From a virus: 64,000 bases of DNA. The translations under genes and the position numbers were made by a program. The notes below the pieces were generated by a model, which saw only the letters and a list, made by a program, of their open reading frames with translations, did not search any database and was not told the origin of the DNA. Shown here in pieces: positions 1-64,000 of this stretch. Positions within the stretch are counted from its first letter, which is position 1; each line of letters begins with the position of its first letter. The stretch lies in IMG/VR virus record IMGVR_UViG_3300027798_000020, positions 1-64,000 of that record, one strand, 5' to 3'.

Positions 1-12
1 ACCACCAAATAT

Positions 13-86
13 ACCCGGATAGTTAAATGGTATAACAATCGGCTGATAACCGGTCATTACAGGTTCAATTCCTGTTCTGGGTACCA
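13..86 (+). tRNA. tRNA-Ile(GAT)
   Basis: Acceptor acccgga/tctgggt, anticodon arm atcgg-ctGATaa-ccggt, T-loop ttcaatt, encoded CCA. Confidence 0.93.
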
Positions 87-109
87 ATTGTTTTCATAAG
101 TAAATTTAT

Positions 110-135
110 GCACCGTTAGATCAGTTGGTTAGATT
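110..135 (+). pseudogene. 5' fragment (acceptor strand + D arm) of a split tRNA, probably tRNA-Asp
   Basis: gcaccgt-ta-gatc-agttggtta-gatt; gcaccgt is the exact complement of acggtgc at 640-646. Confidence 0.8.
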
Positions 136-163
136 GGCTAAATAAAGTTAGGAGAACTAACCT

Positions 164-547
164 ATGCCAATTGCTAACTGTATTAACTGCGAAAAAGAAT
201 TTAGATGGATGCCATCGCAAAAGTCTGGAAAGTATTGTTGTAGTCCCTGTCAGATTGAACATAGACTAAATGAAGCTATTGCTTCTGGCAATTACACAAA
301 GAACAATGCAAAAACTTACTTTAAACGCAACACGCCATATAAGTGTTCTTGTTGTGGTATAAGCGAGTGGAACGGCAACCCCATCGTTTTACAAATTGAT
401 CATATTGATGGTAATAATTCCAATGATGTGATTGAAAACTATCGTTACTTATGTCCTAACTGTCATACTCAGACTGACACCTGGGGAGTTAAAAATGCCA
501 GTGAAGAAGGTAGGTTGCGAATGAGTAAGAAAAAATTGGTCTCATAG
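164..547 (+). CDS. HNH homing endonuclease-like protein with N-terminal Cys-rich Zn-binding motifs
   Basis: CxxC...CCSxxC N-terminus; CSCC...IDHIDGNNSND...N...LCPNCH HNH signature; AGGAG RBS at 150-154. Confidence 0.9.
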   Translation: MPIANCINCEKEFRWMPSQKSGKYCCSPCQIEHRLNEAIASGNYTKNNAKTYFKRNTPYKCSCCGISEWNGNPIVLQIDHIDGNNSNDVIENYRYLCPNCHTQTDTWGVKNASEEGRLRMSKKKLVS

Positions 548-612
548 TATATCGGTTAGTATAATGGCCTGTCACGCCGTAGGGACGAGTTCGATTCTCG
601 TTGAGACCGCCA
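538..612 (+). tRNA. tRNA-Asp(GTC)
   Basis: Acceptor ggtctca/tgagacc, G73, atggc-ctGTCac-gccgt, CCA; 5' end overlaps the last codons of the HNH ORF. Confidence 0.93.
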
Positions 613-618
613 ATTTTG

Positions 619-650
619 CGCCAGGGGTTCAAGTCCCCTACGGTGCGCCA
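619..650 (+). pseudogene. 3' fragment (T arm + acceptor strand + CCA) of the split tRNA
   Basis: agggg-ttcaagt-cccct T arm, acggtgc, G73, CCA, with no D or anticodon arm directly upstream. Confidence 0.8.
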
Positions 651-653
651 AAT

Positions 654-848
654 CCCGTTAGCACAGAACGTTATCTGTGTCGCTGGCTCGGCGTTATAGG
701 GGCCGGGGGCGGCCAACCGTTAAGAAGGATTCCAAAGACGTAACATGGACTCGAACCGCTGAGTAGAATTGCAACTACGCAGATATCAAAACGCAATGAC
801 AGGGTGTGCAACTCAAGTAAGGGCGACGTGGAAGTTGTAGCTTACACA
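654..848 (+). ncRNA. Structured non-coding RNA (copy A), unknown class
   Basis: GC-rich, multiple hairpins; 5' and 3' modules resemble 5638-5840 with compensatory changes. Confidence 0.65.
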
Positions 849-855
849 GAATAAT

Positions 856-929
856 GTATCTCTAATGTAATGGCAGCATGACAGTCTCCAAAACTGTTCG
901 TCGGGGTTCGAGTCCCTGGAGGTACGCCA
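856..929 (+). tRNA. tRNA-Trp(CCA)
   Basis: acagt-ctCCAaa-actgt, cloverleaf, CCA. Confidence 0.93.
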
Positions 930-934
930 ATAAT

Positions 935-1008
935 GCGGGTATGATGTAATGGTAACCTGAAACCTTGCCAAGGTTTATTCGCGAGTTCGATTCTCGCTAC
1001 CCGCTCCA
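935..1008 (+). tRNA. tRNA-Gly(GCC)
   Basis: aaacc-ttGCCaa-ggttt, U73, CCA. Confidence 0.93.
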
Positions 1009-1069
1009 TTCAAGATTTGTTGACAGCGTTGTATACTAACACTATATAAATGTAAGGAAGGTCTACACT

Positions 1070-1441
1070 ATGTTAAAATCATTTATTAAAGCAAAACTAC
1101 ATCGAGTTGCAGTCACTGATGCCAATTTAAATTATATCGGTAGTATTACTATCGATGAAAAACTAATGAAGGCAGCAGGCATTGAAGCATTTGAATATGT
1201 TCATGTAAATAATCTAAGTAATGCCGCTCATTGGGAAACCTATGTTATTCCCGGCAAGGATGGTGAGATAATTCTCAACGGGCCACCTAGTAGATTATTT
1301 CAACCAAACGATCTTGTAGTGGTACTAAGTATGGTTACACTTCAACCCGGTGAAACTGCAACACATCGAACTGTATTTGTTGATAATCAAAATCACGTCA
1401 CTGAAGTAATGACAGGTGATATTAAATTTGATGCAGTGTAA
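1070..1441 (+). CDS. panD: Aspartate 1-decarboxylase (pyruvoyl-dependent)
   Basis: KLHR..VT.A.LNY.GSITID self-cleavage motif, ETYVI, LNG; typical length. Confidence 0.92.
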   Translation: MLKSFIKAKLHRVAVTDANLNYIGSITIDEKLMKAAGIEAFEYVHVNNLSNAAHWETYVIPGKDGEIILNGPPSRLFQPNDLVVVLSMVTLQPGETATHRTVFVDNQNHVTEVMTGDIKFDAV

Positions 1442-1622
1442 TCATTTAAAAGAGATAGGTTCTAATTACCTATCGCATCTAAAAGTAGCTGTAAAACTAT
1501 CATGCTATAGTTTTATGGCTGCATTAGCTTTTCTTATTCATTCTCTCCTGCCATGTGTATTCACGCACACTGGCAGCAATCTTATTAACCGTGTTCTAGA
1601 GATATTAGAACATAGAAAATAA
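1431..1622 (+). CDS. Small membrane protein (DUF6356-like)
   Basis: HL.E.G..YL.H...A...IH.L.P..F..TGS pattern with one hydrophobic segment. Confidence 0.6.
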   Translation: MQCNHLKEIGSNYLSHLKVAVKLSCYSFMAALAFLIHSLLPCVFTHTGSNLINRVLEILEHRK

Positions 1623-1633
1623 ATTCAATCTTT

Positions 1634-1708
1634 AGTTCCTTAGCTCAGCGGTAGAGCAGTACGTTGACATCGTGAAGGTCACAAGTTCAAACCTTGTAGG
1701 AACTACCA
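1634..1708 (+). tRNA. tRNA-Val(GAC)
   Basis: agttcct/aggaact acceptor, loop ttGACat, CCA. Confidence 0.9.
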
Positions 1709-1715
1709 AACTTTT

Positions 1716-1836
1716 CCCGCTTTGGTGTAATGGTAGCACACGTATATAAAGGTTATCCTGTCAAGGATACAGTCAGCAATATACAACATTCCATGTCAAG
1801 GACGAGATCGTGGTTCGAATCCACGGGGCGGGGCCA
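1716..1836 (+). ncRNA. tRNA-Asp-like RNA with a ~47-nt insertion in the anticodon stem carrying the CAGCAA stem motif
   Basis: Acceptor cccgctt/gggcggg, G73, CCA, D and T arms intact; anticodon stem cgt|cc-atGTCaa-ggacg is interrupted by 1744-1790. Confidence 0.8.
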
Positions 1837-1842
1837 ATCAAT

Positions 1843-1916
1843 GTTGTTCCTAGTGTAGTGGTCGCACAACTGTCTGTGAAACAGTTAGAGAGGGTTCGAT
1901 TCCCCGGTTCAACCCA
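1843..1916 (+). tRNA. tRNA-His(GTG)
   Basis: actgt-ctGTGaa-acagt; G-1:C73 extended acceptor with two U-U mismatches; CCA. Confidence 0.88.
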
Positions 1917-1924
1917 ATTAAATT

Positions 1925-2016
1925 GCCAGCGAGACTTGGAAGTCAGAGAGGTTTTATAAACCTTTTAGCGCCAGATTAGCGTTCTTGAGAGGGTTCGATC
2001 CCCTCCGCTGGTACCA
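1925..2016 (+). tRNA. Atypical tRNA with TAT (Ile) anticodon, long variable arm and minimal D loop
   Basis: gccagcg/cgctggt, gaggt-ttTATaa-acctt, V-arm agcgc/gcgtt, T arm gaggg-ttcgatc-ccctc, CCA. Confidence 0.8.
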
Positions 2017-2194
2017 ATTAAAGATTGTTAATAAAGCGCAATGCCTTGTTAACATTAGTGAAGTATTGCATTTCAAAGTAAGTGTTATCGTACACATCTT
2101 GTACCATAACGCAACATACACCTTCGTACAAACAAAGATGAAAATATAATCCTTGCGGAGTTATGTGTTCGTAAGTCTTCACAAAAATATTTAT

Positions 2195-2271
2195 GCCCCG
2201 TTACGCTAATTGGTAGTGCGGATTCTCTCAAAAGGAGTTGGCTGTCTGTTCGAATCAGACACGGGGTACCA
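2195..2271 (+). tRNA. tRNA with CAA (Leu) anticodon but short variable loop
   Basis: gccccgt/acggggt, attct-ctCAAaa-ggagt, 5-nt variable region, CCA. Confidence 0.85.
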
Positions 2272-2277
2272 CACATT

Positions 2278-2352
2278 CGGGCTTTGGTGAAATGGATATC
2301 ATTTCGGTCTTCGAAACCGACGGTGGGAGTTCGATCCTCTCAAGCCCGGCCA
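2278..2352 (+). tRNA. tRNA-Arg(TCG)
   Basis: tcggt-ctTCGaa-accga, CCA. Confidence 0.92.
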
Positions 2353-2353
2353 T

Positions 2354-2427
2354 GCTCTTATAGGTAAATGGTAGACCGCCTCTTTGGTATGGAGGTAATG
2401 AAAGTTCGATTCTTTCTAAGAGCACCA
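2354..2427 (+). tRNA. tRNA-Thr(GGT)
   Basis: cctct-ttGGTat-ggagg, CCA. Confidence 0.9.
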
Positions 2428-2456
2428 AAATAGTTTAAAAATAGTTCAAAATGTTG

Positions 2457-2485
2457 TTGACAAACAATGTGGTATACTATATAAT
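2457..2485 (+). promoter_or_regulatory. sigma70-type promoter
   Basis: TTGACA-N17-TATAAT perfect consensus. Confidence 0.85.
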
Positions 2486-2491
2486 ACATAC

Positions 2492-2530
2492 ATGCGCTGA
2501 TAAAACAGTTGCATAAAATGTTCTTTAAAA
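2492..2530 (+). promoter_or_regulatory. rrn-like antitermination leader (hairpin + boxA-like)
   Basis: Hairpin 2492-2514 followed by TGTTCTTTAAAA, close to rrn boxA TGCTCTTTAACA. Confidence 0.6.
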
Positions 2531-2545
2531 ATTTAATTTAGCAAT

Positions 2546-2620
2546 GACGCTATCGTCTATCGGTTAGGACACTAGGTTTTCATCCTGGCAAGCGGGGTTC
2601 GATTCCCCGTAGCGTCTCCA
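2546..2620 (+). tRNA. tRNA-Glu(TTC)
   Basis: ctagg-ttTTCat-cctgg, CCA. Confidence 0.92.
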
Positions 2621-2763
2621 TTGTTAAGTGTTATAAGGTATCGTGTAGGGACGCTTACACTATTCGGGTCAAAGCTGCCGGCGACTGATCCTGAAATAAC
2701 TGCATCGGCATTGAGTATGTTTAGCGACTATCTCAGAATTTGCACATAACACTTAACAATGGA
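2617..2763 (+). ncRNA. Structured element closed by an 18-bp perfect inverted repeat
   Basis: tccattgttaagtgttat (2617-2634) / ataacacttaacaatgga (2746-2763), enclosing three hairpins and a possible pseudoknot. Confidence 0.6.
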
Positions 2764-2772
2764 AAGTTTATT

Positions 2773-2856
2773 GCCCAGGTGGTGGAATGGTATACACGGT
2801 GGTCTTAGAAGCCACTGCCGCAAGGATTGAGAGTTCGAGTCTCTCCCTGGGCACCA
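2773..2856 (+). tRNA. tRNA-Leu(TAG)
   Basis: gtggt-ctTAGaa-gccac, variable arm, CCA. Confidence 0.93.
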
Positions 2857-2862
2857 ATATAT

Positions 2863-2951
2863 GGAGATGCGGCTACGATGGTGGAGTGGCCCCGGACTGT
2901 AAATCCGGTACTTAAGAAACGCAATAGGTTCGAATCCTATCATCTCCACCA
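2863..2951 (+). tRNA. tRNA-Tyr(GTA)
   Basis: ccgga-ctGTAaa-tccgg, long variable region, CCA. Confidence 0.92.
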
Positions 2952-2958
2952 GTAATAA

Positions 2959-3048
2959 GGAAGCGTGGCAGAGTCCGGCTTATTGCAACAGTCTTGAAAA
3001 CTGTCGGCTCGAAAGGGTCCGTGAGTTCGAATCTCACCGCTTCCACCA
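2959..3048 (+). tRNA. tRNA-Ser(TGA)
   Basis: acagt-ctTGAaa-actgt, long V arm, CCA. Confidence 0.93.
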
Positions 3049-3053
3049 AACAT

Positions 3054-3138
3054 GCGAGTATGGAGAAATTGGTATACTCAAGAGACTTAAAATCTCTCGT
3101 CGAAAGGCATGCCGGTTCGACCCCGGCTACTCGCACCA
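3054..3138 (+). tRNA. tRNA-Leu(TAA)
   Basis: agaga-ctTAAaa-tctct, V arm, CCA. Confidence 0.93.
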
Positions 3139-3146
3139 TAGTTAAA

Positions 3147-3232
3147 GGAAGACTCCCATAATGGTATTGGAGCGGCTTGCTAAGCCGTCGATCGGCAACG
3201 GTTTCGGGGTTCGAGTCCCCGGTCTTCCGCCA
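3147..3232 (+). tRNA. tRNA-Ser(GCT)
   Basis: gcggc-ttGCTaa-gccgt, V arm, CCA. Confidence 0.92.
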
Positions 3233-3248
3233 CATAAAGGAACGCAAT

Positions 3249-3401
3249 ATGCCAATGTATGAAACAACTGTTAGAACACCACAAGGTGAAGAAAAGAAAA
3301 GAATCTATGCGGATACACCGCAAGAGGCTAAAAAACTTTTTGAACAACTGTATGGTGGACCAAGAGCAGTTCCCTACATTCCACATATTATTCCAAGTTA
3401 G
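3249..3401 (+). CDS. Small hypothetical protein (50 aa)
   Basis: AAGGA RBS then MPMYETTVRTPQGEEKK...; fills the gap between two tRNAs. Confidence 0.7.
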   Translation: MPMYETTVRTPQGEEKKRIYADTPQEAKKLFEQLYGGPRAVPYIPHIIPS

Positions 3402-3407
3402 TATTAT

Positions 3408-3483
3408 TCCCCAGTAGCACAGCGGTAGTTGCACTTGACTGTTAATCAAGGTGTCCGTGGTTCGATCCCACGCTGGGGAGCCA
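3408..3483 (+). tRNA. tRNA-Asn(GTT)
   Basis: cttga-ctGTTaa-tcaag, CCA. Confidence 0.93.
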
Positions 3484-3484
3484 A

Positions 3485-4267
3485 TTAAAAGTAATGTTTG
3501 AGATCGTGTTCCCACATTTGATCTGCAACTATTTTATGAGTTTGAGGTCCGGGGTGCATGTTGTCCCTCCCATTATCAACTTTGTCAGGAAATTTAAAAT
3601 TTATTTTTCTAAAACGTCGATACTTATTAATAAAAGGATCTATTTTAGAATCTTCAACTTTGAGCGACCAAGAACAATAATGAATGTAGGCGTTGTATTT
3701 CTCTGCTAATAAGTCTAGAATACATAAACTACGGTCAGCTTGAAATAGAGCGTTTTGTTCGTCTACTAATAACGGCTCAAAACTTTCGTGCCCGTGGTGT
3801 CCTGGCATCCAGTCAACTATTTCGCCGGACGGTTTGACAATTTGTCTTCTAGTCCAAGGCGGCCGCATAAAGATTATATGACGGGGTCTTATAGCATCAC
3901 CGTGCTCAGATAAAAATGATGCTTGAGTATCTATGCCAGCGGCACCCACTGCAAAGTTCCAGTATGGTATATCCTTGCCTGTTTTTGCTCGAATCTTTTC
4001 AAGTATTTGATAAGCCCAGGTTGCTTCCTTAGGTACTCCTGTACCTTCAGTAAAGCTACATCCAAGAAACAGTATCGGTAAAGGACTAGGTAAATTAAAT
4101 TCGTCACATCTAAATCCGTAACTGTTAAATTGATAACCAAATGAGGTAGGTGTATAAGGATTAGGGCCGTATTGTCCTTCTTCTTTATATGCTTCCAGAT
4201 TATCAGAAGGACACCAGTTAAAATAACAGTTCCTTCGATCGTGTATTCGTCGATTAAAAAATTGCAT
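3485..4267 (-). CDS. SGNH/GDSL-like hydrolase-fold protein
   Basis: FLGCSFTEG block I and C-terminal D..HPG. Confidence 0.6.
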   Translation of the reverse strand: MQFFNRRIHDRRNCYFNWCPSDNLEAYKEEGQYGPNPYTPTSFGYQFNSYGFRCDEFNLPSPLPILFLGCSFTEGTGVPKEATWAYQILEKIRAKTGKDIPYWNFAVGAAGIDTQASFLSEHGDAIRPRHIIFMRPPWTRRQIVKPSGEIVDWMPGHHGHESFEPLLVDEQNALFQADRSLCILDLLAEKYNAYIHYCSWSLKVEDSKIDPFINKYRRFRKINFKFPDKVDNGRDNMHPGPQTHKIVADQMWEHDLKHYF

Positions 4268-4290
4268 CTAATATTTATAAAGGAAAAAAA

Positions 4291-4467
4291 ATGAAACCAA
4301 CTTCAGCGTATAAAATGAGTGGGCTAACTAAAATGATGTTAGCATCCACAGGATTTCGCAATATAGAAGATCGTAATGCATGGAAACGTGCAATGATTGA
4401 AGCAGAACTATCTGCAGAATCTGCACGTAGAACCAATAGTAAAAGTAAAAGTAAAACACCAGAATAA
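4291..4467 (+). CDS. Small hypothetical protein (58 aa, MKPTSAYKMS...)
   Basis: AAGGA RBS, open frame; below the ORF-track length cutoff. Confidence 0.65.
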   Translation: MKPTSAYKMSGLTKMMLASTGFRNIEDRNAWKRAMIEAELSAESARRTNSKSKSKTPE

Positions 4468-4475
4468 ATAGTTGC

Positions 4476-4551
4476 CGCGGGGAGGGTCCGGTCACCAGCG
4501 AGGTCTCATAAGCCTTTGCCGTCCTTGGTTCAAATCCAAGCCCCGCAACCA
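4476..4551 (+). tRNA. tRNA-Met(CAT), initiator-like
   Basis: C1:A72 mismatch, cgcgggg/ccccgca, loop ctCATaa, CCA; lacks the full three G:C anticodon-stem pairs. Confidence 0.82.
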
Positions 4552-4556
4552 GTTTT

Positions 4557-4632
4557 GGGGGTGTAGCTCATTTGGGAGAGCGCCTGCTTTGCAAGCAGGA
4601 TGTAGCAAGTTCGATCCTTGTCACCTCCACCA
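4557..4632 (+). tRNA. tRNA-Ala(TGC)
   Basis: G3:U70, cctgc-ttTGCaa-gcagg, CCA. Confidence 0.94.
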
Positions 4633-4684
4633 CAAACACCATTACACACAATGTATGGTGTGATAAGTAGTGTGTAATAAATTT

Positions 4685-4759
4685 GCCCTTATAGCTCAGT
4701 GGTAGAGCAGCCGCCTTGTAAGCGGCAGGTCCTGTGTTCAAATCATAGTGGGGGCACCA
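4685..4759 (+). tRNA. tRNA-Thr(TGT)
   Basis: gccgc-ctTGTaa-gcggc, CCA. Confidence 0.93.
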
Positions 4760-4774
4760 TTTTAAAGAGTCTTT

Positions 4775-5485
4775 ATGTCAATAACTGTATACTGGGCACC
4801 AAATTACGAATTTGGAAATATTGATTGGAACATGTTGTATGCCGATCCAATAAGTGTATTTGACAAACAGATAGAACAAAAAACAACTGTGGACAAATGG
4901 GACAGTATGTTTTACTGCCCGGCATTTAAAAATCTAACTAAGAATACATTAGAATTTAAAAATCCACTAGCATCCACTTTCCTGTTTGATGAGCAGGGTA
5001 ATGTAACTCCTAGTAAAAATGGTATGACTGCACAAACTGTAAGACAACCTAATATCAAAGATAGGTTCTTACTAGAGTATGGTATTACACCAATTTTCTT
5101 TTCTGATGCAGATATTTCTGTTACAATGACTTCTCCTTGGTTGGAAACGCCACAGTGGGCAAGTCAAGCTAACATTGTGCCAGGAAGATACAATATTGGA
5201 AAATGGTTCCGTGCAGTAAACATCGAGTTTATGATGGGGCAGGGTATTAAAGAACTAACAATTGAAAAAGATGAGCCGTTAGCCTATTTTACGTTTAACA
5301 CCGATGAGCATGTAAAGTTTGTGAGATTTAAAATGGATCCAGAACTACGTAGGTACTCTGTATCCTGTGCAACATCGACTAGTTGGGAACCTTGGATTCC
5401 CTTAGCTGATAGGTACCGCAGATTTCAAGAGTCGAGGATGAGAAGTATAATCTTAAAAAAGATTAAAGAAAATATTGTTGAGTAG
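4775..5485 (+). CDS. Hypothetical protein
   Basis: 236-aa ORF, no recognised motif. Confidence 0.75.
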   Translation: MSITVYWAPNYEFGNIDWNMLYADPISVFDKQIEQKTTVDKWDSMFYCPAFKNLTKNTLEFKNPLASTFLFDEQGNVTPSKNGMTAQTVRQPNIKDRFLLEYGITPIFFSDADISVTMTSPWLETPQWASQANIVPGRYNIGKWFRAVNIEFMMGQGIKELTIEKDEPLAYFTFNTDEHVKFVRFKMDPELRRYSVSCATSTSWEPWIPLADRYRRFQESRMRSIILKKIKENIVE

Positions 5486-5499
5486 CAATTGGAGATAGC

Positions 5500-5637
5500 A
5501 TGAAGATCAAAGAAACTCTCGATAAAGCGTATGGCAACGTACCGCGTGAAACTACAATCCTATTTGATCTTTCGTGGATACAAACTCGAAGCATTAAATA
5601 TTATTGGATAAGATTTAAACGATTATTTACAAGATAA
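5500..5637 (+). CDS. Small hypothetical protein (45 aa)
   Basis: GGAG RBS, MKIKETLDKAYGNVPRET... Confidence 0.55.
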   Translation: MKIKETLDKAYGNVPRETTILFDLSWIQTRSIKYYWIRFKRLFTR

Positions 5638-5840
5638 CCCGGGTTACACTTTGTACTGTTAATTAAAGTGGGTAATTGCCAATACCATAAGAGCACGGCG
5701 CATTGGATCTGCCGCAAGGCCCGCTATATGGGCGACTTGAGAAATCACAAAGGCGGGGACGCTATCCCGTCTAAATGGAAAAGAACGTGGACGGGGTAAC
5801 CACCCAGTCTAGGGCCTATGTGGTGTAGGTAGCTAGACAC
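5638..5840 (+). ncRNA. Structured non-coding RNA (copy B), probable homolog of 654-848
   Basis: Shared 5' cc(g)gtta-cac..gtg hairpin and 3' gacRgggt...gt..ag-gg-[hairpin with gtgg loop]-ag-ct..ac-ac module. Confidence 0.65.
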
Positions 5841-6021
5841 TTTATTAAAACAAACTTAAATCCCTAAAAAGATCAGGTTTGGCATCCCAGTCACTGTGAT
5901 AGGCATAGCCCATATACTTAATACGCCTTAGTTTGTTTTAATAAAGTACATTTAACTTATCTATAAGATAGGTAGGAAGGACAGGGCACCAGCGTTTAGC
6001 AAAAGCCATAAATGTACTTTA
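5839..6021 (+). repeat. Two adjacent elements closed by perfect inverted repeats (18 bp and 13 bp)
   Basis: 5839-5856/5930-5947 and 5942-5954/6009-6021. Confidence 0.75.
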
Positions 6022-6030
6022 CTAAAGTAT

Positions 6031-6104
6031 GCGGGGTTAGTTTAATGGTAAAACAGCAGATTTCCAATCTTCGGTCGAGAGTTCGATTCTCTCACTCCGC
6101 TCCA
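6031..6104 (+). tRNA. tRNA-Gly(TCC)
   Basis: Loop ttTCCaa, U73, CCA. Confidence 0.9.
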
Positions 6105-6118
6105 TTTATTGAGGCAAT

Positions 6119-15249: not shown

Positions 15250-16277
15250 AAAAATATCAATGGCACGAATGGGACGTAAACACATTTAAGGCACTAAGCA
15301 CATTAAATACTGACCCTACTAAAGAACTAATCCATAATAGAATGGGTAGACTATATTGGGTTACTAAAGGCGATGCACTCTATGTGCAACGTTTTGCAAG
15401 AGAGAACGGTCCTTATCAAGGACGCAATCTTAAGTTTCTACGTAAGATGAAACCTAATGCACAGACTATTATTGATGTTGGCATGAACGTTGCTAATAAC
15501 ACAATGGAATATGCAACCTGGGCAACGACTGTACACGGTTTTGAACCGTTTCCAGATACTTACAAATTAGCTACAGAAAACATTTTACTCAATCAGCATG
15601 TTGAACTAAAAGGTCGTTACTGGGATACCCGTAATGTTAAAACAGTGCATGACCCAAATCATGCAGACGGTTGGTGGAAAAAGCCAGACGGAACATTTGC
15701 TAGTTTAGAAATTAGTGGTAACATTGTTACTCACAATGAAGGACTTGGTGAAACTGCTGGGCAGATGGAAATGGAACATCACCCTAACAATGCCGGGCAC
15801 AACTGTATTCTTACTGAAGAACGAAAAGCCAAGACCAAATACAGTGTTCATGCGGTTCAGGTCAATACACTAGACAGTCATAAATTTGAAGATGTAGACA
15901 TTATCAAAATTGACTGCGAAGGATACGAGTTCCCTATTCTAAAAGGTGCTGAACAAACAATCCGATCTTGTAGACCAATTGTGCAATTAGAAATTGTACC
16001 TGCACAGTGTTCTAAGTTTGGCTACACACCCGACGACATTTGGGATTTCTTTATTAACAAGATTGGCAATTATGCCGTTTATGATTTTAAAGGCAAACGC
16101 TTGCCAGATCAATGGCAGCAAATTAAAGGTGTTATGGACAGATTCTTTGTGCCGCTTGAGTTAGTAGTTAACGAAGACACAACAGATATAATGCACCCTG
16201 GAATGGGCGAAGCAGGATTTGGTAGGAAAAAAGAAAAACAAGTAGTTCAGTTAAATCCAGAAATATTTGAAGAATGA
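15246..16277 (+). CDS. FkbM-family SAM-dependent methyltransferase
   Basis: IIDVGMN, HGFEP, IKIDCEGYE..ILKGA. Confidence 0.85.
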   Translation: MKKYQWHEWDVNTFKALSTLNTDPTKELIHNRMGRLYWVTKGDALYVQRFARENGPYQGRNLKFLRKMKPNAQTIIDVGMNVANNTMEYATWATTVHGFEPFPDTYKLATENILLNQHVELKGRYWDTRNVKTVHDPNHADGWWKKPDGTFASLEISGNIVTHNEGLGETAGQMEMEHHPNNAGHNCILTEERKAKTKYSVHAVQVNTLDSHKFEDVDIIKIDCEGYEFPILKGAEQTIRSCRPIVQLEIVPAQCSKFGYTPDDIWDFFINKIGNYAVYDFKGKRLPDQWQQIKGVMDRFFVPLELVVNEDTTDIMHPGMGEAGFGRKKEKQVVQLNPEIFEE

Positions 16278-16301
16278 AAAGGCCCTCCGGGGCCTTTTTT
16301 T
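16278..16301 (+). terminator. Intrinsic terminator
   Basis: ggccc-tccg-gggcc + T7. Confidence 0.85.
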
Positions 16302-16322
16302 GTTTCTGCAAATAAACATACC

Positions 16323-16330
16323 TATAAATA
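16323..16330 (+). promoter_or_regulatory. T4-type late promoter
   Basis: TATAAATA, 4 nt before ATG 16335. Confidence 0.7.
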
Positions 16331-16334
16331 CTGT

Positions 16335-17102
16335 ATGATTAAACCGTGGCTTAAACCTCAAGAAGGATTAATTTCTGCTTTCTATACATTGCATTTTAAA
16401 AAAATGAATGGCAATACAATATATCTACCAGGTGTAGATAGATTCTTATTAGCAGACAATTTTGATCCTTGGATAACCCTCGAAGTAGCTGAAATACTTA
16501 GTTCTAAAGTACCTACTCAAGTTGTATTGTTAGGAGAAGGTATTCCTGGACTTAACAATCTTACTGCCCTAGAACAAACTATTAGAGATAAAACAACAAT
16601 GGTTATTCACGGGGCAAATGTATTAGTAGCGAGACAAACCCCTTCTGTTAGAAAAATTAATGGGGCTGACAGTATTATAACAGTTGGCTGGCCAGAAGAC
16701 TATGCTTCTTCAGAGGCCAAAGCTATGCTATTAAAACTTCGAGAATTTGGATTCTTTTGTCTACGAGTGTGTCATGCTTTGAAGATTGCAGAATCTCTAC
16801 ACAATCTTGTACCCCATAAAAAATATATGGAAGAGTATTTTTCAGATATGGTACCTGATAATTTTACAGTACCAATTGATCAAACTGAATTCCCTAAAGG
16901 AATGTCAAATACTATCAAACACATTTTATATATGGCAACCGACGTTGAAGATGCCATGGCGGAGATTGAAAATGCATGGGCGTTGCATTCTGCAGCCAGC
17001 CCGCATATAAGAGAAACTTTTTATAAATTTGTTGGGATGCCGATGCCGAGTGCGTTATCTAATTTAGCATATACACACAACTACACTGTACGAGCTGTTT
17101 AA
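16335..17102 (+). CDS. Hypothetical protein, coupled to the downstream PP-loop gene
   Basis: 255-aa ORF, TAATG overlap. Confidence 0.75.
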   Translation: MIKPWLKPQEGLISAFYTLHFKKMNGNTIYLPGVDRFLLADNFDPWITLEVAEILSSKVPTQVVLLGEGIPGLNNLTALEQTIRDKTTMVIHGANVLVARQTPSVRKINGADSIITVGWPEDYASSEAKAMLLKLREFGFFCLRVCHALKIAESLHNLVPHKKYMEEYFSDMVPDNFTVPIDQTEFPKGMSNTIKHILYMATDVEDAMAEIENAWALHSAASPHIRETFYKFVGMPMPSALSNLAYTHNYTVRAV

Positions 17103-18352
17103 TGAATAGAGACACTGAGATATATTTTAGTAGCATTATTTTTAATGGATACCAAGACGGATTTTGGAATGGATTATACCCTGAACTGACCGAAGGTGGC
17201 AAGTTTATGATAGACCTAGGAAGGAGAATTAATCCCAACAGGTTTGTTACTAGAAACGGAGAATGGAGCCTACCCTGGAATCAAACACTGCCCCCTGAAT
17301 TCAAAATGCCTGAACTTGATCTAGGATTTAATAAAACATTTGAGCAAGTTACTGACGAACGTGCTCAAGAAATTAAACATAGAATAAACAAAAACGATCA
17401 ACATTTTGCAGTTATGTATTCGGGTGGTATAGACAGTACCGTAGTACTATCGGCATTAATAAAAAATTTATCAATTAAAGAGTTAGAGAATGTTGTAGTA
17501 TGTGCTAGTAGTCACGCTATTGTAGAAAACCCGCAATTTTGGAAAAAGTTTATCTATGGAAAATTTAAAATCATTGATAGTGCAAAAACCAAGTATGACG
17601 ATTTAATTGAGAAAGGTTATTTTGCAATTACCGCAGATGAGGGCGATTGTATCTTTGGCACTGCGTTAGGATTAACCTTATACACTAATTACGATCACTA
17701 TTTGACCAAAGTGTCTAGCAATATGCGTCCAAGATTAGAATCGTTAAAAGGAAAGTTTACTGATCCCGATGTACACTATTCGGCATACAAAGATGTTATC
17801 CTTGAACATTTTAAAATTGCATCAAATCCTGCATTTGCTGAAAGTTTTTACAATAAGTTTGAAAAAAATATTCAAACCTCCTCAATAAAAATAAACAGCT
17901 TACACGATTATTTTTGGTGGATGATATTTAACATCAAATATTTAAATTGCTCAGTGAGGGGTGCAATCTATTACAATGATAGAGTCAGCACAGAATATGT
18001 TGTTAAACTAGGAATTATTAACTGGTTTAACGGACAAGATTATCAGCGATGGAGCATGGTCAACAATAACAACGGACAAAAGATCATTAAAGGTCCAGCA
18101 ACTTATAAGATGGCAGCTCGACAATATATCTATGATTTAGATAAAAACGATTGGTATTTTTACTTTAAAATTAAGCTAGAAAGCCTCGGCCTTAGTATTA
18201 TACATGATCAAGATGTATCTAACACACCATTAAATATGCGTCCAAACGCTAGATTTGGCATGGATACTGACTATAATTTGCTGTATATAGACGATCCTAC
18301 AGTACAAGATTACATCAAACATCACCTAATAAACTACCAAAAAGACTGGTAA
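17102..18352 (+). CDS. PP-loop adenylating protein, paralog of 6814-7878
   Basis: MYSGGIDST, ADEGDCIFG, D..WW..FN.K. Confidence 0.75.
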   Translation: MNRDTEIYFSSIIFNGYQDGFWNGLYPELTEGGKFMIDLGRRINPNRFVTRNGEWSLPWNQTLPPEFKMPELDLGFNKTFEQVTDERAQEIKHRINKNDQHFAVMYSGGIDSTVVLSALIKNLSIKELENVVVCASSHAIVENPQFWKKFIYGKFKIIDSAKTKYDDLIEKGYFAITADEGDCIFGTALGLTLYTNYDHYLTKVSSNMRPRLESLKGKFTDPDVHYSAYKDVILEHFKIASNPAFAESFYNKFEKNIQTSSIKINSLHDYFWWMIFNIKYLNCSVRGAIYYNDRVSTEYVVKLGIINWFNGQDYQRWSMVNNNNGQKIIKGPATYKMAARQYIYDLDKNDWYFYFKIKLESLGLSIIHDQDVSNTPLNMRPNARFGMDTDYNLLYIDDPTVQDYIKHHLINYQKDW

Positions 18353-18406
18353 ACTAGGTTTGATAAATAAATATGTAAACAAATCCTTTTAACGGAGTAG
18401 GAAATT

Positions 18407-19339
18407 ATGAAAACAATTCGCTGGGTGATCGCACACGAACCAATCGATCTTTTTTTAAGAGCAGCCAATCGCTTCTCTAAGCAAGTCAAAGAGCAAACAA
18501 ACGGCGCTATTGACATCGAAGTATTGTCACTAACTGACTATGCTAAGAAATACAACAACGGCAAAAAAGTCACTAAGCACGATCTGTTACAGTTAATGGA
18601 AGACGGCACAGTTGAAATGAGCCAAATGTACACAACATGGTTAGGCCACTATAACAAAGATATGTTTGTTTTAGATCTTCCATTCCTATTCCGTGATCAC
18701 GAACATGCAGATCGTGTATTAGAAGGCGAAATTGGTGAGTACTTGTTAGAAGGTCTAGAGCAAAGTTCAGCAGTTCGCGGCCTAGCTTTTACATACAGCG
18801 GCGGATTTAGAATTGTTCCTTCTCAACAAGAGTATGCAACAGTTGATGCATTTAAAGGTGCAAAGATTCGTACAGCTAGAAGTCCAGTCGCTGTTGATAC
18901 ATTCTTAGCAGTTGGCGCTACTCCAATTGACACTGTTGAATTAGAAGAAATGAATGAGGCGGCTCGCGCTGGTATCATTGACGCTGGTGAAAGCACATTT
19001 GTTCGTGTTATTCCGTTAGAGCAAGACAAGTCATTTGCCTATGTAAACGATACAGCACACAGCCTGTTCCTAACTTCTATCATTGTTGCCAACGGTTTCT
19101 GGGATACATTGGATTCTGCAACACAGGAAATTATGAAAGATGCCGCATTAAATGCCGCACGTATTGAGCGTCGCGAAAGCATTGTTGATGTAGCAACCGT
19201 TAAAGATACATTAGGTGATCGAGTTGTAGAAATGAGTACAGACGAAACTGCTAAATTTAAAACAGCTACTGAAGTAGTTTATACTAAGTATGCTGACTAT
19301 TTTAGCAACGACTTGATTAACAAAATTAAATCAGCGTAA
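18407..19339 (+). CDS. dctP: TRAP transporter solute-binding protein (DctP family), no signal peptide
   Basis: LDLPFLFRD..HA.RVL.GE.G, GFR, FKG.KIR, GATP. Confidence 0.85.
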   Translation: MKTIRWVIAHEPIDLFLRAANRFSKQVKEQTNGAIDIEVLSLTDYAKKYNNGKKVTKHDLLQLMEDGTVEMSQMYTTWLGHYNKDMFVLDLPFLFRDHEHADRVLEGEIGEYLLEGLEQSSAVRGLAFTYSGGFRIVPSQQEYATVDAFKGAKIRTARSPVAVDTFLAVGATPIDTVELEEMNEAARAGIIDAGESTFVRVIPLEQDKSFAYVNDTAHSLFLTSIIVANGFWDTLDSATQEIMKDAALNAARIERRESIVDVATVKDTLGDRVVEMSTDETAKFKTATEVVYTKYADYFSNDLINKIKSA

Positions 19340-19351
19340 GGAAAATTTAAC

Positions 19352-19654
19352 ATGTTCAAAGTAATCAGTAAGTGGCAACGTCCATCAGCAGACGTACCGT
19401 TTTTTCGAAGGGATGACAATTCAACTGCTCTTGCCACTGAGGCTAAGATTGCCGGCAAACTGATCAGTGAAGAAACATTTGTAACCCCAGACAAATTAAC
19501 ATTAGCGTATGTTGCATGTTGGGATTCTATTCAATCATATAGTGACTTTAATGCTAATCCCGGATTAGTTACATATATTGATGCAAGAGAAGCACACAAC
19601 ACAGCTAATAATATTATACTGATGTTTAAGAAAACAGAAACAATCTCAGCTTAA
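19352..19654 (+). CDS. Hypothetical protein
   Basis: AAGGA RBS, 100 aa. Confidence 0.7.
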   Translation: MFKVISKWQRPSADVPFFRRDDNSTALATEAKIAGKLISEETFVTPDKLTLAYVACWDSIQSYSDFNANPGLVTYIDAREAHNTANNIILMFKKTETISA

Positions 19655-20137
19655 TTTTTTATAAGTTCTATAAAATTCAGGTTGTAATCCAACCTTAGCG
19701 GCAGATCGTAGTCTAGGAGTATTATCAATATGCACAAAACTTGCAATTGATAATGCTCCTAATCTTTTGACATCATTTTCAAAAAATGTATGACATATTC
19801 CGTTGATGCCCTTGCCCCTATGTTCAGGTGCGGTAAAACTTAAAAATATCCAACCATGCCGTTGTGCCTCGTTGTACATATATACAATGCCGCCGGCTAT
19901 AGATCCGTCAGTGTATTTTGCGTATATAATTTTTTGAGAATTATTAAGTGGCATATCAGGATGTGCCCAACCTTTCTTAACTAGCTCTAGATAAACTTCT
20001 AGCACTAATGGAAAACATTCATTACCACCTAACTGTGCAGACCAATGTACTTCGATAGGAGTTCCTGCAGAGTCAGTAGATTCTGCAAGTAATTTGTCAA
20101 GTATTATCTGTCGAGGAGGTTCATGTTTAAGTATCAT
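19646..20137 (-). CDS. GNAT-family acetyltransferase
   Basis: PEHRGKGI motif A, N......K.G. Confidence 0.75.
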   Translation of the reverse strand: MILKHEPPRQIILDKLLAESTDSAGTPIEVHWSAQLGGNECFPLVLEVYLELVKKGWAHPDMPLNNSQKIIYAKYTDGSIAGGIVYMYNEAQRHGWIFLSFTAPEHRGKGINGICHTFFENDVKRLGALSIASFVHIDNTPRLRSAAKVGLQPEFYRTYKKLS

Positions 20138-20152
20138 CTAGTATTTACATTG

Positions 20153-20779
20153 TTAGCTGACTGGAATAATAAATTCTGAATACAAAGACATACTGCGATC
20201 GGCAATTTCTTTTAATTTATTAAAATTTGGAACGCCGTAGTACATAAAAAGTACTTTACTTTTATTTGGCAATTTGTCACTGCCGTGTAACATAGTGCTG
20301 TCATTATAAATCCAAGTGTTAGTAGTTGGTGGTAAATGCTGATATACTTTATTTCCGTTAGAGTCAACGTAGAAAAACGTAGGTATATCGTTTTGTTCAT
20401 ACAAAATTGTTCTTAATGAGACAACTGGGACACTAAAATCTGTGTGGGGAATGAATGGTTTGATACTAGTTGCTACCCTAATACAATTAATGTCCATAGG
20501 GATATTCTCAAAAATAGTTTTAAACATCCGAGGAAATACTGATGAACAATCATAATAGTTGGCGTTGTAAATATCCTTGGAAATATTGTAATTTGGCCCA
20601 CGATATATGTCCAGCCCAATCCATGCGCCAGAAAATCCATTATGATTAATTACTGTTTTATCAATAACTGATCGATGCGTACTGTATATGGACCGCCACA
20701 GTTCAACATCATCAACTGCTATTCGAGGAATGTCCAACGGAAATGAATGCACTCCGTTGGGGAAATAAAAATTATTCAT
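20153..20779 (-). CDS. Hypothetical protein, possibly cupin/2OG-Fe(II) oxygenase-like
   Basis: PHTD...LHGS (HxD...H) spacing. Confidence 0.5.
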   Translation of the reverse strand: MNNFYFPNGVHSFPLDIPRIAVDDVELWRSIYSTHRSVIDKTVINHNGFSGAWIGLDIYRGPNYNISKDIYNANYYDCSSVFPRMFKTIFENIPMDINCIRVATSIKPFIPHTDFSVPVVSLRTILYEQNDIPTFFYVDSNGNKVYQHLPPTTNTWIYNDSTMLHGSDKLPNKSKVLFMYYGVPNFNKLKEIADRSMSLYSEFIIPVS

Positions 20780-20806
20780 GCCAATATTTATGTGTATAAA
20801 TATTCC

Positions 20807-21562
20807 ATGATCCTTTCAGCTAGCGCCAACACTATTACCAAAGTTCAAATTATAACAAGTATTCTTGCACTAGCAGGTATACTGTTAGTTGATTTCAACG
20901 CAATTAATGTTAGTATTCTAATAATCAGTTTTTATTTGTACAGTATCATAGGTGTAAGTTTAACCCTGCATCGATACTACAGCCACAAAGCGTTTGAATT
21001 TAAATCATTCATAGTCAAATGGATATGCACTACTATAGCTATTCTAGCAGGACGTGGGAGTCCGTTAGGTTGGGTATATGTACATAGGTTACATCATGCG
21101 TATTCGGATCAAGACAAGGATCCCCATAGCCCGCATAATCTAGGATTCAAATTGTTTGGGTTCAAGCATATTGAAGACCACAGCGGTAAAATGAAAGTGT
21201 TTTTAGTCAAGGATCTGATGACCAAGGAACACGTTTTTATAAACAAATGGTACTTTGGTCTGATCACTGCTTGGTTAGTATTTTTGTCTCTAATCAATAT
21301 TGAGCTTGTATATTTTGCATGGATCTTACCTGTAATGTTAGTACAGTTAAGTCAAAATTGTTTTAATTATTTTGCTCATATGCATGGGTATAGAAACTTT
21401 GAAAATAGAGATACTAGCACAAATAATCTGTGGCTATGGCCATTTATTTGGGGTGACGCATGGCACAATAATCATCACTCTAACGCATCGGCAATTTCAA
21501 CAAAAGTAAAGCCCTGGGAACTTGATCCTATTGCTTACATAACAACCTTTATTAAAAAATGA
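20807..21562 (+). CDS. Membrane acyl-CoA (delta-9-like) fatty acid desaturase
   Basis: His boxes HRYYSH, HRLHH, HNNHH; DPHSP. Confidence 0.92.
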   Translation: MILSASANTITKVQIITSILALAGILLVDFNAINVSILIISFYLYSIIGVSLTLHRYYSHKAFEFKSFIVKWICTTIAILAGRGSPLGWVYVHRLHHAYSDQDKDPHSPHNLGFKLFGFKHIEDHSGKMKVFLVKDLMTKEHVFINKWYFGLITAWLVFLSLINIELVYFAWILPVMLVQLSQNCFNYFAHMHGYRNFENRDTSTNNLWLWPFIWGDAWHNNHHSNASAISTKVKPWELDPIAYITTFIKK

Positions 21563-22725
21563 ATATTAATCCAAAATTGGGATTTTATACTTGTAACGGT
21601 CAGACTTTTGATTCAAAGATACAAGCATATCTATATGCGGCAACCGTTAAACAACAAGTACAATGGAACTTTAACAACGAAGAATTTAGTAAACATGATT
21701 GGACCGTTGAGCCAGAACAAACGTTGGATCAATTGTACGATGCAAGAGCTAGACAGATTAGAGAAAAATATGACTACGTAATTTTAAGTTACAGTGGTGG
21801 TGCAGACAGTCATAATATTTTAATGAGTTTTATTCGTCAGGGATTATTAATTGACGAAATCGTTGTCAACACTATGGAGAAGGCCAACTCTAAATTTACT
21901 ATTGTCAACGAAACTGTACTGAATCCTGAACATGCTGCCGCTGAACATAAACTAAACACTATCCCTAGATTAAAAGAGGTAGAGCATCTTATTCCTAGGA
22001 CAAAGATTAATGTTTTAGATTTAAGTGATAATTTATTTCAAAGTTTAGAAACAGCTGGAGATGCTAGTTGGGTGCTTAATAAACGAGAAGGCTTAAATCC
22101 ATTAGGATCAACTAGATTTAATTACATACATTTCACAGAAGTTAGAAAAAGATTTGATAAAGAAAAAACAATAGGTCTAGTACTAGGTATTGAAAAACCA
22201 AGAACTATGATCGTTAACAATAAGTTCTACACACGGTTTAGTGACAGGTCTGCTAACATTGTTACAGTTGCAGAACATATTAAAGAATATACAAATTCAT
22301 CAGTCGAGTTCTTCTATTGGAGTCCAGACTGTTTACCACTACTGACAAAACAAGCACATGTTATAAAAAAATGGGTCGAGGCTAACCCTGAAAAAAAAGT
22401 AGTATGGACAAAAGAAGCCGTTGCAAAATTGTATCGAACTGTACATGAACGAATTTTAAGATCGTTGTTGTATACCACATGGGATAACCAGTATTGGCAA
22501 GCCGACAAGGCAACTAAAGATTGGTACAGTGAATTTGACACTTGGTTCATTGAAGGCTACAAAGATACCAAAGCCAATGCAATATGGTGGGAAGGAATTA
22601 ACTATGTTAAAAACAATCTACCAACCTTCATGTTAAATTATATAGATCGTCAAGCCGATGGGTTACTAATTTTAGGACATAGTTATTTCATAGGCGATAT
22701 GAATAACACTGATGTTATTACATAA
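21559..22725 (+). CDS. PP-loop adenine nucleotide alpha-hydrolase-like protein
   Basis: LSYSGGADSHN, GIEKP, FFYWSP. Confidence 0.7.
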   Translation: MNINPKLGFYTCNGQTFDSKIQAYLYAATVKQQVQWNFNNEEFSKHDWTVEPEQTLDQLYDARARQIREKYDYVILSYSGGADSHNILMSFIRQGLLIDEIVVNTMEKANSKFTIVNETVLNPEHAAAEHKLNTIPRLKEVEHLIPRTKINVLDLSDNLFQSLETAGDASWVLNKREGLNPLGSTRFNYIHFTEVRKRFDKEKTIGLVLGIEKPRTMIVNNKFYTRFSDRSANIVTVAEHIKEYTNSSVEFFYWSPDCLPLLTKQAHVIKKWVEANPEKKVVWTKEAVAKLYRTVHERILRSLLYTTWDNQYWQADKATKDWYSEFDTWFIEGYKDTKANAIWWEGINYVKNNLPTFMLNYIDRQADGLLILGHSYFIGDMNNTDVIT

Positions 22726-23152
22726 AATTTTTGTTAGTGCGAAATAGTCTATCCCATATACTAGAGAAAAGACCAAAATTGTATTCGCCATATCTATGAT
22801 GCATTAGATGCCATTTGCCAGATGTAAGCACTGGCAAATTAAAACTTTTGTCGTGTTCTATTCTTTCCTGAATTAGTGCGGCCCATAGATAATAAAACAC
22901 ACTGATCCACCACTGCCCAGTTACTAGTGAAAATATAATTGTAGGAATAACTTCTGTTAGCCATAGATCAATTGTACTTTTTCTAGTGTCGTTGTACAAT
23001 AAAAAATTATTCCAATTCCATTTTACTTCATTTAGGTTAATAACTTTATGATGATCAAAGTGATATTTCTTTAAAAAAGGAATTACGTGTGCAAGCCGAT
23101 GAATCCAGTATAACATAAAAGTCCACAGCAAAAAGTAAAAGATAATAATCAT
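22718..23152 (-). CDS. Sterol desaturase/fatty acid hydroxylase family protein
   Basis: YWIHRLAH, HFDHH, HLMHH, NFG.....WDRLF.T. Confidence 0.85.
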   Translation of the reverse strand: MIIIFYFLLWTFMLYWIHRLAHVIPFLKKYHFDHHKVINLNEVKWNWNNFLLYNDTRKSTIDLWLTEVIPTIIFSLVTGQWWISVFYYLWAALIQERIEHDKSFNLPVLTSGKWHLMHHRYGEYNFGLFSSIWDRLFRTNKNFM

Positions 23153-24027
23153 AAGTCTTTAATTAAATTTTGAACTATATCATTCACAGAAAGAATCTTA
23201 GTTATGTGGTCAACACCGCGGCCCATAAACACATGCCCCACTTCACCGGTCTGTACTCCTTTGGTTAATCCTCGGGTATTGTTAATGCCATCAGATTCTG
23301 ACGGCGTAAAAATTAATGCTAGTTGATTAACCGTATCAAACACTTTTAGATCATTAGAAGTTGCACTGATCATTTTTTCCTTGCCTGCTTGATTAATTGG
23401 ACTTTCTTTACTGGCGGCAAACACACTTCCAATTCCTACTGCTGTTGCACCTTTATCAATCCATTGTTTAACCTGTTGGCTAGTTGATATTCCGCCCGAC
23501 GGGATAATTGCAACAGATGGTGCTATATTTTTTAAGTTAGCAAAGTAAGTATCTAACGAGTTACTGTCGCCGGGTGCGGATCTGCCAGCACCGTCCGGGC
23601 CCTTAATTATAAATCCATCAAACGGGTAACATTTATCATGCACATACAATGCTTTAAACATCACGTATCCTGCATGTTTATTAAATTGTGCTTTATGTTC
23701 TAATATTGATTTAATAGTTTCGTGATTAACATTGTCTAATAATTCAACATGACTTATTTTTAAATCGCATAGTAGTGTTAGTACTTTAGGGTTAGTAAAA
23801 TCCTTAGCACCCATGCTTGCAATGACATCAGATGTACCGGTAATAGATATATACCGTTCTAATGTTTTTTTAAAATCTTCAACTTGCAGTACGCCTACTT
23901 TATAATTGTTAAACGCAGAAATAGTAGGAAATATTCCAGCCCTGTGGCATGCAACTGCCAGCTCTACAGTTGAAACTTGATTCATACCTACAGCAACAAT
24001 TGGATATTTTGACTTAAAAAACGACAT
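23149..24027 (-). CDS. Nitronate monooxygenase-like FMN TIM-barrel oxidoreductase
   Basis: YPIV..GM..VS..ELA.A, G.DGAG, IPSGGI, GATAVGIGS.F..SKES; start MSFF at 24027. Confidence 0.8.
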   Translation of the reverse strand: MSFFKSKYPIVAVGMNQVSTVELAVACHRAGIFPTISAFNNYKVGVLQVEDFKKTLERYISITGTSDVIASMGAKDFTNPKVLTLLCDLKISHVELLDNVNHETIKSILEHKAQFNKHAGYVMFKALYVHDKCYPFDGFIIKGPDGAGRSAPGDSNSLDTYFANLKNIAPSVAIIPSGGISTSQQVKQWIDKGATAVGIGSVFAASKESPINQAGKEKMISATSNDLKVFDTVNQLALIFTPSESDGINNTRGLTKGVQTGEVGHVFMGRGVDHITKILSVNDIVQNLIKDL

Positions 24028-24070
24028 GCAATATTTATTTTTGATGATATACCACCGGATAAATAGTGGT

Positions 24071-24841
24071 ATGAAAACTATATTCTCCAGTAGCACCAGA
24101 GGTGCCCAACTTTTTCTTATATTTTGTGCGGTTAGCTCTATGTTAGCAATACACCATACTGGATTTAATCTCACCGCAATATTGTTAATTGTGCTAGGCT
24201 ATTTTATTTACGGATGTTTGGGAATTGTAGTAACCTTTCATAGACAACTTACACATCAAAGCTACCAAACTAACTCAGTGCTTACTAAAATTTTTAGTGT
24301 GTTCGGATGTTTGGCAGGCACCGGTAGCGCACTTGCATGGGTAGCTATACATATCAATCATCATCTCAAGAGCGATAAACCTGGAGATCCACATAGCCCA
24401 TTATATAAAGGTTTTAAAATCTTTTCTTTAGACTACGAGACTGATATAAATGTTGATACAAAGTGGCGTATGCGACATCTCATTGTTGATCGCTATCAAC
24501 AATTTTTGCATCGTTATTATTTTATAATATTGATTTGTTGGAGTGGTCTGCTATATGCAATTGGCGGCATATTCTTAGTAGTGTATTTGCACTGGATACC
24601 GGTAGTTATTACTGCCCTTATGAGTAATGTTGTTAATTATGTAGGTCATAGTCCGAGCATGTGGGGAGGCTTTAGGACATATAATTTAAAAGATCAAAGT
24701 TCTAACAATTGGTTATGGGCTATTCCTAGCTGGGGAGAAAGTTGGCATAACAACCATCACAGATATCCTAAGAGTTATACCACTGCGGTTGGAAATCAAA
24801 TAGATATTGCCGGCAGTGTTATTCAACTTATAAAAAAATAA
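24071..24841 (+). CDS. Second membrane fatty acid desaturase
   Basis: HRQLTH, HINHH, DPHSP, GESWHNNHH. Confidence 0.92.
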   Translation: MKTIFSSSTRGAQLFLIFCAVSSMLAIHHTGFNLTAILLIVLGYFIYGCLGIVVTFHRQLTHQSYQTNSVLTKIFSVFGCLAGTGSALAWVAIHINHHLKSDKPGDPHSPLYKGFKIFSLDYETDINVDTKWRMRHLIVDRYQQFLHRYYFIILICWSGLLYAIGGIFLVVYLHWIPVVITALMSNVVNYVGHSPSMWGGFRTYNLKDQSSNNWLWAIPSWGESWHNNHHRYPKSYTTAVGNQIDIAGSVIQLIKK

Positions 24842-24843
24842 TT

Positions 24844-26469
24844 ATGGAAAAGGTGCATTGCATACTTTTAACCGGCAACTCTCAATTTCCTGGGGGGGTT
24901 AAAACTGCCGGTAGTTATAGAATCGCAACAGAATTAAGAAATAATGGGTACAATGTTAAAATTATTGATGTAACGGTATTCCATAAGTTTGATGAAGATT
25001 TACAAAATCTGTTAGATACATTAATTAGCAAAGACACATTGTGGGTCGGATTTGGACATGTTTTTTTAAAAGACATTTTTGGCATTGATATAGAGCGCAC
25101 TAGTCCAGTAGCATTAGAAGAAAATAGCAATGATCAAGACCTAATAGATTTTATACGATTTTGTAGGCGCCGTAATCCTAAAATTAAAATTGTAGCTGGC
25201 GGATACAAACATTTTATTTGGAAGGTATACGGCATACATCAATTTATAGGATATTCGGATAAGGAAATTGTTGATTACACTAATTGGTGCGCCGGAATAT
25301 CTAAAGCTGATCTCTCATACCATTTAGGCCAAACATCAGGTAAAGAATTTGAAAAATTTGTTACTAGTAAAATTCAATATACTAAGTCTGACATTATGTT
25401 GCCAGGTATGACAGTTCCGATAGAACTTAGTAGGGGCTGCATTTTTAAATGTAAATTCTGTGCATTTCCCCTTAACGGAAAAACTAAAGGAGAATGGATT
25501 AAACGACCAGAGGTGATTCGATCGGAAATGTTAGAAAACTACGAAAAATACGGCATTACTGATTACATATTTGCTGACGATACTCACAATGATAGTGTAG
25601 ATAAATTAAAATTATTATACGACGAAGTGTATTCAAAACTTCCTTTTAAAATTAATTTTAGTGCTTATATGCGATTAGATCTATTAATGCGATTTCCAGA
25701 ACAAGCGGCAATACTAAAAGAGTCGGGTCTTAAATCTGTAGTCTTCGGCATTGAAACATTAAATCCTAAATCTGCAAAAATTATAGGAAAGGGTGTTAAT
25801 CCGCTTGACCAGTTAGCATTTTTAAAAGAATTAAAAGAAGGCTTATGGAAAGATCAAGTGCTAGCATCATCAGGTTGGATTATTGGGTTACCTGCAGATA
25901 GTCCCGATACTGCACCCGAACTAGAAGAATTCTTATGGTCTAAAAATAATCCGCTCGACCATTGGTCAATAAATCCACTATATATCCTTCCTAAACATTT
26001 GCAATTTAAAGACGAACTTAAACTGACTACTGAGTTTGAAAAGAATTGCGAAAAATACGGTTATGAATTTCCAGAAACTAATCAGTTTAATTCTAGGCAT
26101 TGGGTGAACAAAAAACTAGGAATAGACTTCAGAGGTTGTGCCAAACAAGTGTTAGACATTTCAGATAAGAGCGGAACACATCCTCGATGGAAGTTAGGCG
26201 GATTTGGTATTGCAGATGCGGCGTCATGTGGAGTTAGCTATGACACACTAACCAAATATACTGCCCCTGCTGTATATTTGCTAGCAGGTAAAAAAACATT
26301 GGATGAACTAAAATATAAAAGAGGCGTTGAATATAAAAAAACATTAATGACCCATTACGGATTACCGTTAATAAACGAAGAATTGCCAACTGCTACACCA
26401 ATAGGCATGCGCGGCAAGCCTGGAATATTTTATACAGGAAAAAAGAAGTATGGTTCAAACAAGCCTTAA
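24844..26469 (+). CDS. B12-binding-like radical SAM protein
   Basis: ELSRGCIFKCKFC, FADDT, FGIET, IIGLP. Confidence 0.85.
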   Translation: MEKVHCILLTGNSQFPGGVKTAGSYRIATELRNNGYNVKIIDVTVFHKFDEDLQNLLDTLISKDTLWVGFGHVFLKDIFGIDIERTSPVALEENSNDQDLIDFIRFCRRRNPKIKIVAGGYKHFIWKVYGIHQFIGYSDKEIVDYTNWCAGISKADLSYHLGQTSGKEFEKFVTSKIQYTKSDIMLPGMTVPIELSRGCIFKCKFCAFPLNGKTKGEWIKRPEVIRSEMLENYEKYGITDYIFADDTHNDSVDKLKLLYDEVYSKLPFKINFSAYMRLDLLMRFPEQAAILKESGLKSVVFGIETLNPKSAKIIGKGVNPLDQLAFLKELKEGLWKDQVLASSGWIIGLPADSPDTAPELEEFLWSKNNPLDHWSINPLYILPKHLQFKDELKLTTEFEKNCEKYGYEFPETNQFNSRHWVNKKLGIDFRGCAKQVLDISDKSGTHPRWKLGGFGIADAASCGVSYDTLTKYTAPAVYLLAGKKTLDELKYKRGVEYKKTLMTHYGLPLINEELPTATPIGMRGKPGIFYTGKKKYGSNKP

Positions 26470-27367
26470 CAACTGGTATTATTGGCACTATGGTACAGAT
26501 GCTACGCAACGGCGTAGACTAACTGCTAACGAAACATTTACTACTGCATGGAATCCGCAATCTGTAAAAATACAAAATTTTAAAGATGCTGTATTATATA
26601 ATGCAAGAACTACTGCTGATTTCTACGAAGGTAAAAAATTTGGTCTGCTGTTTTCGGGAGGTAGCGAAAGTGAATTAATATTACGTGCATACAAAGAGAT
26701 AGGTAAAGAAGTCAAGGCATATATTTTTAGATATGAAAATGATATAAATCTATACGATGTATCTTATGCAGTAACCATAGCAGAAAGCCTGTCAGTTGAA
26801 TACAAAGTTATTGATTTTAATTTGAATTCGTTTTATCTTAATCAAGCAGAATCAATTAGCGATCTAGCACAGATTGATCGGCCAAGAGCCTTACCTCAAC
26901 TTAAATTTTTAGATTTCATTGATGAAATCCCAATTGCAGGTGCAAGCGATCCAACTTGGTTTAGACAACACGATAATTATCAAGTAGATAGCGAATGGTT
27001 AATGTGCGATTGGGAACACGATATTGGCTGGTCAAAATACGTACAAGAAATTAACAGGCCAGCAATAATGGAGTGGTTTAAATGGACTCCGGAAATAGTA
27101 GTAGGATTTACTAAGATGAAATGGTTTGAACTCTTAGTTGGAAACAAAATTCCTGGCAAATTAGGAACTAATTCTACTAAATTACAAGGCTATAAAGAAG
27201 CATACCCTGAAATGATTAATCGAATTAAAAAAACAGGGTTCGAATCCATTGACCCATTAATTGCAAGTTTTGAACAACACTTAGAAAAAAAATATAATGG
27301 GTTACCGTTCAGAGGAACAGTAAAAAGGTCGTTAGATCAAATCAGAAGGTTAGAAGATCAATCTTAA
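26450..27367 (+). CDS. PP-loop-like protein
   Basis: LLFSGGSESE degenerate PP-loop. Confidence 0.6.
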   Translation: MVQTSLNNWYYWHYGTDATQRRRLTANETFTTAWNPQSVKIQNFKDAVLYNARTTADFYEGKKFGLLFSGGSESELILRAYKEIGKEVKAYIFRYENDINLYDVSYAVTIAESLSVEYKVIDFNLNSFYLNQAESISDLAQIDRPRALPQLKFLDFIDEIPIAGASDPTWFRQHDNYQVDSEWLMCDWEHDIGWSKYVQEINRPAIMEWFKWTPEIVVGFTKMKWFELLVGNKIPGKLGTNSTKLQGYKEAYPEMINRIKKTGFESIDPLIASFEQHLEKKYNGLPFRGTVKRSLDQIRRLEDQS

Positions 27368-27379
27368 AATATATAGTGT

Positions 27380-28054
27380 ATGCTCACTATAAAAATCTGC
27401 GGGCCTGAACATCTAGAACAGGCTGTCGCCATTACTAAACTAAAAAACAAACACAGCGGCGTTGAAAAACCCTGGCAGTTAGATTACGCTCCAATATTAC
27501 AAAAATATCTTAATACTAACACTCACTATCTAACAATTGGTGCATTTGACGGAGACGAATTAGTATCATTTTTGTGTTCAGCATTTTGGCGGAACAACGA
27601 TCCAAGTTGGTTTATTGTATTCCTGTTCACTAAGCGATTTGGAAATCAATTTAGTTTTAACAGACCTGAAATTGGTCTATTGCTCAAGGCTGCATTTGAA
27701 ATAGCAGAGTACAGACACTATTGGAAATATTATTATAGCATTGCCAAGAAACACGAAACGGTGTACGACATGTTGTGGAAGAAAAACAATCATGTTGATG
27801 TTGGAAAATACAATTTAAAAATTGAACAAGAGGTACCTGCGTATACCGCTGTTGATCGAGATAGATTTTGGCGGCTAGTAGGATCTCGAGTTTACGAAGT
27901 AGATATGGTTATTAAATCTAGGATACTCAAAGTAGAAAATCGAATACAACATGAATCGTTACACCCATTAGAATTAGAAACTGAATACAAGAATTATGAT
28001 GTACGCAGTCCGCAACTAGAGTTTGTTGACGAGGCTAACAGTATTATAGAATGA
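27380..28054 (+). CDS. Hypothetical protein, possibly GNAT-fold
   Basis: IGAFDGDELVSF strand pattern. Confidence 0.5.
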   Translation: MLTIKICGPEHLEQAVAITKLKNKHSGVEKPWQLDYAPILQKYLNTNTHYLTIGAFDGDELVSFLCSAFWRNNDPSWFIVFLFTKRFGNQFSFNRPEIGLLLKAAFEIAEYRHYWKYYYSIAKKHETVYDMLWKKNNHVDVGKYNLKIEQEVPAYTAVDRDRFWRLVGSRVYEVDMVIKSRILKVENRIQHESLHPLELETEYKNYDVRSPQLEFVDEANSIIE

Positions 28055-28659
28055 GCGAAAATTGTTATAGTGTTAGGTCGTTTGAAAACGTTGATCGAAA
28101 CCAATTCTTTGAATTCTGTCGGCAAGCATTCCTAGACACTACACAGCCAGCGCACACAAACATGTGGGCAGAACATTGGCAGTCTGAAACTCACACCCTT
28201 CCGTATTTGTTAGAGATTGAAAAAAGATTCTTAGACCCTAACGGTAAGTTCTTTGTAATATATTACAATGATTATATTGTTGGCTGTAGTGGAATCTATC
28301 AAAGTGATTTTAATCAACATATATGTCTTGCTGGTATTAGGTCTTGGATTAACAGCGATCATCGAGGCAGATTTTTATTAGGAAAATATTTGTTTCCAGA
28401 ACAAGTGCGATGGGCAAAACATCACAAGTACAAACAGATAGCAGTTACATTCAATGAATACAATGTTAGCTTAAAAAATATATTTCTTAGGAACGGTGTG
28501 GGTGTCCAAAAAAATCGACAAGCGGATAGCCTATTTTATACAGGGGTACATCAAGTCGACTTTCCAGTAACTATTAAGCATACCAAGCAATGGATACTAT
28601 ATCAAAAATTGGACCCAGTGTGGCTTTTTGACTACAGTACCATCAAGCATCAAGATTGA
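28051..28659 (+). CDS. GNAT-like acyltransferase
   Basis: IVGCSG, RSWI..DHRG, TFNEYN. Confidence 0.6.
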   Translation: MSENCYSVRSFENVDRNQFFEFCRQAFLDTTQPAHTNMWAEHWQSETHTLPYLLEIEKRFLDPNGKFFVIYYNDYIVGCSGIYQSDFNQHICLAGIRSWINSDHRGRFLLGKYLFPEQVRWAKHHKYKQIAVTFNEYNVSLKNIFLRNGVGVQKNRQADSLFYTGVHQVDFPVTIKHTKQWILYQKLDPVWLFDYSTIKHQD

Positions 28660-28712
28660 CTTACACAGAGTTAGGTAGTACAATTAGCTATCAATAACAC
28701 ATTTGGACCAAT

Positions 28713-29675
28713 ATGACTAGATTGTTTCTAACTCTGATTTTTGCAGTCTACACCACAACCTGTTTCAGTCAAATATCTAAAACCGAATGTAGTCCGCAGT
28801 CCATAGGAAATGCAACTCTCCTAGAAGTGCGGCCACAGATGCATTCAGTTGAAGGAAATATATCTGGCTTTGACCCATGTCACTCATCAGTAGAATTTGA
28901 TATTCCAAAACCAGGATCAAAGCCTCCATTAATAATCTATATACACGGCGGTGGTGGCAAAGTTGACGGCAAAGATATTGCCAGGGCATTTAGAAGCAAT
29001 GGCGTTGCCACCTTACTGTTTGATGCATATGAAATGAATGGATTCCATCAAGGATGGAGATTCTTTTCAGTGAAAGTTACAGCAGAAGCTAGACAGCGTA
29101 TGTTGTTCAAAACTACATATGAAGCATATAAGTGGGCACTTACTCGAACAGATATTAACACTGAAAAGATTTACTTTTATGGTATAAGTAACGGAGCGGC
29201 TGTCGCGGCCAACATTTCAGCAGTAGTCGATCCTAAAAAAGTGCCTGCAATATTTGCAGAAGGTATGACCGGAACTGGTATTGGTTTGCCTCATCACCCT
29301 AAAGTTCCAATTAAGTTAATCTACGGTGAATTAGATAACTTTGCAGGTGATACCGAAACAAGCTGGATTTGGAACAGGGCTGATCCGTGTTTTCTTATGC
29401 AGGCAGATGCGCTAACTCCACCCGGTACTGCAATTGGTTGCCAGGGCAGATCTACAGCGCCTGCGGTTTGGCTAAAACATCAAGAAGCCAAAAATTCAGA
29501 CATAGAAGTTTGGTTTTACCCAAATGCCGCACATTGGATTTTTAACCCAAGAGGGTTAAATAAAAATAAGATTACTTACGGAGTATCAATTGAAAAGTTT
29601 GCTTGGTCGGGTGCGGAAACATCTGCCCAAAATAAACTAATCAAAGATGTAATGGCAGTTGTAAACCAAAAATAA
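28713..29675 (+). CDS. Secreted alpha/beta hydrolase (dienelactone hydrolase-like)
   Basis: Signal-like N-terminus, HGGGG, GISNG nucleophile elbow, GELD, YPNAAH. Confidence 0.75.
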   Translation: MTRLFLTLIFAVYTTTCFSQISKTECSPQSIGNATLLEVRPQMHSVEGNISGFDPCHSSVEFDIPKPGSKPPLIIYIHGGGGKVDGKDIARAFRSNGVATLLFDAYEMNGFHQGWRFFSVKVTAEARQRMLFKTTYEAYKWALTRTDINTEKIYFYGISNGAAVAANISAVVDPKKVPAIFAEGMTGTGIGLPHHPKVPIKLIYGELDNFAGDTETSWIWNRADPCFLMQADALTPPGTAIGCQGRSTAPAVWLKHQEAKNSDIEVWFYPNAAHWIFNPRGLNKNKITYGVSIEKFAWSGAETSAQNKLIKDVMAVVNQK

Positions 29676-29677
29676 GG

Positions 29678-29706
29678 TTGACAGCAATAGGTAATGATCA
29701 TACAAT
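29678..29706 (+). promoter_or_regulatory. sigma70-type promoter
   Basis: TTGACA-N17-TACAAT. Confidence 0.75.
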
Positions 29707-29712
29707 AACAAT

Positions 29713-29812
29713 ACAGATGTGAGTGGAATATGGTAGACCTCCTCCCTTCGGGGAGGGAACGAGGCTTGGTCTTAGACTGCCTTTGTAGGTTCGAATCCTA
29801 CCATCTGTACCA
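29713..29812 (+). ncRNA. tRNA-like RNA lacking a 7-nt anticodon loop (UUCG tetraloop instead)
   Basis: acagatg/catctgt + A + CCA, T arm gtagg-ttcgaat-cctac, cctccc-TTCG-gggagg hairpin, long extra arm. Confidence 0.8.
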
Positions 29813-29834
29813 ATTTTAGGCAACCGAGGCAAAT

Positions 29835-30170
29835 ATGAAAAAAGCAATTACTTTACTGATAGCAACAATGTTTTCTGTAGCACATGCTGGTCCAGTGTCA
29901 GACGACCCGCGCAAAACATACGATGTTAGGCAAGGCACTAATCGATCTATGCAAGTCGAATGGCGCACAGTTGATAACCCATTGCAAGTATGCAATCAAG
30001 AAAGTAAGAAATTTGGTAACAGTGGGTTTGCCTATGCTGTTCAAGCCTGTGCATTTTGGTGGCCTGATCGATGCCTTATAATTACAGGCAAACGTGCAGA
30101 CCATGACACTATTGGTCACGAACTGCGACACTGCTTTCAAGGCGACTGGCATGAGCAAAAAACCAAGTAA
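29835..30170 (+). CDS. Secreted hypothetical protein with HExxH motif
   Basis: Signal peptide; GHELRHC. Confidence 0.65.
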   Translation: MKKAITLLIATMFSVAHAGPVSDDPRKTYDVRQGTNRSMQVEWRTVDNPLQVCNQESKKFGNSGFAYAVQACAFWWPDRCLIITGKRADHDTIGHELRHCFQGDWHEQKTK

Positions 30171-30711
30171 AAGTTCACAACGACATACCTTCCAAAAAGA
30201 AGGTTACGTTAAGCGCATGGAAGAAAAAGGTGAAGAGCCTAATAAGGACTACTTGGACATGTTTCAAAAGATTTTAGAAGATGCTGATAAAAAATGGCAA
30301 ACTCCTGAATCTATGAAAGACAACATGGAGTACGATCTTGTAACTACTGATTGGATACTGGAGAAAGTTCGTGCAAGCGAATCTTACGCACAGAATCTCT
30401 ACGCCGCAATGTGCAATAACGACTTTATGAAACGAGAAATGTGGCCCATTTTAAAAGAGCAAACATGGGGTTGTAGTTGGAGGTCAGCTGGAGGTATTGT
30501 TGCAGACATGCGACAAGAAGGTGATTATATTGATTGGTACTGTTCAGGAATCGGCGGGCAAAATCTTGCATACGATGGGACTATGACTGAAGAAGAATGG
30601 AAGGCTAAGACCGGATATGTTCCTGAAAGTGTAGTCACTGAAGAAATTGAAGCTGATTTATATCGTCTTGGATGGTTAGTAGTTAAATACGATGAGACAA
30701 AAGAAATATGA
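30151..30711 (+). CDS. Hypothetical phage protein
   Basis: YAQNLYAAMCNN, CSWRSAGG, DYIDWYCSG. Confidence 0.75.
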   Translation: MSKKPSKSSQRHTFQKEGYVKRMEEKGEEPNKDYLDMFQKILEDADKKWQTPESMKDNMEYDLVTTDWILEKVRASESYAQNLYAAMCNNDFMKREMWPILKEQTWGCSWRSAGGIVADMRQEGDYIDWYCSGIGGQNLAYDGTMTEEEWKAKTGYVPESVVTEEIEADLYRLGWLVVKYDETKEI

Positions 30712-30878
30712 ATAAAACATATCTAGTAGAAGAATTATTTGAAGACATCGAAGACGACCCTGATAACGTCATCTTTAAAATCCCACCTGAGATCTGCGAA
30801 GCTCAGGGATGGAAAGAGGGCGACATTTTAAATATCAAAGCAGAGGACGGCAAACTTGTGATAACTAAGCATGTCTAA
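30708..30878 (+). CDS. Small AbrB/MazE-like protein (56 aa)
   Basis: FKIPPEIC...GWKEGD.L.I..EDGKLVITK; below the ORF-track cutoff. Confidence 0.6.
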   Translation: MNKTYLVEELFEDIEDDPDNVIFKIPPEICEAQGWKEGDILNIKAEDGKLVITKHV

Positions 30879-31092
30879 AAATTCAGAATTATTAGAACTT
30901 ACTGGCAAAGTTATAGAAGTTTTACCGGCAAACATGTTTCGTGTTAAGATTGATGCAAACGAACATATCATACTTTGCTACATGGGAGGAAAACTTAAAT
31001 TGCATAAAATTAAAGTTATCCTTGGAGACGCAGTTAAAGTAGAAGTCAGTCCATACGATCTGACTAGAGGAAGAATAAAATTTAGGTTATAA
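30871..31092 (+). CDS. infA: Translation initiation factor IF-1
   Basis: G.V.EVLP..MFRV......GD.VKVE.SPYDLTRGRI.FR. Confidence 0.93.
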   Translation: MSKNSELLELTGKVIEVLPANMFRVKIDANEHIILCYMGGKLKLHKIKVILGDAVKVEVSPYDLTRGRIKFRL

Positions 31093-31094
31093 CT

Positions 31095-31760
31095 ATGAAT
31101 GGGGTTATGGAACTGATCTGCGCAATCTGCAATATTGTAAGAGCTAGTGCAGAGCAAGGTTTGACATTCCAAAAATTGTTAAACAGAGTTAGACGAGAAT
31201 TTAAAAAGCACAATCTTGATATTAAAGTAATATCTCGTAGAGATAGTTCGTTAAATGAAGATGTGTTTTATGCTAACGGATTTTACGATCCTGAAGACGA
31301 TAAGAATCATGAATGCCCTATTGAATTAATTATAACTCATAATTTTCCAAAAAATCATATTTGGTACTCTGCACACTCTACTCAAGTACTAACTCAAATA
31401 TACGATACTGTGACACACGAGCTAAGGCATCAAGGACAGTACAGAAAACGAGACTTTAGGATTGATACTAGTCGAGGATCCGGTCACACTGAATACTTAC
31501 GAGACCCTGACGAGATAGATGCTTATTCTATCAGTATTACATTCGAGCTAGTGCGCAGTTTGGGTAAAACTAGAGCCCTTAAATATCTGCATAACGTAGA
31601 TGCCCTAAGTAAATTACGAATTCAAAACAATTTGGTTAGTCCTTCTTTTAGTATGTATCGAGGAGAATTTCCAAACCAAAATGATAGGACTATTAAACGG
31701 CTAGTCAAAAAAGTTTACATACGTCTTCAAAAGGTTGACACTGACTGCATTTTCCAGTAA
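31095..31760 (+). CDS. HExxH (zincin-like) hypothetical protein
   Basis: HELRH..QY.KR, Y..DPDEIDAY. Confidence 0.65.
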   Translation: MNGVMELICAICNIVRASAEQGLTFQKLLNRVRREFKKHNLDIKVISRRDSSLNEDVFYANGFYDPEDDKNHECPIELIITHNFPKNHIWYSAHSTQVLTQIYDTVTHELRHQGQYRKRDFRIDTSRGSGHTEYLRDPDEIDAYSISITFELVRSLGKTRALKYLHNVDALSKLRIQNNLVSPSFSMYRGEFPNQNDRTIKRLVKKVYIRLQKVDTDCIFQ

Positions 31761-31794
31761 AATATAAAGTATAGTAATCCACACAGAGAGCATA

Positions 31795-32487
31795 ATGGCT
31801 AACAAAGAGTTCCCAATCCAACAAGTTCTAGAGCTGGCTTGTGCGGCGCAACGAGTGAACGGTGCTTATATTAAAGAAGCGCAGGCAGTGTATACAGACG
31901 ATAATGTCTATCTGTTTTCTAAACAGCCCAATAAACTAATGATGTTGTGTACCCTGGAGCCTGCTATTTGGACAGCTGATCCAGGATCAGCCCCAATGCC
32001 TTTGAAAATATTGCCCGAAGATGTCGTGCAAGCAGAAGAGATTCAAAAACATTTTCGAAAATTTTTGTTTAGTGCCATTGAAGGCGAAAACGATTTCCAA
32101 ACTAACATTAATACTATCCTTAGCAGTGACACAGTAAAACAAAATCAATTTGGTTACGTTGCTTGCCTACCCAGCGTCCACGTTCGTGATGTTGCCCAAA
32201 CTAAAGTTAAACGAGCCGCTCGATCTGTTGAAGACGGCCATCTAGCAGAAATTGGTTCTACGCTCAAAGATCTGGATGCAGAAATTATTTCATCAATTAA
32301 GTCAAAAAACTTTGAAGGTTACAATATAGATGCTATAATTAAAAATAGGATGTGCTCTTGGCTCAATAAGACTAATTTGCAATTAGGTGCATGTGTTGTT
32401 GTCAAAGCCAAAGTTAAAGATCATTCTAAACATTGGAAGCACGGTAACGACGTAACTAGACTTAATTATGTAAAGGCGGCACAATGA
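31795..32487 (+). CDS. Hypothetical protein (possible C-terminal OB fold)
   Basis: 230-aa ORF; KAKVKDH...TRLNYVK. Confidence 0.7.
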   Translation: MANKEFPIQQVLELACAAQRVNGAYIKEAQAVYTDDNVYLFSKQPNKLMMLCTLEPAIWTADPGSAPMPLKILPEDVVQAEEIQKHFRKFLFSAIEGENDFQTNINTILSSDTVKQNQFGYVACLPSVHVRDVAQTKVKRAARSVEDGHLAEIGSTLKDLDAEIISSIKSKNFEGYNIDAIIKNRMCSWLNKTNLQLGACVVVKAKVKDHSKHWKHGNDVTRLNYVKAAQ

Positions 32488-32732
32488 GCAAAGAAAAACA
32501 TAAACCTTATCAATGGATTGATGGTGAAACTGCGGATCGTATTACCAGTCTTAACCTAAAAGACTATCGTGCGTACCTTAAAAAAGAATTAAAGCAGTGG
32601 AAGAAGAATCCAAAGTCAGATGCTAATCCAAATGGCTATTGGCTACATCCAGAAGATGTGGGCTTGAACATACAGACCATTGCGGCATTGGATTTGGTTA
32701 TTAGTCATTTTGTAGTAACAGAGGATGAATAA
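32484..32732 (+). CDS. Hypothetical protein
   Basis: Coupled ORF. Confidence 0.7.
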   Translation: MSKEKHKPYQWIDGETADRITSLNLKDYRAYLKKELKQWKKNPKSDANPNGYWLHPEDVGLNIQTIAALDLVISHFVVTEDE

Positions 32733-33208
32733 TGTCAGACGAATTTGAAAAATATGATGCCTTTGCAAAACATATGGAAGAACGTTTCCCAAAGATGTTT
32801 GCGGGTAAGTATGGCGGGTTTGCTTGTGGCCAAGGGTGGTGGCCTATTCTTGAAAGCCTATGTGCTAATATTCAAAGCCATATTGACTGGAAAGAAAAAC
32901 AGGGAACGACTGTCCCACAAGTTACTATAGCACAGATTAAAGAGAAGTTTGGTGGCTTACGTTTTTACTATGACGGTGGTGATGCTGAGATCCGTGGCAT
33001 GGTACGTATGGCAGAAGCTTGGGCAGATGTCAGTTGTGAAGAATGTGGCGCACCTGGCACGTCAGGTGGCAAAGGTTGGATTAAAACTCTGTGCCCTACA
33101 CACAGGGCAGAATCAGATGCTCGTTATGCAGAACGGTTCAAAGAAAGAACTAACGATGAAGATTTGCAATTATCTATTTTTGAAACGATGAAAAGCGAAT
33201 CTCAATAA
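32732..33208 (+). CDS. Hypothetical phage protein
   Basis: QIKEKFGGLRFY, CEECG...LC..H. Confidence 0.75.
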   Translation: MSDEFEKYDAFAKHMEERFPKMFAGKYGGFACGQGWWPILESLCANIQSHIDWKEKQGTTVPQVTIAQIKEKFGGLRFYYDGGDAEIRGMVRMAEAWADVSCEECGAPGTSGGKGWIKTLCPTHRAESDARYAERFKERTNDEDLQLSIFETMKSESQ

Positions 33209-33219
33209 AAGAGTTAAAA

Positions 33220-34080
33220 ATGAAAATTAAATTAGTCAGTGATTTACATTTGGAATTTTCGGATTGTTTTATCAACAATGACGAAGGTGCCGATGTATTG
33301 ATTTTAGGCGGTGATATTTGTATCGCCCAGGATCTACACGACCACCCTGAGCCAGCTAATACTGCGGATCAGGCCGCTATTGCCAACGGCACTGGCTTAG
33401 GTCGTAGACAGTTGACAGCACAGCGTTTTAGAGATTTCTTCAAGCGTTGTAGTTTTCAGTTTCCACATGTGATTTACATTATGGGCAATCATGAATTCTA
33501 CAATGGCAAGTTTTACGCAGGTATTGATTACATGCGTGAAGAATGTGCCAAGTACCCTAACGTGTATATGTTAGAGCAAGACATGAAGATTATTGACGAT
33601 GTTGTGTTTGTTGGCGGAACGCTTTGGACCAACATGAACAAGCGTGATCCTTTGACAATGCATGCCATCGAAGGTATGATGAACGATTTCCGTATCATCC
33701 GTAACGACCAAAGAAACTATGCGGCTATGAGTGCGTTAGATGTTGCTGTTCGTCACGATAAAACTCTAGGCTACATCAAACACATTGTTCAGGAACACAA
33801 GGACAAGAAGTGTGTTGTAGTTGGTCATCATAGTCCAAGTTTCCAAAGTTGTCATCCAATGTATGGTAATGACACATTAATGAACGGTGGATATCACAGT
33901 GACTTGAGTGAATTTATTATGGATCATCCACAGATCAAACTGTGGACACATGGTCACACTCACCATCCATTTGATTATGTACTTGGTGAAACTAGAGTTG
34001 TGTGTAATCCTAGAGGTTACGAAAATGACGGATACAGCGAGCAGACTGGCTGGAGCCCTAACTTAATTTTGGAGATTTAA
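33220..34080 (+). CDS. Calcineurin-like metallophosphoesterase
   Basis: SDLHLE, GGDI, GNHE, HGHTH, NPRGY. Confidence 0.9.
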   Translation: MKIKLVSDLHLEFSDCFINNDEGADVLILGGDICIAQDLHDHPEPANTADQAAIANGTGLGRRQLTAQRFRDFFKRCSFQFPHVIYIMGNHEFYNGKFYAGIDYMREECAKYPNVYMLEQDMKIIDDVVFVGGTLWTNMNKRDPLTMHAIEGMMNDFRIIRNDQRNYAAMSALDVAVRHDKTLGYIKHIVQEHKDKKCVVVGHHSPSFQSCHPMYGNDTLMNGGYHSDLSEFIMDHPQIKLWTHGHTHHPFDYVLGETRVVCNPRGYENDGYSEQTGWSPNLILEI

Positions 34081-34254
34081 ATGAGTAACGAAAACTTGCA
34101 ACCAACAGTTGTACAAATGATTAGAATGACCGGCGCAAATACTGCTAATTTCTTAGAGCAAATTGCTGAACATATTGAGATGCTTGAGCAAAAAGTTGCC
34201 GAGGCGACAAAGCGCATTGAGGAACTTGAAAGTAAACAAAATGCTACTGACTGA
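34081..34254 (+). CDS. Small coiled-coil hypothetical protein (57 aa)
   Basis: GGAG RBS, MSNENLQPT... Confidence 0.6.
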   Translation: MSNENLQPTVVQMIRMTGANTANFLEQIAEHIEMLEQKVAEATKRIEELESKQNATD

Positions 34255-34555
34255 GAAAGAAACCAAGCTGTTTAAAAAATGGCTTAAAAGTCATTTAGCG
34301 CACGGACCTACAACCGTAGTGTTTACTAAAAAAGATGGCACTGAACGAGTTATGGAATGTACAACCAATCCAACACTCGTTCCTTTTGTAGAGGAAAAAG
34401 TTCATGTAACTAATACAGATAACCCAATTGATTTTCCTGCCCCTAAAAAAGAAAAGAAAGTCAACGAAGAGGTTATGCCTGTATATGACCTAGAGTCCAA
34501 AGCGTGGAAAAGTTTCCGTTGGGACAGTATTAAAGAAGTAAGATTTACATTATGA
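34241..34555 (+). CDS. WYL_2/SH3-like beta-barrel protein
   Basis: FTKKDGTERVM.CT...VYDLE.KAWKSFRWD. Confidence 0.7.
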   Translation: MLLTEKETKLFKKWLKSHLAHGPTTVVFTKKDGTERVMECTTNPTLVPFVEEKVHVTNTDNPIDFPAPKKEKKVNEEVMPVYDLESKAWKSFRWDSIKEVRFTL

Positions 34556-34791
34556 GCACAATACTAAGACATAGCGATACTTGCCAAATTAAAATGGCAA
34601 AAGGTTCAAAAACAACAGAAGCTGTGGTAGATCAGTTTATTTTTGAAAATGTACTTGACGTCATAGTCAATAAGAGTGTAAAATTAAAACTAAAGTGGAA
34701 TGGTAGATGTTACGAAGGTCGAAGTGCAGGAATGGATATTGAAAGCACTGGGCCTACTATTACTCGTACTCAAACAGGAATTAGAGGATAA
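34552..34791 (+). CDS. Hypothetical protein
   Basis: Coupled ORF. Confidence 0.7.
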   Translation: MSTILRHSDTCQIKMAKGSKTTEAVVDQFIFENVLDVIVNKSVKLKLKWNGRCYEGRSAGMDIESTGPTITRTQTGIRG

Positions 34792-34792
34792 T

Positions 34793-35233
34793 ATGAAAAT
34801 TGGACTAAGTTATAGTCGGTGTGTGCGTGATATTGTTGACGGAAAGATTGACATTGACGATGTATTAGTAGTTATTGCTCGTACAGATTTCGATCCTCGT
34901 GATGCCGACCAGTGGCAGGGAATTTGGTTGGGCTATGGTGGTGGCACTGAAAATGCCTACAGTCAAGGATTCTTCAGTCACAGCAATCCTGAATGGGCTG
35001 GCTATCACGATGAAGACCAGTTCCGTAGTGTCAGCATTGAACTTTGGGAGTCTGGTCGACTACACCAGCCCCGCAAGTTTGGCGCACACCCTACTCGTCG
35101 TCCAGAAATTTGGCTAGAAGCAGTATTGCCTAGCAGTGAGCTGGAATCTAATCCAGCCGCTAAAGCCGCTTGGGACAAGTTTCAAACTGTCGCAGGTCTT
35201 ACTAACGTTGAACTAGATGACAAATATCGATGA
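34793..35233 (+). CDS. Hypothetical protein
   Basis: GAGG RBS, MKIGLSYSRCVRDI. Confidence 0.75.
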   Translation: MKIGLSYSRCVRDIVDGKIDIDDVLVVIARTDFDPRDADQWQGIWLGYGGGTENAYSQGFFSHSNPEWAGYHDEDQFRSVSIELWESGRLHQPRKFGAHPTRRPEIWLEAVLPSSELESNPAAKAAWDKFQTVAGLTNVELDDKYR

Positions 35234-35499
35234 AGATTACTTCGTTACTAGTAGTGGCATTACTCCTAGTTGGGTGTGATAGCCAAAGTACAACCTCAAA
35301 GGTTATGACCTATAGTGAGCTGTACGACTATCCAGTCAGCTGTTCACTAAAGGATATTCAATTAAAAGAGCTAACTGCACTACAGCGACAACTAAATTTT
35401 GATCCGGATCCAGACATGTTAAGCGAATTTAATCGAGCTTATAATAGTAGACTCAAAGCTACCATTTGGTGGTACGCTTATAGGTGTGATCAATCATGA
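35230..35499 (+). CDS. Putative lipoprotein
   Basis: LVGC lipobox. Confidence 0.65.
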   Translation: MKITSLLVVALLLVGCDSQSTTSKVMTYSELYDYPVSCSLKDIQLKELTALQRQLNFDPDPDMLSEFNRAYNSRLKATIWWYAYRCDQS

Positions 35500-35840
35500 A
35501 ATGGTTAATACTCTTACTGGTACTTGTGCCTGTGTCATCGTGGGCCAATTGTAATGTTAAAAGCGCCACATATCAAAAAGATGGTATAATGAGTAGCGAG
35601 TCAGTTACAGTTTGCCAAAACGGACGAACCCCTGATTCTAAAATTAAAATTGGCGATACTATTTTGGAAAATGAAGTTGGGCCAACTGATGCTAACGTTG
35701 GGTATTTCAAACATAAAAATACAACCTGTAAACTGTTTACTGAAAGACAAGGTCGAGATAAAAAGTTACAAGTATACCACGGTGTTATTTGCCAAATTGA
35801 TAACAGTCCAAATAATTGGATAGTTATGGACAAATGGTGA
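35496..35840 (+). CDS. Secreted hypothetical protein
   Basis: Signal peptide, paired Cys. Confidence 0.65.
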   Translation: MKWLILLLVLVPVSSWANCNVKSATYQKDGIMSSESVTVCQNGRTPDSKIKIGDTILENEVGPTDANVGYFKHKNTTCKLFTERQGRDKKLQVYHGVICQIDNSPNNWIVMDKW

Positions 35841-35901
35841 CTTGACCTTTTGATTTAATTCAACTATAATATAACTGTTATTAACACACAGAGAGGCACA
35901 T

Positions 35902-36030
35902 ATGAAAGGCTTTATTTTAGGCACTATCTTTGGACTAATTCTAGCAACTGTTGGATTTTCTGGCATTGCTAAGATGTTAGACAAAGGTGTAGACACAGTT
36001 AAAACACACTCACAGGAGATGGCAAAATGA
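35902..36030 (+). CDS. Small membrane peptide (42 aa)
   Basis: GAGG RBS, MKGFILGTIFGLILA. Confidence 0.6.
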   Translation: MKGFILGTIFGLILATVGFSGIAKMLDKGVDTVKTHSQEMAK

Positions 36031-36149
36031 AAGCAGTTGGCGTAATTATTTTGAGCATGGCACTTACTGCATGTTCTACAGTAGCAGGGGTTGGCAAAGA
36101 CATTTCGTCTACTGCCGAATGGACTAAAGAAAAGATGGGTGGCCGATAA
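36027..36149 (+). CDS. Entericidin EcnA/B-like lipopeptide (40 aa)
   Basis: LTAC-STVAGVGKDI; AGGAG RBS. Confidence 0.7.
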   Translation: MKAVGVIILSMALTACSTVAGVGKDISSTAEWTKEKMGGR

Positions 36150-36691
36150 TGAAAAAATTACTAATTGCACTTCCTATGATTGCGTTGTTAGCTGCCTGCG
36201 GTACTACAGACAGGCATGCAAAAATTGCAGAAGATGTTCGCGAACGTGAGTATCGTGATCGTCAAGCAGTACTGGATAAAGCACCAGATTGGATGATTAA
36301 GCTACCAGAAAGCAAAAGTGCAGTCTACGCGGCTGATACTGCCAAAGCTAGAGATTATTCAATGGCACGACAAATTGCCGAGCAAAATGCTAGAAATACA
36401 ATTTGTATGACTGCAGGCGGCACTTCTAGCACACGCATGAAAACATACTCAACTGAATCTGTTACACGAAGCGAATCAATATCGCGTTCTTCATGTAAAG
36501 AAGTTGATCTAACTGGCGCCTATGTTGAAAAACATAAAATTATTAATACTAGAGGCGGCGGCTATCAAGCCTATGTATTGTTAGTCTTACCAACAGGTGA
36601 TGCTAACGTACTGAAAAATCAACGCCATCAGCAGAATCTTCAAGAGATGGCTACCAAGCGACTTAAAGAAGTTGATAGCGAATTAAATTAA
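36149..36691 (+). CDS. Lipoprotein (LPP20-like)
   Basis: LAAC lipobox, APDW. Confidence 0.65.
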   Translation: MKKLLIALPMIALLAACGTTDRHAKIAEDVREREYRDRQAVLDKAPDWMIKLPESKSAVYAADTAKARDYSMARQIAEQNARNTICMTAGGTSSTRMKTYSTESVTRSESISRSSCKEVDLTGAYVEKHKIINTRGGGYQAYVLLVLPTGDANVLKNQRHQQNLQEMATKRLKEVDSELN

Positions 36692-36703
36692 TTAAGGAAT
36701 ATA

Positions 36704-37294
36704 ATGCCACATTTGGTACCCACGGTTATCGAGTCCGAAGCTCGCGGAGAACGAGCTTACGACATTTACAGTCGTTTACTTAAAGATCGTATTATCATGC
36801 TGGACACAGATGTTAATGAACATTCAGCAAGTCTAATAGTAGCACAGCTACTCTTTTTAGAAAGCCAGGGAAATGAAGATATCAACTTTTTTATCAACAG
36901 TCCAGGTGGAGTGGTTACTGCTGGCATGGCCATTTACGATACTATGCAATTCATTAAGCCTAATGTTAGCACCATTGTTATGGGCCAAGCCTGTAGTATG
37001 GGCAGTCTGCTTGCCACTGCTGGTGCTCCTGGCAAGCGTAAGATGCTACCAAACGCTAGACACATGATTCATCAACCTAGCGGTGGGGCTGGTGGACAGG
37101 CTACAGATATGGAAATCCAGGTAGAAGAGATTCTAAAAATGAAGAAGAATTTGACCCAGATTTATGTGAATCATAATAGCAAGGGCAAAACATTTGAACA
37201 GTTTAGGCACGATATGGAACGTGATAAATTTATGAGTGCGCAAGAGGCTCTAGAATACGGTTTGATTGACGAGATTATAACAAAACGCCCATAA
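36704..37294 (+). CDS. clpP: ATP-dependent Clp protease proteolytic subunit
   Basis: [30 protein letters not shown]. Confidence 0.96.
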
Positions 37295-37353
37295 AGTGCG
37301 CAGATAATGAAAAGTCGTAGTACACTATAAATACTAATGTCTAGGAGTGTACT

Positions 37354-38082
37354 ATGGCCCGCAAGGCGTTTAACTGGTCTTTACTTGACCGAGAAACTCT
37401 GTACTCAATGCTACATCAACTAAAATCTGAGTTAGTTGATAGACGACTTCCTATTGATGAAATTACTCGTCTAATAAGTCAGCACGTTAAGTGTCATCTT
37501 CCAATAAAATTTAAAAGTAGTAGATACAAGCCTGTAAAGAAGGGCGAGATTTGGGTAGGCGGTGCTTATTATTCTGATTTAGATAAAAAGGGCAGAAAGC
37601 GTTTTATTGAAGTTGAAATGGTTTACCCTCCAAATATTTCAACTATGAAGATGAGTATCTATCGTTGGGAGAGAGTTTGCCAACTTTTTGCTGATACTGT
37701 ACTCCATGAGGTTATTCATACACGGCAATATCGTGCTAGGAATTTTAAAGATATTCCAGGATATCAAAGTACTGCCTACTATGCTCGTACCCGTAAAGAA
37801 CAAGAGTATTATGGTGATAGAGATGAAATGGGTGCTCATTCATTTAACCTAGCTCAAGATATGATTGATAAATTTGGTTTTGATCCCAAAGCTATCAAAA
37901 TATACTTAGATTCAAAAGTACCAAAACGTGTTCGTCCAAATAGTTGGGGACGCTTTATGAAGGCATTTGAGTACGATCACAACCATCCAAAAGTTCGCCA
38001 AATGAAGCGTAAGATAATGAATCAACTAGAATACGCATATACTGGTAAGCCATTTAAGACAACAAATCACTTGACATACTGA
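37354..38082 (+). CDS. HExxH hypothetical protein, paralog of 31095-31760
   Basis: HEVIH..QYR.R.F, Y..D.DE..A; TATAAATA upstream at 37326. Confidence 0.65.
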   Translation: MARKAFNWSLLDRETLYSMLHQLKSELVDRRLPIDEITRLISQHVKCHLPIKFKSSRYKPVKKGEIWVGGAYYSDLDKKGRKRFIEVEMVYPPNISTMKMSIYRWERVCQLFADTVLHEVIHTRQYRARNFKDIPGYQSTAYYARTRKEQEYYGDRDEMGAHSFNLAQDMIDKFGFDPKAIKIYLDSKVPKRVRPNSWGRFMKAFEYDHNHPKVRQMKRKIMNQLEYAYTGKPFKTTNHLTY

Positions 38083-38128
38083 TACATAGACTGTACAATA
38101 GTTACATTAAGTCAACTAAAGGTCTAGA

Positions 38129-39451
38129 ATGAGCGAAGCTTGCTACCGAGTTATTTCCGATCTGGAAAATCATCCTTCACGTTTGAACAAAGAAGCGATC
38201 CTACTGGCGCAAGCCGAAGCAGGAAATGACGAACTGTTTGCAGGATTGAACCTAACATTTAATGCGATGGTAACATTTGGACTCAAACAAATCAAGGAAA
38301 AAACAAATGAAGACGGTAATGGTATCACTTGGAGTACTTTTAATAGTGTTGCTCAGTGCCTACGTCATCGTGATATCACCGGTAATGACGCCCGTGATGC
38401 CGTTGATGCGTTGATGGCGCAGGCCACCAAGGCCCAATGGAATGGTTGGTATCGTCGTATTCTTATTAAAGATATGCGAGCAGGATTTAGTGAAAACACC
38501 ATTAACAAAGTTGTAGAAAAGAAATGGCCCGATTATGCCGTTCCTGTTTTTAGTTGCCAACTTGCCCATGATAGTGCCAATCATGAATCCAAGGTCACTG
38601 GACAAAAACTTATTGAAGTTAAACTCGACGGCGTTCGTGTTATTACCATTGTTTACCCTAACGGTCGTGTTGATCAATTTAGTCGCAATGGTAAGGAACT
38701 TGTAAACTTTCCCCATGTGAAAGATCAAATCTCAAAAGTAGTCAAGCAAGATCCGCCACCTTATCCGGTAGTACTGGATGGTGAAATCATGAGTGGAACT
38801 TTCCAAGACTTAATGAAACAGATTCACCGCAAGAGCAGTGCCAAGGCAAACGATGCGGTTCTTAACTTGTTTGACTTTGTGCCGTTAGCAGATTTTGAAA
38901 AGGGTAAATGGGACAAACCCCAGACTACCCGAAGCATGATGCTCAAGGCATGGTTTGAAAAAAATGAATTACAGCTACCCAATGTAACAGTTGTTGCTCA
39001 GGAAACTGTAGACCTAGATACCGATGCTGGCCAAAAACGTTACAAAGAAATTAACGCATTGGCAATTGCTGGTGGGTATGAAGGCATCATGTTGAAAGAC
39101 CCGGATGCCGGTTATAAATGCAAGCGATCAGTTGCTTGGCTCAAGCTCAAGCCGTTTATTGAAGTATCGCTAACCGTTACGGCTGTAGAAGAAGGCACAG
39201 GTCGTAATGTTGGTAAGCTAGGTGCCGTTGTTTGTGAAGGGGTCGATGATGGTAGAGAGATATCCGTTAATGTTGGTAGCGGGTTTACTGATAGCAATCG
39301 TGATGACTACTGGGCTAGTCGTGAAGCTGTGGTTGGCAAGATTGTCGAAGTCCGAGCCGATGCAATTACACAAAATCAAGATGGCACTTACTCTTTACGT
39401 TTTCCACGATTTCTCCATTTTAGAGGCTTTGCAAATGGCGAAAAAATTTGA
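38129..39451 (+). CDS. ATP-dependent DNA ligase
   Basis: EVKLDGVR, SRNGK, LDGE, EGIMLK, WLKLKP, SLRFPRF. Confidence 0.95.
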   Translation: MSEACYRVISDLENHPSRLNKEAILLAQAEAGNDELFAGLNLTFNAMVTFGLKQIKEKTNEDGNGITWSTFNSVAQCLRHRDITGNDARDAVDALMAQATKAQWNGWYRRILIKDMRAGFSENTINKVVEKKWPDYAVPVFSCQLAHDSANHESKVTGQKLIEVKLDGVRVITIVYPNGRVDQFSRNGKELVNFPHVKDQISKVVKQDPPPYPVVLDGEIMSGTFQDLMKQIHRKSSAKANDAVLNLFDFVPLADFEKGKWDKPQTTRSMMLKAWFEKNELQLPNVTVVAQETVDLDTDAGQKRYKEINALAIAGGYEGIMLKDPDAGYKCKRSVAWLKLKPFIEVSLTVTAVEEGTGRNVGKLGAVVCEGVDDGREISVNVGSGFTDSNRDDYWASREAVVGKIVEVRADAITQNQDGTYSLRFPRFLHFRGFANGEKI

Positions 39452-39686
39452 TTTAAAACGTAGTATGAACAAAGACCTTGTCTACGGAGGTCTGCTAGAA
39501 CTTAGCCGTAACAAAATGGTTTGGCATGAAAGTACTGTAAGTCCAGAGTATAGCCACTTGACAGAAGATGGAAAAGTTGCTATTATACACGTTGTAGAAA
39601 ATATGTTTCGTGGTTTACAAACCGTTCATGAAACAGAGATCAAAGAAGAAGCAAAGCGTCAAACGATTGAGGCATTCAAATTATGA
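39435..39686 (+). CDS. Hypothetical protein
   Basis: Start MAKKFDL, GAGG RBS. Confidence 0.65.
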   Translation: MAKKFDLKRSMNKDLVYGGLLELSRNKMVWHESTVSPEYSHLTEDGKVAIIHVVENMFRGLQTVHETEIKEEAKRQTIEAFKL

Positions 39687-39907
39687 ACATTGTTATTAGT
39701 AGATCTAAGATTAACACGATTAAACAAGGTGATCCTAAGTTCATGCTCACAGACGGAATGGTAGTCTGCCCCCGTGCTGGATTTGAAATTAATCAACGAT
39801 GCCCTAAAGAATATAAATTAATCATTGCTGAATGTATTAATAATGGATGGCTTAAACCCGTTGCTCATATATACGGCAAAGAACTAACAATGGATGCGCT
39901 AAGATGA
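39683..39907 (+). CDS. Hypothetical protein
   Basis: Coupled ORF. Confidence 0.65.
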   Translation: MNIVISRSKINTIKQGDPKFMLTDGMVVCPRAGFEINQRCPKEYKLIIAECINNGWLKPVAHIYGKELTMDALR

Positions 39908-40089
39908 CAACAGTAAAAGAAGGCAGTACCTGGGAAGGAAGCGATCATAAACAGTTTTTAGTATTGCATACTATAGAAAAAGATGGGCATGTATGGGTGC
40001 ATTATAGGCAAAACGGTAAAGATAATAATCAAGAATTTAGTTGTTATGTAGAAAGTTTTGTCAATAGGTTCAGAGAAATTCTTACATGA
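39904..40089 (+). CDS. Hypothetical protein
   Basis: Coupled ORF. Confidence 0.65.
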   Translation: MTTVKEGSTWEGSDHKQFLVLHTIEKDGHVWVHYRQNGKDNNQEFSCYVESFVNRFREILT

Positions 40090-40313
40090 AATATGTTAGA
40101 CACTTTCTAGTAGCAATAGTCTTGTTATTGTTAGCTAGATTTTGGGTACAACGATTGCCATCTGATTCTACTATTAGGATATTTTGTGCATACGATAAAT
40201 TGTTTATTGAGTTTGAAGAAAAGAATAGTCGATGGGGCACTATGTTTTTAGATAACACTGGTAAACCAATGTCTTGCAATAAAAAAATTACTGTAGAACA
40301 ATACAGTTTGTAA
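40086..40313 (+). CDS. Hypothetical membrane-anchored protein
   Basis: Coupled ORF with N-terminal hydrophobic segment. Confidence 0.6.
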   Translation: MKYVRHFLVAIVLLLLARFWVQRLPSDSTIRIFCAYDKLFIEFEEKNSRWGTMFLDNTGKPMSCNKKITVEQYSL

Positions 40314-40334
40314 ATAATTAAAAGGAGATTTAAT

Positions 40335-41030
40335 ATGTTTGGATCATCATATACCGGCGGTTTGCCAACTTACCGCTCGGCAACACAAATTAACTCAGCA
40401 ATGGGACGAGTCTACGGACATATGTCTCTTGCAGTTATTACCTCAATGATTGTTAGTTTTTTAGTTGGTACTAACGCTGGATTGATGGAATTTTTCTTTA
40501 CTGGCGCAATGAAGTGGCTTGTGATCTTTGCACCGCTTATCGCCATTCTTGGTGTTAGCTTTGCTATGGAAAAGATGAGTAAAAGTGCCCTACAACTTTT
40601 TCTACACGGATTTGCGGCGCTGATGGGACTAAGTTTTTCCACAATCTTTGTAGTCTACAACATGGGCAGTATTGTCAGTGCCTTTATGGGTGCGGCAGTG
40701 TTGTTTGGTGTTATGAGTGGCTATGGTTATTTTACTAAGAAAGATCTTAGTGGTGTTGGACAGTTTATGTTTATCGGTCTTATTGCTATTGTGATTGCCA
40801 GTATTATTAATATCTTTATTGGAAGTACGGTAATGCAAATGGTTATCAGTGCTATTGGCGTTATTGTATTCCTAGGCTTGACTGCCTACGACACACAGAA
40901 GATTCGTGAAATGGTGTCAGTAGGTGATGATACTGGCAAAGAAGAAGTTGCAGGTGCGTTAACTCTGTATCTGGACTTTATTAACTTATTCTTAATGCTG
41001 TTACAACTATTTGGTGGAAAGAAAGAATGA
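40335..41030 (+). CDS. Bax inhibitor-1/YccA family membrane protein
   Basis: About 7 TM segments; TKKDLS, AYDTQKI, ALTLYLDFINLF. Confidence 0.92.
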   Translation: MFGSSYTGGLPTYRSATQINSAMGRVYGHMSLAVITSMIVSFLVGTNAGLMEFFFTGAMKWLVIFAPLIAILGVSFAMEKMSKSALQLFLHGFAALMGLSFSTIFVVYNMGSIVSAFMGAAVLFGVMSGYGYFTKKDLSGVGQFMFIGLIAIVIASIINIFIGSTVMQMVISAIGVIVFLGLTAYDTQKIREMVSVGDDTGKEEVAGALTLYLDFINLFLMLLQLFGGKKE

Positions 41031-41392
41031 CGAATCCATTTCGCGATCAAGAAAAGTTTATGCGGGCCTGTGATCAAACCGCAGGCGGTGAGTTTGATCA
41101 ATCTCAATTTAAAATGTATCTTGGATTGATCGAAGAAGAATATAAAGAGCTTAAAGAAGCTGTTAATAATCACGATCAGTTAGAAACGCTTGATGCACTT
41201 ATTGATATTCTAGTTGTTACTATTGGTGCTATCCATAGTATGGGCAGTGATGCCGAGGGTGCGTGGAAAGAAGTTATGCAGACTAACTTTGCCAAGATTG
41301 ATAAAGATACTGGCAAGGTTCGTAAGCGTGAAGACGGTAAGGTGTTAAAACCCGTAGGATGGGTTCCGCCGAATCTTGCACCATATGTATAA
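41027..41392 (+). CDS. MazG-like NTP pyrophosphohydrolase
   Basis: LIEEEYKEL, DALIDILVV, N..K...REDGKVLKP. Confidence 0.85.
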   Translation: MTNPFRDQEKFMRACDQTAGGEFDQSQFKMYLGLIEEEYKELKEAVNNHDQLETLDALIDILVVTIGAIHSMGSDAEGAWKEVMQTNFAKIDKDTGKVRKREDGKVLKPVGWVPPNLAPYV

Positions 41393-41415
41393 CGTCTTTA
41401 TAGATAAGGATTAAC

Positions 41416-42258
41416 ATGGCACAGCACACAACCTATTGGTCATGCACACCGTTTGCAGACTGGATTCGCGGCACTAAAAAACTAAGCGCAGGCACAGCCG
41501 AAGAATGGGACAACTGGACCACTGCGGCTCAAATGAAACATAATTTTCGTTACTGGCTAGCTGAAGAGGGTCTAAGCTATATCCAGGATTTTGTAACTTG
41601 GCCCATTAGAAAGATCTACGATGTTAAGTATTACATCAATAACCGTTGGGTTACTCGTACTCACAGTCTTACCGCCCATGCTCGTGATATCAAGCCTGGT
41701 AATTGGTGTGATGTTGGCAATCGGTTCCTGCCATGCCTATTTAATGAGTTGGTTGATTTCGTCGAAATTGAATCCGCATGGTCGCACATCGCCTGGGGAG
41801 ATAAGGAAGCTCGCGCAAAGTATGATCCTCCCTTTTGGGCTTCTGGTTGGTGGCGTTGGCGCACTTGGCGTTGCCCTCAAGCAGGTATCGATCATCTTGA
41901 CTGGGCAATGACTCTGACTAACACTGACTGGTGTGGACCAGAGCATCCAGACTACGGCAAGCCAACTGGGCAAGCTATTCGTGCAAAAGAAATCAAAGAA
42001 CTGTACGTATGGTGGACTACTGTATATCCCAATCGTCCAGATGCTCATGATGCCAGTGGTTGGAGTGCTTACTGCGAAGCGGCACGTTTGGCCAATGGTG
42101 GCAAGCTAAGTTGGATGAGTAGTGACAAGACACCCGAACTTCGCAAGATGGCTGACAAAGCACTCAAACTTACTACCAAGATTGAAGCGGCCTATGACAA
42201 AGAAGATACTGAAATGATGATCCGTTTAATCAAGGCTCGCGATAGTCTTTGGACTTAA
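41416..42258 (+). CDS. Hypothetical Trp-rich phage protein
   Basis: 280-aa ORF with RBS. Confidence 0.8.
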   Translation: MAQHTTYWSCTPFADWIRGTKKLSAGTAEEWDNWTTAAQMKHNFRYWLAEEGLSYIQDFVTWPIRKIYDVKYYINNRWVTRTHSLTAHARDIKPGNWCDVGNRFLPCLFNELVDFVEIESAWSHIAWGDKEARAKYDPPFWASGWWRWRTWRCPQAGIDHLDWAMTLTNTDWCGPEHPDYGKPTGQAIRAKEIKELYVWWTTVYPNRPDAHDASGWSAYCEAARLANGGKLSWMSSDKTPELRKMADKALKLTTKIEAAYDKEDTEMMIRLIKARDSLWT

Positions 42259-42344
42259 CCAATTTGTGTCAACGTAATGCAAAGCTAAGGCGTTATATAT
42301 ATGTAGGGTAATAATTCCTACACTAACATAAAGGAAACTTTAAA

Positions 42345-42551
42345 ATGAAATTAGCAATCGTAATCGCATCATTGTTCGCAGTATCAGCATTTGCACAAGC
42401 ACCTGCTAAGAAAGAAGAAGCCAAACCAGCCGCACCTGCCGCTTCAGCACCAGCCAAAGCTGAAGTTAAGAAGGACGAAAAGAAGCCTGTCAAAAGTGAG
42501 CCTGCTAAGAAGGACGCACCTAAAGCAGACGCCAAGCCAGCCGCTAAGTAA
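42345..42551 (+). CDS. Secreted Ala/Lys/Pro-rich low-complexity peptide
   Basis: Signal peptide ending AFA, AAGGA RBS. Confidence 0.75.
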   Translation: MKLAIVIASLFAVSAFAQAPAKKEEAKPAAPAASAPAKAEVKKDEKKPVKSEPAKKDAPKADAKPAAK

Positions 42552-42771
42552 TCGACGCTTAGAAGACAACGACAGTCTTGTTATTGAAGATGAGATTGTT
42601 TTTGGACGTAATCTACAAGCACGTAAGTTCGGAAAAATTGTTGATGAAGAACTATCTGATTATGTATTATGGAGATTATGGCGAGCTCGACAATTAGCAT
42701 TATCGAAGTATAATCAAGTCCATGGTTAAGTCCATGGACTTTTTTTTGGCAAGCCTTAGTACAGGATAATT

Positions 42772-43611
42772 ATGTTAATGCACCTATCCTGTATATTCGA
42801 TCATCAAGAATTAAAAATAGAACTTTTAAACAATCCTGTAGTAGATAAATGGGTTGCATCGTTGTTGCCCAATGAAACTTGGGATGTTAATCATAATCGG
42901 TTAGCTAATGTAGATTATGATGTGTTTTTAAAATCTTCAAAGAGAACAACACTTGTTAACACTATTAGACAATTCAATTCACAATTTCCAGAAACAATTT
43001 TTCCGTTCGAAGTAAGCGATCAAACACAATTTTCCAACAATGACCTAAACGATATACATCGATTTTTTACTTCAGCAACTTGTCACAGATCATGGTATCC
43101 GCATCAGCCTCCGTTTGAATTGCCCATTATTGATCAATGGTATCAAGGTCTAGACAAAATAAACTTAGCTGTACATCAACTACAATTACATTATCCTAAC
43201 AAACGGAAAACACTGCATACCGATATATGTTTATTAGAGTTCTCCAATCCATCTGCCCAGGAATATATGCACGAGGTAGGTGATTGGCAATATTTAGATT
43301 ATGATCTTACTTGTAATGTATTCCTACAACACTGTATCTGCGGCAAGGACAGTTTCCAAGCATACGTAGACAATGATGATTGCAGACATTTTGATGTTAT
43401 GTCGCAGTGGAATAGCGTCCATAATAGTTTTTATATTGATGTGAACAATTCAAGAAATAATACTATGAAAAATACTGCGTTTAAAGAATGGTTGATTGCC
43501 GGTAGAAAGTATAACACTGCGTGGCAATATATGCCACTTGGAAGAATTAAAGATCAATTTGATGTTAACACCCTTGGCTCACTTAAAGAGATTAAATTAA
43601 ATGACTGTTGA
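42772..43611 (+). CDS. Hypothetical protein
   Basis: 279-aa ORF. Confidence 0.75.
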   Translation: MLMHLSCIFDHQELKIELLNNPVVDKWVASLLPNETWDVNHNRLANVDYDVFLKSSKRTTLVNTIRQFNSQFPETIFPFEVSDQTQFSNNDLNDIHRFFTSATCHRSWYPHQPPFELPIIDQWYQGLDKINLAVHQLQLHYPNKRKTLHTDICLLEFSNPSAQEYMHEVGDWQYLDYDLTCNVFLQHCICGKDSFQAYVDNDDCRHFDVMSQWNSVHNSFYIDVNNSRNNTMKNTAFKEWLIAGRKYNTAWQYMPLGRIKDQFDVNTLGSLKEIKLNDC

Positions 43612-44974
43612 TAAAAATAAAATTATTAAGATTAAAAACATTACAGACCGAATTAGTCCTACATTCTGTCTAGCCAAATGGCATCACACAACTATCTATC
43701 TACAAACAGGCGAAACACATAGTTGTTATCATCCGGCACCTCATGCTATTCCGTTAAACGAAATATTAGAAAATCCAAGTGCATTACATAACACGCAAGA
43801 GAAAAAGAATCAACGAATTGCTATGCTTAACGGCGAGCAACCCACAGGTTGCCAGTATTGCTGGAACATTGAAGCATTAGGGTCCGACTATATTAGTGAT
43901 AGACACGAAAGAAACGCCAGTATCTACACCGAAGATCGTATGTCAGAAATTGAAAATAACGATATAGATTTTAATATCAATCCCGAATATATTGAGATAT
44001 CGTTTGGCAACGAGTGTAATTTTAAATGCGGATATTGCCATCCTAAAGCATCAAGTAGTTTCTACAAAGAAATTGAAAAGTTTGGTCCGTACGATATGGT
44101 ACGCAATCACCGAAGTGACATTGATTGGTTTAAGATTCATAAAATTGAAGAAGAAAATCCATATGTTGAAGCATGGTGGAAGTGGTGGCCTACCATGCGT
44201 AAGACTTTAAACATATTGCGTATTACTGGTGGCGAGCCGTTGTTACAACAATCAACGTGGCGGCTTCTGGAGGACCTTGATCTAAATCCATTGCCGCAAC
44301 TTGAATTAAACATTAACAGCAACTTAGGTGTTAAGCACTTACTAGTTGAACGTTTATCAGAGAGGGTTGAAAAGTTACGAGTTGAAGGTAAGATACGTAG
44401 GTTTAAATTATTCACTAGTTTAGATACATGGGGACCTCGTGCAGAATATATTCGCACAGGGCTTGACTTAGATGTATGGAGCAACAACTTCCACACGTAT
44501 CTAACTAAAACTAAAAATCCAATTACATTTATGATAACTTTTAACATACTAGCAGTTACTAGTTTTAAAAGTCTATTAGAAAAAATGTTAGAGTGGCGTA
44601 AACAATACGGATGGTACGATCATTTAAAAGAACATCGAATACGATTTGACACACCATACTTAAAAGAACCGTTACAGTATGATATGAATATTTTACCTAA
44701 AGAAGAATTTATGCCGTACATGCACGAAGCATTAGACTTCATTAAACAAAACATTGATAATACTGCATCTGATAAGTTTACAGACTTAGAATATGAAAAG
44801 TTTCGAAGAGTAGTTAACTATATGGAAACCACTCACTACTCAGATGATAAATTAAAAGAAGGGCGGACTGATTTTCATCGGTGGTTTACTGAGTTTGATC
44901 GACGAAGGGGAACTGATTTTTTAGAAACGTTTCCTGAATACAAACCATTTTTCTTGGATTGCAAAAAAATATGA
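43601..44974 (+). CDS. Radical SAM protein with N-terminal twitch/SPASM-like Cys cluster
   Basis: C.AKW..SCYH..CQYCW; CNFKCGYC; TGGEP. Confidence 0.88.
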   Translation: MTVDKNKIIKIKNITDRISPTFCLAKWHHTTIYLQTGETHSCYHPAPHAIPLNEILENPSALHNTQEKKNQRIAMLNGEQPTGCQYCWNIEALGSDYISDRHERNASIYTEDRMSEIENNDIDFNINPEYIEISFGNECNFKCGYCHPKASSSFYKEIEKFGPYDMVRNHRSDIDWFKIHKIEEENPYVEAWWKWWPTMRKTLNILRITGGEPLLQQSTWRLLEDLDLNPLPQLELNINSNLGVKHLLVERLSERVEKLRVEGKIRRFKLFTSLDTWGPRAEYIRTGLDLDVWSNNFHTYLTKTKNPITFMITFNILAVTSFKSLLEKMLEWRKQYGWYDHLKEHRIRFDTPYLKEPLQYDMNILPKEEFMPYMHEALDFIKQNIDNTASDKFTDLEYEKFRRVVNYMETTHYSDDKLKEGRTDFHRWFTEFDRRRGTDFLETFPEYKPFFLDCKKI

Positions 44975-45969
44975 AAATTTTTATAACAGGAGTGGCTGGA
45001 TTTTTAGGCAGTCACATTGCAGATAGAATGTTAGAGTTAGGACATTCTGTGGCTGGCAATGATATTTTGCTAGGAGGCTACAAATCTAATGTACCAGACA
45101 ATGTAGAATTTCACGAAGTTGATTGTTGCGACCAGCAAAAGATGACTGAGATTATGCAAGGATCAGATATTGTTATTCATTGTGCTGCCACTGCACATGA
45201 AGGACTCAGTATCTTTAGTCCTGCATTTATTACTAAAAATATATTCCAAGCCAGTGTTAGTACTATTAGTGCAGCCGTATCATTAAAAGTAAAGCGGTTT
45301 GTATTTTGCTCAAGCATGGCTAGATACGGCCACGGCGAGCCTCCATTTAAAGAATCGGACATACCGTGTCCAGCAGACCCTTACGGCATTGCTAAAGTTG
45401 CCAGCGAAGATATTCTAAAGACTATGAGTCACGTGCATGGTATTGAATGGAACATTGCAGTCCCTCACAACATTGTTGGGCCACGACAACGCTATGACGA
45501 TCCGTTTAGAAATGTTGTAAGCATAATGGTTAATCGATGCTTACAAGGTAAGCCTCCAATTATATACGGTGACGGCAGTCAAGAACGGTGCTTCAGCTAT
45601 ATAGACGACTGCGTGTATTGTATTGAGCAGTTAGCTCTTGGTCCATTTACGTACGAAGTTGTAAATATTGGTCCGGATGAAGGCACTATAACAATTAAAG
45701 AGCTAGCCGAGATAGTAGCAGACGAGTGCGGTTATACTAGAGGTTTTATGCATATGCCTGATCGACCTAACGAAGTAAAGTATGCTACCTGTAGTTCACA
45801 GAAGGCAAGAGAATTATTAGGCTACATCCACACCATAGATGTGCGTGAGTCTGTAAAAAGAACAGTAGAATGGATTAAGGAACACGGTCCTAAACCGTTT
45901 GATTACAGTTTTCCTTTAGAAATAGTTAACGACCTTACACCGCTAACTTGGAAGGATCGGTTGATGTGA
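44971..45969 (+). CDS. NAD-dependent nucleotide-sugar epimerase/dehydratase
   Basis: GVAGFLG, SS.ARYG, YGIAK, YGDG.Q.R.F. Confidence 0.92.
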   Translation: MKIFITGVAGFLGSHIADRMLELGHSVAGNDILLGGYKSNVPDNVEFHEVDCCDQQKMTEIMQGSDIVIHCAATAHEGLSIFSPAFITKNIFQASVSTISAAVSLKVKRFVFCSSMARYGHGEPPFKESDIPCPADPYGIAKVASEDILKTMSHVHGIEWNIAVPHNIVGPRQRYDDPFRNVVSIMVNRCLQGKPPIIYGDGSQERCFSYIDDCVYCIEQLALGPFTYEVVNIGPDEGTITIKELAEIVADECGYTRGFMHMPDRPNEVKYATCSSQKARELLGYIHTIDVRESVKRTVEWIKEHGPKPFDYSFPLEIVNDLTPLTWKDRLM

Positions 45970-47237
45970 TTAACTTTGTTTTTGAAGACTTAGACAGTAG
46001 AAGAAACTTTGTTGCATATCAAGACGACATTGGTCCAAACCGATTTGGTCCGAGTGCTATCATGGGTGCCATTAAACACTATAGAGTACACAGTTCTTTA
46101 GAAAATTACTTTAGTGACTTAGTTGAATTAGATCATTGTATTATTGCATCTGGAGTAGGTGAATCTCCTAATTGGTGGACTGGTGCTAACTACTATAAAG
46201 ACAATATTAGAGAGAGCTTGTTTGACTACTTAACTGATCAACAATTAGATAGACTTAAAAATAAAAAAGCATTATTACTTTTAGATCAATGTTTGGAGGG
46301 ATATCAGACTCCTTGGCTGTGGCAATTCTTTCACGAAGAATGTAACCGTGTTGGAATAGATCCTGCGTGTATAGTGTATGTCACTGGCAACATGCTGGCC
46401 GCAAGCCAATATACTATGTGGGCTAATAATAAATCTGTTACATCACAAGTTAAGGTAATTTCATATCCACACTTTGAAAAAGATATTCAGATGATCGCTA
46501 AAGACTCTAATATCCTACCCAGTGTAACTGTTAACTTAGACTATAAGAAGTATAACATTACAAAAGTAAGAACGTACAACTGCCTTAATAAAAGGACGCG
46601 GGCTCACCGAAGTTGGTTTTTCCTTATGCTGTATAAAGAGAAATTGTTGTCAAAGGGTCTAGTCAGTGCCAACGATTATGGGGCACACATACCACGAATT
46701 GAAAATAAATGGCCTGATCAACGTGCAATGGAAGAAGCTAGAAAATTGTTGCCGTTATTAGTGTATGAAACAGCTAACAATGAACAGGAAGATTTATATT
46801 ACATAAATCGAATAATGGACCAAATATATTTAGATACATGGGTAACTGTTATTTCCGAAGCTAGTTTTTCCGATGCTGACGAAACTGTATTCATTAGCGA
46901 AAAAACATTTAAACCAATTGCCTGCAAGCATCCATTTATTTTCCTAGGAAATAGAGGAAGTTTAAAAAAATTAAAAGAGATGGGGTATAAAACATTTCAT
47001 CCATTCATAGATGAAAGCTACGACGAGTTATCAACGTTTGATCGATTTGATGCCATTATAAAAGAGATAAAAAGAATCGATGCAATACCTGATAAATTTA
47101 AATGGATTCAATCAATGAAAGATATATTAGAACATAACTATCAAATACTCAACCAACGAGAAACACAAGTTCCGGCTGCTCACGTAGAACTGTTTAACTA
47201 TTACAATAACTACTTTAATATATGTATAACAGAATGA
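45966..47237 (+). CDS. Hypothetical protein, possibly glycosyltransferase-like
   Basis: ISE...SEKTFKPI...HPF..G, GYKTF..IDESYD. Confidence 0.55.
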   Translation: MINFVFEDLDSRRNFVAYQDDIGPNRFGPSAIMGAIKHYRVHSSLENYFSDLVELDHCIIASGVGESPNWWTGANYYKDNIRESLFDYLTDQQLDRLKNKKALLLLDQCLEGYQTPWLWQFFHEECNRVGIDPACIVYVTGNMLAASQYTMWANNKSVTSQVKVISYPHFEKDIQMIAKDSNILPSVTVNLDYKKYNITKVRTYNCLNKRTRAHRSWFFLMLYKEKLLSKGLVSANDYGAHIPRIENKWPDQRAMEEARKLLPLLVYETANNEQEDLYYINRIMDQIYLDTWVTVISEASFSDADETVFISEKTFKPIACKHPFIFLGNRGSLKKLKEMGYKTFHPFIDESYDELSTFDRFDAIIKEIKRIDAIPDKFKWIQSMKDILEHNYQILNQRETQVPAAHVELFNYYNNYFNICITE

Positions 47238-48085
47238 TTCCGACTATTGTGCCCGGAGCAAAGATTGTAATAGGCTTGGGTGATAGTTTTACACAGGGTG
47301 TAGGCAGTTGGCCTAAAGAAGTTTGGGATCGATACAACGGTCAAATTGATACGCTGAAAATCCCATTAGAAATCTTTGATCAAATGTACGATAACAGTTG
47401 GGTTCAACAGTTGTGCAACAATCATATGACAGATTGGACTCCAATTAACTTAGGATGTTTAGGCACTGGCAACAGAAGTGCAGTAAAGAATTTGTATCTA
47501 CATCCTAAAATTAAATTTGAAAATGCTTCTAGCGGCGTTGTTATACTGATGCTTAGTGGCATGGAACGATTTGATTTTGTTAATAAAGATTTTCCAGAGC
47601 ACAATCATTTTTATACTATGTGGCCAAACCCGTGGGATAAAAACTCTACAAATAAAAAATTATGGGAAGCATATGCTGAATCTTTATGGAGTGAAAAATT
47701 TATCTGTGTAGAGACATTATTAAACATTCGAGAAGCAGAAATGTTTTGTAAGGCACACGGATTTCATTTAATTGTTGGCAGTGCATTTGACGTTAGAATA
47801 ACTAAAGATTATTTTGTTAAACACCTAGGGAACAGTCATCTTGAGTTGATTAATTCAATCCCATGGGGATCATTTTGCCAACCGGGCGGGGTTAGAAGCT
47901 TTATGGAGATGCTACTAATTATGGAAGGGCGTCCAGATTTGGTTGCAGGAGGATTTTATGATTATTGTCATAAGCTCAAAGGACCAACCGATTTTGTTAC
48001 ACCCTGCGCCCACCCTAGCCAAAATGGCTACGCTGTAATGGCTAGCCAATTACACGAATATATCGTGTCCAAAAAGATAATTTAA
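47222..48085 (+). CDS. SGNH-like protein
   Basis: LGDSFTQG, GN, HPS..GY. Confidence 0.6.
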   Translation: MYNRMIPTIVPGAKIVIGLGDSFTQGVGSWPKEVWDRYNGQIDTLKIPLEIFDQMYDNSWVQQLCNNHMTDWTPINLGCLGTGNRSAVKNLYLHPKIKFENASSGVVILMLSGMERFDFVNKDFPEHNHFYTMWPNPWDKNSTNKKLWEAYAESLWSEKFICVETLLNIREAEMFCKAHGFHLIVGSAFDVRITKDYFVKHLGNSHLELINSIPWGSFCQPGGVRSFMEMLLIMEGRPDLVAGGFYDYCHKLKGPTDFVTPCAHPSQNGYAVMASQLHEYIVSKKII

Positions 48086-48148
48086 GTATTGACAGCACCC
48101 AAGTTTGGTGCTATAATATACATATCGTTAAACAAATAGGAGCTTGAA

Positions 48149-49354
48149 ATGGCGAAAACCGCAACCAAAACTCGTGTAACTAAAAAGCAAGTCATTGCCC
48201 ATCGTACTCGCGTAATCAAGGACACTAGTCCAACTTGGGAAGGTTGTGAGTCTTGGGACAGTGACAAGTTCCACAAGCACTTTCGAAACTCTATGGACTA
48301 CTATCGTCTCGAGTCCGAAATTAAAACTTACAAACCTGTAGTTGTACGTTGGATGGAAAGTGTCGGTTGCACTAAAGCAGACATTTCAGCATTTAAGAAA
48401 GTCAAAGACAGTCGTGTTGGCACTACTATGGGCGCAGTGGCGGCGTGTTTGAACCGAGGTATGCAAGCCCAACGTCCTGATTTTAATCAAGGTCGAGACA
48501 GTGCCGCTTGGTTGCGGGCAGAAATTGTCAAAGTAATCAATGACGGCAAAGACGATATTGACCCTGAGGTAGCTGCCGCCGAAAAAGAATCAGCTAAGGT
48601 AGACGTATACACTCCTACAATCCAAGAACGAGTACGAGACGCCGCGTATGCAATGACTGAAGAAATAGAAGATGCGTATCAAGCCTTCCAAGTTGATCCT
48701 GAAAACTTTGATCCTAAAGCATTTAAGATGCTTAACCTGCTTAAAGGAAAAGGTGCTAAGGCAGCTCATGCACGTATCATTCGTGACTTCTACGCTCGCG
48801 ACCTTGCAGAGTTAAATGAGTTGGCTAGTGGGGAGGCTGACGAGCAACTCAAAGAAGGTTACAAGCATCGTAGTCGTAAGCAGATTAAAAACTTTATTGC
48901 CTTCCTGCAAGAAATTGAATCAGCTTGCAATATGCTAATGCAAGAAGCCAAGGTCAATCGTGCTCCACGTAAGACCAAAGCAGTTAGCAAGGATAAACTT
49001 GTTGCTAAACTCAAGTACATGAAGACTAATGAGCCTTTGAAACTTGTAAGTGTCAGCCCTACTGACATTATTGGCGCTAGCGAACTGTGGATCTTTAACA
49101 CTAAGACTCGTAAATTAGGTCGGTATGTTGCGGCCGAGTTCAATACCCTAGGCGTTAAAGGCACTAGTATCACAGGGTTTGATGAGTTTAAAAGCGTACA
49201 AAAGACCCTGCGTAAGCCCGAAGAAAAGCTCAAAGAGTTTAAAGCGGCTAACAAAGTAGCTCTGCGTAAGTTCTTAGACGAAATCAACGCTACAGATACT
49301 AAAATGAACGGTCGTATTAACGAAGAAACTGTTCTACTTAAAGTATCAAGTTAA
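48149..49354 (+). CDS. Conserved-type large-phage hypothetical protein
   Basis: 401-aa ORF, AGGAG RBS, FNTKTRKL, KTLRKPEE, NGRINE. Confidence 0.8.
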   Translation: MAKTATKTRVTKKQVIAHRTRVIKDTSPTWEGCESWDSDKFHKHFRNSMDYYRLESEIKTYKPVVVRWMESVGCTKADISAFKKVKDSRVGTTMGAVAACLNRGMQAQRPDFNQGRDSAAWLRAEIVKVINDGKDDIDPEVAAAEKESAKVDVYTPTIQERVRDAAYAMTEEIEDAYQAFQVDPENFDPKAFKMLNLLKGKGAKAAHARIIRDFYARDLAELNELASGEADEQLKEGYKHRSRKQIKNFIAFLQEIESACNMLMQEAKVNRAPRKTKAVSKDKLVAKLKYMKTNEPLKLVSVSPTDIIGASELWIFNTKTRKLGRYVAAEFNTLGVKGTSITGFDEFKSVQKTLRKPEEKLKEFKAANKVALRKFLDEINATDTKMNGRINEETVLLKVSS

Positions 49355-49397
49355 CATGGTAAGCCATAGATAAATACTCGAAAGAGACTTTTTATCT

Positions 49398-50696
49398 ATG
49401 GCTAACTACACCGCAAACTCAGAAAATAATTTAGAAGGTCAGGGCCTTGAATGGACTGATGGCAAAACTTCTACCTCATTAATTTACAAAGTTGGAAATC
49501 GACTACACCTTAATGGTAGTTTAGACCTCGATGCATCTAAAGCATTTAAGATTAATAATGCAGATGTACTAACAGCTAAAGAGTTAGGGCCCGGAGTTAT
49601 CCGCAGTAGTCTTAGACAAGTAGGTAATTTACGATCATTAATTGTAAACGGCGATACAAACCTTGGTGAATTTGCTACATTCAACAGCGCACTCAATCGC
49701 TTAGGCATTAATACTGATCGCCCTAACGCTACCCTTTCCGTACTAGAAAACAACGTAGAAATCGCCTTAGGCGCACCCGTTGACGGTAGAGCACAAATTG
49801 GTACGTTTACTAATCACGATCTTGATCTAATAACAGATAACACTGCACGAGTAACAATCACAAGTGACGGTGAAGTTGTAATTGGGCACGAGCGGTTTAA
49901 CAACGGCATTTTACGAGTAAATGGTACAATATTTGCTAAAAATATTATTACCGACGATAAAGATGGTCGTGCTAATTCTGTTGTATTTTCACAGCCAGGC
50001 GATGTATCTGTGTTTGGTGTTGGGTTAGCGTGGAGAGCAAAAGATCTTACTCGTCAATTGATTTTAAGAAACGGTCCTGAAAGACTTTGGAGTTCAGAAA
50101 GTTTTGATCTAGGCGAAGGCAAGTCATACTATCTTAACGGAGAACTAGCAATATCACCGAGAGCAATTGGTCCTAATATTAGCCAGTCTAACCTAACTAC
50201 ATTGGGCACACTTGAGAATTTAAGTGTAGGCGGTGCGTCTAGATTCATGGGCGATATTAAAGCTGAATTTATGACGTTGAAGGCTGTAACTATAAACCAC
50301 GCCGGAATACTAACCGTTAACAATGACGGTATCAGAACATCAAAAGACTTTAAAGTAACAGTAGACGGCTTAGAAGACGTTAAGGTAGGCAGTCAAGAAA
50401 TTGTTATTGGACATAATCAAAATGTCAACAGGCCACTTAAACTATTTGGTAAAGTTTCAATTGGTGTTAACAGTCCAGATACATCTGTCGACTTAGAAGT
50501 GAAAGGGCCAGTTAGTTTAAATGGTAAGAAGTTTATTTCTGCTAGCGAGCATCCAAGTATTGGAATTTATACCAAAGGTGACGTTTGCTGGAATGCTGAA
50601 CCACACGATGGTAACTATGTAGGTTGGATCTGTGTAGTTTCGGGCAATCCCGGAACTTGGTTGCCATTTGGTGCAATTGGTCGCCACAATAGTTGA
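49398..50696 (+). CDS. Putative virion structural/fibre-like protein
   Basis: Beta-rich repeats SSL..VG.L..L.V.G, RLGINT; TAAATA upstream. Confidence 0.6.
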   Translation: MANYTANSENNLEGQGLEWTDGKTSTSLIYKVGNRLHLNGSLDLDASKAFKINNADVLTAKELGPGVIRSSLRQVGNLRSLIVNGDTNLGEFATFNSALNRLGINTDRPNATLSVLENNVEIALGAPVDGRAQIGTFTNHDLDLITDNTARVTITSDGEVVIGHERFNNGILRVNGTIFAKNIITDDKDGRANSVVFSQPGDVSVFGVGLAWRAKDLTRQLILRNGPERLWSSESFDLGEGKSYYLNGELAISPRAIGPNISQSNLTTLGTLENLSVGGASRFMGDIKAEFMTLKAVTINHAGILTVNNDGIRTSKDFKVTVDGLEDVKVGSQEIVIGHNQNVNRPLKLFGKVSIGVNSPDTSVDLEVKGPVSLNGKKFISASEHPSIGIYTKGDVCWNAEPHDGNYVGWICVVSGNPGTWLPFGAIGRHNS

Positions 50697-50807
50697 CATT
50701 GTTCCTTAAGACTGTATAATTACATATAGCGGACTTTTAACGTCATTCATCCCGCTTTATAAACTCTGCATGTCGTCAAACTTGCTACCTTACAAAGGAG
50801 ACTAGAG

Positions 50808-51314
50808 ATGGCAAATCTACAACCCGTACAATACAAGTACACATCAACTAAAGAATATCACGACTCATTCCCATGCGCCTACAGGCAATGGCGAGCTGAT
50901 AGTCACTGTAATCTGATTCACGGTTACAGTTTTAACATGAAGTTCTACTTTGGAACTAACGACCTAGATGCTCGTAATTGGGCCGCTGACTACGGAGGTC
51001 TTAAAGAACTCAAAGGTATATTAGAAAGTCAATTTGATCATACCCTGTTAGTAGCAGAGGACGATCCCGAGTTAGACTTTTATAAGGAAATGGAAAAGCG
51101 TAAGTTGGCTAAACTTACTATTCTTCCTAGGCTAGGTTGCGAAGGCCTAGCTGATCAACTGTACAAGTATGTCAATGGTGTTTATATTCCAGACATGTGG
51201 GGCGACGGCGAAAGCAAACGTCTTTGGTGCTATCGCGTAGAAGTGCGTGAAACTCAAAGTAATATGGCCTATCGTGAAGGTCACCGTGAATGGAATGAAG
51301 ATTTATTTGCATAA
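50808..51314 (+). CDS. queD: 6-pyruvoyl-tetrahydropterin synthase/QueD-like protein
   Basis: HCNLIHGY, FDH, VRET. Confidence 0.8.
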   Translation: MANLQPVQYKYTSTKEYHDSFPCAYRQWRADSHCNLIHGYSFNMKFYFGTNDLDARNWAADYGGLKELKGILESQFDHTLLVAEDDPELDFYKEMEKRKLAKLTILPRLGCEGLADQLYKYVNGVYIPDMWGDGESKRLWCYRVEVRETQSNMAYREGHREWNEDLFA

Positions 51315-51465
51315 ACTTTGGCGGATTTGGGCTAAAGCATTAGGAGAAAAATCAGGCAGTTCGGACGCGGAAGCGGACCGAATTGCTTGCATTAGGACGT
51401 TAATTGTGTTAACATACGTTATTACAAACTTTTTTATAATCGCAGGCGTTATAAGGCATTGGTAA
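51295..51465 (+). CDS. Small membrane protein
   Basis: WAKALGEK...AD..A.IRT + TM. Confidence 0.65.
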   Translation: MKIYLHKLWRIWAKALGEKSGSSDAEADRIACIRTLIVLTYVITNFFIIAGVIRHW

Positions 51466-51878
51466 TGACAATTGGATTTACTTGTTCAACTTTTGATTTG
51501 TTTCATGCAGGGCATATTATGATGCTTAAAGAAGCAAAAGAACAATGTGAATATCTAATTGTAGGGCTTCAGACAGACCCCACGCTAGACCGTGCTAGTA
51601 AAAATAAACCCGTACAGGGTGTATTTGAACGTTATGTACAGCTAAAAGCATGTGTATATGTCGATGAAGTTGTGGTATACGCTACAGAAAAAGAACTTAG
51701 AGACATACTGCTTTCTTATAAAATTGATGTAAGAATTTTAGGCGAAGAATATCAAGGCAAGGATTTCACAGGACATGACATTCCTATGAAATTTTATTTT
51801 AATCAACGTAGGCATAGCTTTTCAACATCCGAACTAAGACAACGGGTAATGGAAGCAGAGAGAAACAAAAATGGGTAA
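51465..51878 (+). CDS. Cytidylyltransferase (TagD-like)
   Basis: FDLFHAGH, VGLQTD, FSTSELR. Confidence 0.88.
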   Translation: MTIGFTCSTFDLFHAGHIMMLKEAKEQCEYLIVGLQTDPTLDRASKNKPVQGVFERYVQLKACVYVDEVVVYATEKELRDILLSYKIDVRILGEEYQGKDFTGHDIPMKFYFNQRRHSFSTSELRQRVMEAERNKNG

Positions 51879-52893
51879 AATAGGCTTCGCATGTAAATGG
51901 ATCGATACACCTAATCAGATAAATGGTATTAAACCTACTGATGACTGTAAAAAGTACAACACTAGTTCAACTACTGTGGCATGGCTTAATCGACAATCTA
52001 AAGAAGTAGCTGAGACCAAACTATGGGATTTGATGAAACAAAACATCGAATCAACAAGATTACTTGTAGAAAAAGTAGGTACATTAGATGAATCTCTCCG
52101 AATGGTTCGTATTAGCAGTGACCTTCTTCCTGTGTACACCCAACGCGATTATAGCTATTTTTGGTGCTTATCAGACGTTCGTGCTTATGCGGAAAAGCAC
52201 TTTGCCCAGGTCGGCGCTTTGGCTCGCGCTCGTAACGTTCGTTTGTCATTTCATCCTGGTCAGTTTACTGTGCTGGCTAGCGATAATCCAGATATTGTAA
52301 ATAGAAGTATAGAGGAATTTGAATATCATGCAGATATGGCCAGGTGGATGGGATTCGGTAAGCAATTTCAGGACTTTAAAATTAATGTCCACATATCGGG
52401 TAGATGCGGCCCCGACGGTATCAAAGCAGTTATCCCAAGACTCAGCCCCGAAGCAAGAAACTGCATCACGATCGAAAACGACGAAAACTGTTGGGGCATC
52501 GAAAGTAGCATTGAGCTTGCCAAGCACTGCGCCCTCGTGCTTGACGTACACCATCACTGGGTCCGTACAGGAGACTATATTCAGCCAACCGACGATAGAG
52601 TTTTACGCATAATTGAAAGTTGGCGCGGTGTTCGACCTGTCATGCATTACTCTATTAGTCGTGAAGAATGGTTATCAGGACATTGCGACAACACTTTACC
52701 AGACTACGCAACTTTGTTAGAAGCTGGACATAAAAAACAAAAACTCAGAGCTCATTCAAACTTCTTTTGGAATAAGGCAGTAAATGAGTGGGCTCTAAGT
52801 TTTACAGAAACACACGATATCATGTGTGAATCTAAAGGCAAAAATATTGCAAGTTTTGCCTTGTATGAACAAGCTAAATTATTAGGCTTGTGA
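51871..52893 (+). CDS. uvsE: UV DNA damage endonuclease
   Basis: IGFAC, RISS, SFHPGQF, IENDE, LDVHHH, MHYS, AHS, MCESK. Confidence 0.92.
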   Translation: MGKIGFACKWIDTPNQINGIKPTDDCKKYNTSSTTVAWLNRQSKEVAETKLWDLMKQNIESTRLLVEKVGTLDESLRMVRISSDLLPVYTQRDYSYFWCLSDVRAYAEKHFAQVGALARARNVRLSFHPGQFTVLASDNPDIVNRSIEEFEYHADMARWMGFGKQFQDFKINVHISGRCGPDGIKAVIPRLSPEARNCITIENDENCWGIESSIELAKHCALVLDVHHHWVRTGDYIQPTDDRVLRIIESWRGVRPVMHYSISREEWLSGHCDNTLPDYATLLEAGHKKQKLRAHSNFFWNKAVNEWALSFTETHDIMCESKGKNIASFALYEQAKLLGL

Positions 52894-53148
52894 TTTAGGT
52901 TTTCGAGGCGGTCTTTTAGCTCCAGTTGCTTTTTTGGCGGCTGGAGCTTTCTTTTTGGCTGCTGGCTTAGGCGCCGCTGCCGGAGCAATATCAGCATAGG
53001 CAACCGGTGTTAACTCTACAGTTGCTGGCTTAACATCCTCGTACTTAAAAGTTGTCTCAGCATTATTTGTAGCTTCTACTTTATACGGTACTTCTGGGGC
53101 TGCTTCTGGCTTTTTGCCTGTAAAGAATTCTGCAATTTTCTTGAACAT
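52882..53148 (-). CDS. Hypothetical Ala/Lys/Pro-rich protein
   Basis: GAGG RBS and TAAATA upstream on the minus strand. Confidence 0.65.
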   Translation of the reverse strand: MFKKIAEFFTGKKPEAAPEVPYKVEATNNAETTFKYEDVKPATVELTPVAYADIAPAAAPKPAAKKKAPAAKKATGAKRPPRKPKSQA

Positions 53149-53173
53149 TCTATGTTCCTCCTTGGAGTTTTAT

Positions 53174-53461
53174 TTATATATGGCTGATGTCAATTAGACT
53201 TGATGCAGGCAGATCCCATACCTTTTTACGATCCTTGCCACGCTTCTGAGCAAATCGTTTAGCATCACAATTTGAACACACATGAAAGTAATTGTTGCTC
53301 AATCGTTTAGAATCTATTTGCCCTTTATCTCGATTAAAGACTTCGCTACAACTATCACATCGAAAAACTACAATTGTTTTTTGTCGAGTATAGGTGTGCC
53401 CTAAACCTAATTTACTAGGTCTAGTATGTGTAGTCTGTTGATATTCTAAACGTAGGAACAT
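53174..53461 (-). CDS. Small Zn-ribbon hypothetical protein
   Basis: CDSC...CSNC; likely start MFLRLE at 53461. Confidence 0.65.
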   Translation of the reverse strand: MFLRLEYQQTTHTRPSKLGLGHTYTRQKTIVVFRCDSCSEVFNRDKGQIDSKRLSNNYFHVCSNCDAKRFAQKRGKDRKKVWDLPASSLIDISHI

Positions 53462-53516
53462 ACAACTATTTACATTAAGGTTATAAAATACTATTGATAA
53501 ATATCTCATAGGACCT

Positions 53517-53843
53517 ATGATGATTACAATTTCACCGTCTGCTTCAGTAAAAATACAAGACATTTTGTCTGAAGAAAACAATCTTGAAGTAAGTTTAAGA
53601 GTGTATGTGCAAGGCGGCGGGTGTTCAGGATTCAGCTACGGATTTACGCTAGACGGCGAAAAAGGCGAAGATGACTTTGAAATACCCCTTGGAAGATGGA
53701 AAGTTTTAGTCGATTCCATGAGTTTACAATATCTGCAAGGTGCAGAAGTTGATTACATAGAGGAATTGTCAGGGTCACAATTTACAATTAAAAACCCAAA
53801 CGCAACAACAACTTGCGGGTGCGGATCAAGCTTCGGAGTTTAA
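53517..53843 (+). CDS. erpA: A-type Fe-S carrier (ErpA/IscA/HesB)
   Basis: [23 protein letters not shown]. Confidence 0.92.
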
Positions 53844-53846
53844 AAT

Positions 53847-64000: not shown

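Follow-up and report, generated by a model that had tools for sequence, protein, structure and literature searches.

A split tRNA-Asp gene enclosing an HNH endonuclease gene and a second, intact tRNA-Asp gene in a phage tRNA array

Anatomy of the split tRNA-Asp locus

The window analysed here (64,000 nucleotides, one strand) is the first 64 kb of the 111.1-kb IMG/VR virus record IMGVR_UViG_3300027798_000020. CheckV puts the completeness of this record at about 31%, and it therefore probably derives from a very large phage. ARAGORN called 23 tRNA genes within the first 9.3 kb of the window. At positions 110-650, the two outer parts of one tRNA gene enclose an open reading frame (ORF) of the HNH type and a different, intact tRNA-Asp(GTC) gene. 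The locus stands between a tRNA-Ile(GAT) and a tRNA-Trp gene of the phage. The features of this locus, together with the tRNA fragments found beside related cassettes, are collected in Table 1.

Table 1. Features of the split tRNA-Asp locus and tRNA fragments flanking related cassettes (positions are those of the window or, for other loci, of the tRNA)
Feature	Locus	Position	Strand	Remark
5' fragment, type A tRNA-Asp(GTC) positions 1-25	Window	110-134	+	25/25 identical to intact genes
Left junction, 8-base GGTTAGAT	Window	127-134	+	Common to resident D loop/stem and 5' end of HNH cassette
Leader hairpin of HNH gene	Window	127-162	+	Arms GGTTAG (127-132) and CTAACC (157-162); conserved in all close relatives
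Predicted HNH (His-Me finger) endonuclease gene, 127 aa	Window	164-547	+	From ORF list; family residues kept
Carried intact tRNA-Asp(GTC), type B, encoded CCA	Window	538-612	+	ARAGORN; Rfam tRNA, 59 bits
7-base filler ATTTTGC, right junction	Window	613-619	+	Putative origin given in the text
3' fragment, type A tRNA-Asp positions 47-77	Window	620-650	+	31/31 identical to intact genes
5' fragment	L093	tRNA-Val 4-21
5' fragment	L098	tRNA-Ala 6-28
3' fragment	L084-86	tRNA-Val 45-75
3' fragment	L111/112	tRNA-Val 40-65
3' fragment	L105/106	tRNA-Val 43-75
3' fragment	L103	tRNA-Ala 43-73
3' fragment	L062	tRNA-Asp 42-66
3' fragment	L060	tRNA-Glu 49-75
3' fragment	L061	tRNA-Glu 48-67

The origin of the outer parts was traced by exact scans of viral contigs, one for each tRNA half, which retrieved 38 and 28 loci. 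The gene to which they belong, here called type A, is 77 bases long and stands whole in 42 places on other viral contigs; in these the scanned halves lie 24 bases apart, and every intact copy (for instance L004:6289-6365) is read as tRNA-Asp(GTC) by ARAGORN. The 5' fragment comprises the acceptor strand GCACCGT, U8A9 and the full D arm, and the 3' fragment comprises three bases of the variable loop, the T arm, the acceptor strand ACGGTGC, G73 and CCA. The 21-base middle of the gene (positions 26-46), including the whole anticodon arm, is replaced by 485 bases in the window, so that the outer parts together encode no complete tRNA. Because both parts are identical to a gene found whole in 42 other places, the arrangement is not due to chance. 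The 3' part of type A was absent from 185,579 bacterial and archaeal species genomes (one genome each), which indicates a gene of phage lineage. Broken type A copies with no nuclease gene nearby were found on three contigs (L003, L012 and L040). The proposal that only the anticodon stem varies holds for the type A alleles, of which there are 8 natural anticodon-stem variants, but fails for a wider set (type C), in which the T stems vary too. We take it as no more than a hint; the exact-match patterns that fetched the loci also partly shaped the type A result.

A preliminary description of this DNA had placed the outer halves at 110-135 and 619-650. Both are present, and their match to intact genes covers 110-134 and 620-650. 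The same description had noted the HNH ORF and the different tRNA-Asp between the halves, the overlap of the inner tRNA 5' end with the HNH stop codon (TAG at 545-547, tRNA positions 8-10) and the missing anticodon arm of the outer tRNA, all of which we confirmed. It had also proposed that the outer tRNA was probably once a tRNA-Asp, in agreement with the anticodon GTC of every intact relative.

The locus could in principle be a chimera, in which contigs of two phages were joined at a shared tRNA sequence: the record was assembled from a metagenome, and different phages have tRNA genes in common. However, a separately assembled metagenome contig of 12.7 kb (L132) overlaps positions 1-828 of the window, agrees with it at every base but one (713) and has the filled arrangement as well. 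The filled allele is thus not an assembly artefact. The junction homologies (8 and 2 bases) are moreover far below the word length of an assembler, and the same architecture recurs in two further contigs from two different samples (L052 and L053, see below). A chimera is thus barely conceivable, and the split tRNA, the HNH ORF and the intact inner tRNA at 110-650 are real. L132 adds 11.9 kb upstream of the window, with more tRNAs, a tmRNA and an odd tRNA-Asp.

We searched for an empty version of this site, which the preliminary description had expected in related phages. Near and distant DNA searches with positions 1-1100 of the window found no relative of the locus in cultured phages, only scattered tRNA matches. 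Viral contigs gave no exact match to a 26-base word from the right flank, and the left-flank scan of metagenomes retrieved the same phage with the same filled allele only, and no empty site. Relatives do carry the outer tRNA intact, in the 42 places mentioned above, but the viral-contig and metagenome scans found no intact gene at this site in this very phage. The tRNA arrays of its kin are too shuffled to provide a syntenic empty site.

The carried tRNA-Asp, here called type B, has copies identical over 75 of 75 bases in at least 10 further viral contigs. There it stands in varied contexts with no HNH gene upstream, for instance 4 bases after a tRNA-Trp. Since identical copies stand without the HNH gene, type B is a widely distributed resident rather than a dedicated 'resistant' allele; the cassette would have picked it up, or has long lived beside it. 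In the 111-kb record, the carried gene is the sole tRNA-Asp called by ARAGORN, and the ORF is the only member of its HNH family. The same phage has a further, odd tRNA-Asp about 1.2 kb upstream of the window (on L132), so compensation by the carried copy may not be strictly needed. The identity of the carried tRNA to genes of other contigs and the perfect state of both outer remnants fit a recent event; perfect remnants would also fit selection for some use.

The two junctions differ in kind. The mutual similarity of all cassettes of the Asp clade begins at GGTTAG(A), and that between the window and related cassettes starts at 125-127. This cassette-start motif coincides with GGTTAGAT in the D loop and stem of the resident tRNA, which identifies the left junction as an 8-base microhomology. 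The right junction consists of the filler ATTTTGC, which is probably the donor's spacer followed by the first 2 bases of the donor's next tRNA: in L059 and L054/55, the tRNA-Asp is followed by ATTT and then by a tRNA-Glu. On this layout, the right junction probably lies two bases into the donor's next gene and involves no homology, a placement that rests on 2 bases. The donor phage itself was not found in the viral-contig search, where the best relative of the HNH protein was 79% identical.

The HNH protein, its leader and the tRNA linkage of its family

The Pfam matches of the window protein are all of HNH type, with none to GIY-YIG, and are weak and below threshold (HNH_3, 17.1 bits against a cut-off of 24.8; HNH, 16.5 bits against 21.4). 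A phmmer search of the PDB retrieved only ScoMcrA, with an E-value of 0.32 over the core. By tblastn we obtained 257 phage records, mostly annotated as HNH endonuclease and including T5 hegA and T4-type genes, which match over the catalytic core; for T5 hegA, the core alone aligns (46% over residues 58-111). In an alignment with 11 relatives (12 proteins), the window protein keeps 18 of the 18 family-invariant residues and the catalytic motif D-H...N...H, formed by H80, N92, H101 and the nearly invariant D79. The CxxC pairs of the core (C61/C64 and C97/C100) are conserved in the 12 proteins, and an N-terminal four-cysteine finger (C6/C9/C25/C29) is invariant as well. An AlphaFold2 model with a mean pLDDT of 78 has a strand-strand-helix core made up of two strands (77-80 and 93-96) and a helix (98-101); its top Foldseek matches in the PDB are the HNH nucleases PacI, EcoKMcrA, ScoMcrA and Cap5, with E-values of 0.03-0.2 and low TM scores. 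The basic C-terminal tail is 9-20 residues shorter than in the relatives. Judged above all by its catalytic residues, the ORF probably encodes an HNH nuclease.

In order to determine how this family is placed relative to tRNA genes, we searched viral contigs and found 260 relatives of the HNH protein, of which the best 80 loci were kept. Among the ten closest loci (64-79% identity), a called tRNA-Asp(GTC) directly follows the ORF in eight; in the remaining two, L054/55, an Asp-like gene follows that ARAGORN missed. Except in L052/L053, the stop codon of these ten ORFs is U8-A9-G10 of the tRNA, as in the window, and this register is kept despite widely differing tRNA-Asp sequences and protein tail lengths. 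Over the best 80 of the 260 loci, the ORF runs into a tRNA on the same strand in about 42; positions 8-10 are the commonest stop register there, and other registers occur.

The linkage extends to other isoacceptors. In a maximum-likelihood tree of 44 full-length proteins, the enzymes linked to tRNA-Asp and those linked to tRNA-Val(TAC) form separate clusters, and random shuffles of the labels were never as clustered as the data (0 of 500 for Asp, 0 of 500 for Val(TAC), and 0 of 200 with all labels together). Other clades are tied to tRNA-Val, Ala, Gly or Glu. Overlaps of this kind are also seen in cultured phages with annotated genomes; in Streptomyces phage Spilled, for example, an HNH gene overlaps a tRNA-Gly by 15 bases.

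The HNH gene is preceded by a leader of 29 bases (135-163). Its hairpin, which starts within the 5' tRNA fragment, encloses a CTAAATA box (138-144) and a Shine-Dalgarno sequence AGGAG (150-154), and ends 1 nucleotide before the ATG in the window and 0-3 bases before the AUG in the family, whose leaders hold a (C/T)ATAAATA-like box and a Shine-Dalgarno site. The stem shows neither variation nor covariation within the Asp clade. Between clades, it covaries: both sides change and pairing is kept. In the Asp and Val clades, the 5' arm of the hairpin resembles the D loop and stem of the matching tRNA. A reading of the TAAATA box as a late promoter of the T4 type finds no support, as TATAAATA is not enriched in the window (5 found, 7.4 expected); CTAAATA is depleted there.

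This organization suggests two brakes on expression of the nuclease. The hairpin probably buries the ribosome site and would keep HNH expression low. The last two or three HNH codons and the stop codon lie inside the carried tRNA, so that cleavage by RNase P at the tRNA 5' end would leave a message with no stop codon, probably a second brake. Both a hairpin over the ribosome site and loss of the stop by tRNA processing were proposed for T4 segB and are mentioned for the T5 F-Tfl enzymes, where control via processing of the tRNA transcript was suggested (PMC2330249). Genes for tmRNA, of interest if HNH messages lose their stop codon, are present in several of these contigs (L132:7891-8320, which is the window's phage just upstream of the window, and L007, L030 and L061).

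tRNA fragments beside related cassettes, and empty and filled sites

To see whether other cassettes have broken tRNA genes, we compared the unannotated flanks of 80 loci (the best 80 of the 260) with 1,951 called tRNAs and checked the matches by eye (Table 1). In these flanks, the 5' fragments end by about position 33 and the 3' fragments start at position 36 or later; the stretch lost between them takes in the anticodon loop in every case. Whenever an intact tRNA adjoins the cassette, it has the same isoacceptor identity as the fragment. The majority of the family's cassettes retain a single remnant or lack remnants altogether. A mirror layout was observed in L060 (2884-3500) and L061, where an intact tRNA-Glu precedes the leader hairpin and the HNH gene and a 3' tRNA-Glu fragment comes directly after the stop; the whole copy is thus upstream of the nuclease gene and not downstream. 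In L105 (about 3331-3405), a dead, chimeric tRNA-Val with unpaired acceptor strands adjoins an HNH cassette.

The same outer tRNA is split a second time, at different junctions, in L052 and L053, which are the same phage in two samples (the L053 contig is 335 kb long). The sequence upstream there is GCACCGTTAG. These contigs carry another HNH variant (67% amino-acid identity) and another inner tRNA-Asp. Their 3' remnant extends from about the second base of the anticodon to CCA, with an internal gap of 6-7 bases. A dead tRNA-Cys, with the 3' half of its anticodon arm deleted, lies just after the split tRNA-Asp (L052, about 935-1005).

One may ask whether the outer halves still work, either because the 485 bases are removed as an intron or because the acceptor strands and T arm serve as a tRNA-like handle for processing of the enclosed HNH-tRNA transcript. 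Both remnants in the window are perfect copies whose acceptor strands can pair, and both halves are kept in L052/L053 too. On the other hand, the outer gene entirely lacks an anticodon arm, and splicing could therefore not yield a tRNA; the T stem of the remnant is broken in L052/L053, and in most family cassettes at most one remnant is present. Introns of group I or II and other ribozymes were rejected, since Rfam gave no match to any intron or ribozyme family in 90-870, even at E-values up to 10. That the halves still function is therefore most improbable.

A pair of empty and filled sites was found for another member of the clade. L058 has a decayed 5' copy of its own tRNA-Asp, then the HNH gene, then the intact tRNA-Asp. 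The upstream flank of L191 and L204 matches that of L058 (80% over 388 nt), the downstream gene order is common to both, and in L191/L204 the flank leads straight into an intact tRNA-Asp with no HNH gene. From the matching flank and gene order, these sites are an empty and filled pair. The tRNA-Asp genes of L058 and L191 are identical but for 4 base pairs of the anticodon stem. Presence and absence of the cassette at one site are thus observed for L058 versus L191/L204, and not for the phage of the window itself.

These data bear on two explanations that dispense with homing into tRNA-Asp. In the first, tRNA arrays recombine readily, and an accidental break or slippage during replication fused the D loop to a fortuitous GGTTAGAT and left the HNH-tRNA segment within the tRNA-Asp gene; the HNH enzyme would have had no role in this and no specificity for tRNA-Asp. 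The arrays of related phages are indeed heavily rearranged, broken tRNA genes occur with no nuclease gene beside them (L003, L012 and L040), and a microhomology with an illegitimate join is what any break repair gives. However, shuffling of this kind would not be expected to place one HNH clade repeatedly inside or against tRNA-Asp and other clades against tRNA-Val, Ala or Glu, to leave flanking fragments always of the matching isoacceptor, or to split the same outer tRNA twice by two cassette variants. We consider it unlikely. In the second, the protein is a real nuclease that does not home to tRNA genes, stands beside them because tRNA operons supply its transcription and tRNA processing regulates it, and spreads by ordinary recombination. 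In favour of this, a tRNA-embedded stop codon and the leader hairpin suggest that expression is coupled to the tRNA transcript, and the carried tRNA also occurs without the HNH gene. Yet it offers no reason for the confinement of each clade to one isoacceptor, for matching flanking fragments that lack the anticodon region, or for an empty and a filled site whose tRNAs are distinguished by the anticodon stem alone; we consider it very unlikely.

We therefore favour the view that the ORF belongs to a family of free-standing homing endonuclease genes of phage tRNA arrays, each lineage tied to one isoacceptor (Asp in the window), which would enter by cutting the target and exploiting break repair; judged from sequence comparisons, this is likely. 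The preliminary description had already read the locus as a mobile HNH-plus-tRNA unit that targets the tRNA of its own isoacceptor. That reading is supported by the closest relatives, which abut tRNA-Asp, by clades that follow particular tRNAs, by the second split allele of L052/L053, by the pair formed by L191 and L058, and by matching tRNA fragments that flank cassettes in the Asp, Val, Ala and Glu lineages. Its two further proposals are that the enzyme would cleave the resident tRNA gene and that the carried copy may resist cleavage. The evidence on these is indirect, namely footprints that in every case lack the anticodon loop and, in the L058 and L191 pair, linked and unlinked tRNAs that are alike except in the anticodon stem.

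Proposed route of entry and relation to known systems

According to this homing model, during a mixed infection the enzyme would cleave the resident gene (type A) within its anticodon stem-loop or beside it, and the break would then be resected. Repair would copy from the donor phage, the left D-arm end annealing to the GGTTAGAT that opens the leader hairpin of the cassette. The right end would be sealed by an illegitimate join 7 bases past the donor tRNA, with no homology because the donor tRNA-Asp was of a different type. The expected product begins with 25 bases of the old gene and ends with 31, between which stand the leader, the HNH gene and the complete donor tRNA-Asp; the 21-base anticodon arm is lost. 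If donor and target were of the same type, the right end could use tRNA homology, which would leave a 5' remnant and one whole tRNA, as in L058. Judged by the natural footprints, the likely cut site falls in a segment of about ten base pairs that surrounds the 5' side of the anticodon stem-loop.

A broader proposal can be formulated, in which such cassettes form a widespread class of 'cut-and-replace' gene drives on RNA genes, undescribed in the literature that we could search. Small HNH nucleases, each clade specific for one isoacceptor, would enter at the border of the D arm and anticodon arm, carry or rebuild a whole tRNA, and reuse the D loop of the target as one arm of a translation-blocking hairpin, and cleavage close to the anticodon would make anticodon stems change fast and in a compensatory manner and would help unrelated phages to acquire identical tRNA genes. 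This remains tentative; we see it as close to an even call that tilts slightly against.

Some mobile elements integrate into tRNA genes and bring along a duplicate of the tRNA 3' end, which restores the function lost by insertion. Their entry depends on integrases and attachment sites, and a short duplicated stretch makes the same gene whole again. The cassette of the window differs from them in that no integrase is involved, a whole different tRNA gene would restore function, and entry would proceed by break repair.

Free-standing homing endonucleases in phage tRNA regions, to which the preliminary description had referred, are well exemplified by T4 SegB, a GIY-YIG enzyme encoded in a phage tRNA cluster that cuts within tRNA genes (PMC2330249). 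Like the window system, segB lies in a tRNA cluster and carries adjacent tRNA genes with it; the next tRNA directly follows its ORF, so that 5' processing would separate the ORF from its stop, and a hairpin over its ribosome site was proposed (PMC2330249). In contrast to the window protein, SegB is not an HNH enzyme, so that the window system is not a member of the SegB family; SegB reads a T-arm motif common to many tRNAs, its gene is located between tRNA genes, and it is not reported to split a tRNA, to keep to one isoacceptor or to bring a replacement. The T5 F-Tfl enzymes (2004; cited in PMC2330249 and PMC5714182) resemble the window system, according to the citing texts, as small nucleases encoded in a phage tRNA region, and F-TflIV is listed there among HNH enzymes (PMC5714182, PMC2330249). 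In the descriptions given by these citing texts, a split tRNA with a carried replacement is not mentioned.

Fractured phage protein genes (PMC2677866) and split genes for ribonucleotide reductase (RNR) or RNA polymerase (PMC5418858) share with the window a free-standing nuclease gene inside a host gene with no intron or intein. In those cases, the gene halves still give a working product, through split inteins or as two subunits (PMC2677866, PMC5418858). Unlike them, the broken RNA gene of the window is dead, and a second whole gene in the cassette supplies the function. In the literature accessible to our search, we found neither an HNH-plus-tRNA cassette that splits a matching tRNA nor a family organized clade by isoacceptor. 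As far as we could find, T4 SegB and T5 F-Tfl are thus the precedents, and the splitting of a matching tRNA gene together with a carried substitute is new here.

The locus illustrates how a selfish element can occupy an essential RNA gene with no intron, by killing the matching tRNA and supplying a whole substitute. The main value of the comparison is a family-wide, testable rule, a four-part pattern in which each clade keeps to a single isoacceptor, the stop codon falls within the tRNA, a hairpin forms in the leader and the flanks contain pieces of the matching tRNA. This pattern could explain the shuffled tRNA arrays of phages, their dead tRNA pieces, and the identical tRNA genes of unrelated phages. 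The narrowed cut site makes specificity directly testable with the 127-residue protein, and small sequence-specific HNH enzymes could have practical use.

Several other features of these arrays were noted. A second kind of tRNA-Asp(GTC)-like gene has an unusual anticodon loop, (U/C)UGUCUA, in which U37 and A38 replace A37 and C38, and was found at L132:10733-10807 (about 1.2 kb upstream of the window in the same phage), L025:10672-10746 (minus strand) and L054, about 3435-3511; speculatively, this form could evade nucleases directed at the anticodon. Positions 5630-5855 of the window contain a non-coding element of about 215 bases, which recurs with 77-86% identity in several phage tRNA arrays (L050:4618-4845; L025:5512-5720 and L047:5788-6016, both on the minus strand); both strands of its apparent stems show changes. 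The stretch of 205 bases that follows the split tRNA (651-855) aligns only loosely to this element. Neither region has a match in Rfam, and a structured RNA in 651-855 was rejected, as folding on either strand is no better than that of shuffled sequence. At 1925-2016 of the window, ARAGORN called a 92-base tRNA with anticodon TAT (Ile), to which Rfam gives only a weak tRNA-Sec-like match; this gene is 91-95% conserved in L047 and L002, and the same kind was called in L025 and L048. ARAGORN also called a 100-base 'tRNA-Arg(tcg)' at 29713-29812, far from the array. Finally, a gene for PanD (aspartate 1-decarboxylase) lies inside the tRNA array of the window, at 1070-1441 (Pfam Asp_decarbox, E 4e-34).

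What the first reader, a model, noticed from the sequence alone, without database searches (positions are those of the whole stretch)
1716..1836. tRNA-Asp-like RNA with the same CAGCAA stem motif grafted, circularly permuted, into its anticodon stem
Seen: normal acceptor (G73, CCA), D and T arms, and an anticodon arm cgtcc-atGTCaa-ggacg split by about 47 nt. The insert folds as gtatat/atatac around an internal loop and the hairpin tatcc-tgtcaa-ggata. It reads ATCCTGT...AGGATAcagtCAGCAA, the same two strands as the 9397-9856 units but joined at the opposite end. Established: bacterial YrlA Y RNAs fuse a Ro-binding stem to a tRNA-mimic module. Inference: this is a fourth member of the system, 8 kb away, that tethers a tRNA mimic (decoy or repair substrate) to the TROVE-like protein. 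The insert hairpin also shows a second GTC-containing loop. It is far too short for a group I intron.
Basis: partly seen in the sequence, partly recalled or inferred. Interest (0 to 1): 0.88.

Follow-up and report, generated by a model that had tools for sequence, protein, structure and literature searches.

The report
tRNA-shaped partner RNA for Ro60-like protein
This large phage encodes an RNA with the full shape and CCA end of an aspartate tRNA, but its anticodon stem carries the docking "handle" found on the small RNAs beside the phage's Ro60-like protein gene, so it is most likely a tRNA-shaped partner RNA of that protein and not a broken or intron-bearing tRNA.

Summary
Window 1716-1836 is a 121-nt tRNA-Asp(GUC)-like gene with normal acceptor, D and T arms, G73 and CCA. 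Its anticodon stem is split between nt 29 and 30 by a 47-nt insert. The insert holds ATCC-UGU-CAA-GGAU-N5-CAGCAA. This is the 5'/3' handle of the three RNAs at 9397-9858, joined at the opposite end. It is not unique: at least 60 IMG/VR phage contigs and cultured phages (Vibrio nt-1, Synechococcus BUCT-ZZ01, Aeromonas Ahp1) carry the same module at the same tRNA position. The handle stem covaries, the split anticodon stem covaries, and the anticodons are many. All 7 near-complete genomes with such a tRNA encode a homologue of the 9869-11281 protein (DUF2828), whose model folds like Ro60. The reverse does not hold. Felix O1 and a mycobacteriophage carry the non-permuted form, with ends at the handle and a sealed acceptor stem, which is the YrlA layout. 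Permuting the Felix O1 RNA aligns it with this one. Splicing is unlikely: no splicing endonuclease was found, and a canonical tRNA with the same anticodon is usually present. Protein binding and function remain untested. This scan has reported the same RNA class before on other genomes, with the same reading. I found it in no paper or Rfam family.

The parts
1716..1836 (+). whole handle-bearing tRNA-Asp-like RNA gene (121 nt), 7 nt after tRNA-Val and 6 nt before tRNA-His
   Evidence: covariance model R1 scores it 128 bits
1716..1722 (+). acceptor stem 5' strand; pairs with 1826-1832; G73 at 1833; CCA at 1834-1836
   Evidence: all 7 pairs covary in 20 relatives
1725..1739 (+). D arm (GUGU / AAUGGUA / GCAC); an 18-nt stretch around it (window 1722-1739) is identical in the Felix O1 permuted RNA
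1741..1743 (+). anticodon-stem nt 27-29 (CGU), upstream of the insert; pair with 1802-1804
   Evidence: pairs 27-43 and 28-42 covary across the insert
1744..1790 (+). 47-nt insert: A-rich linker, handle hairpin, CAGCAA, 3' linker
   Evidence: insert is 40-50 nt at position 29/30 in relatives
1754..1769 (+). handle hairpin: stem UAUCC/GGAUA, loop UGU plus CAA
   Evidence: 5-bp stem covaries, closing C-G in 49/49, UGU nearly invariant
1774..1779 (+). CAGCAA motif, 9 nt after the handle's closing G
1791..1804 (+). rest of the anticodon arm: CC, loop AUGUCAA (anticodon GUC at 1795-1797), GGACG
1809..1825 (+). T arm (CGUGG / UUCGAAU / CCACG)
9397..9858 (+). three free handle RNAs (about 9397-9560, 9568-9795, 9803-9858): 5' G-N8-CAGCAA ... 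3' (complement)C-UGU
   Evidence: the same arrangement lies upstream of every homologue checked
9869..11281 (+). Ro60-like protein gene (Pfam DUF2828 + DUF7788)
   Evidence: Pfam; AF2 model pLDDT 79; Foldseek top hits are Ro60 structures, E 3e-9 to 1e-6, TM about 0.6
538..612 (+). canonical tRNA-Asp(GUC) of the same phage, which makes the handle-tRNA redundant for decoding

Best explanation
1716-1836 is a working non-coding RNA gene: a Y-RNA-type partner RNA built as a complete tRNA. Inferred: it is transcribed with the tRNA array and trimmed like its neighbours, because it keeps a 7-bp acceptor stem, G73, an encoded CCA and tRNA-like spacing. Shown by covariation: it folds as a cloverleaf in which a side arm leaves the anticodon stem between nt 29 and 30. 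Inferred from strict co-occurrence, adjacency in other phages and the Ro60/YrlA precedent: the handle docks the phage's Ro60-like ring protein. The tRNA body is the second module. It presents a normal elbow, an acceptor end and an anticodon loop whose triplet is re-targeted unusually fast. Least certain step: this module tethers the ring to factors that recognise tRNAs or anticodon loops, such as host anticodon nucleases or other defence proteins, repair or modification enzymes, or the translation apparatus; alternatively it presents itself to the ring. It is the circular permutation of the YrlA-type phage RNAs, in which the ends lie at the handle and the acceptor stem is sealed.
For: Conservation: the exact module pattern hits 63 IMG/VR stretches, about 25 of them in tRNA-like genes. 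A pattern that imposes no stem complementarity adds 25 more loci, and all have complementary stems of different sequence. Structure: 96% of cells are paired, covariation 0.597 against 0.18 in shuffles, 0/500 shuffles as high; the split anticodon stem pairs covary. For the handle stem, covariation is 0.527 against 0.16, 0/500. Link to the protein: 7 of 7 near-complete genomes; 1.4% background; free units upstream of every homologue; the handle-tRNA sits inside that array in three contigs. In BUCT-ZZ01 two handle-tRNAs lie 177-423 nt after the gene. Protein fold is Ro60. Permutation: Felix O1 24581-24706 folds as handle stem, CAGCAA, anticodon-like hairpin, T arm, sealed 7-bp acceptor stem, D arm. 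Cut at the acceptor loop, it aligns with the window RNA at score 97.5 against 58 +/- 6 for shuffles and 55 unpermuted. Mycobacteriophage Nicholas has a sub-threshold Rfam YrlA hit whose true closing stem carries CAGCAA. Not needed for decoding: a canonical tRNA with the same anticodon is present in 14 of 18 loci holding at least 18 tRNAs. Several members have 8-nt anticodon loops. Anticodon re-targeting: 8 of 77 substitutions between close relatives fall in the 3 anticodon positions (2.5% expected, p = 8e-4); for example L004 has GUC and L034 has UCU on the same Asp-type body. Precedent: M. smegmatis YrlA is cut by RNase P, gains CCA and stays Ro-bound (PMC4201824). The Ro60-like gp130 of Felixounavirus Bas63 counters the Ppl defence (bioRxiv 10.1101/2024.10.10.617714).
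Against: There are no binding, expression or end-mapping data. In this window the RNA lies 8.1 kb from the protein gene. Three near-complete relatives whose protein is 77-93% identical have no handle-tRNA, so it is dispensable for the protein. Most members keep a canonical 7-nt loop with U33 and a purine at 37, which is also what a decoding tRNA would show. The single-sequence fold is no more stable than shuffles, and an alternative local helix competes with pairs 28-29. Bas63 gp130 worked without phage RNAs when expressed alone, so the protein's known activity may not need this RNA.
Confidence: 0.7

Rival explanations
1. It is an ordinary decoding tRNA-Asp with a new kind of short intron. The 47 nt are cut out and the halves are ligated, giving a 74-nt tRNA. 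The handle would be the recognition signal for the cutting machinery.
For: In-silico removal restores a canonical cloverleaf that ARAGORN calls tRNA-Asp(gtc). The exon-side stem pairs covary. Most members have canonical anticodon loops.
Against: No archaeal-type splicing endonuclease in 0 of 7 complete genomes with handle-tRNAs, and RtcB in only 1 of 7; none in this record. At 40-50 nt it is far too short for group I or II introns. I could draw no bulge-helix-bulge motif. The handle is the same module as in stand-alone RNAs that are not introns. A canonical tRNA with the same anticodon is usually present. Some loops have 8 nt. No insert-less copy of this tRNA body exists in IMG/VR. The non-permuted Felix O1 and mycobacteriophage forms cannot be introns.
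Confidence: 0.1
2. It is a decoding tRNA that keeps the extra arm. The arm, with or without the protein, shields the anticodon arm from host anticodon nucleases while the tRNA still works on the ribosome.
For: Encoded CCA, G73, intact elbow nucleotides and a canonical GUC loop. Phage tRNAs are known to neutralise tRNA-cutting defences (PMC11464382, PMC11555353).
Against: A 47-nt branch from nt 29/30 would be expected to clash with the ribosomal sites that hold the anticodon stem (my own knowledge, not tested). Body and anticodon identity are uncoupled: UCU sits on an Asp-type body with G73. Some loops have 8 nt.
Confidence: 0.08
3. The handle loop is cut by the same activity that makes the ends of the free units. 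The result is a two-piece tRNA held together by its stems, with the handle in exactly the free-end topology.
For: The UGU-NNN-G junction mimics the junction between successive units in tandem arrays, where the spacer is 3 nt in giant-virus arrays and 7-8 nt in this window. M. smegmatis YrlA also exists as two Ro-bound halves (PMC4201824).
Against: There is no evidence for such a nuclease. The linker length is fixed at 3 nt in 49 of 51 distinct modules and is A-rich, which suits a structured loop as well as a cut site.
Confidence: 0.07
4. It is a decaying tRNA pseudogene disrupted by a chance duplication or insertion.
For: ARAGORN and Rfam do not call it. The homologue in Aeromonas phage Ahp1 is annotated 'tRNA-Pseudo'. 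The insert loop resembles the anticodon loop (UGUCAA against AUGUCAA).
Against: It is conserved in dozens of divergent phages, with compensatory changes in every stem including the handle. It strictly co-occurs with DUF2828. One contig has up to five copies in tandem.
Confidence: 0.02

Closest known systems
YrlA Y RNAs of bacteria and mycobacteriophages with Ro60/Rsr (Rfam RF02553; Chen et al. 2014, PMC4201824)
   Same: A protein-binding stem is fused to a tRNA mimic with T arm, D arm and a 7-bp acceptor stem. The gene lies with a Ro60-type gene. The binding helix leaves from the anticodon-stem position. M. smegmatis YrlA is even opened by RNase P and given CCA. A phage YrlA-type RNA (mycobacteriophage Nicholas) carries the same CAGCAA handle.
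   Different: The topology is circularly permuted: the ends are at the acceptor stem and the handle is closed by a loop. A full anticodon stem-loop with a plausible, fast-changing anticodon is kept. The motif is CAGCAA, not the GNCGAA(N)G of bacterial YrlA. There is no Rfam YrlA hit even at E <= 10. The partner protein is typed DUF2828 by Pfam, not TROVE.
Thermus phage phiLo Ro60 with Yrl1/Yrl2 (PMC12135203; PDB 9KOP, 9L5Y)
   Same: A phage-encoded Ro60-fold protein, the best structural match to the window protein, with partner RNAs encoded upstream of the gene.
   Different: Those RNAs are classical stem-bulge-stem Y RNAs with a CGAA motif. No tRNA-shaped, CCA-ended member is described.
Felixounavirus Ro60-like gp130 (Bas63) as a counter to the Ppl defence (bioRxiv 10.1101/2024.10.10.617714)
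   Same: Felix O1 has a 39%-identical homologue directly upstream of its tRNA array. The authors guessed that some 'tRNA genes' might be Y RNAs. I find CAGCAA units, one of them tRNA-shaped, in the unannotated gaps of that array.
   Different: That gp130 of Bas63 is this same gene is inferred from the genus-wide synteny, not checked on the Bas63 sequence. Its anti-Ppl effect needed no phage RNA.
Class I RNAs of Dictyostelium (Rfam RF01414; PMC7919456)
   Same: Invariant 5' G paired with the C of a 3' CUGU, a short terminal stem, and ACAGCAA just after the 5' strand.
   Different: They are 42-65 nt stand-alone RNAs of amoebae. The only hits are weak and sub-threshold, and they fall on the free units (E 0.55 and 0.95). 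No tRNA body is involved.
Archaeal non-canonical tRNA introns and permuted or split tRNA genes
   Same: An intervening sequence inside a tRNA stem; circular permutation of a tRNA gene.
   Different: No bulge-helix-bulge motif and no splicing endonuclease. Here the permuted partner is a Y-type RNA, not a tRNA that is re-joined.

Membership tests
tRNA (RF00005) | Cloverleaf with 7-bp acceptor stem, D arm and T arm carrying the conserved elbow nucleotides | tested here: met
   U8, A14, G18 and GUUCRANYC are conserved; the acceptor, D and T stems covary.
tRNA (RF00005) | Contiguous 5-bp anticodon stem, and a score above the Rfam gathering cut-off or an ARAGORN call | tested here: not met
   The stem is split by 47 nt. 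There is no tRNA hit at 1716-1836 even at E <= 10.
tRNA (RF00005) | Aminoacylation and decoding | not testable with these tools
YrlA Y RNA (RF02553) | tRNA-like domain (T arm, D arm, acceptor-type stem) joined to a protein-binding stem | tested here: met
YrlA Y RNA (RF02553) | 5' and 3' ends form the Ro-binding stem, and the acceptor-type stem is closed by a loop | tested here: not met
   Here the ends are at the acceptor stem and the handle is closed by a loop. The YrlA layout is found in Felix O1 and mycobacteriophage Nicholas instead.
YrlA Y RNA (RF02553) | GNCGAA(N)G Ro-recognition motif, and a score above the Rfam cut-off | tested here: not met
   The motif is CAGCAA. There is no YrlA hit in 1600-2100 at E <= 10. 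The Nicholas RNA scores 37.9 bits against a cut-off of 69.
YrlA Y RNA (RF02553) | Encoded with, and bound by, a Ro60 orthologue | tested here: inconclusive
   Co-occurrence is strict and the protein has a Ro60 fold. Here the gene is 8.1 kb away, and binding is untested.
CAGCAA-handle RNAs of DUF2828 loci (unnamed class) | Invariant G-C closing pair, 5-7-bp stem, UGU after the 3' strand, CAGCAA 9 nt after the G, and presence of a DUF2828 gene | tested here: met
Archaeal/eukaryal-type spliced tRNA intron | Bulge-helix-bulge motif and a splicing endonuclease in the virus or host | tested here: not met
   PF01974 is absent from 7 of 7 complete genomes and from this record. No bulge-helix-bulge could be drawn from the sequence.
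Group I intron in a tRNA | Self-splicing core of about 200 nt or more, usually in the anticodon loop | tested here: not met
   The insert is 40-50 nt and lies in the stem at 29/30. There is no Rfam intron hit.

The most novel reading that the evidence does not exclude
Handle-tRNAs are programmable baits. The anticodon loop is re-targeted by a few mutations to mimic whichever host tRNA is attacked by an anticodon nuclease or sensed by a defence system. The Ro60-like ring docked 4-5 nt from that loop then captures, blocks or hands over the attacker or the cut RNA. On this reading the class would also be the missing link showing that tRNA-mimicking Y RNAs arose from tRNA genes that acquired a Ro-binding handle and were then circularly permuted.
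Probability: 0.25. Interest if true: 0.9.

Novelty: new variant of a known kind. Interest (0 to 1): 0.8.

Why it matters
What the tRNA-like module of bacterial Y RNAs is for has been open since 2014. This class keeps everything YrlA lost: a free CCA end and a full anticodon loop. Its anticodon triplet also changes faster than the rest of the molecule, which points to partners that read anticodon loops. The class occurs in cultivable phages (Vibrio phage nt-1, Aeromonas phage Ahp1, Synechococcus phage BUCT-ZZ01), and the non-permuted form occurs in Felix O1-like coliphages, where the protein already has a counter-defence phenotype. The question therefore becomes directly testable. These genes are missed or labelled 'pseudo' by tRNA finders, so annotation can be corrected. 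The permuted and non-permuted pair gives a concrete route from tRNA to Y RNA.

Tried and rejected
- Rfam at gathering and at E <= 10 over 1600-2100 and 9300-9900: no family beyond the neighbouring tRNAs, and only a weak Class I RNA hit on a free unit.
- Single-sequence folding: not better than shuffles.
- The outer insert helix GUAUAU/AUAUAC as a general feature: rejected, because it is absent from most relatives.
- The second GUC loop as a functional double anticodon: rejected, because the linker varies.
- An insert-less copy of this tRNA body in IMG/VR: none found with an exact 24-base pattern. This is a narrow test.
- Megablast of the first 12 kb against cultured phages: only tRNA-sized hits.
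- A PDB sequence search with the protein: nothing; only the fold search worked.
- RtcB, Rnl2-type ligase and splicing endonuclease in this record: none, but the record is only 31% complete.
- A handle-tRNA near the gene in the 33 closest relatives with long flanks: only 6 have one within 10 kb, so the 8-kb spacing here is not a conserved arrangement.
- Most giant-virus records could not be searched whole. I used only the flanks already fetched.
- Literature searches (DUF2828; YrlA plus phage; Ro60 plus phage plus tRNA; anticodon-stem insertion; KVP40 tRNA pseudogene) found no description of this RNA form.

Full report
**1. What is in the window**

The window is the first 64 kb of a 111-kb IMG/VR virus record estimated 31% complete, so it comes from a phage of roughly 350 kb. 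Positions 1-9300 hold an array of 23 canonical tRNA genes.

Between tRNA-Val (1634-1708) and tRNA-His (1843-1915) lies the 121-nt stretch 1716-1836. Neither ARAGORN nor the Rfam tRNA model calls it, even at E <= 10. Read by hand, it has these features:
- a 7-bp acceptor stem (1716-1722 / 1826-1832), G73 and an encoded CCA;
- U8, a normal D arm (1725-1739) and a normal T arm (1809-1825);
- a 4-nt variable loop;
- an anticodon arm whose 5' strand is CGU (1741-1743) plus CC (1791-1792), pairing with GGACG (1800-1804) around the loop AUGUCAA.

The 47 nt in between (1744-1790) contain UAUCC-UGU-CAA-GGAUA, four nucleotides, then CAGCAA.

**2. Is the module the same as in the 9397-9858 units, and is it more than chance?**

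The three units upstream of the 9869-11281 gene begin with G(G/A)AU-N5-CAGCAA. They end with the complementary strand followed by UGU.

GGAT-N5-CAGCAA occurs three times in the whole 111-kb record. All three are on the + strand, at 1765, 9398 and 9569, and the reversed control pattern gives no hits.

In the tRNA the two strands are joined by UGU plus CAA. In the free units they are joined through the body of the RNA. The MFE fold of the single sequence shows the hairpin but is no more stable than shuffled sequences (z = -0.79). The case therefore rests on comparison with relatives.

**3. Relatives**

The exact pattern ATCCTGT-N3-GGAT-N5-CAGCAA hits 63 stretches of IMG/VR.
- About 25 hits lie in tRNA-like genes, at the same place as here.
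- The rest are mostly tandem arrays of 64-76-nt units in giant-virus-type contigs, where the pattern spans the junction of two successive units.

A second pattern (CTGT-N3-G-N8-CAGCAA, a gap, then a T loop) imposes no stem complementarity. It adds 25 more loci. A covariance model built from 20 members (R1) finds further copies:
- up to five in tandem in one contig (L101), two or three in others;
- four in Vibrio phage nt-1;
- two or three in Synechococcus phage BUCT-ZZ01, directly after the protein gene;
- one in Aeromonas phage Ahp1, where it is annotated 'tRNA-Pseudo'.

**4. Structure support**

On 20 members, 96% of cells pair. The covariation score is 0.597 against 0.18 for shuffles (0 of 500 shuffles as high), and slid controls fall to 0.07-0.15.

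The pairs that bridge the insert covary. Pair 27-43 is CG 14, UG 3, AU 2, UA 1. Pair 28-42 is UA 9, GC 6, CG 2, UG 2. The anticodon stem is therefore really formed across the insert.

A simple parser places the insert between nt 29 and 30 in most members, with a length of 40-50 nt.

On 49 distinct modules, the five handle pairs next to the loop covary. For example, one pair is CG 23, UA 20, AU 3. The closing C-G is invariant (49/49), UGU is nearly invariant, and the C, G, C of CAGCAA are invariant.

**5. Link to the protein**

The 9869-11281 product matches Pfam DUF2828 and DUF7788. It has no sequence match in the PDB. Its AlphaFold model (pLDDT 79) matches full-length Ro60 structures: Thermus phage phiLo Ro60, Xenopus Ro and Deinococcus Rsr, with E 3e-9 to 1e-6 and TM about 0.6.

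Records holding a handle-tRNA also hold a homologue in 19 of 26 and 10 of 24 cases. All records without one are fragments. Every record at least 97% complete has one, 7 of 7. In cultured phages the protein is in 711 of 50,697 records.

Every homologue locus examined has 1-5 free handle units just upstream on the same strand. In three contigs the handle-tRNA is one of that array.

The dependence is one-sided. Three near-complete relatives with a 77-93% identical protein lack any handle-tRNA. Only 6 of the 33 closest loci with long flanks have one within 10 kb. So the RNA needs the protein, but the protein does not need this RNA.

**6. The permuted counterpart**

Felix O1 encodes a 39%-identical homologue immediately upstream of its tRNA array. 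The unannotated gaps of that array hold four CAGCAA units.

The longest unit (24581-24706) folds in this order: 7-bp handle stem, CAGCAA, an anticodon-like hairpin, a T arm, a 7-bp acceptor stem sealed by a tetraloop, a D arm, and back to the handle (z = -1.9). An 18-nt stretch around its D arm is identical to the window RNA (1722-1739).

When the Felix O1 RNA is cut at the acceptor loop and re-joined at the handle, it aligns with 1716-1836 along its whole length. The score is 97.5, against 58 +/- 6 for shuffles (maximum 78) and 55 for the unpermuted sequence.

Mycobacteriophage Nicholas has three units after its 'Ro-like RNA binding protein' gene. The middle one is a sub-threshold Rfam YrlA hit (37.9 bits, E 7e-6). 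Its true closing stem is followed by CAGCAA, and its 3' strand by AGU.

The window RNA is therefore the circular permutation of phage YrlA-type RNAs. According to Chen et al. (PMC4201824), M. smegmatis YrlA is cleaved by RNase P in its acceptor-type stem, receives CCA, and both halves stay bound to Rsr. The RNA here encodes that open-acceptor state directly, in one chain.

**7. Spliced tRNA or stable chimera?**

Arguments against splicing:
- The insert is too short for self-splicing introns.
- I could draw no bulge-helix-bulge motif.
- The archaeal splicing endonuclease family is absent from all 7 complete genomes with handle-tRNAs, and RtcB is in one of 7.
- The same module exists on stand-alone RNAs.
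- No insert-less copy of this body was found.

Arguments against a decoding need:
- A canonical tRNA with the same anticodon is present in 14 of 18 loci with at least 18 tRNAs. This window has tRNA-Asp at 538-612.
- Several members have 8-nt loops.

Among close relatives, 8 of 77 substitutions hit the three anticodon positions (2.5% expected, p = 8e-4). L004 and L034 differ at five positions, and three of them turn GUC into UCU on an unchanged Asp-type body with G73.

Anticodons seen include GUC (most frequent), GUU, CAU, UCU, UCG, UCC, GCC, UUC, GAU, UGU, UUU, GUA, GAA, UAC, GAC and UUA.

Splicing cannot be excluded without RNA data. I give it about 0.1.

**8. How it most likely works**

- Shown: a conserved cloverleaf with a side arm, and the side arm is the handle of the DUF2828-linked RNAs.
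- Inferred from co-occurrence, adjacency and the Ro60/Y RNA precedent: the handle docks the Ro60-like ring.
- Inferred from context: maturation proceeds as for a tRNA.
- Least certain: the tRNA body, and above all its re-targetable anticodon loop, is a bait or tether for tRNA-recognising partners.

A counter-defence role is plausible for two reasons. The Ro60-like gp130 of Felixounavirus Bas63 counters the Ppl system (bioRxiv 10.1101/2024.10.10.617714). Phage tRNAs are known to neutralise tRNA-cutting defences (PMC11464382, PMC11555353). However, gp130 acted without phage RNAs. Its identity with the Felix O1 homologue is inferred from genus-wide synteny, not checked on the Bas63 sequence.

**9. 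Novelty**

I found no paper or Rfam family that describes a CCA-ended tRNA carrying a Ro-type handle in its anticodon stem.

It is a new variant of a known kind, the tRNA-mimicking Y RNAs. It differs in topology, in keeping an anticodon arm, and in its recognition motif.

Other agents of this scan have reported the same class on other genomes and reached the same reading. I re-derived the main points independently here. I add four things:
- the one-sided dependence between RNA and protein;
- the anticodon-rate test;
- the quantitative permutation alignment with Felix O1;
- the mycobacteriophage link to Rfam YrlA.

Noticed in passing
window 29713-29812 (+): A 100-nt tRNA-like gene that ARAGORN calls tRNA-Arg(tcg). 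It has a normal acceptor stem, T arm and CCA, but its middle holds a 7-bp hairpin capped by UUCG and a long extra segment. It has no CAGCAA handle, so it is a different odd tRNA-like RNA.
   Followed up: no
L129:3220-4053 (Felix O1 NC_005282 23873-24706): Four unannotated CAGCAA-handle units (GACC...GGUCUG) lie in the gaps of the Felix O1 tRNA array, just after the Ro60-like gene. Three are about 60 nt. One (24581-24706) is a sealed-acceptor, permuted tRNA.
   Followed up: yes
L219:2984-3240 (Mycobacterium phage Nicholas): Three handle units follow the 'Ro-like RNA binding protein' gene. They end in C-AGU rather than C-UGU. The middle one is a sub-threshold Rfam YrlA hit whose model alignment misses the real closing stem and the CAGCAA motif.
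   Followed up: partly
L007:12163-13969, L033, L038:5708-7693: Giant-virus-type contigs carry tandem arrays (period 64-76 nt, 3-nt spacers) of handle units. The arrays lie divergently adjacent to a homologue of the Ro60-like protein that is 25-27% identical. Most such records could not be searched whole.
   Followed up: partly
window 9803-9856; L129:3387-3444: The short free units give the best, though sub-threshold, Rfam hit to Dictyostelium Class I RNA (E 0.55 and 0.95). They share the 5' G, the terminal stem, ACAGCAA and the 3' CUG(U) described in PMC7919456.
   Followed up: partly
L101:270-941: Five handle-bearing tRNA-like genes lie in tandem in one 120-kb phage contig. Their handle stems differ and the motif is degenerate in some (CAGCGU, CAGCAC, CAGCAU).
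   Followed up: partly
L005, L045, L127 (nt-1 copy a): Some handle-tRNAs have 8-nt anticodon loops (AUGCAUAA, AUUGUCAA, AUUCAUAA). Others have A34 anticodons with G37 (AUAUGGC, AUAGGGA). Both are unusual for decoding tRNAs.
   Followed up: partly
L114:11731-11847 (Aeromonas phage Ahp1): A handle-tRNA with anticodon GUU and motif CUGCAA is annotated in GenBank as 'tRNA-Pseudo'. Such annotations may mark further members in cultured phages.
   Followed up: partly
window 1070-1441 (+): An aspartate 1-decarboxylase (PanD-family, Pfam E 4e-34) gene sits inside the tRNA array, 275 nt upstream of the Asp-like handle-tRNA.
   Followed up: no
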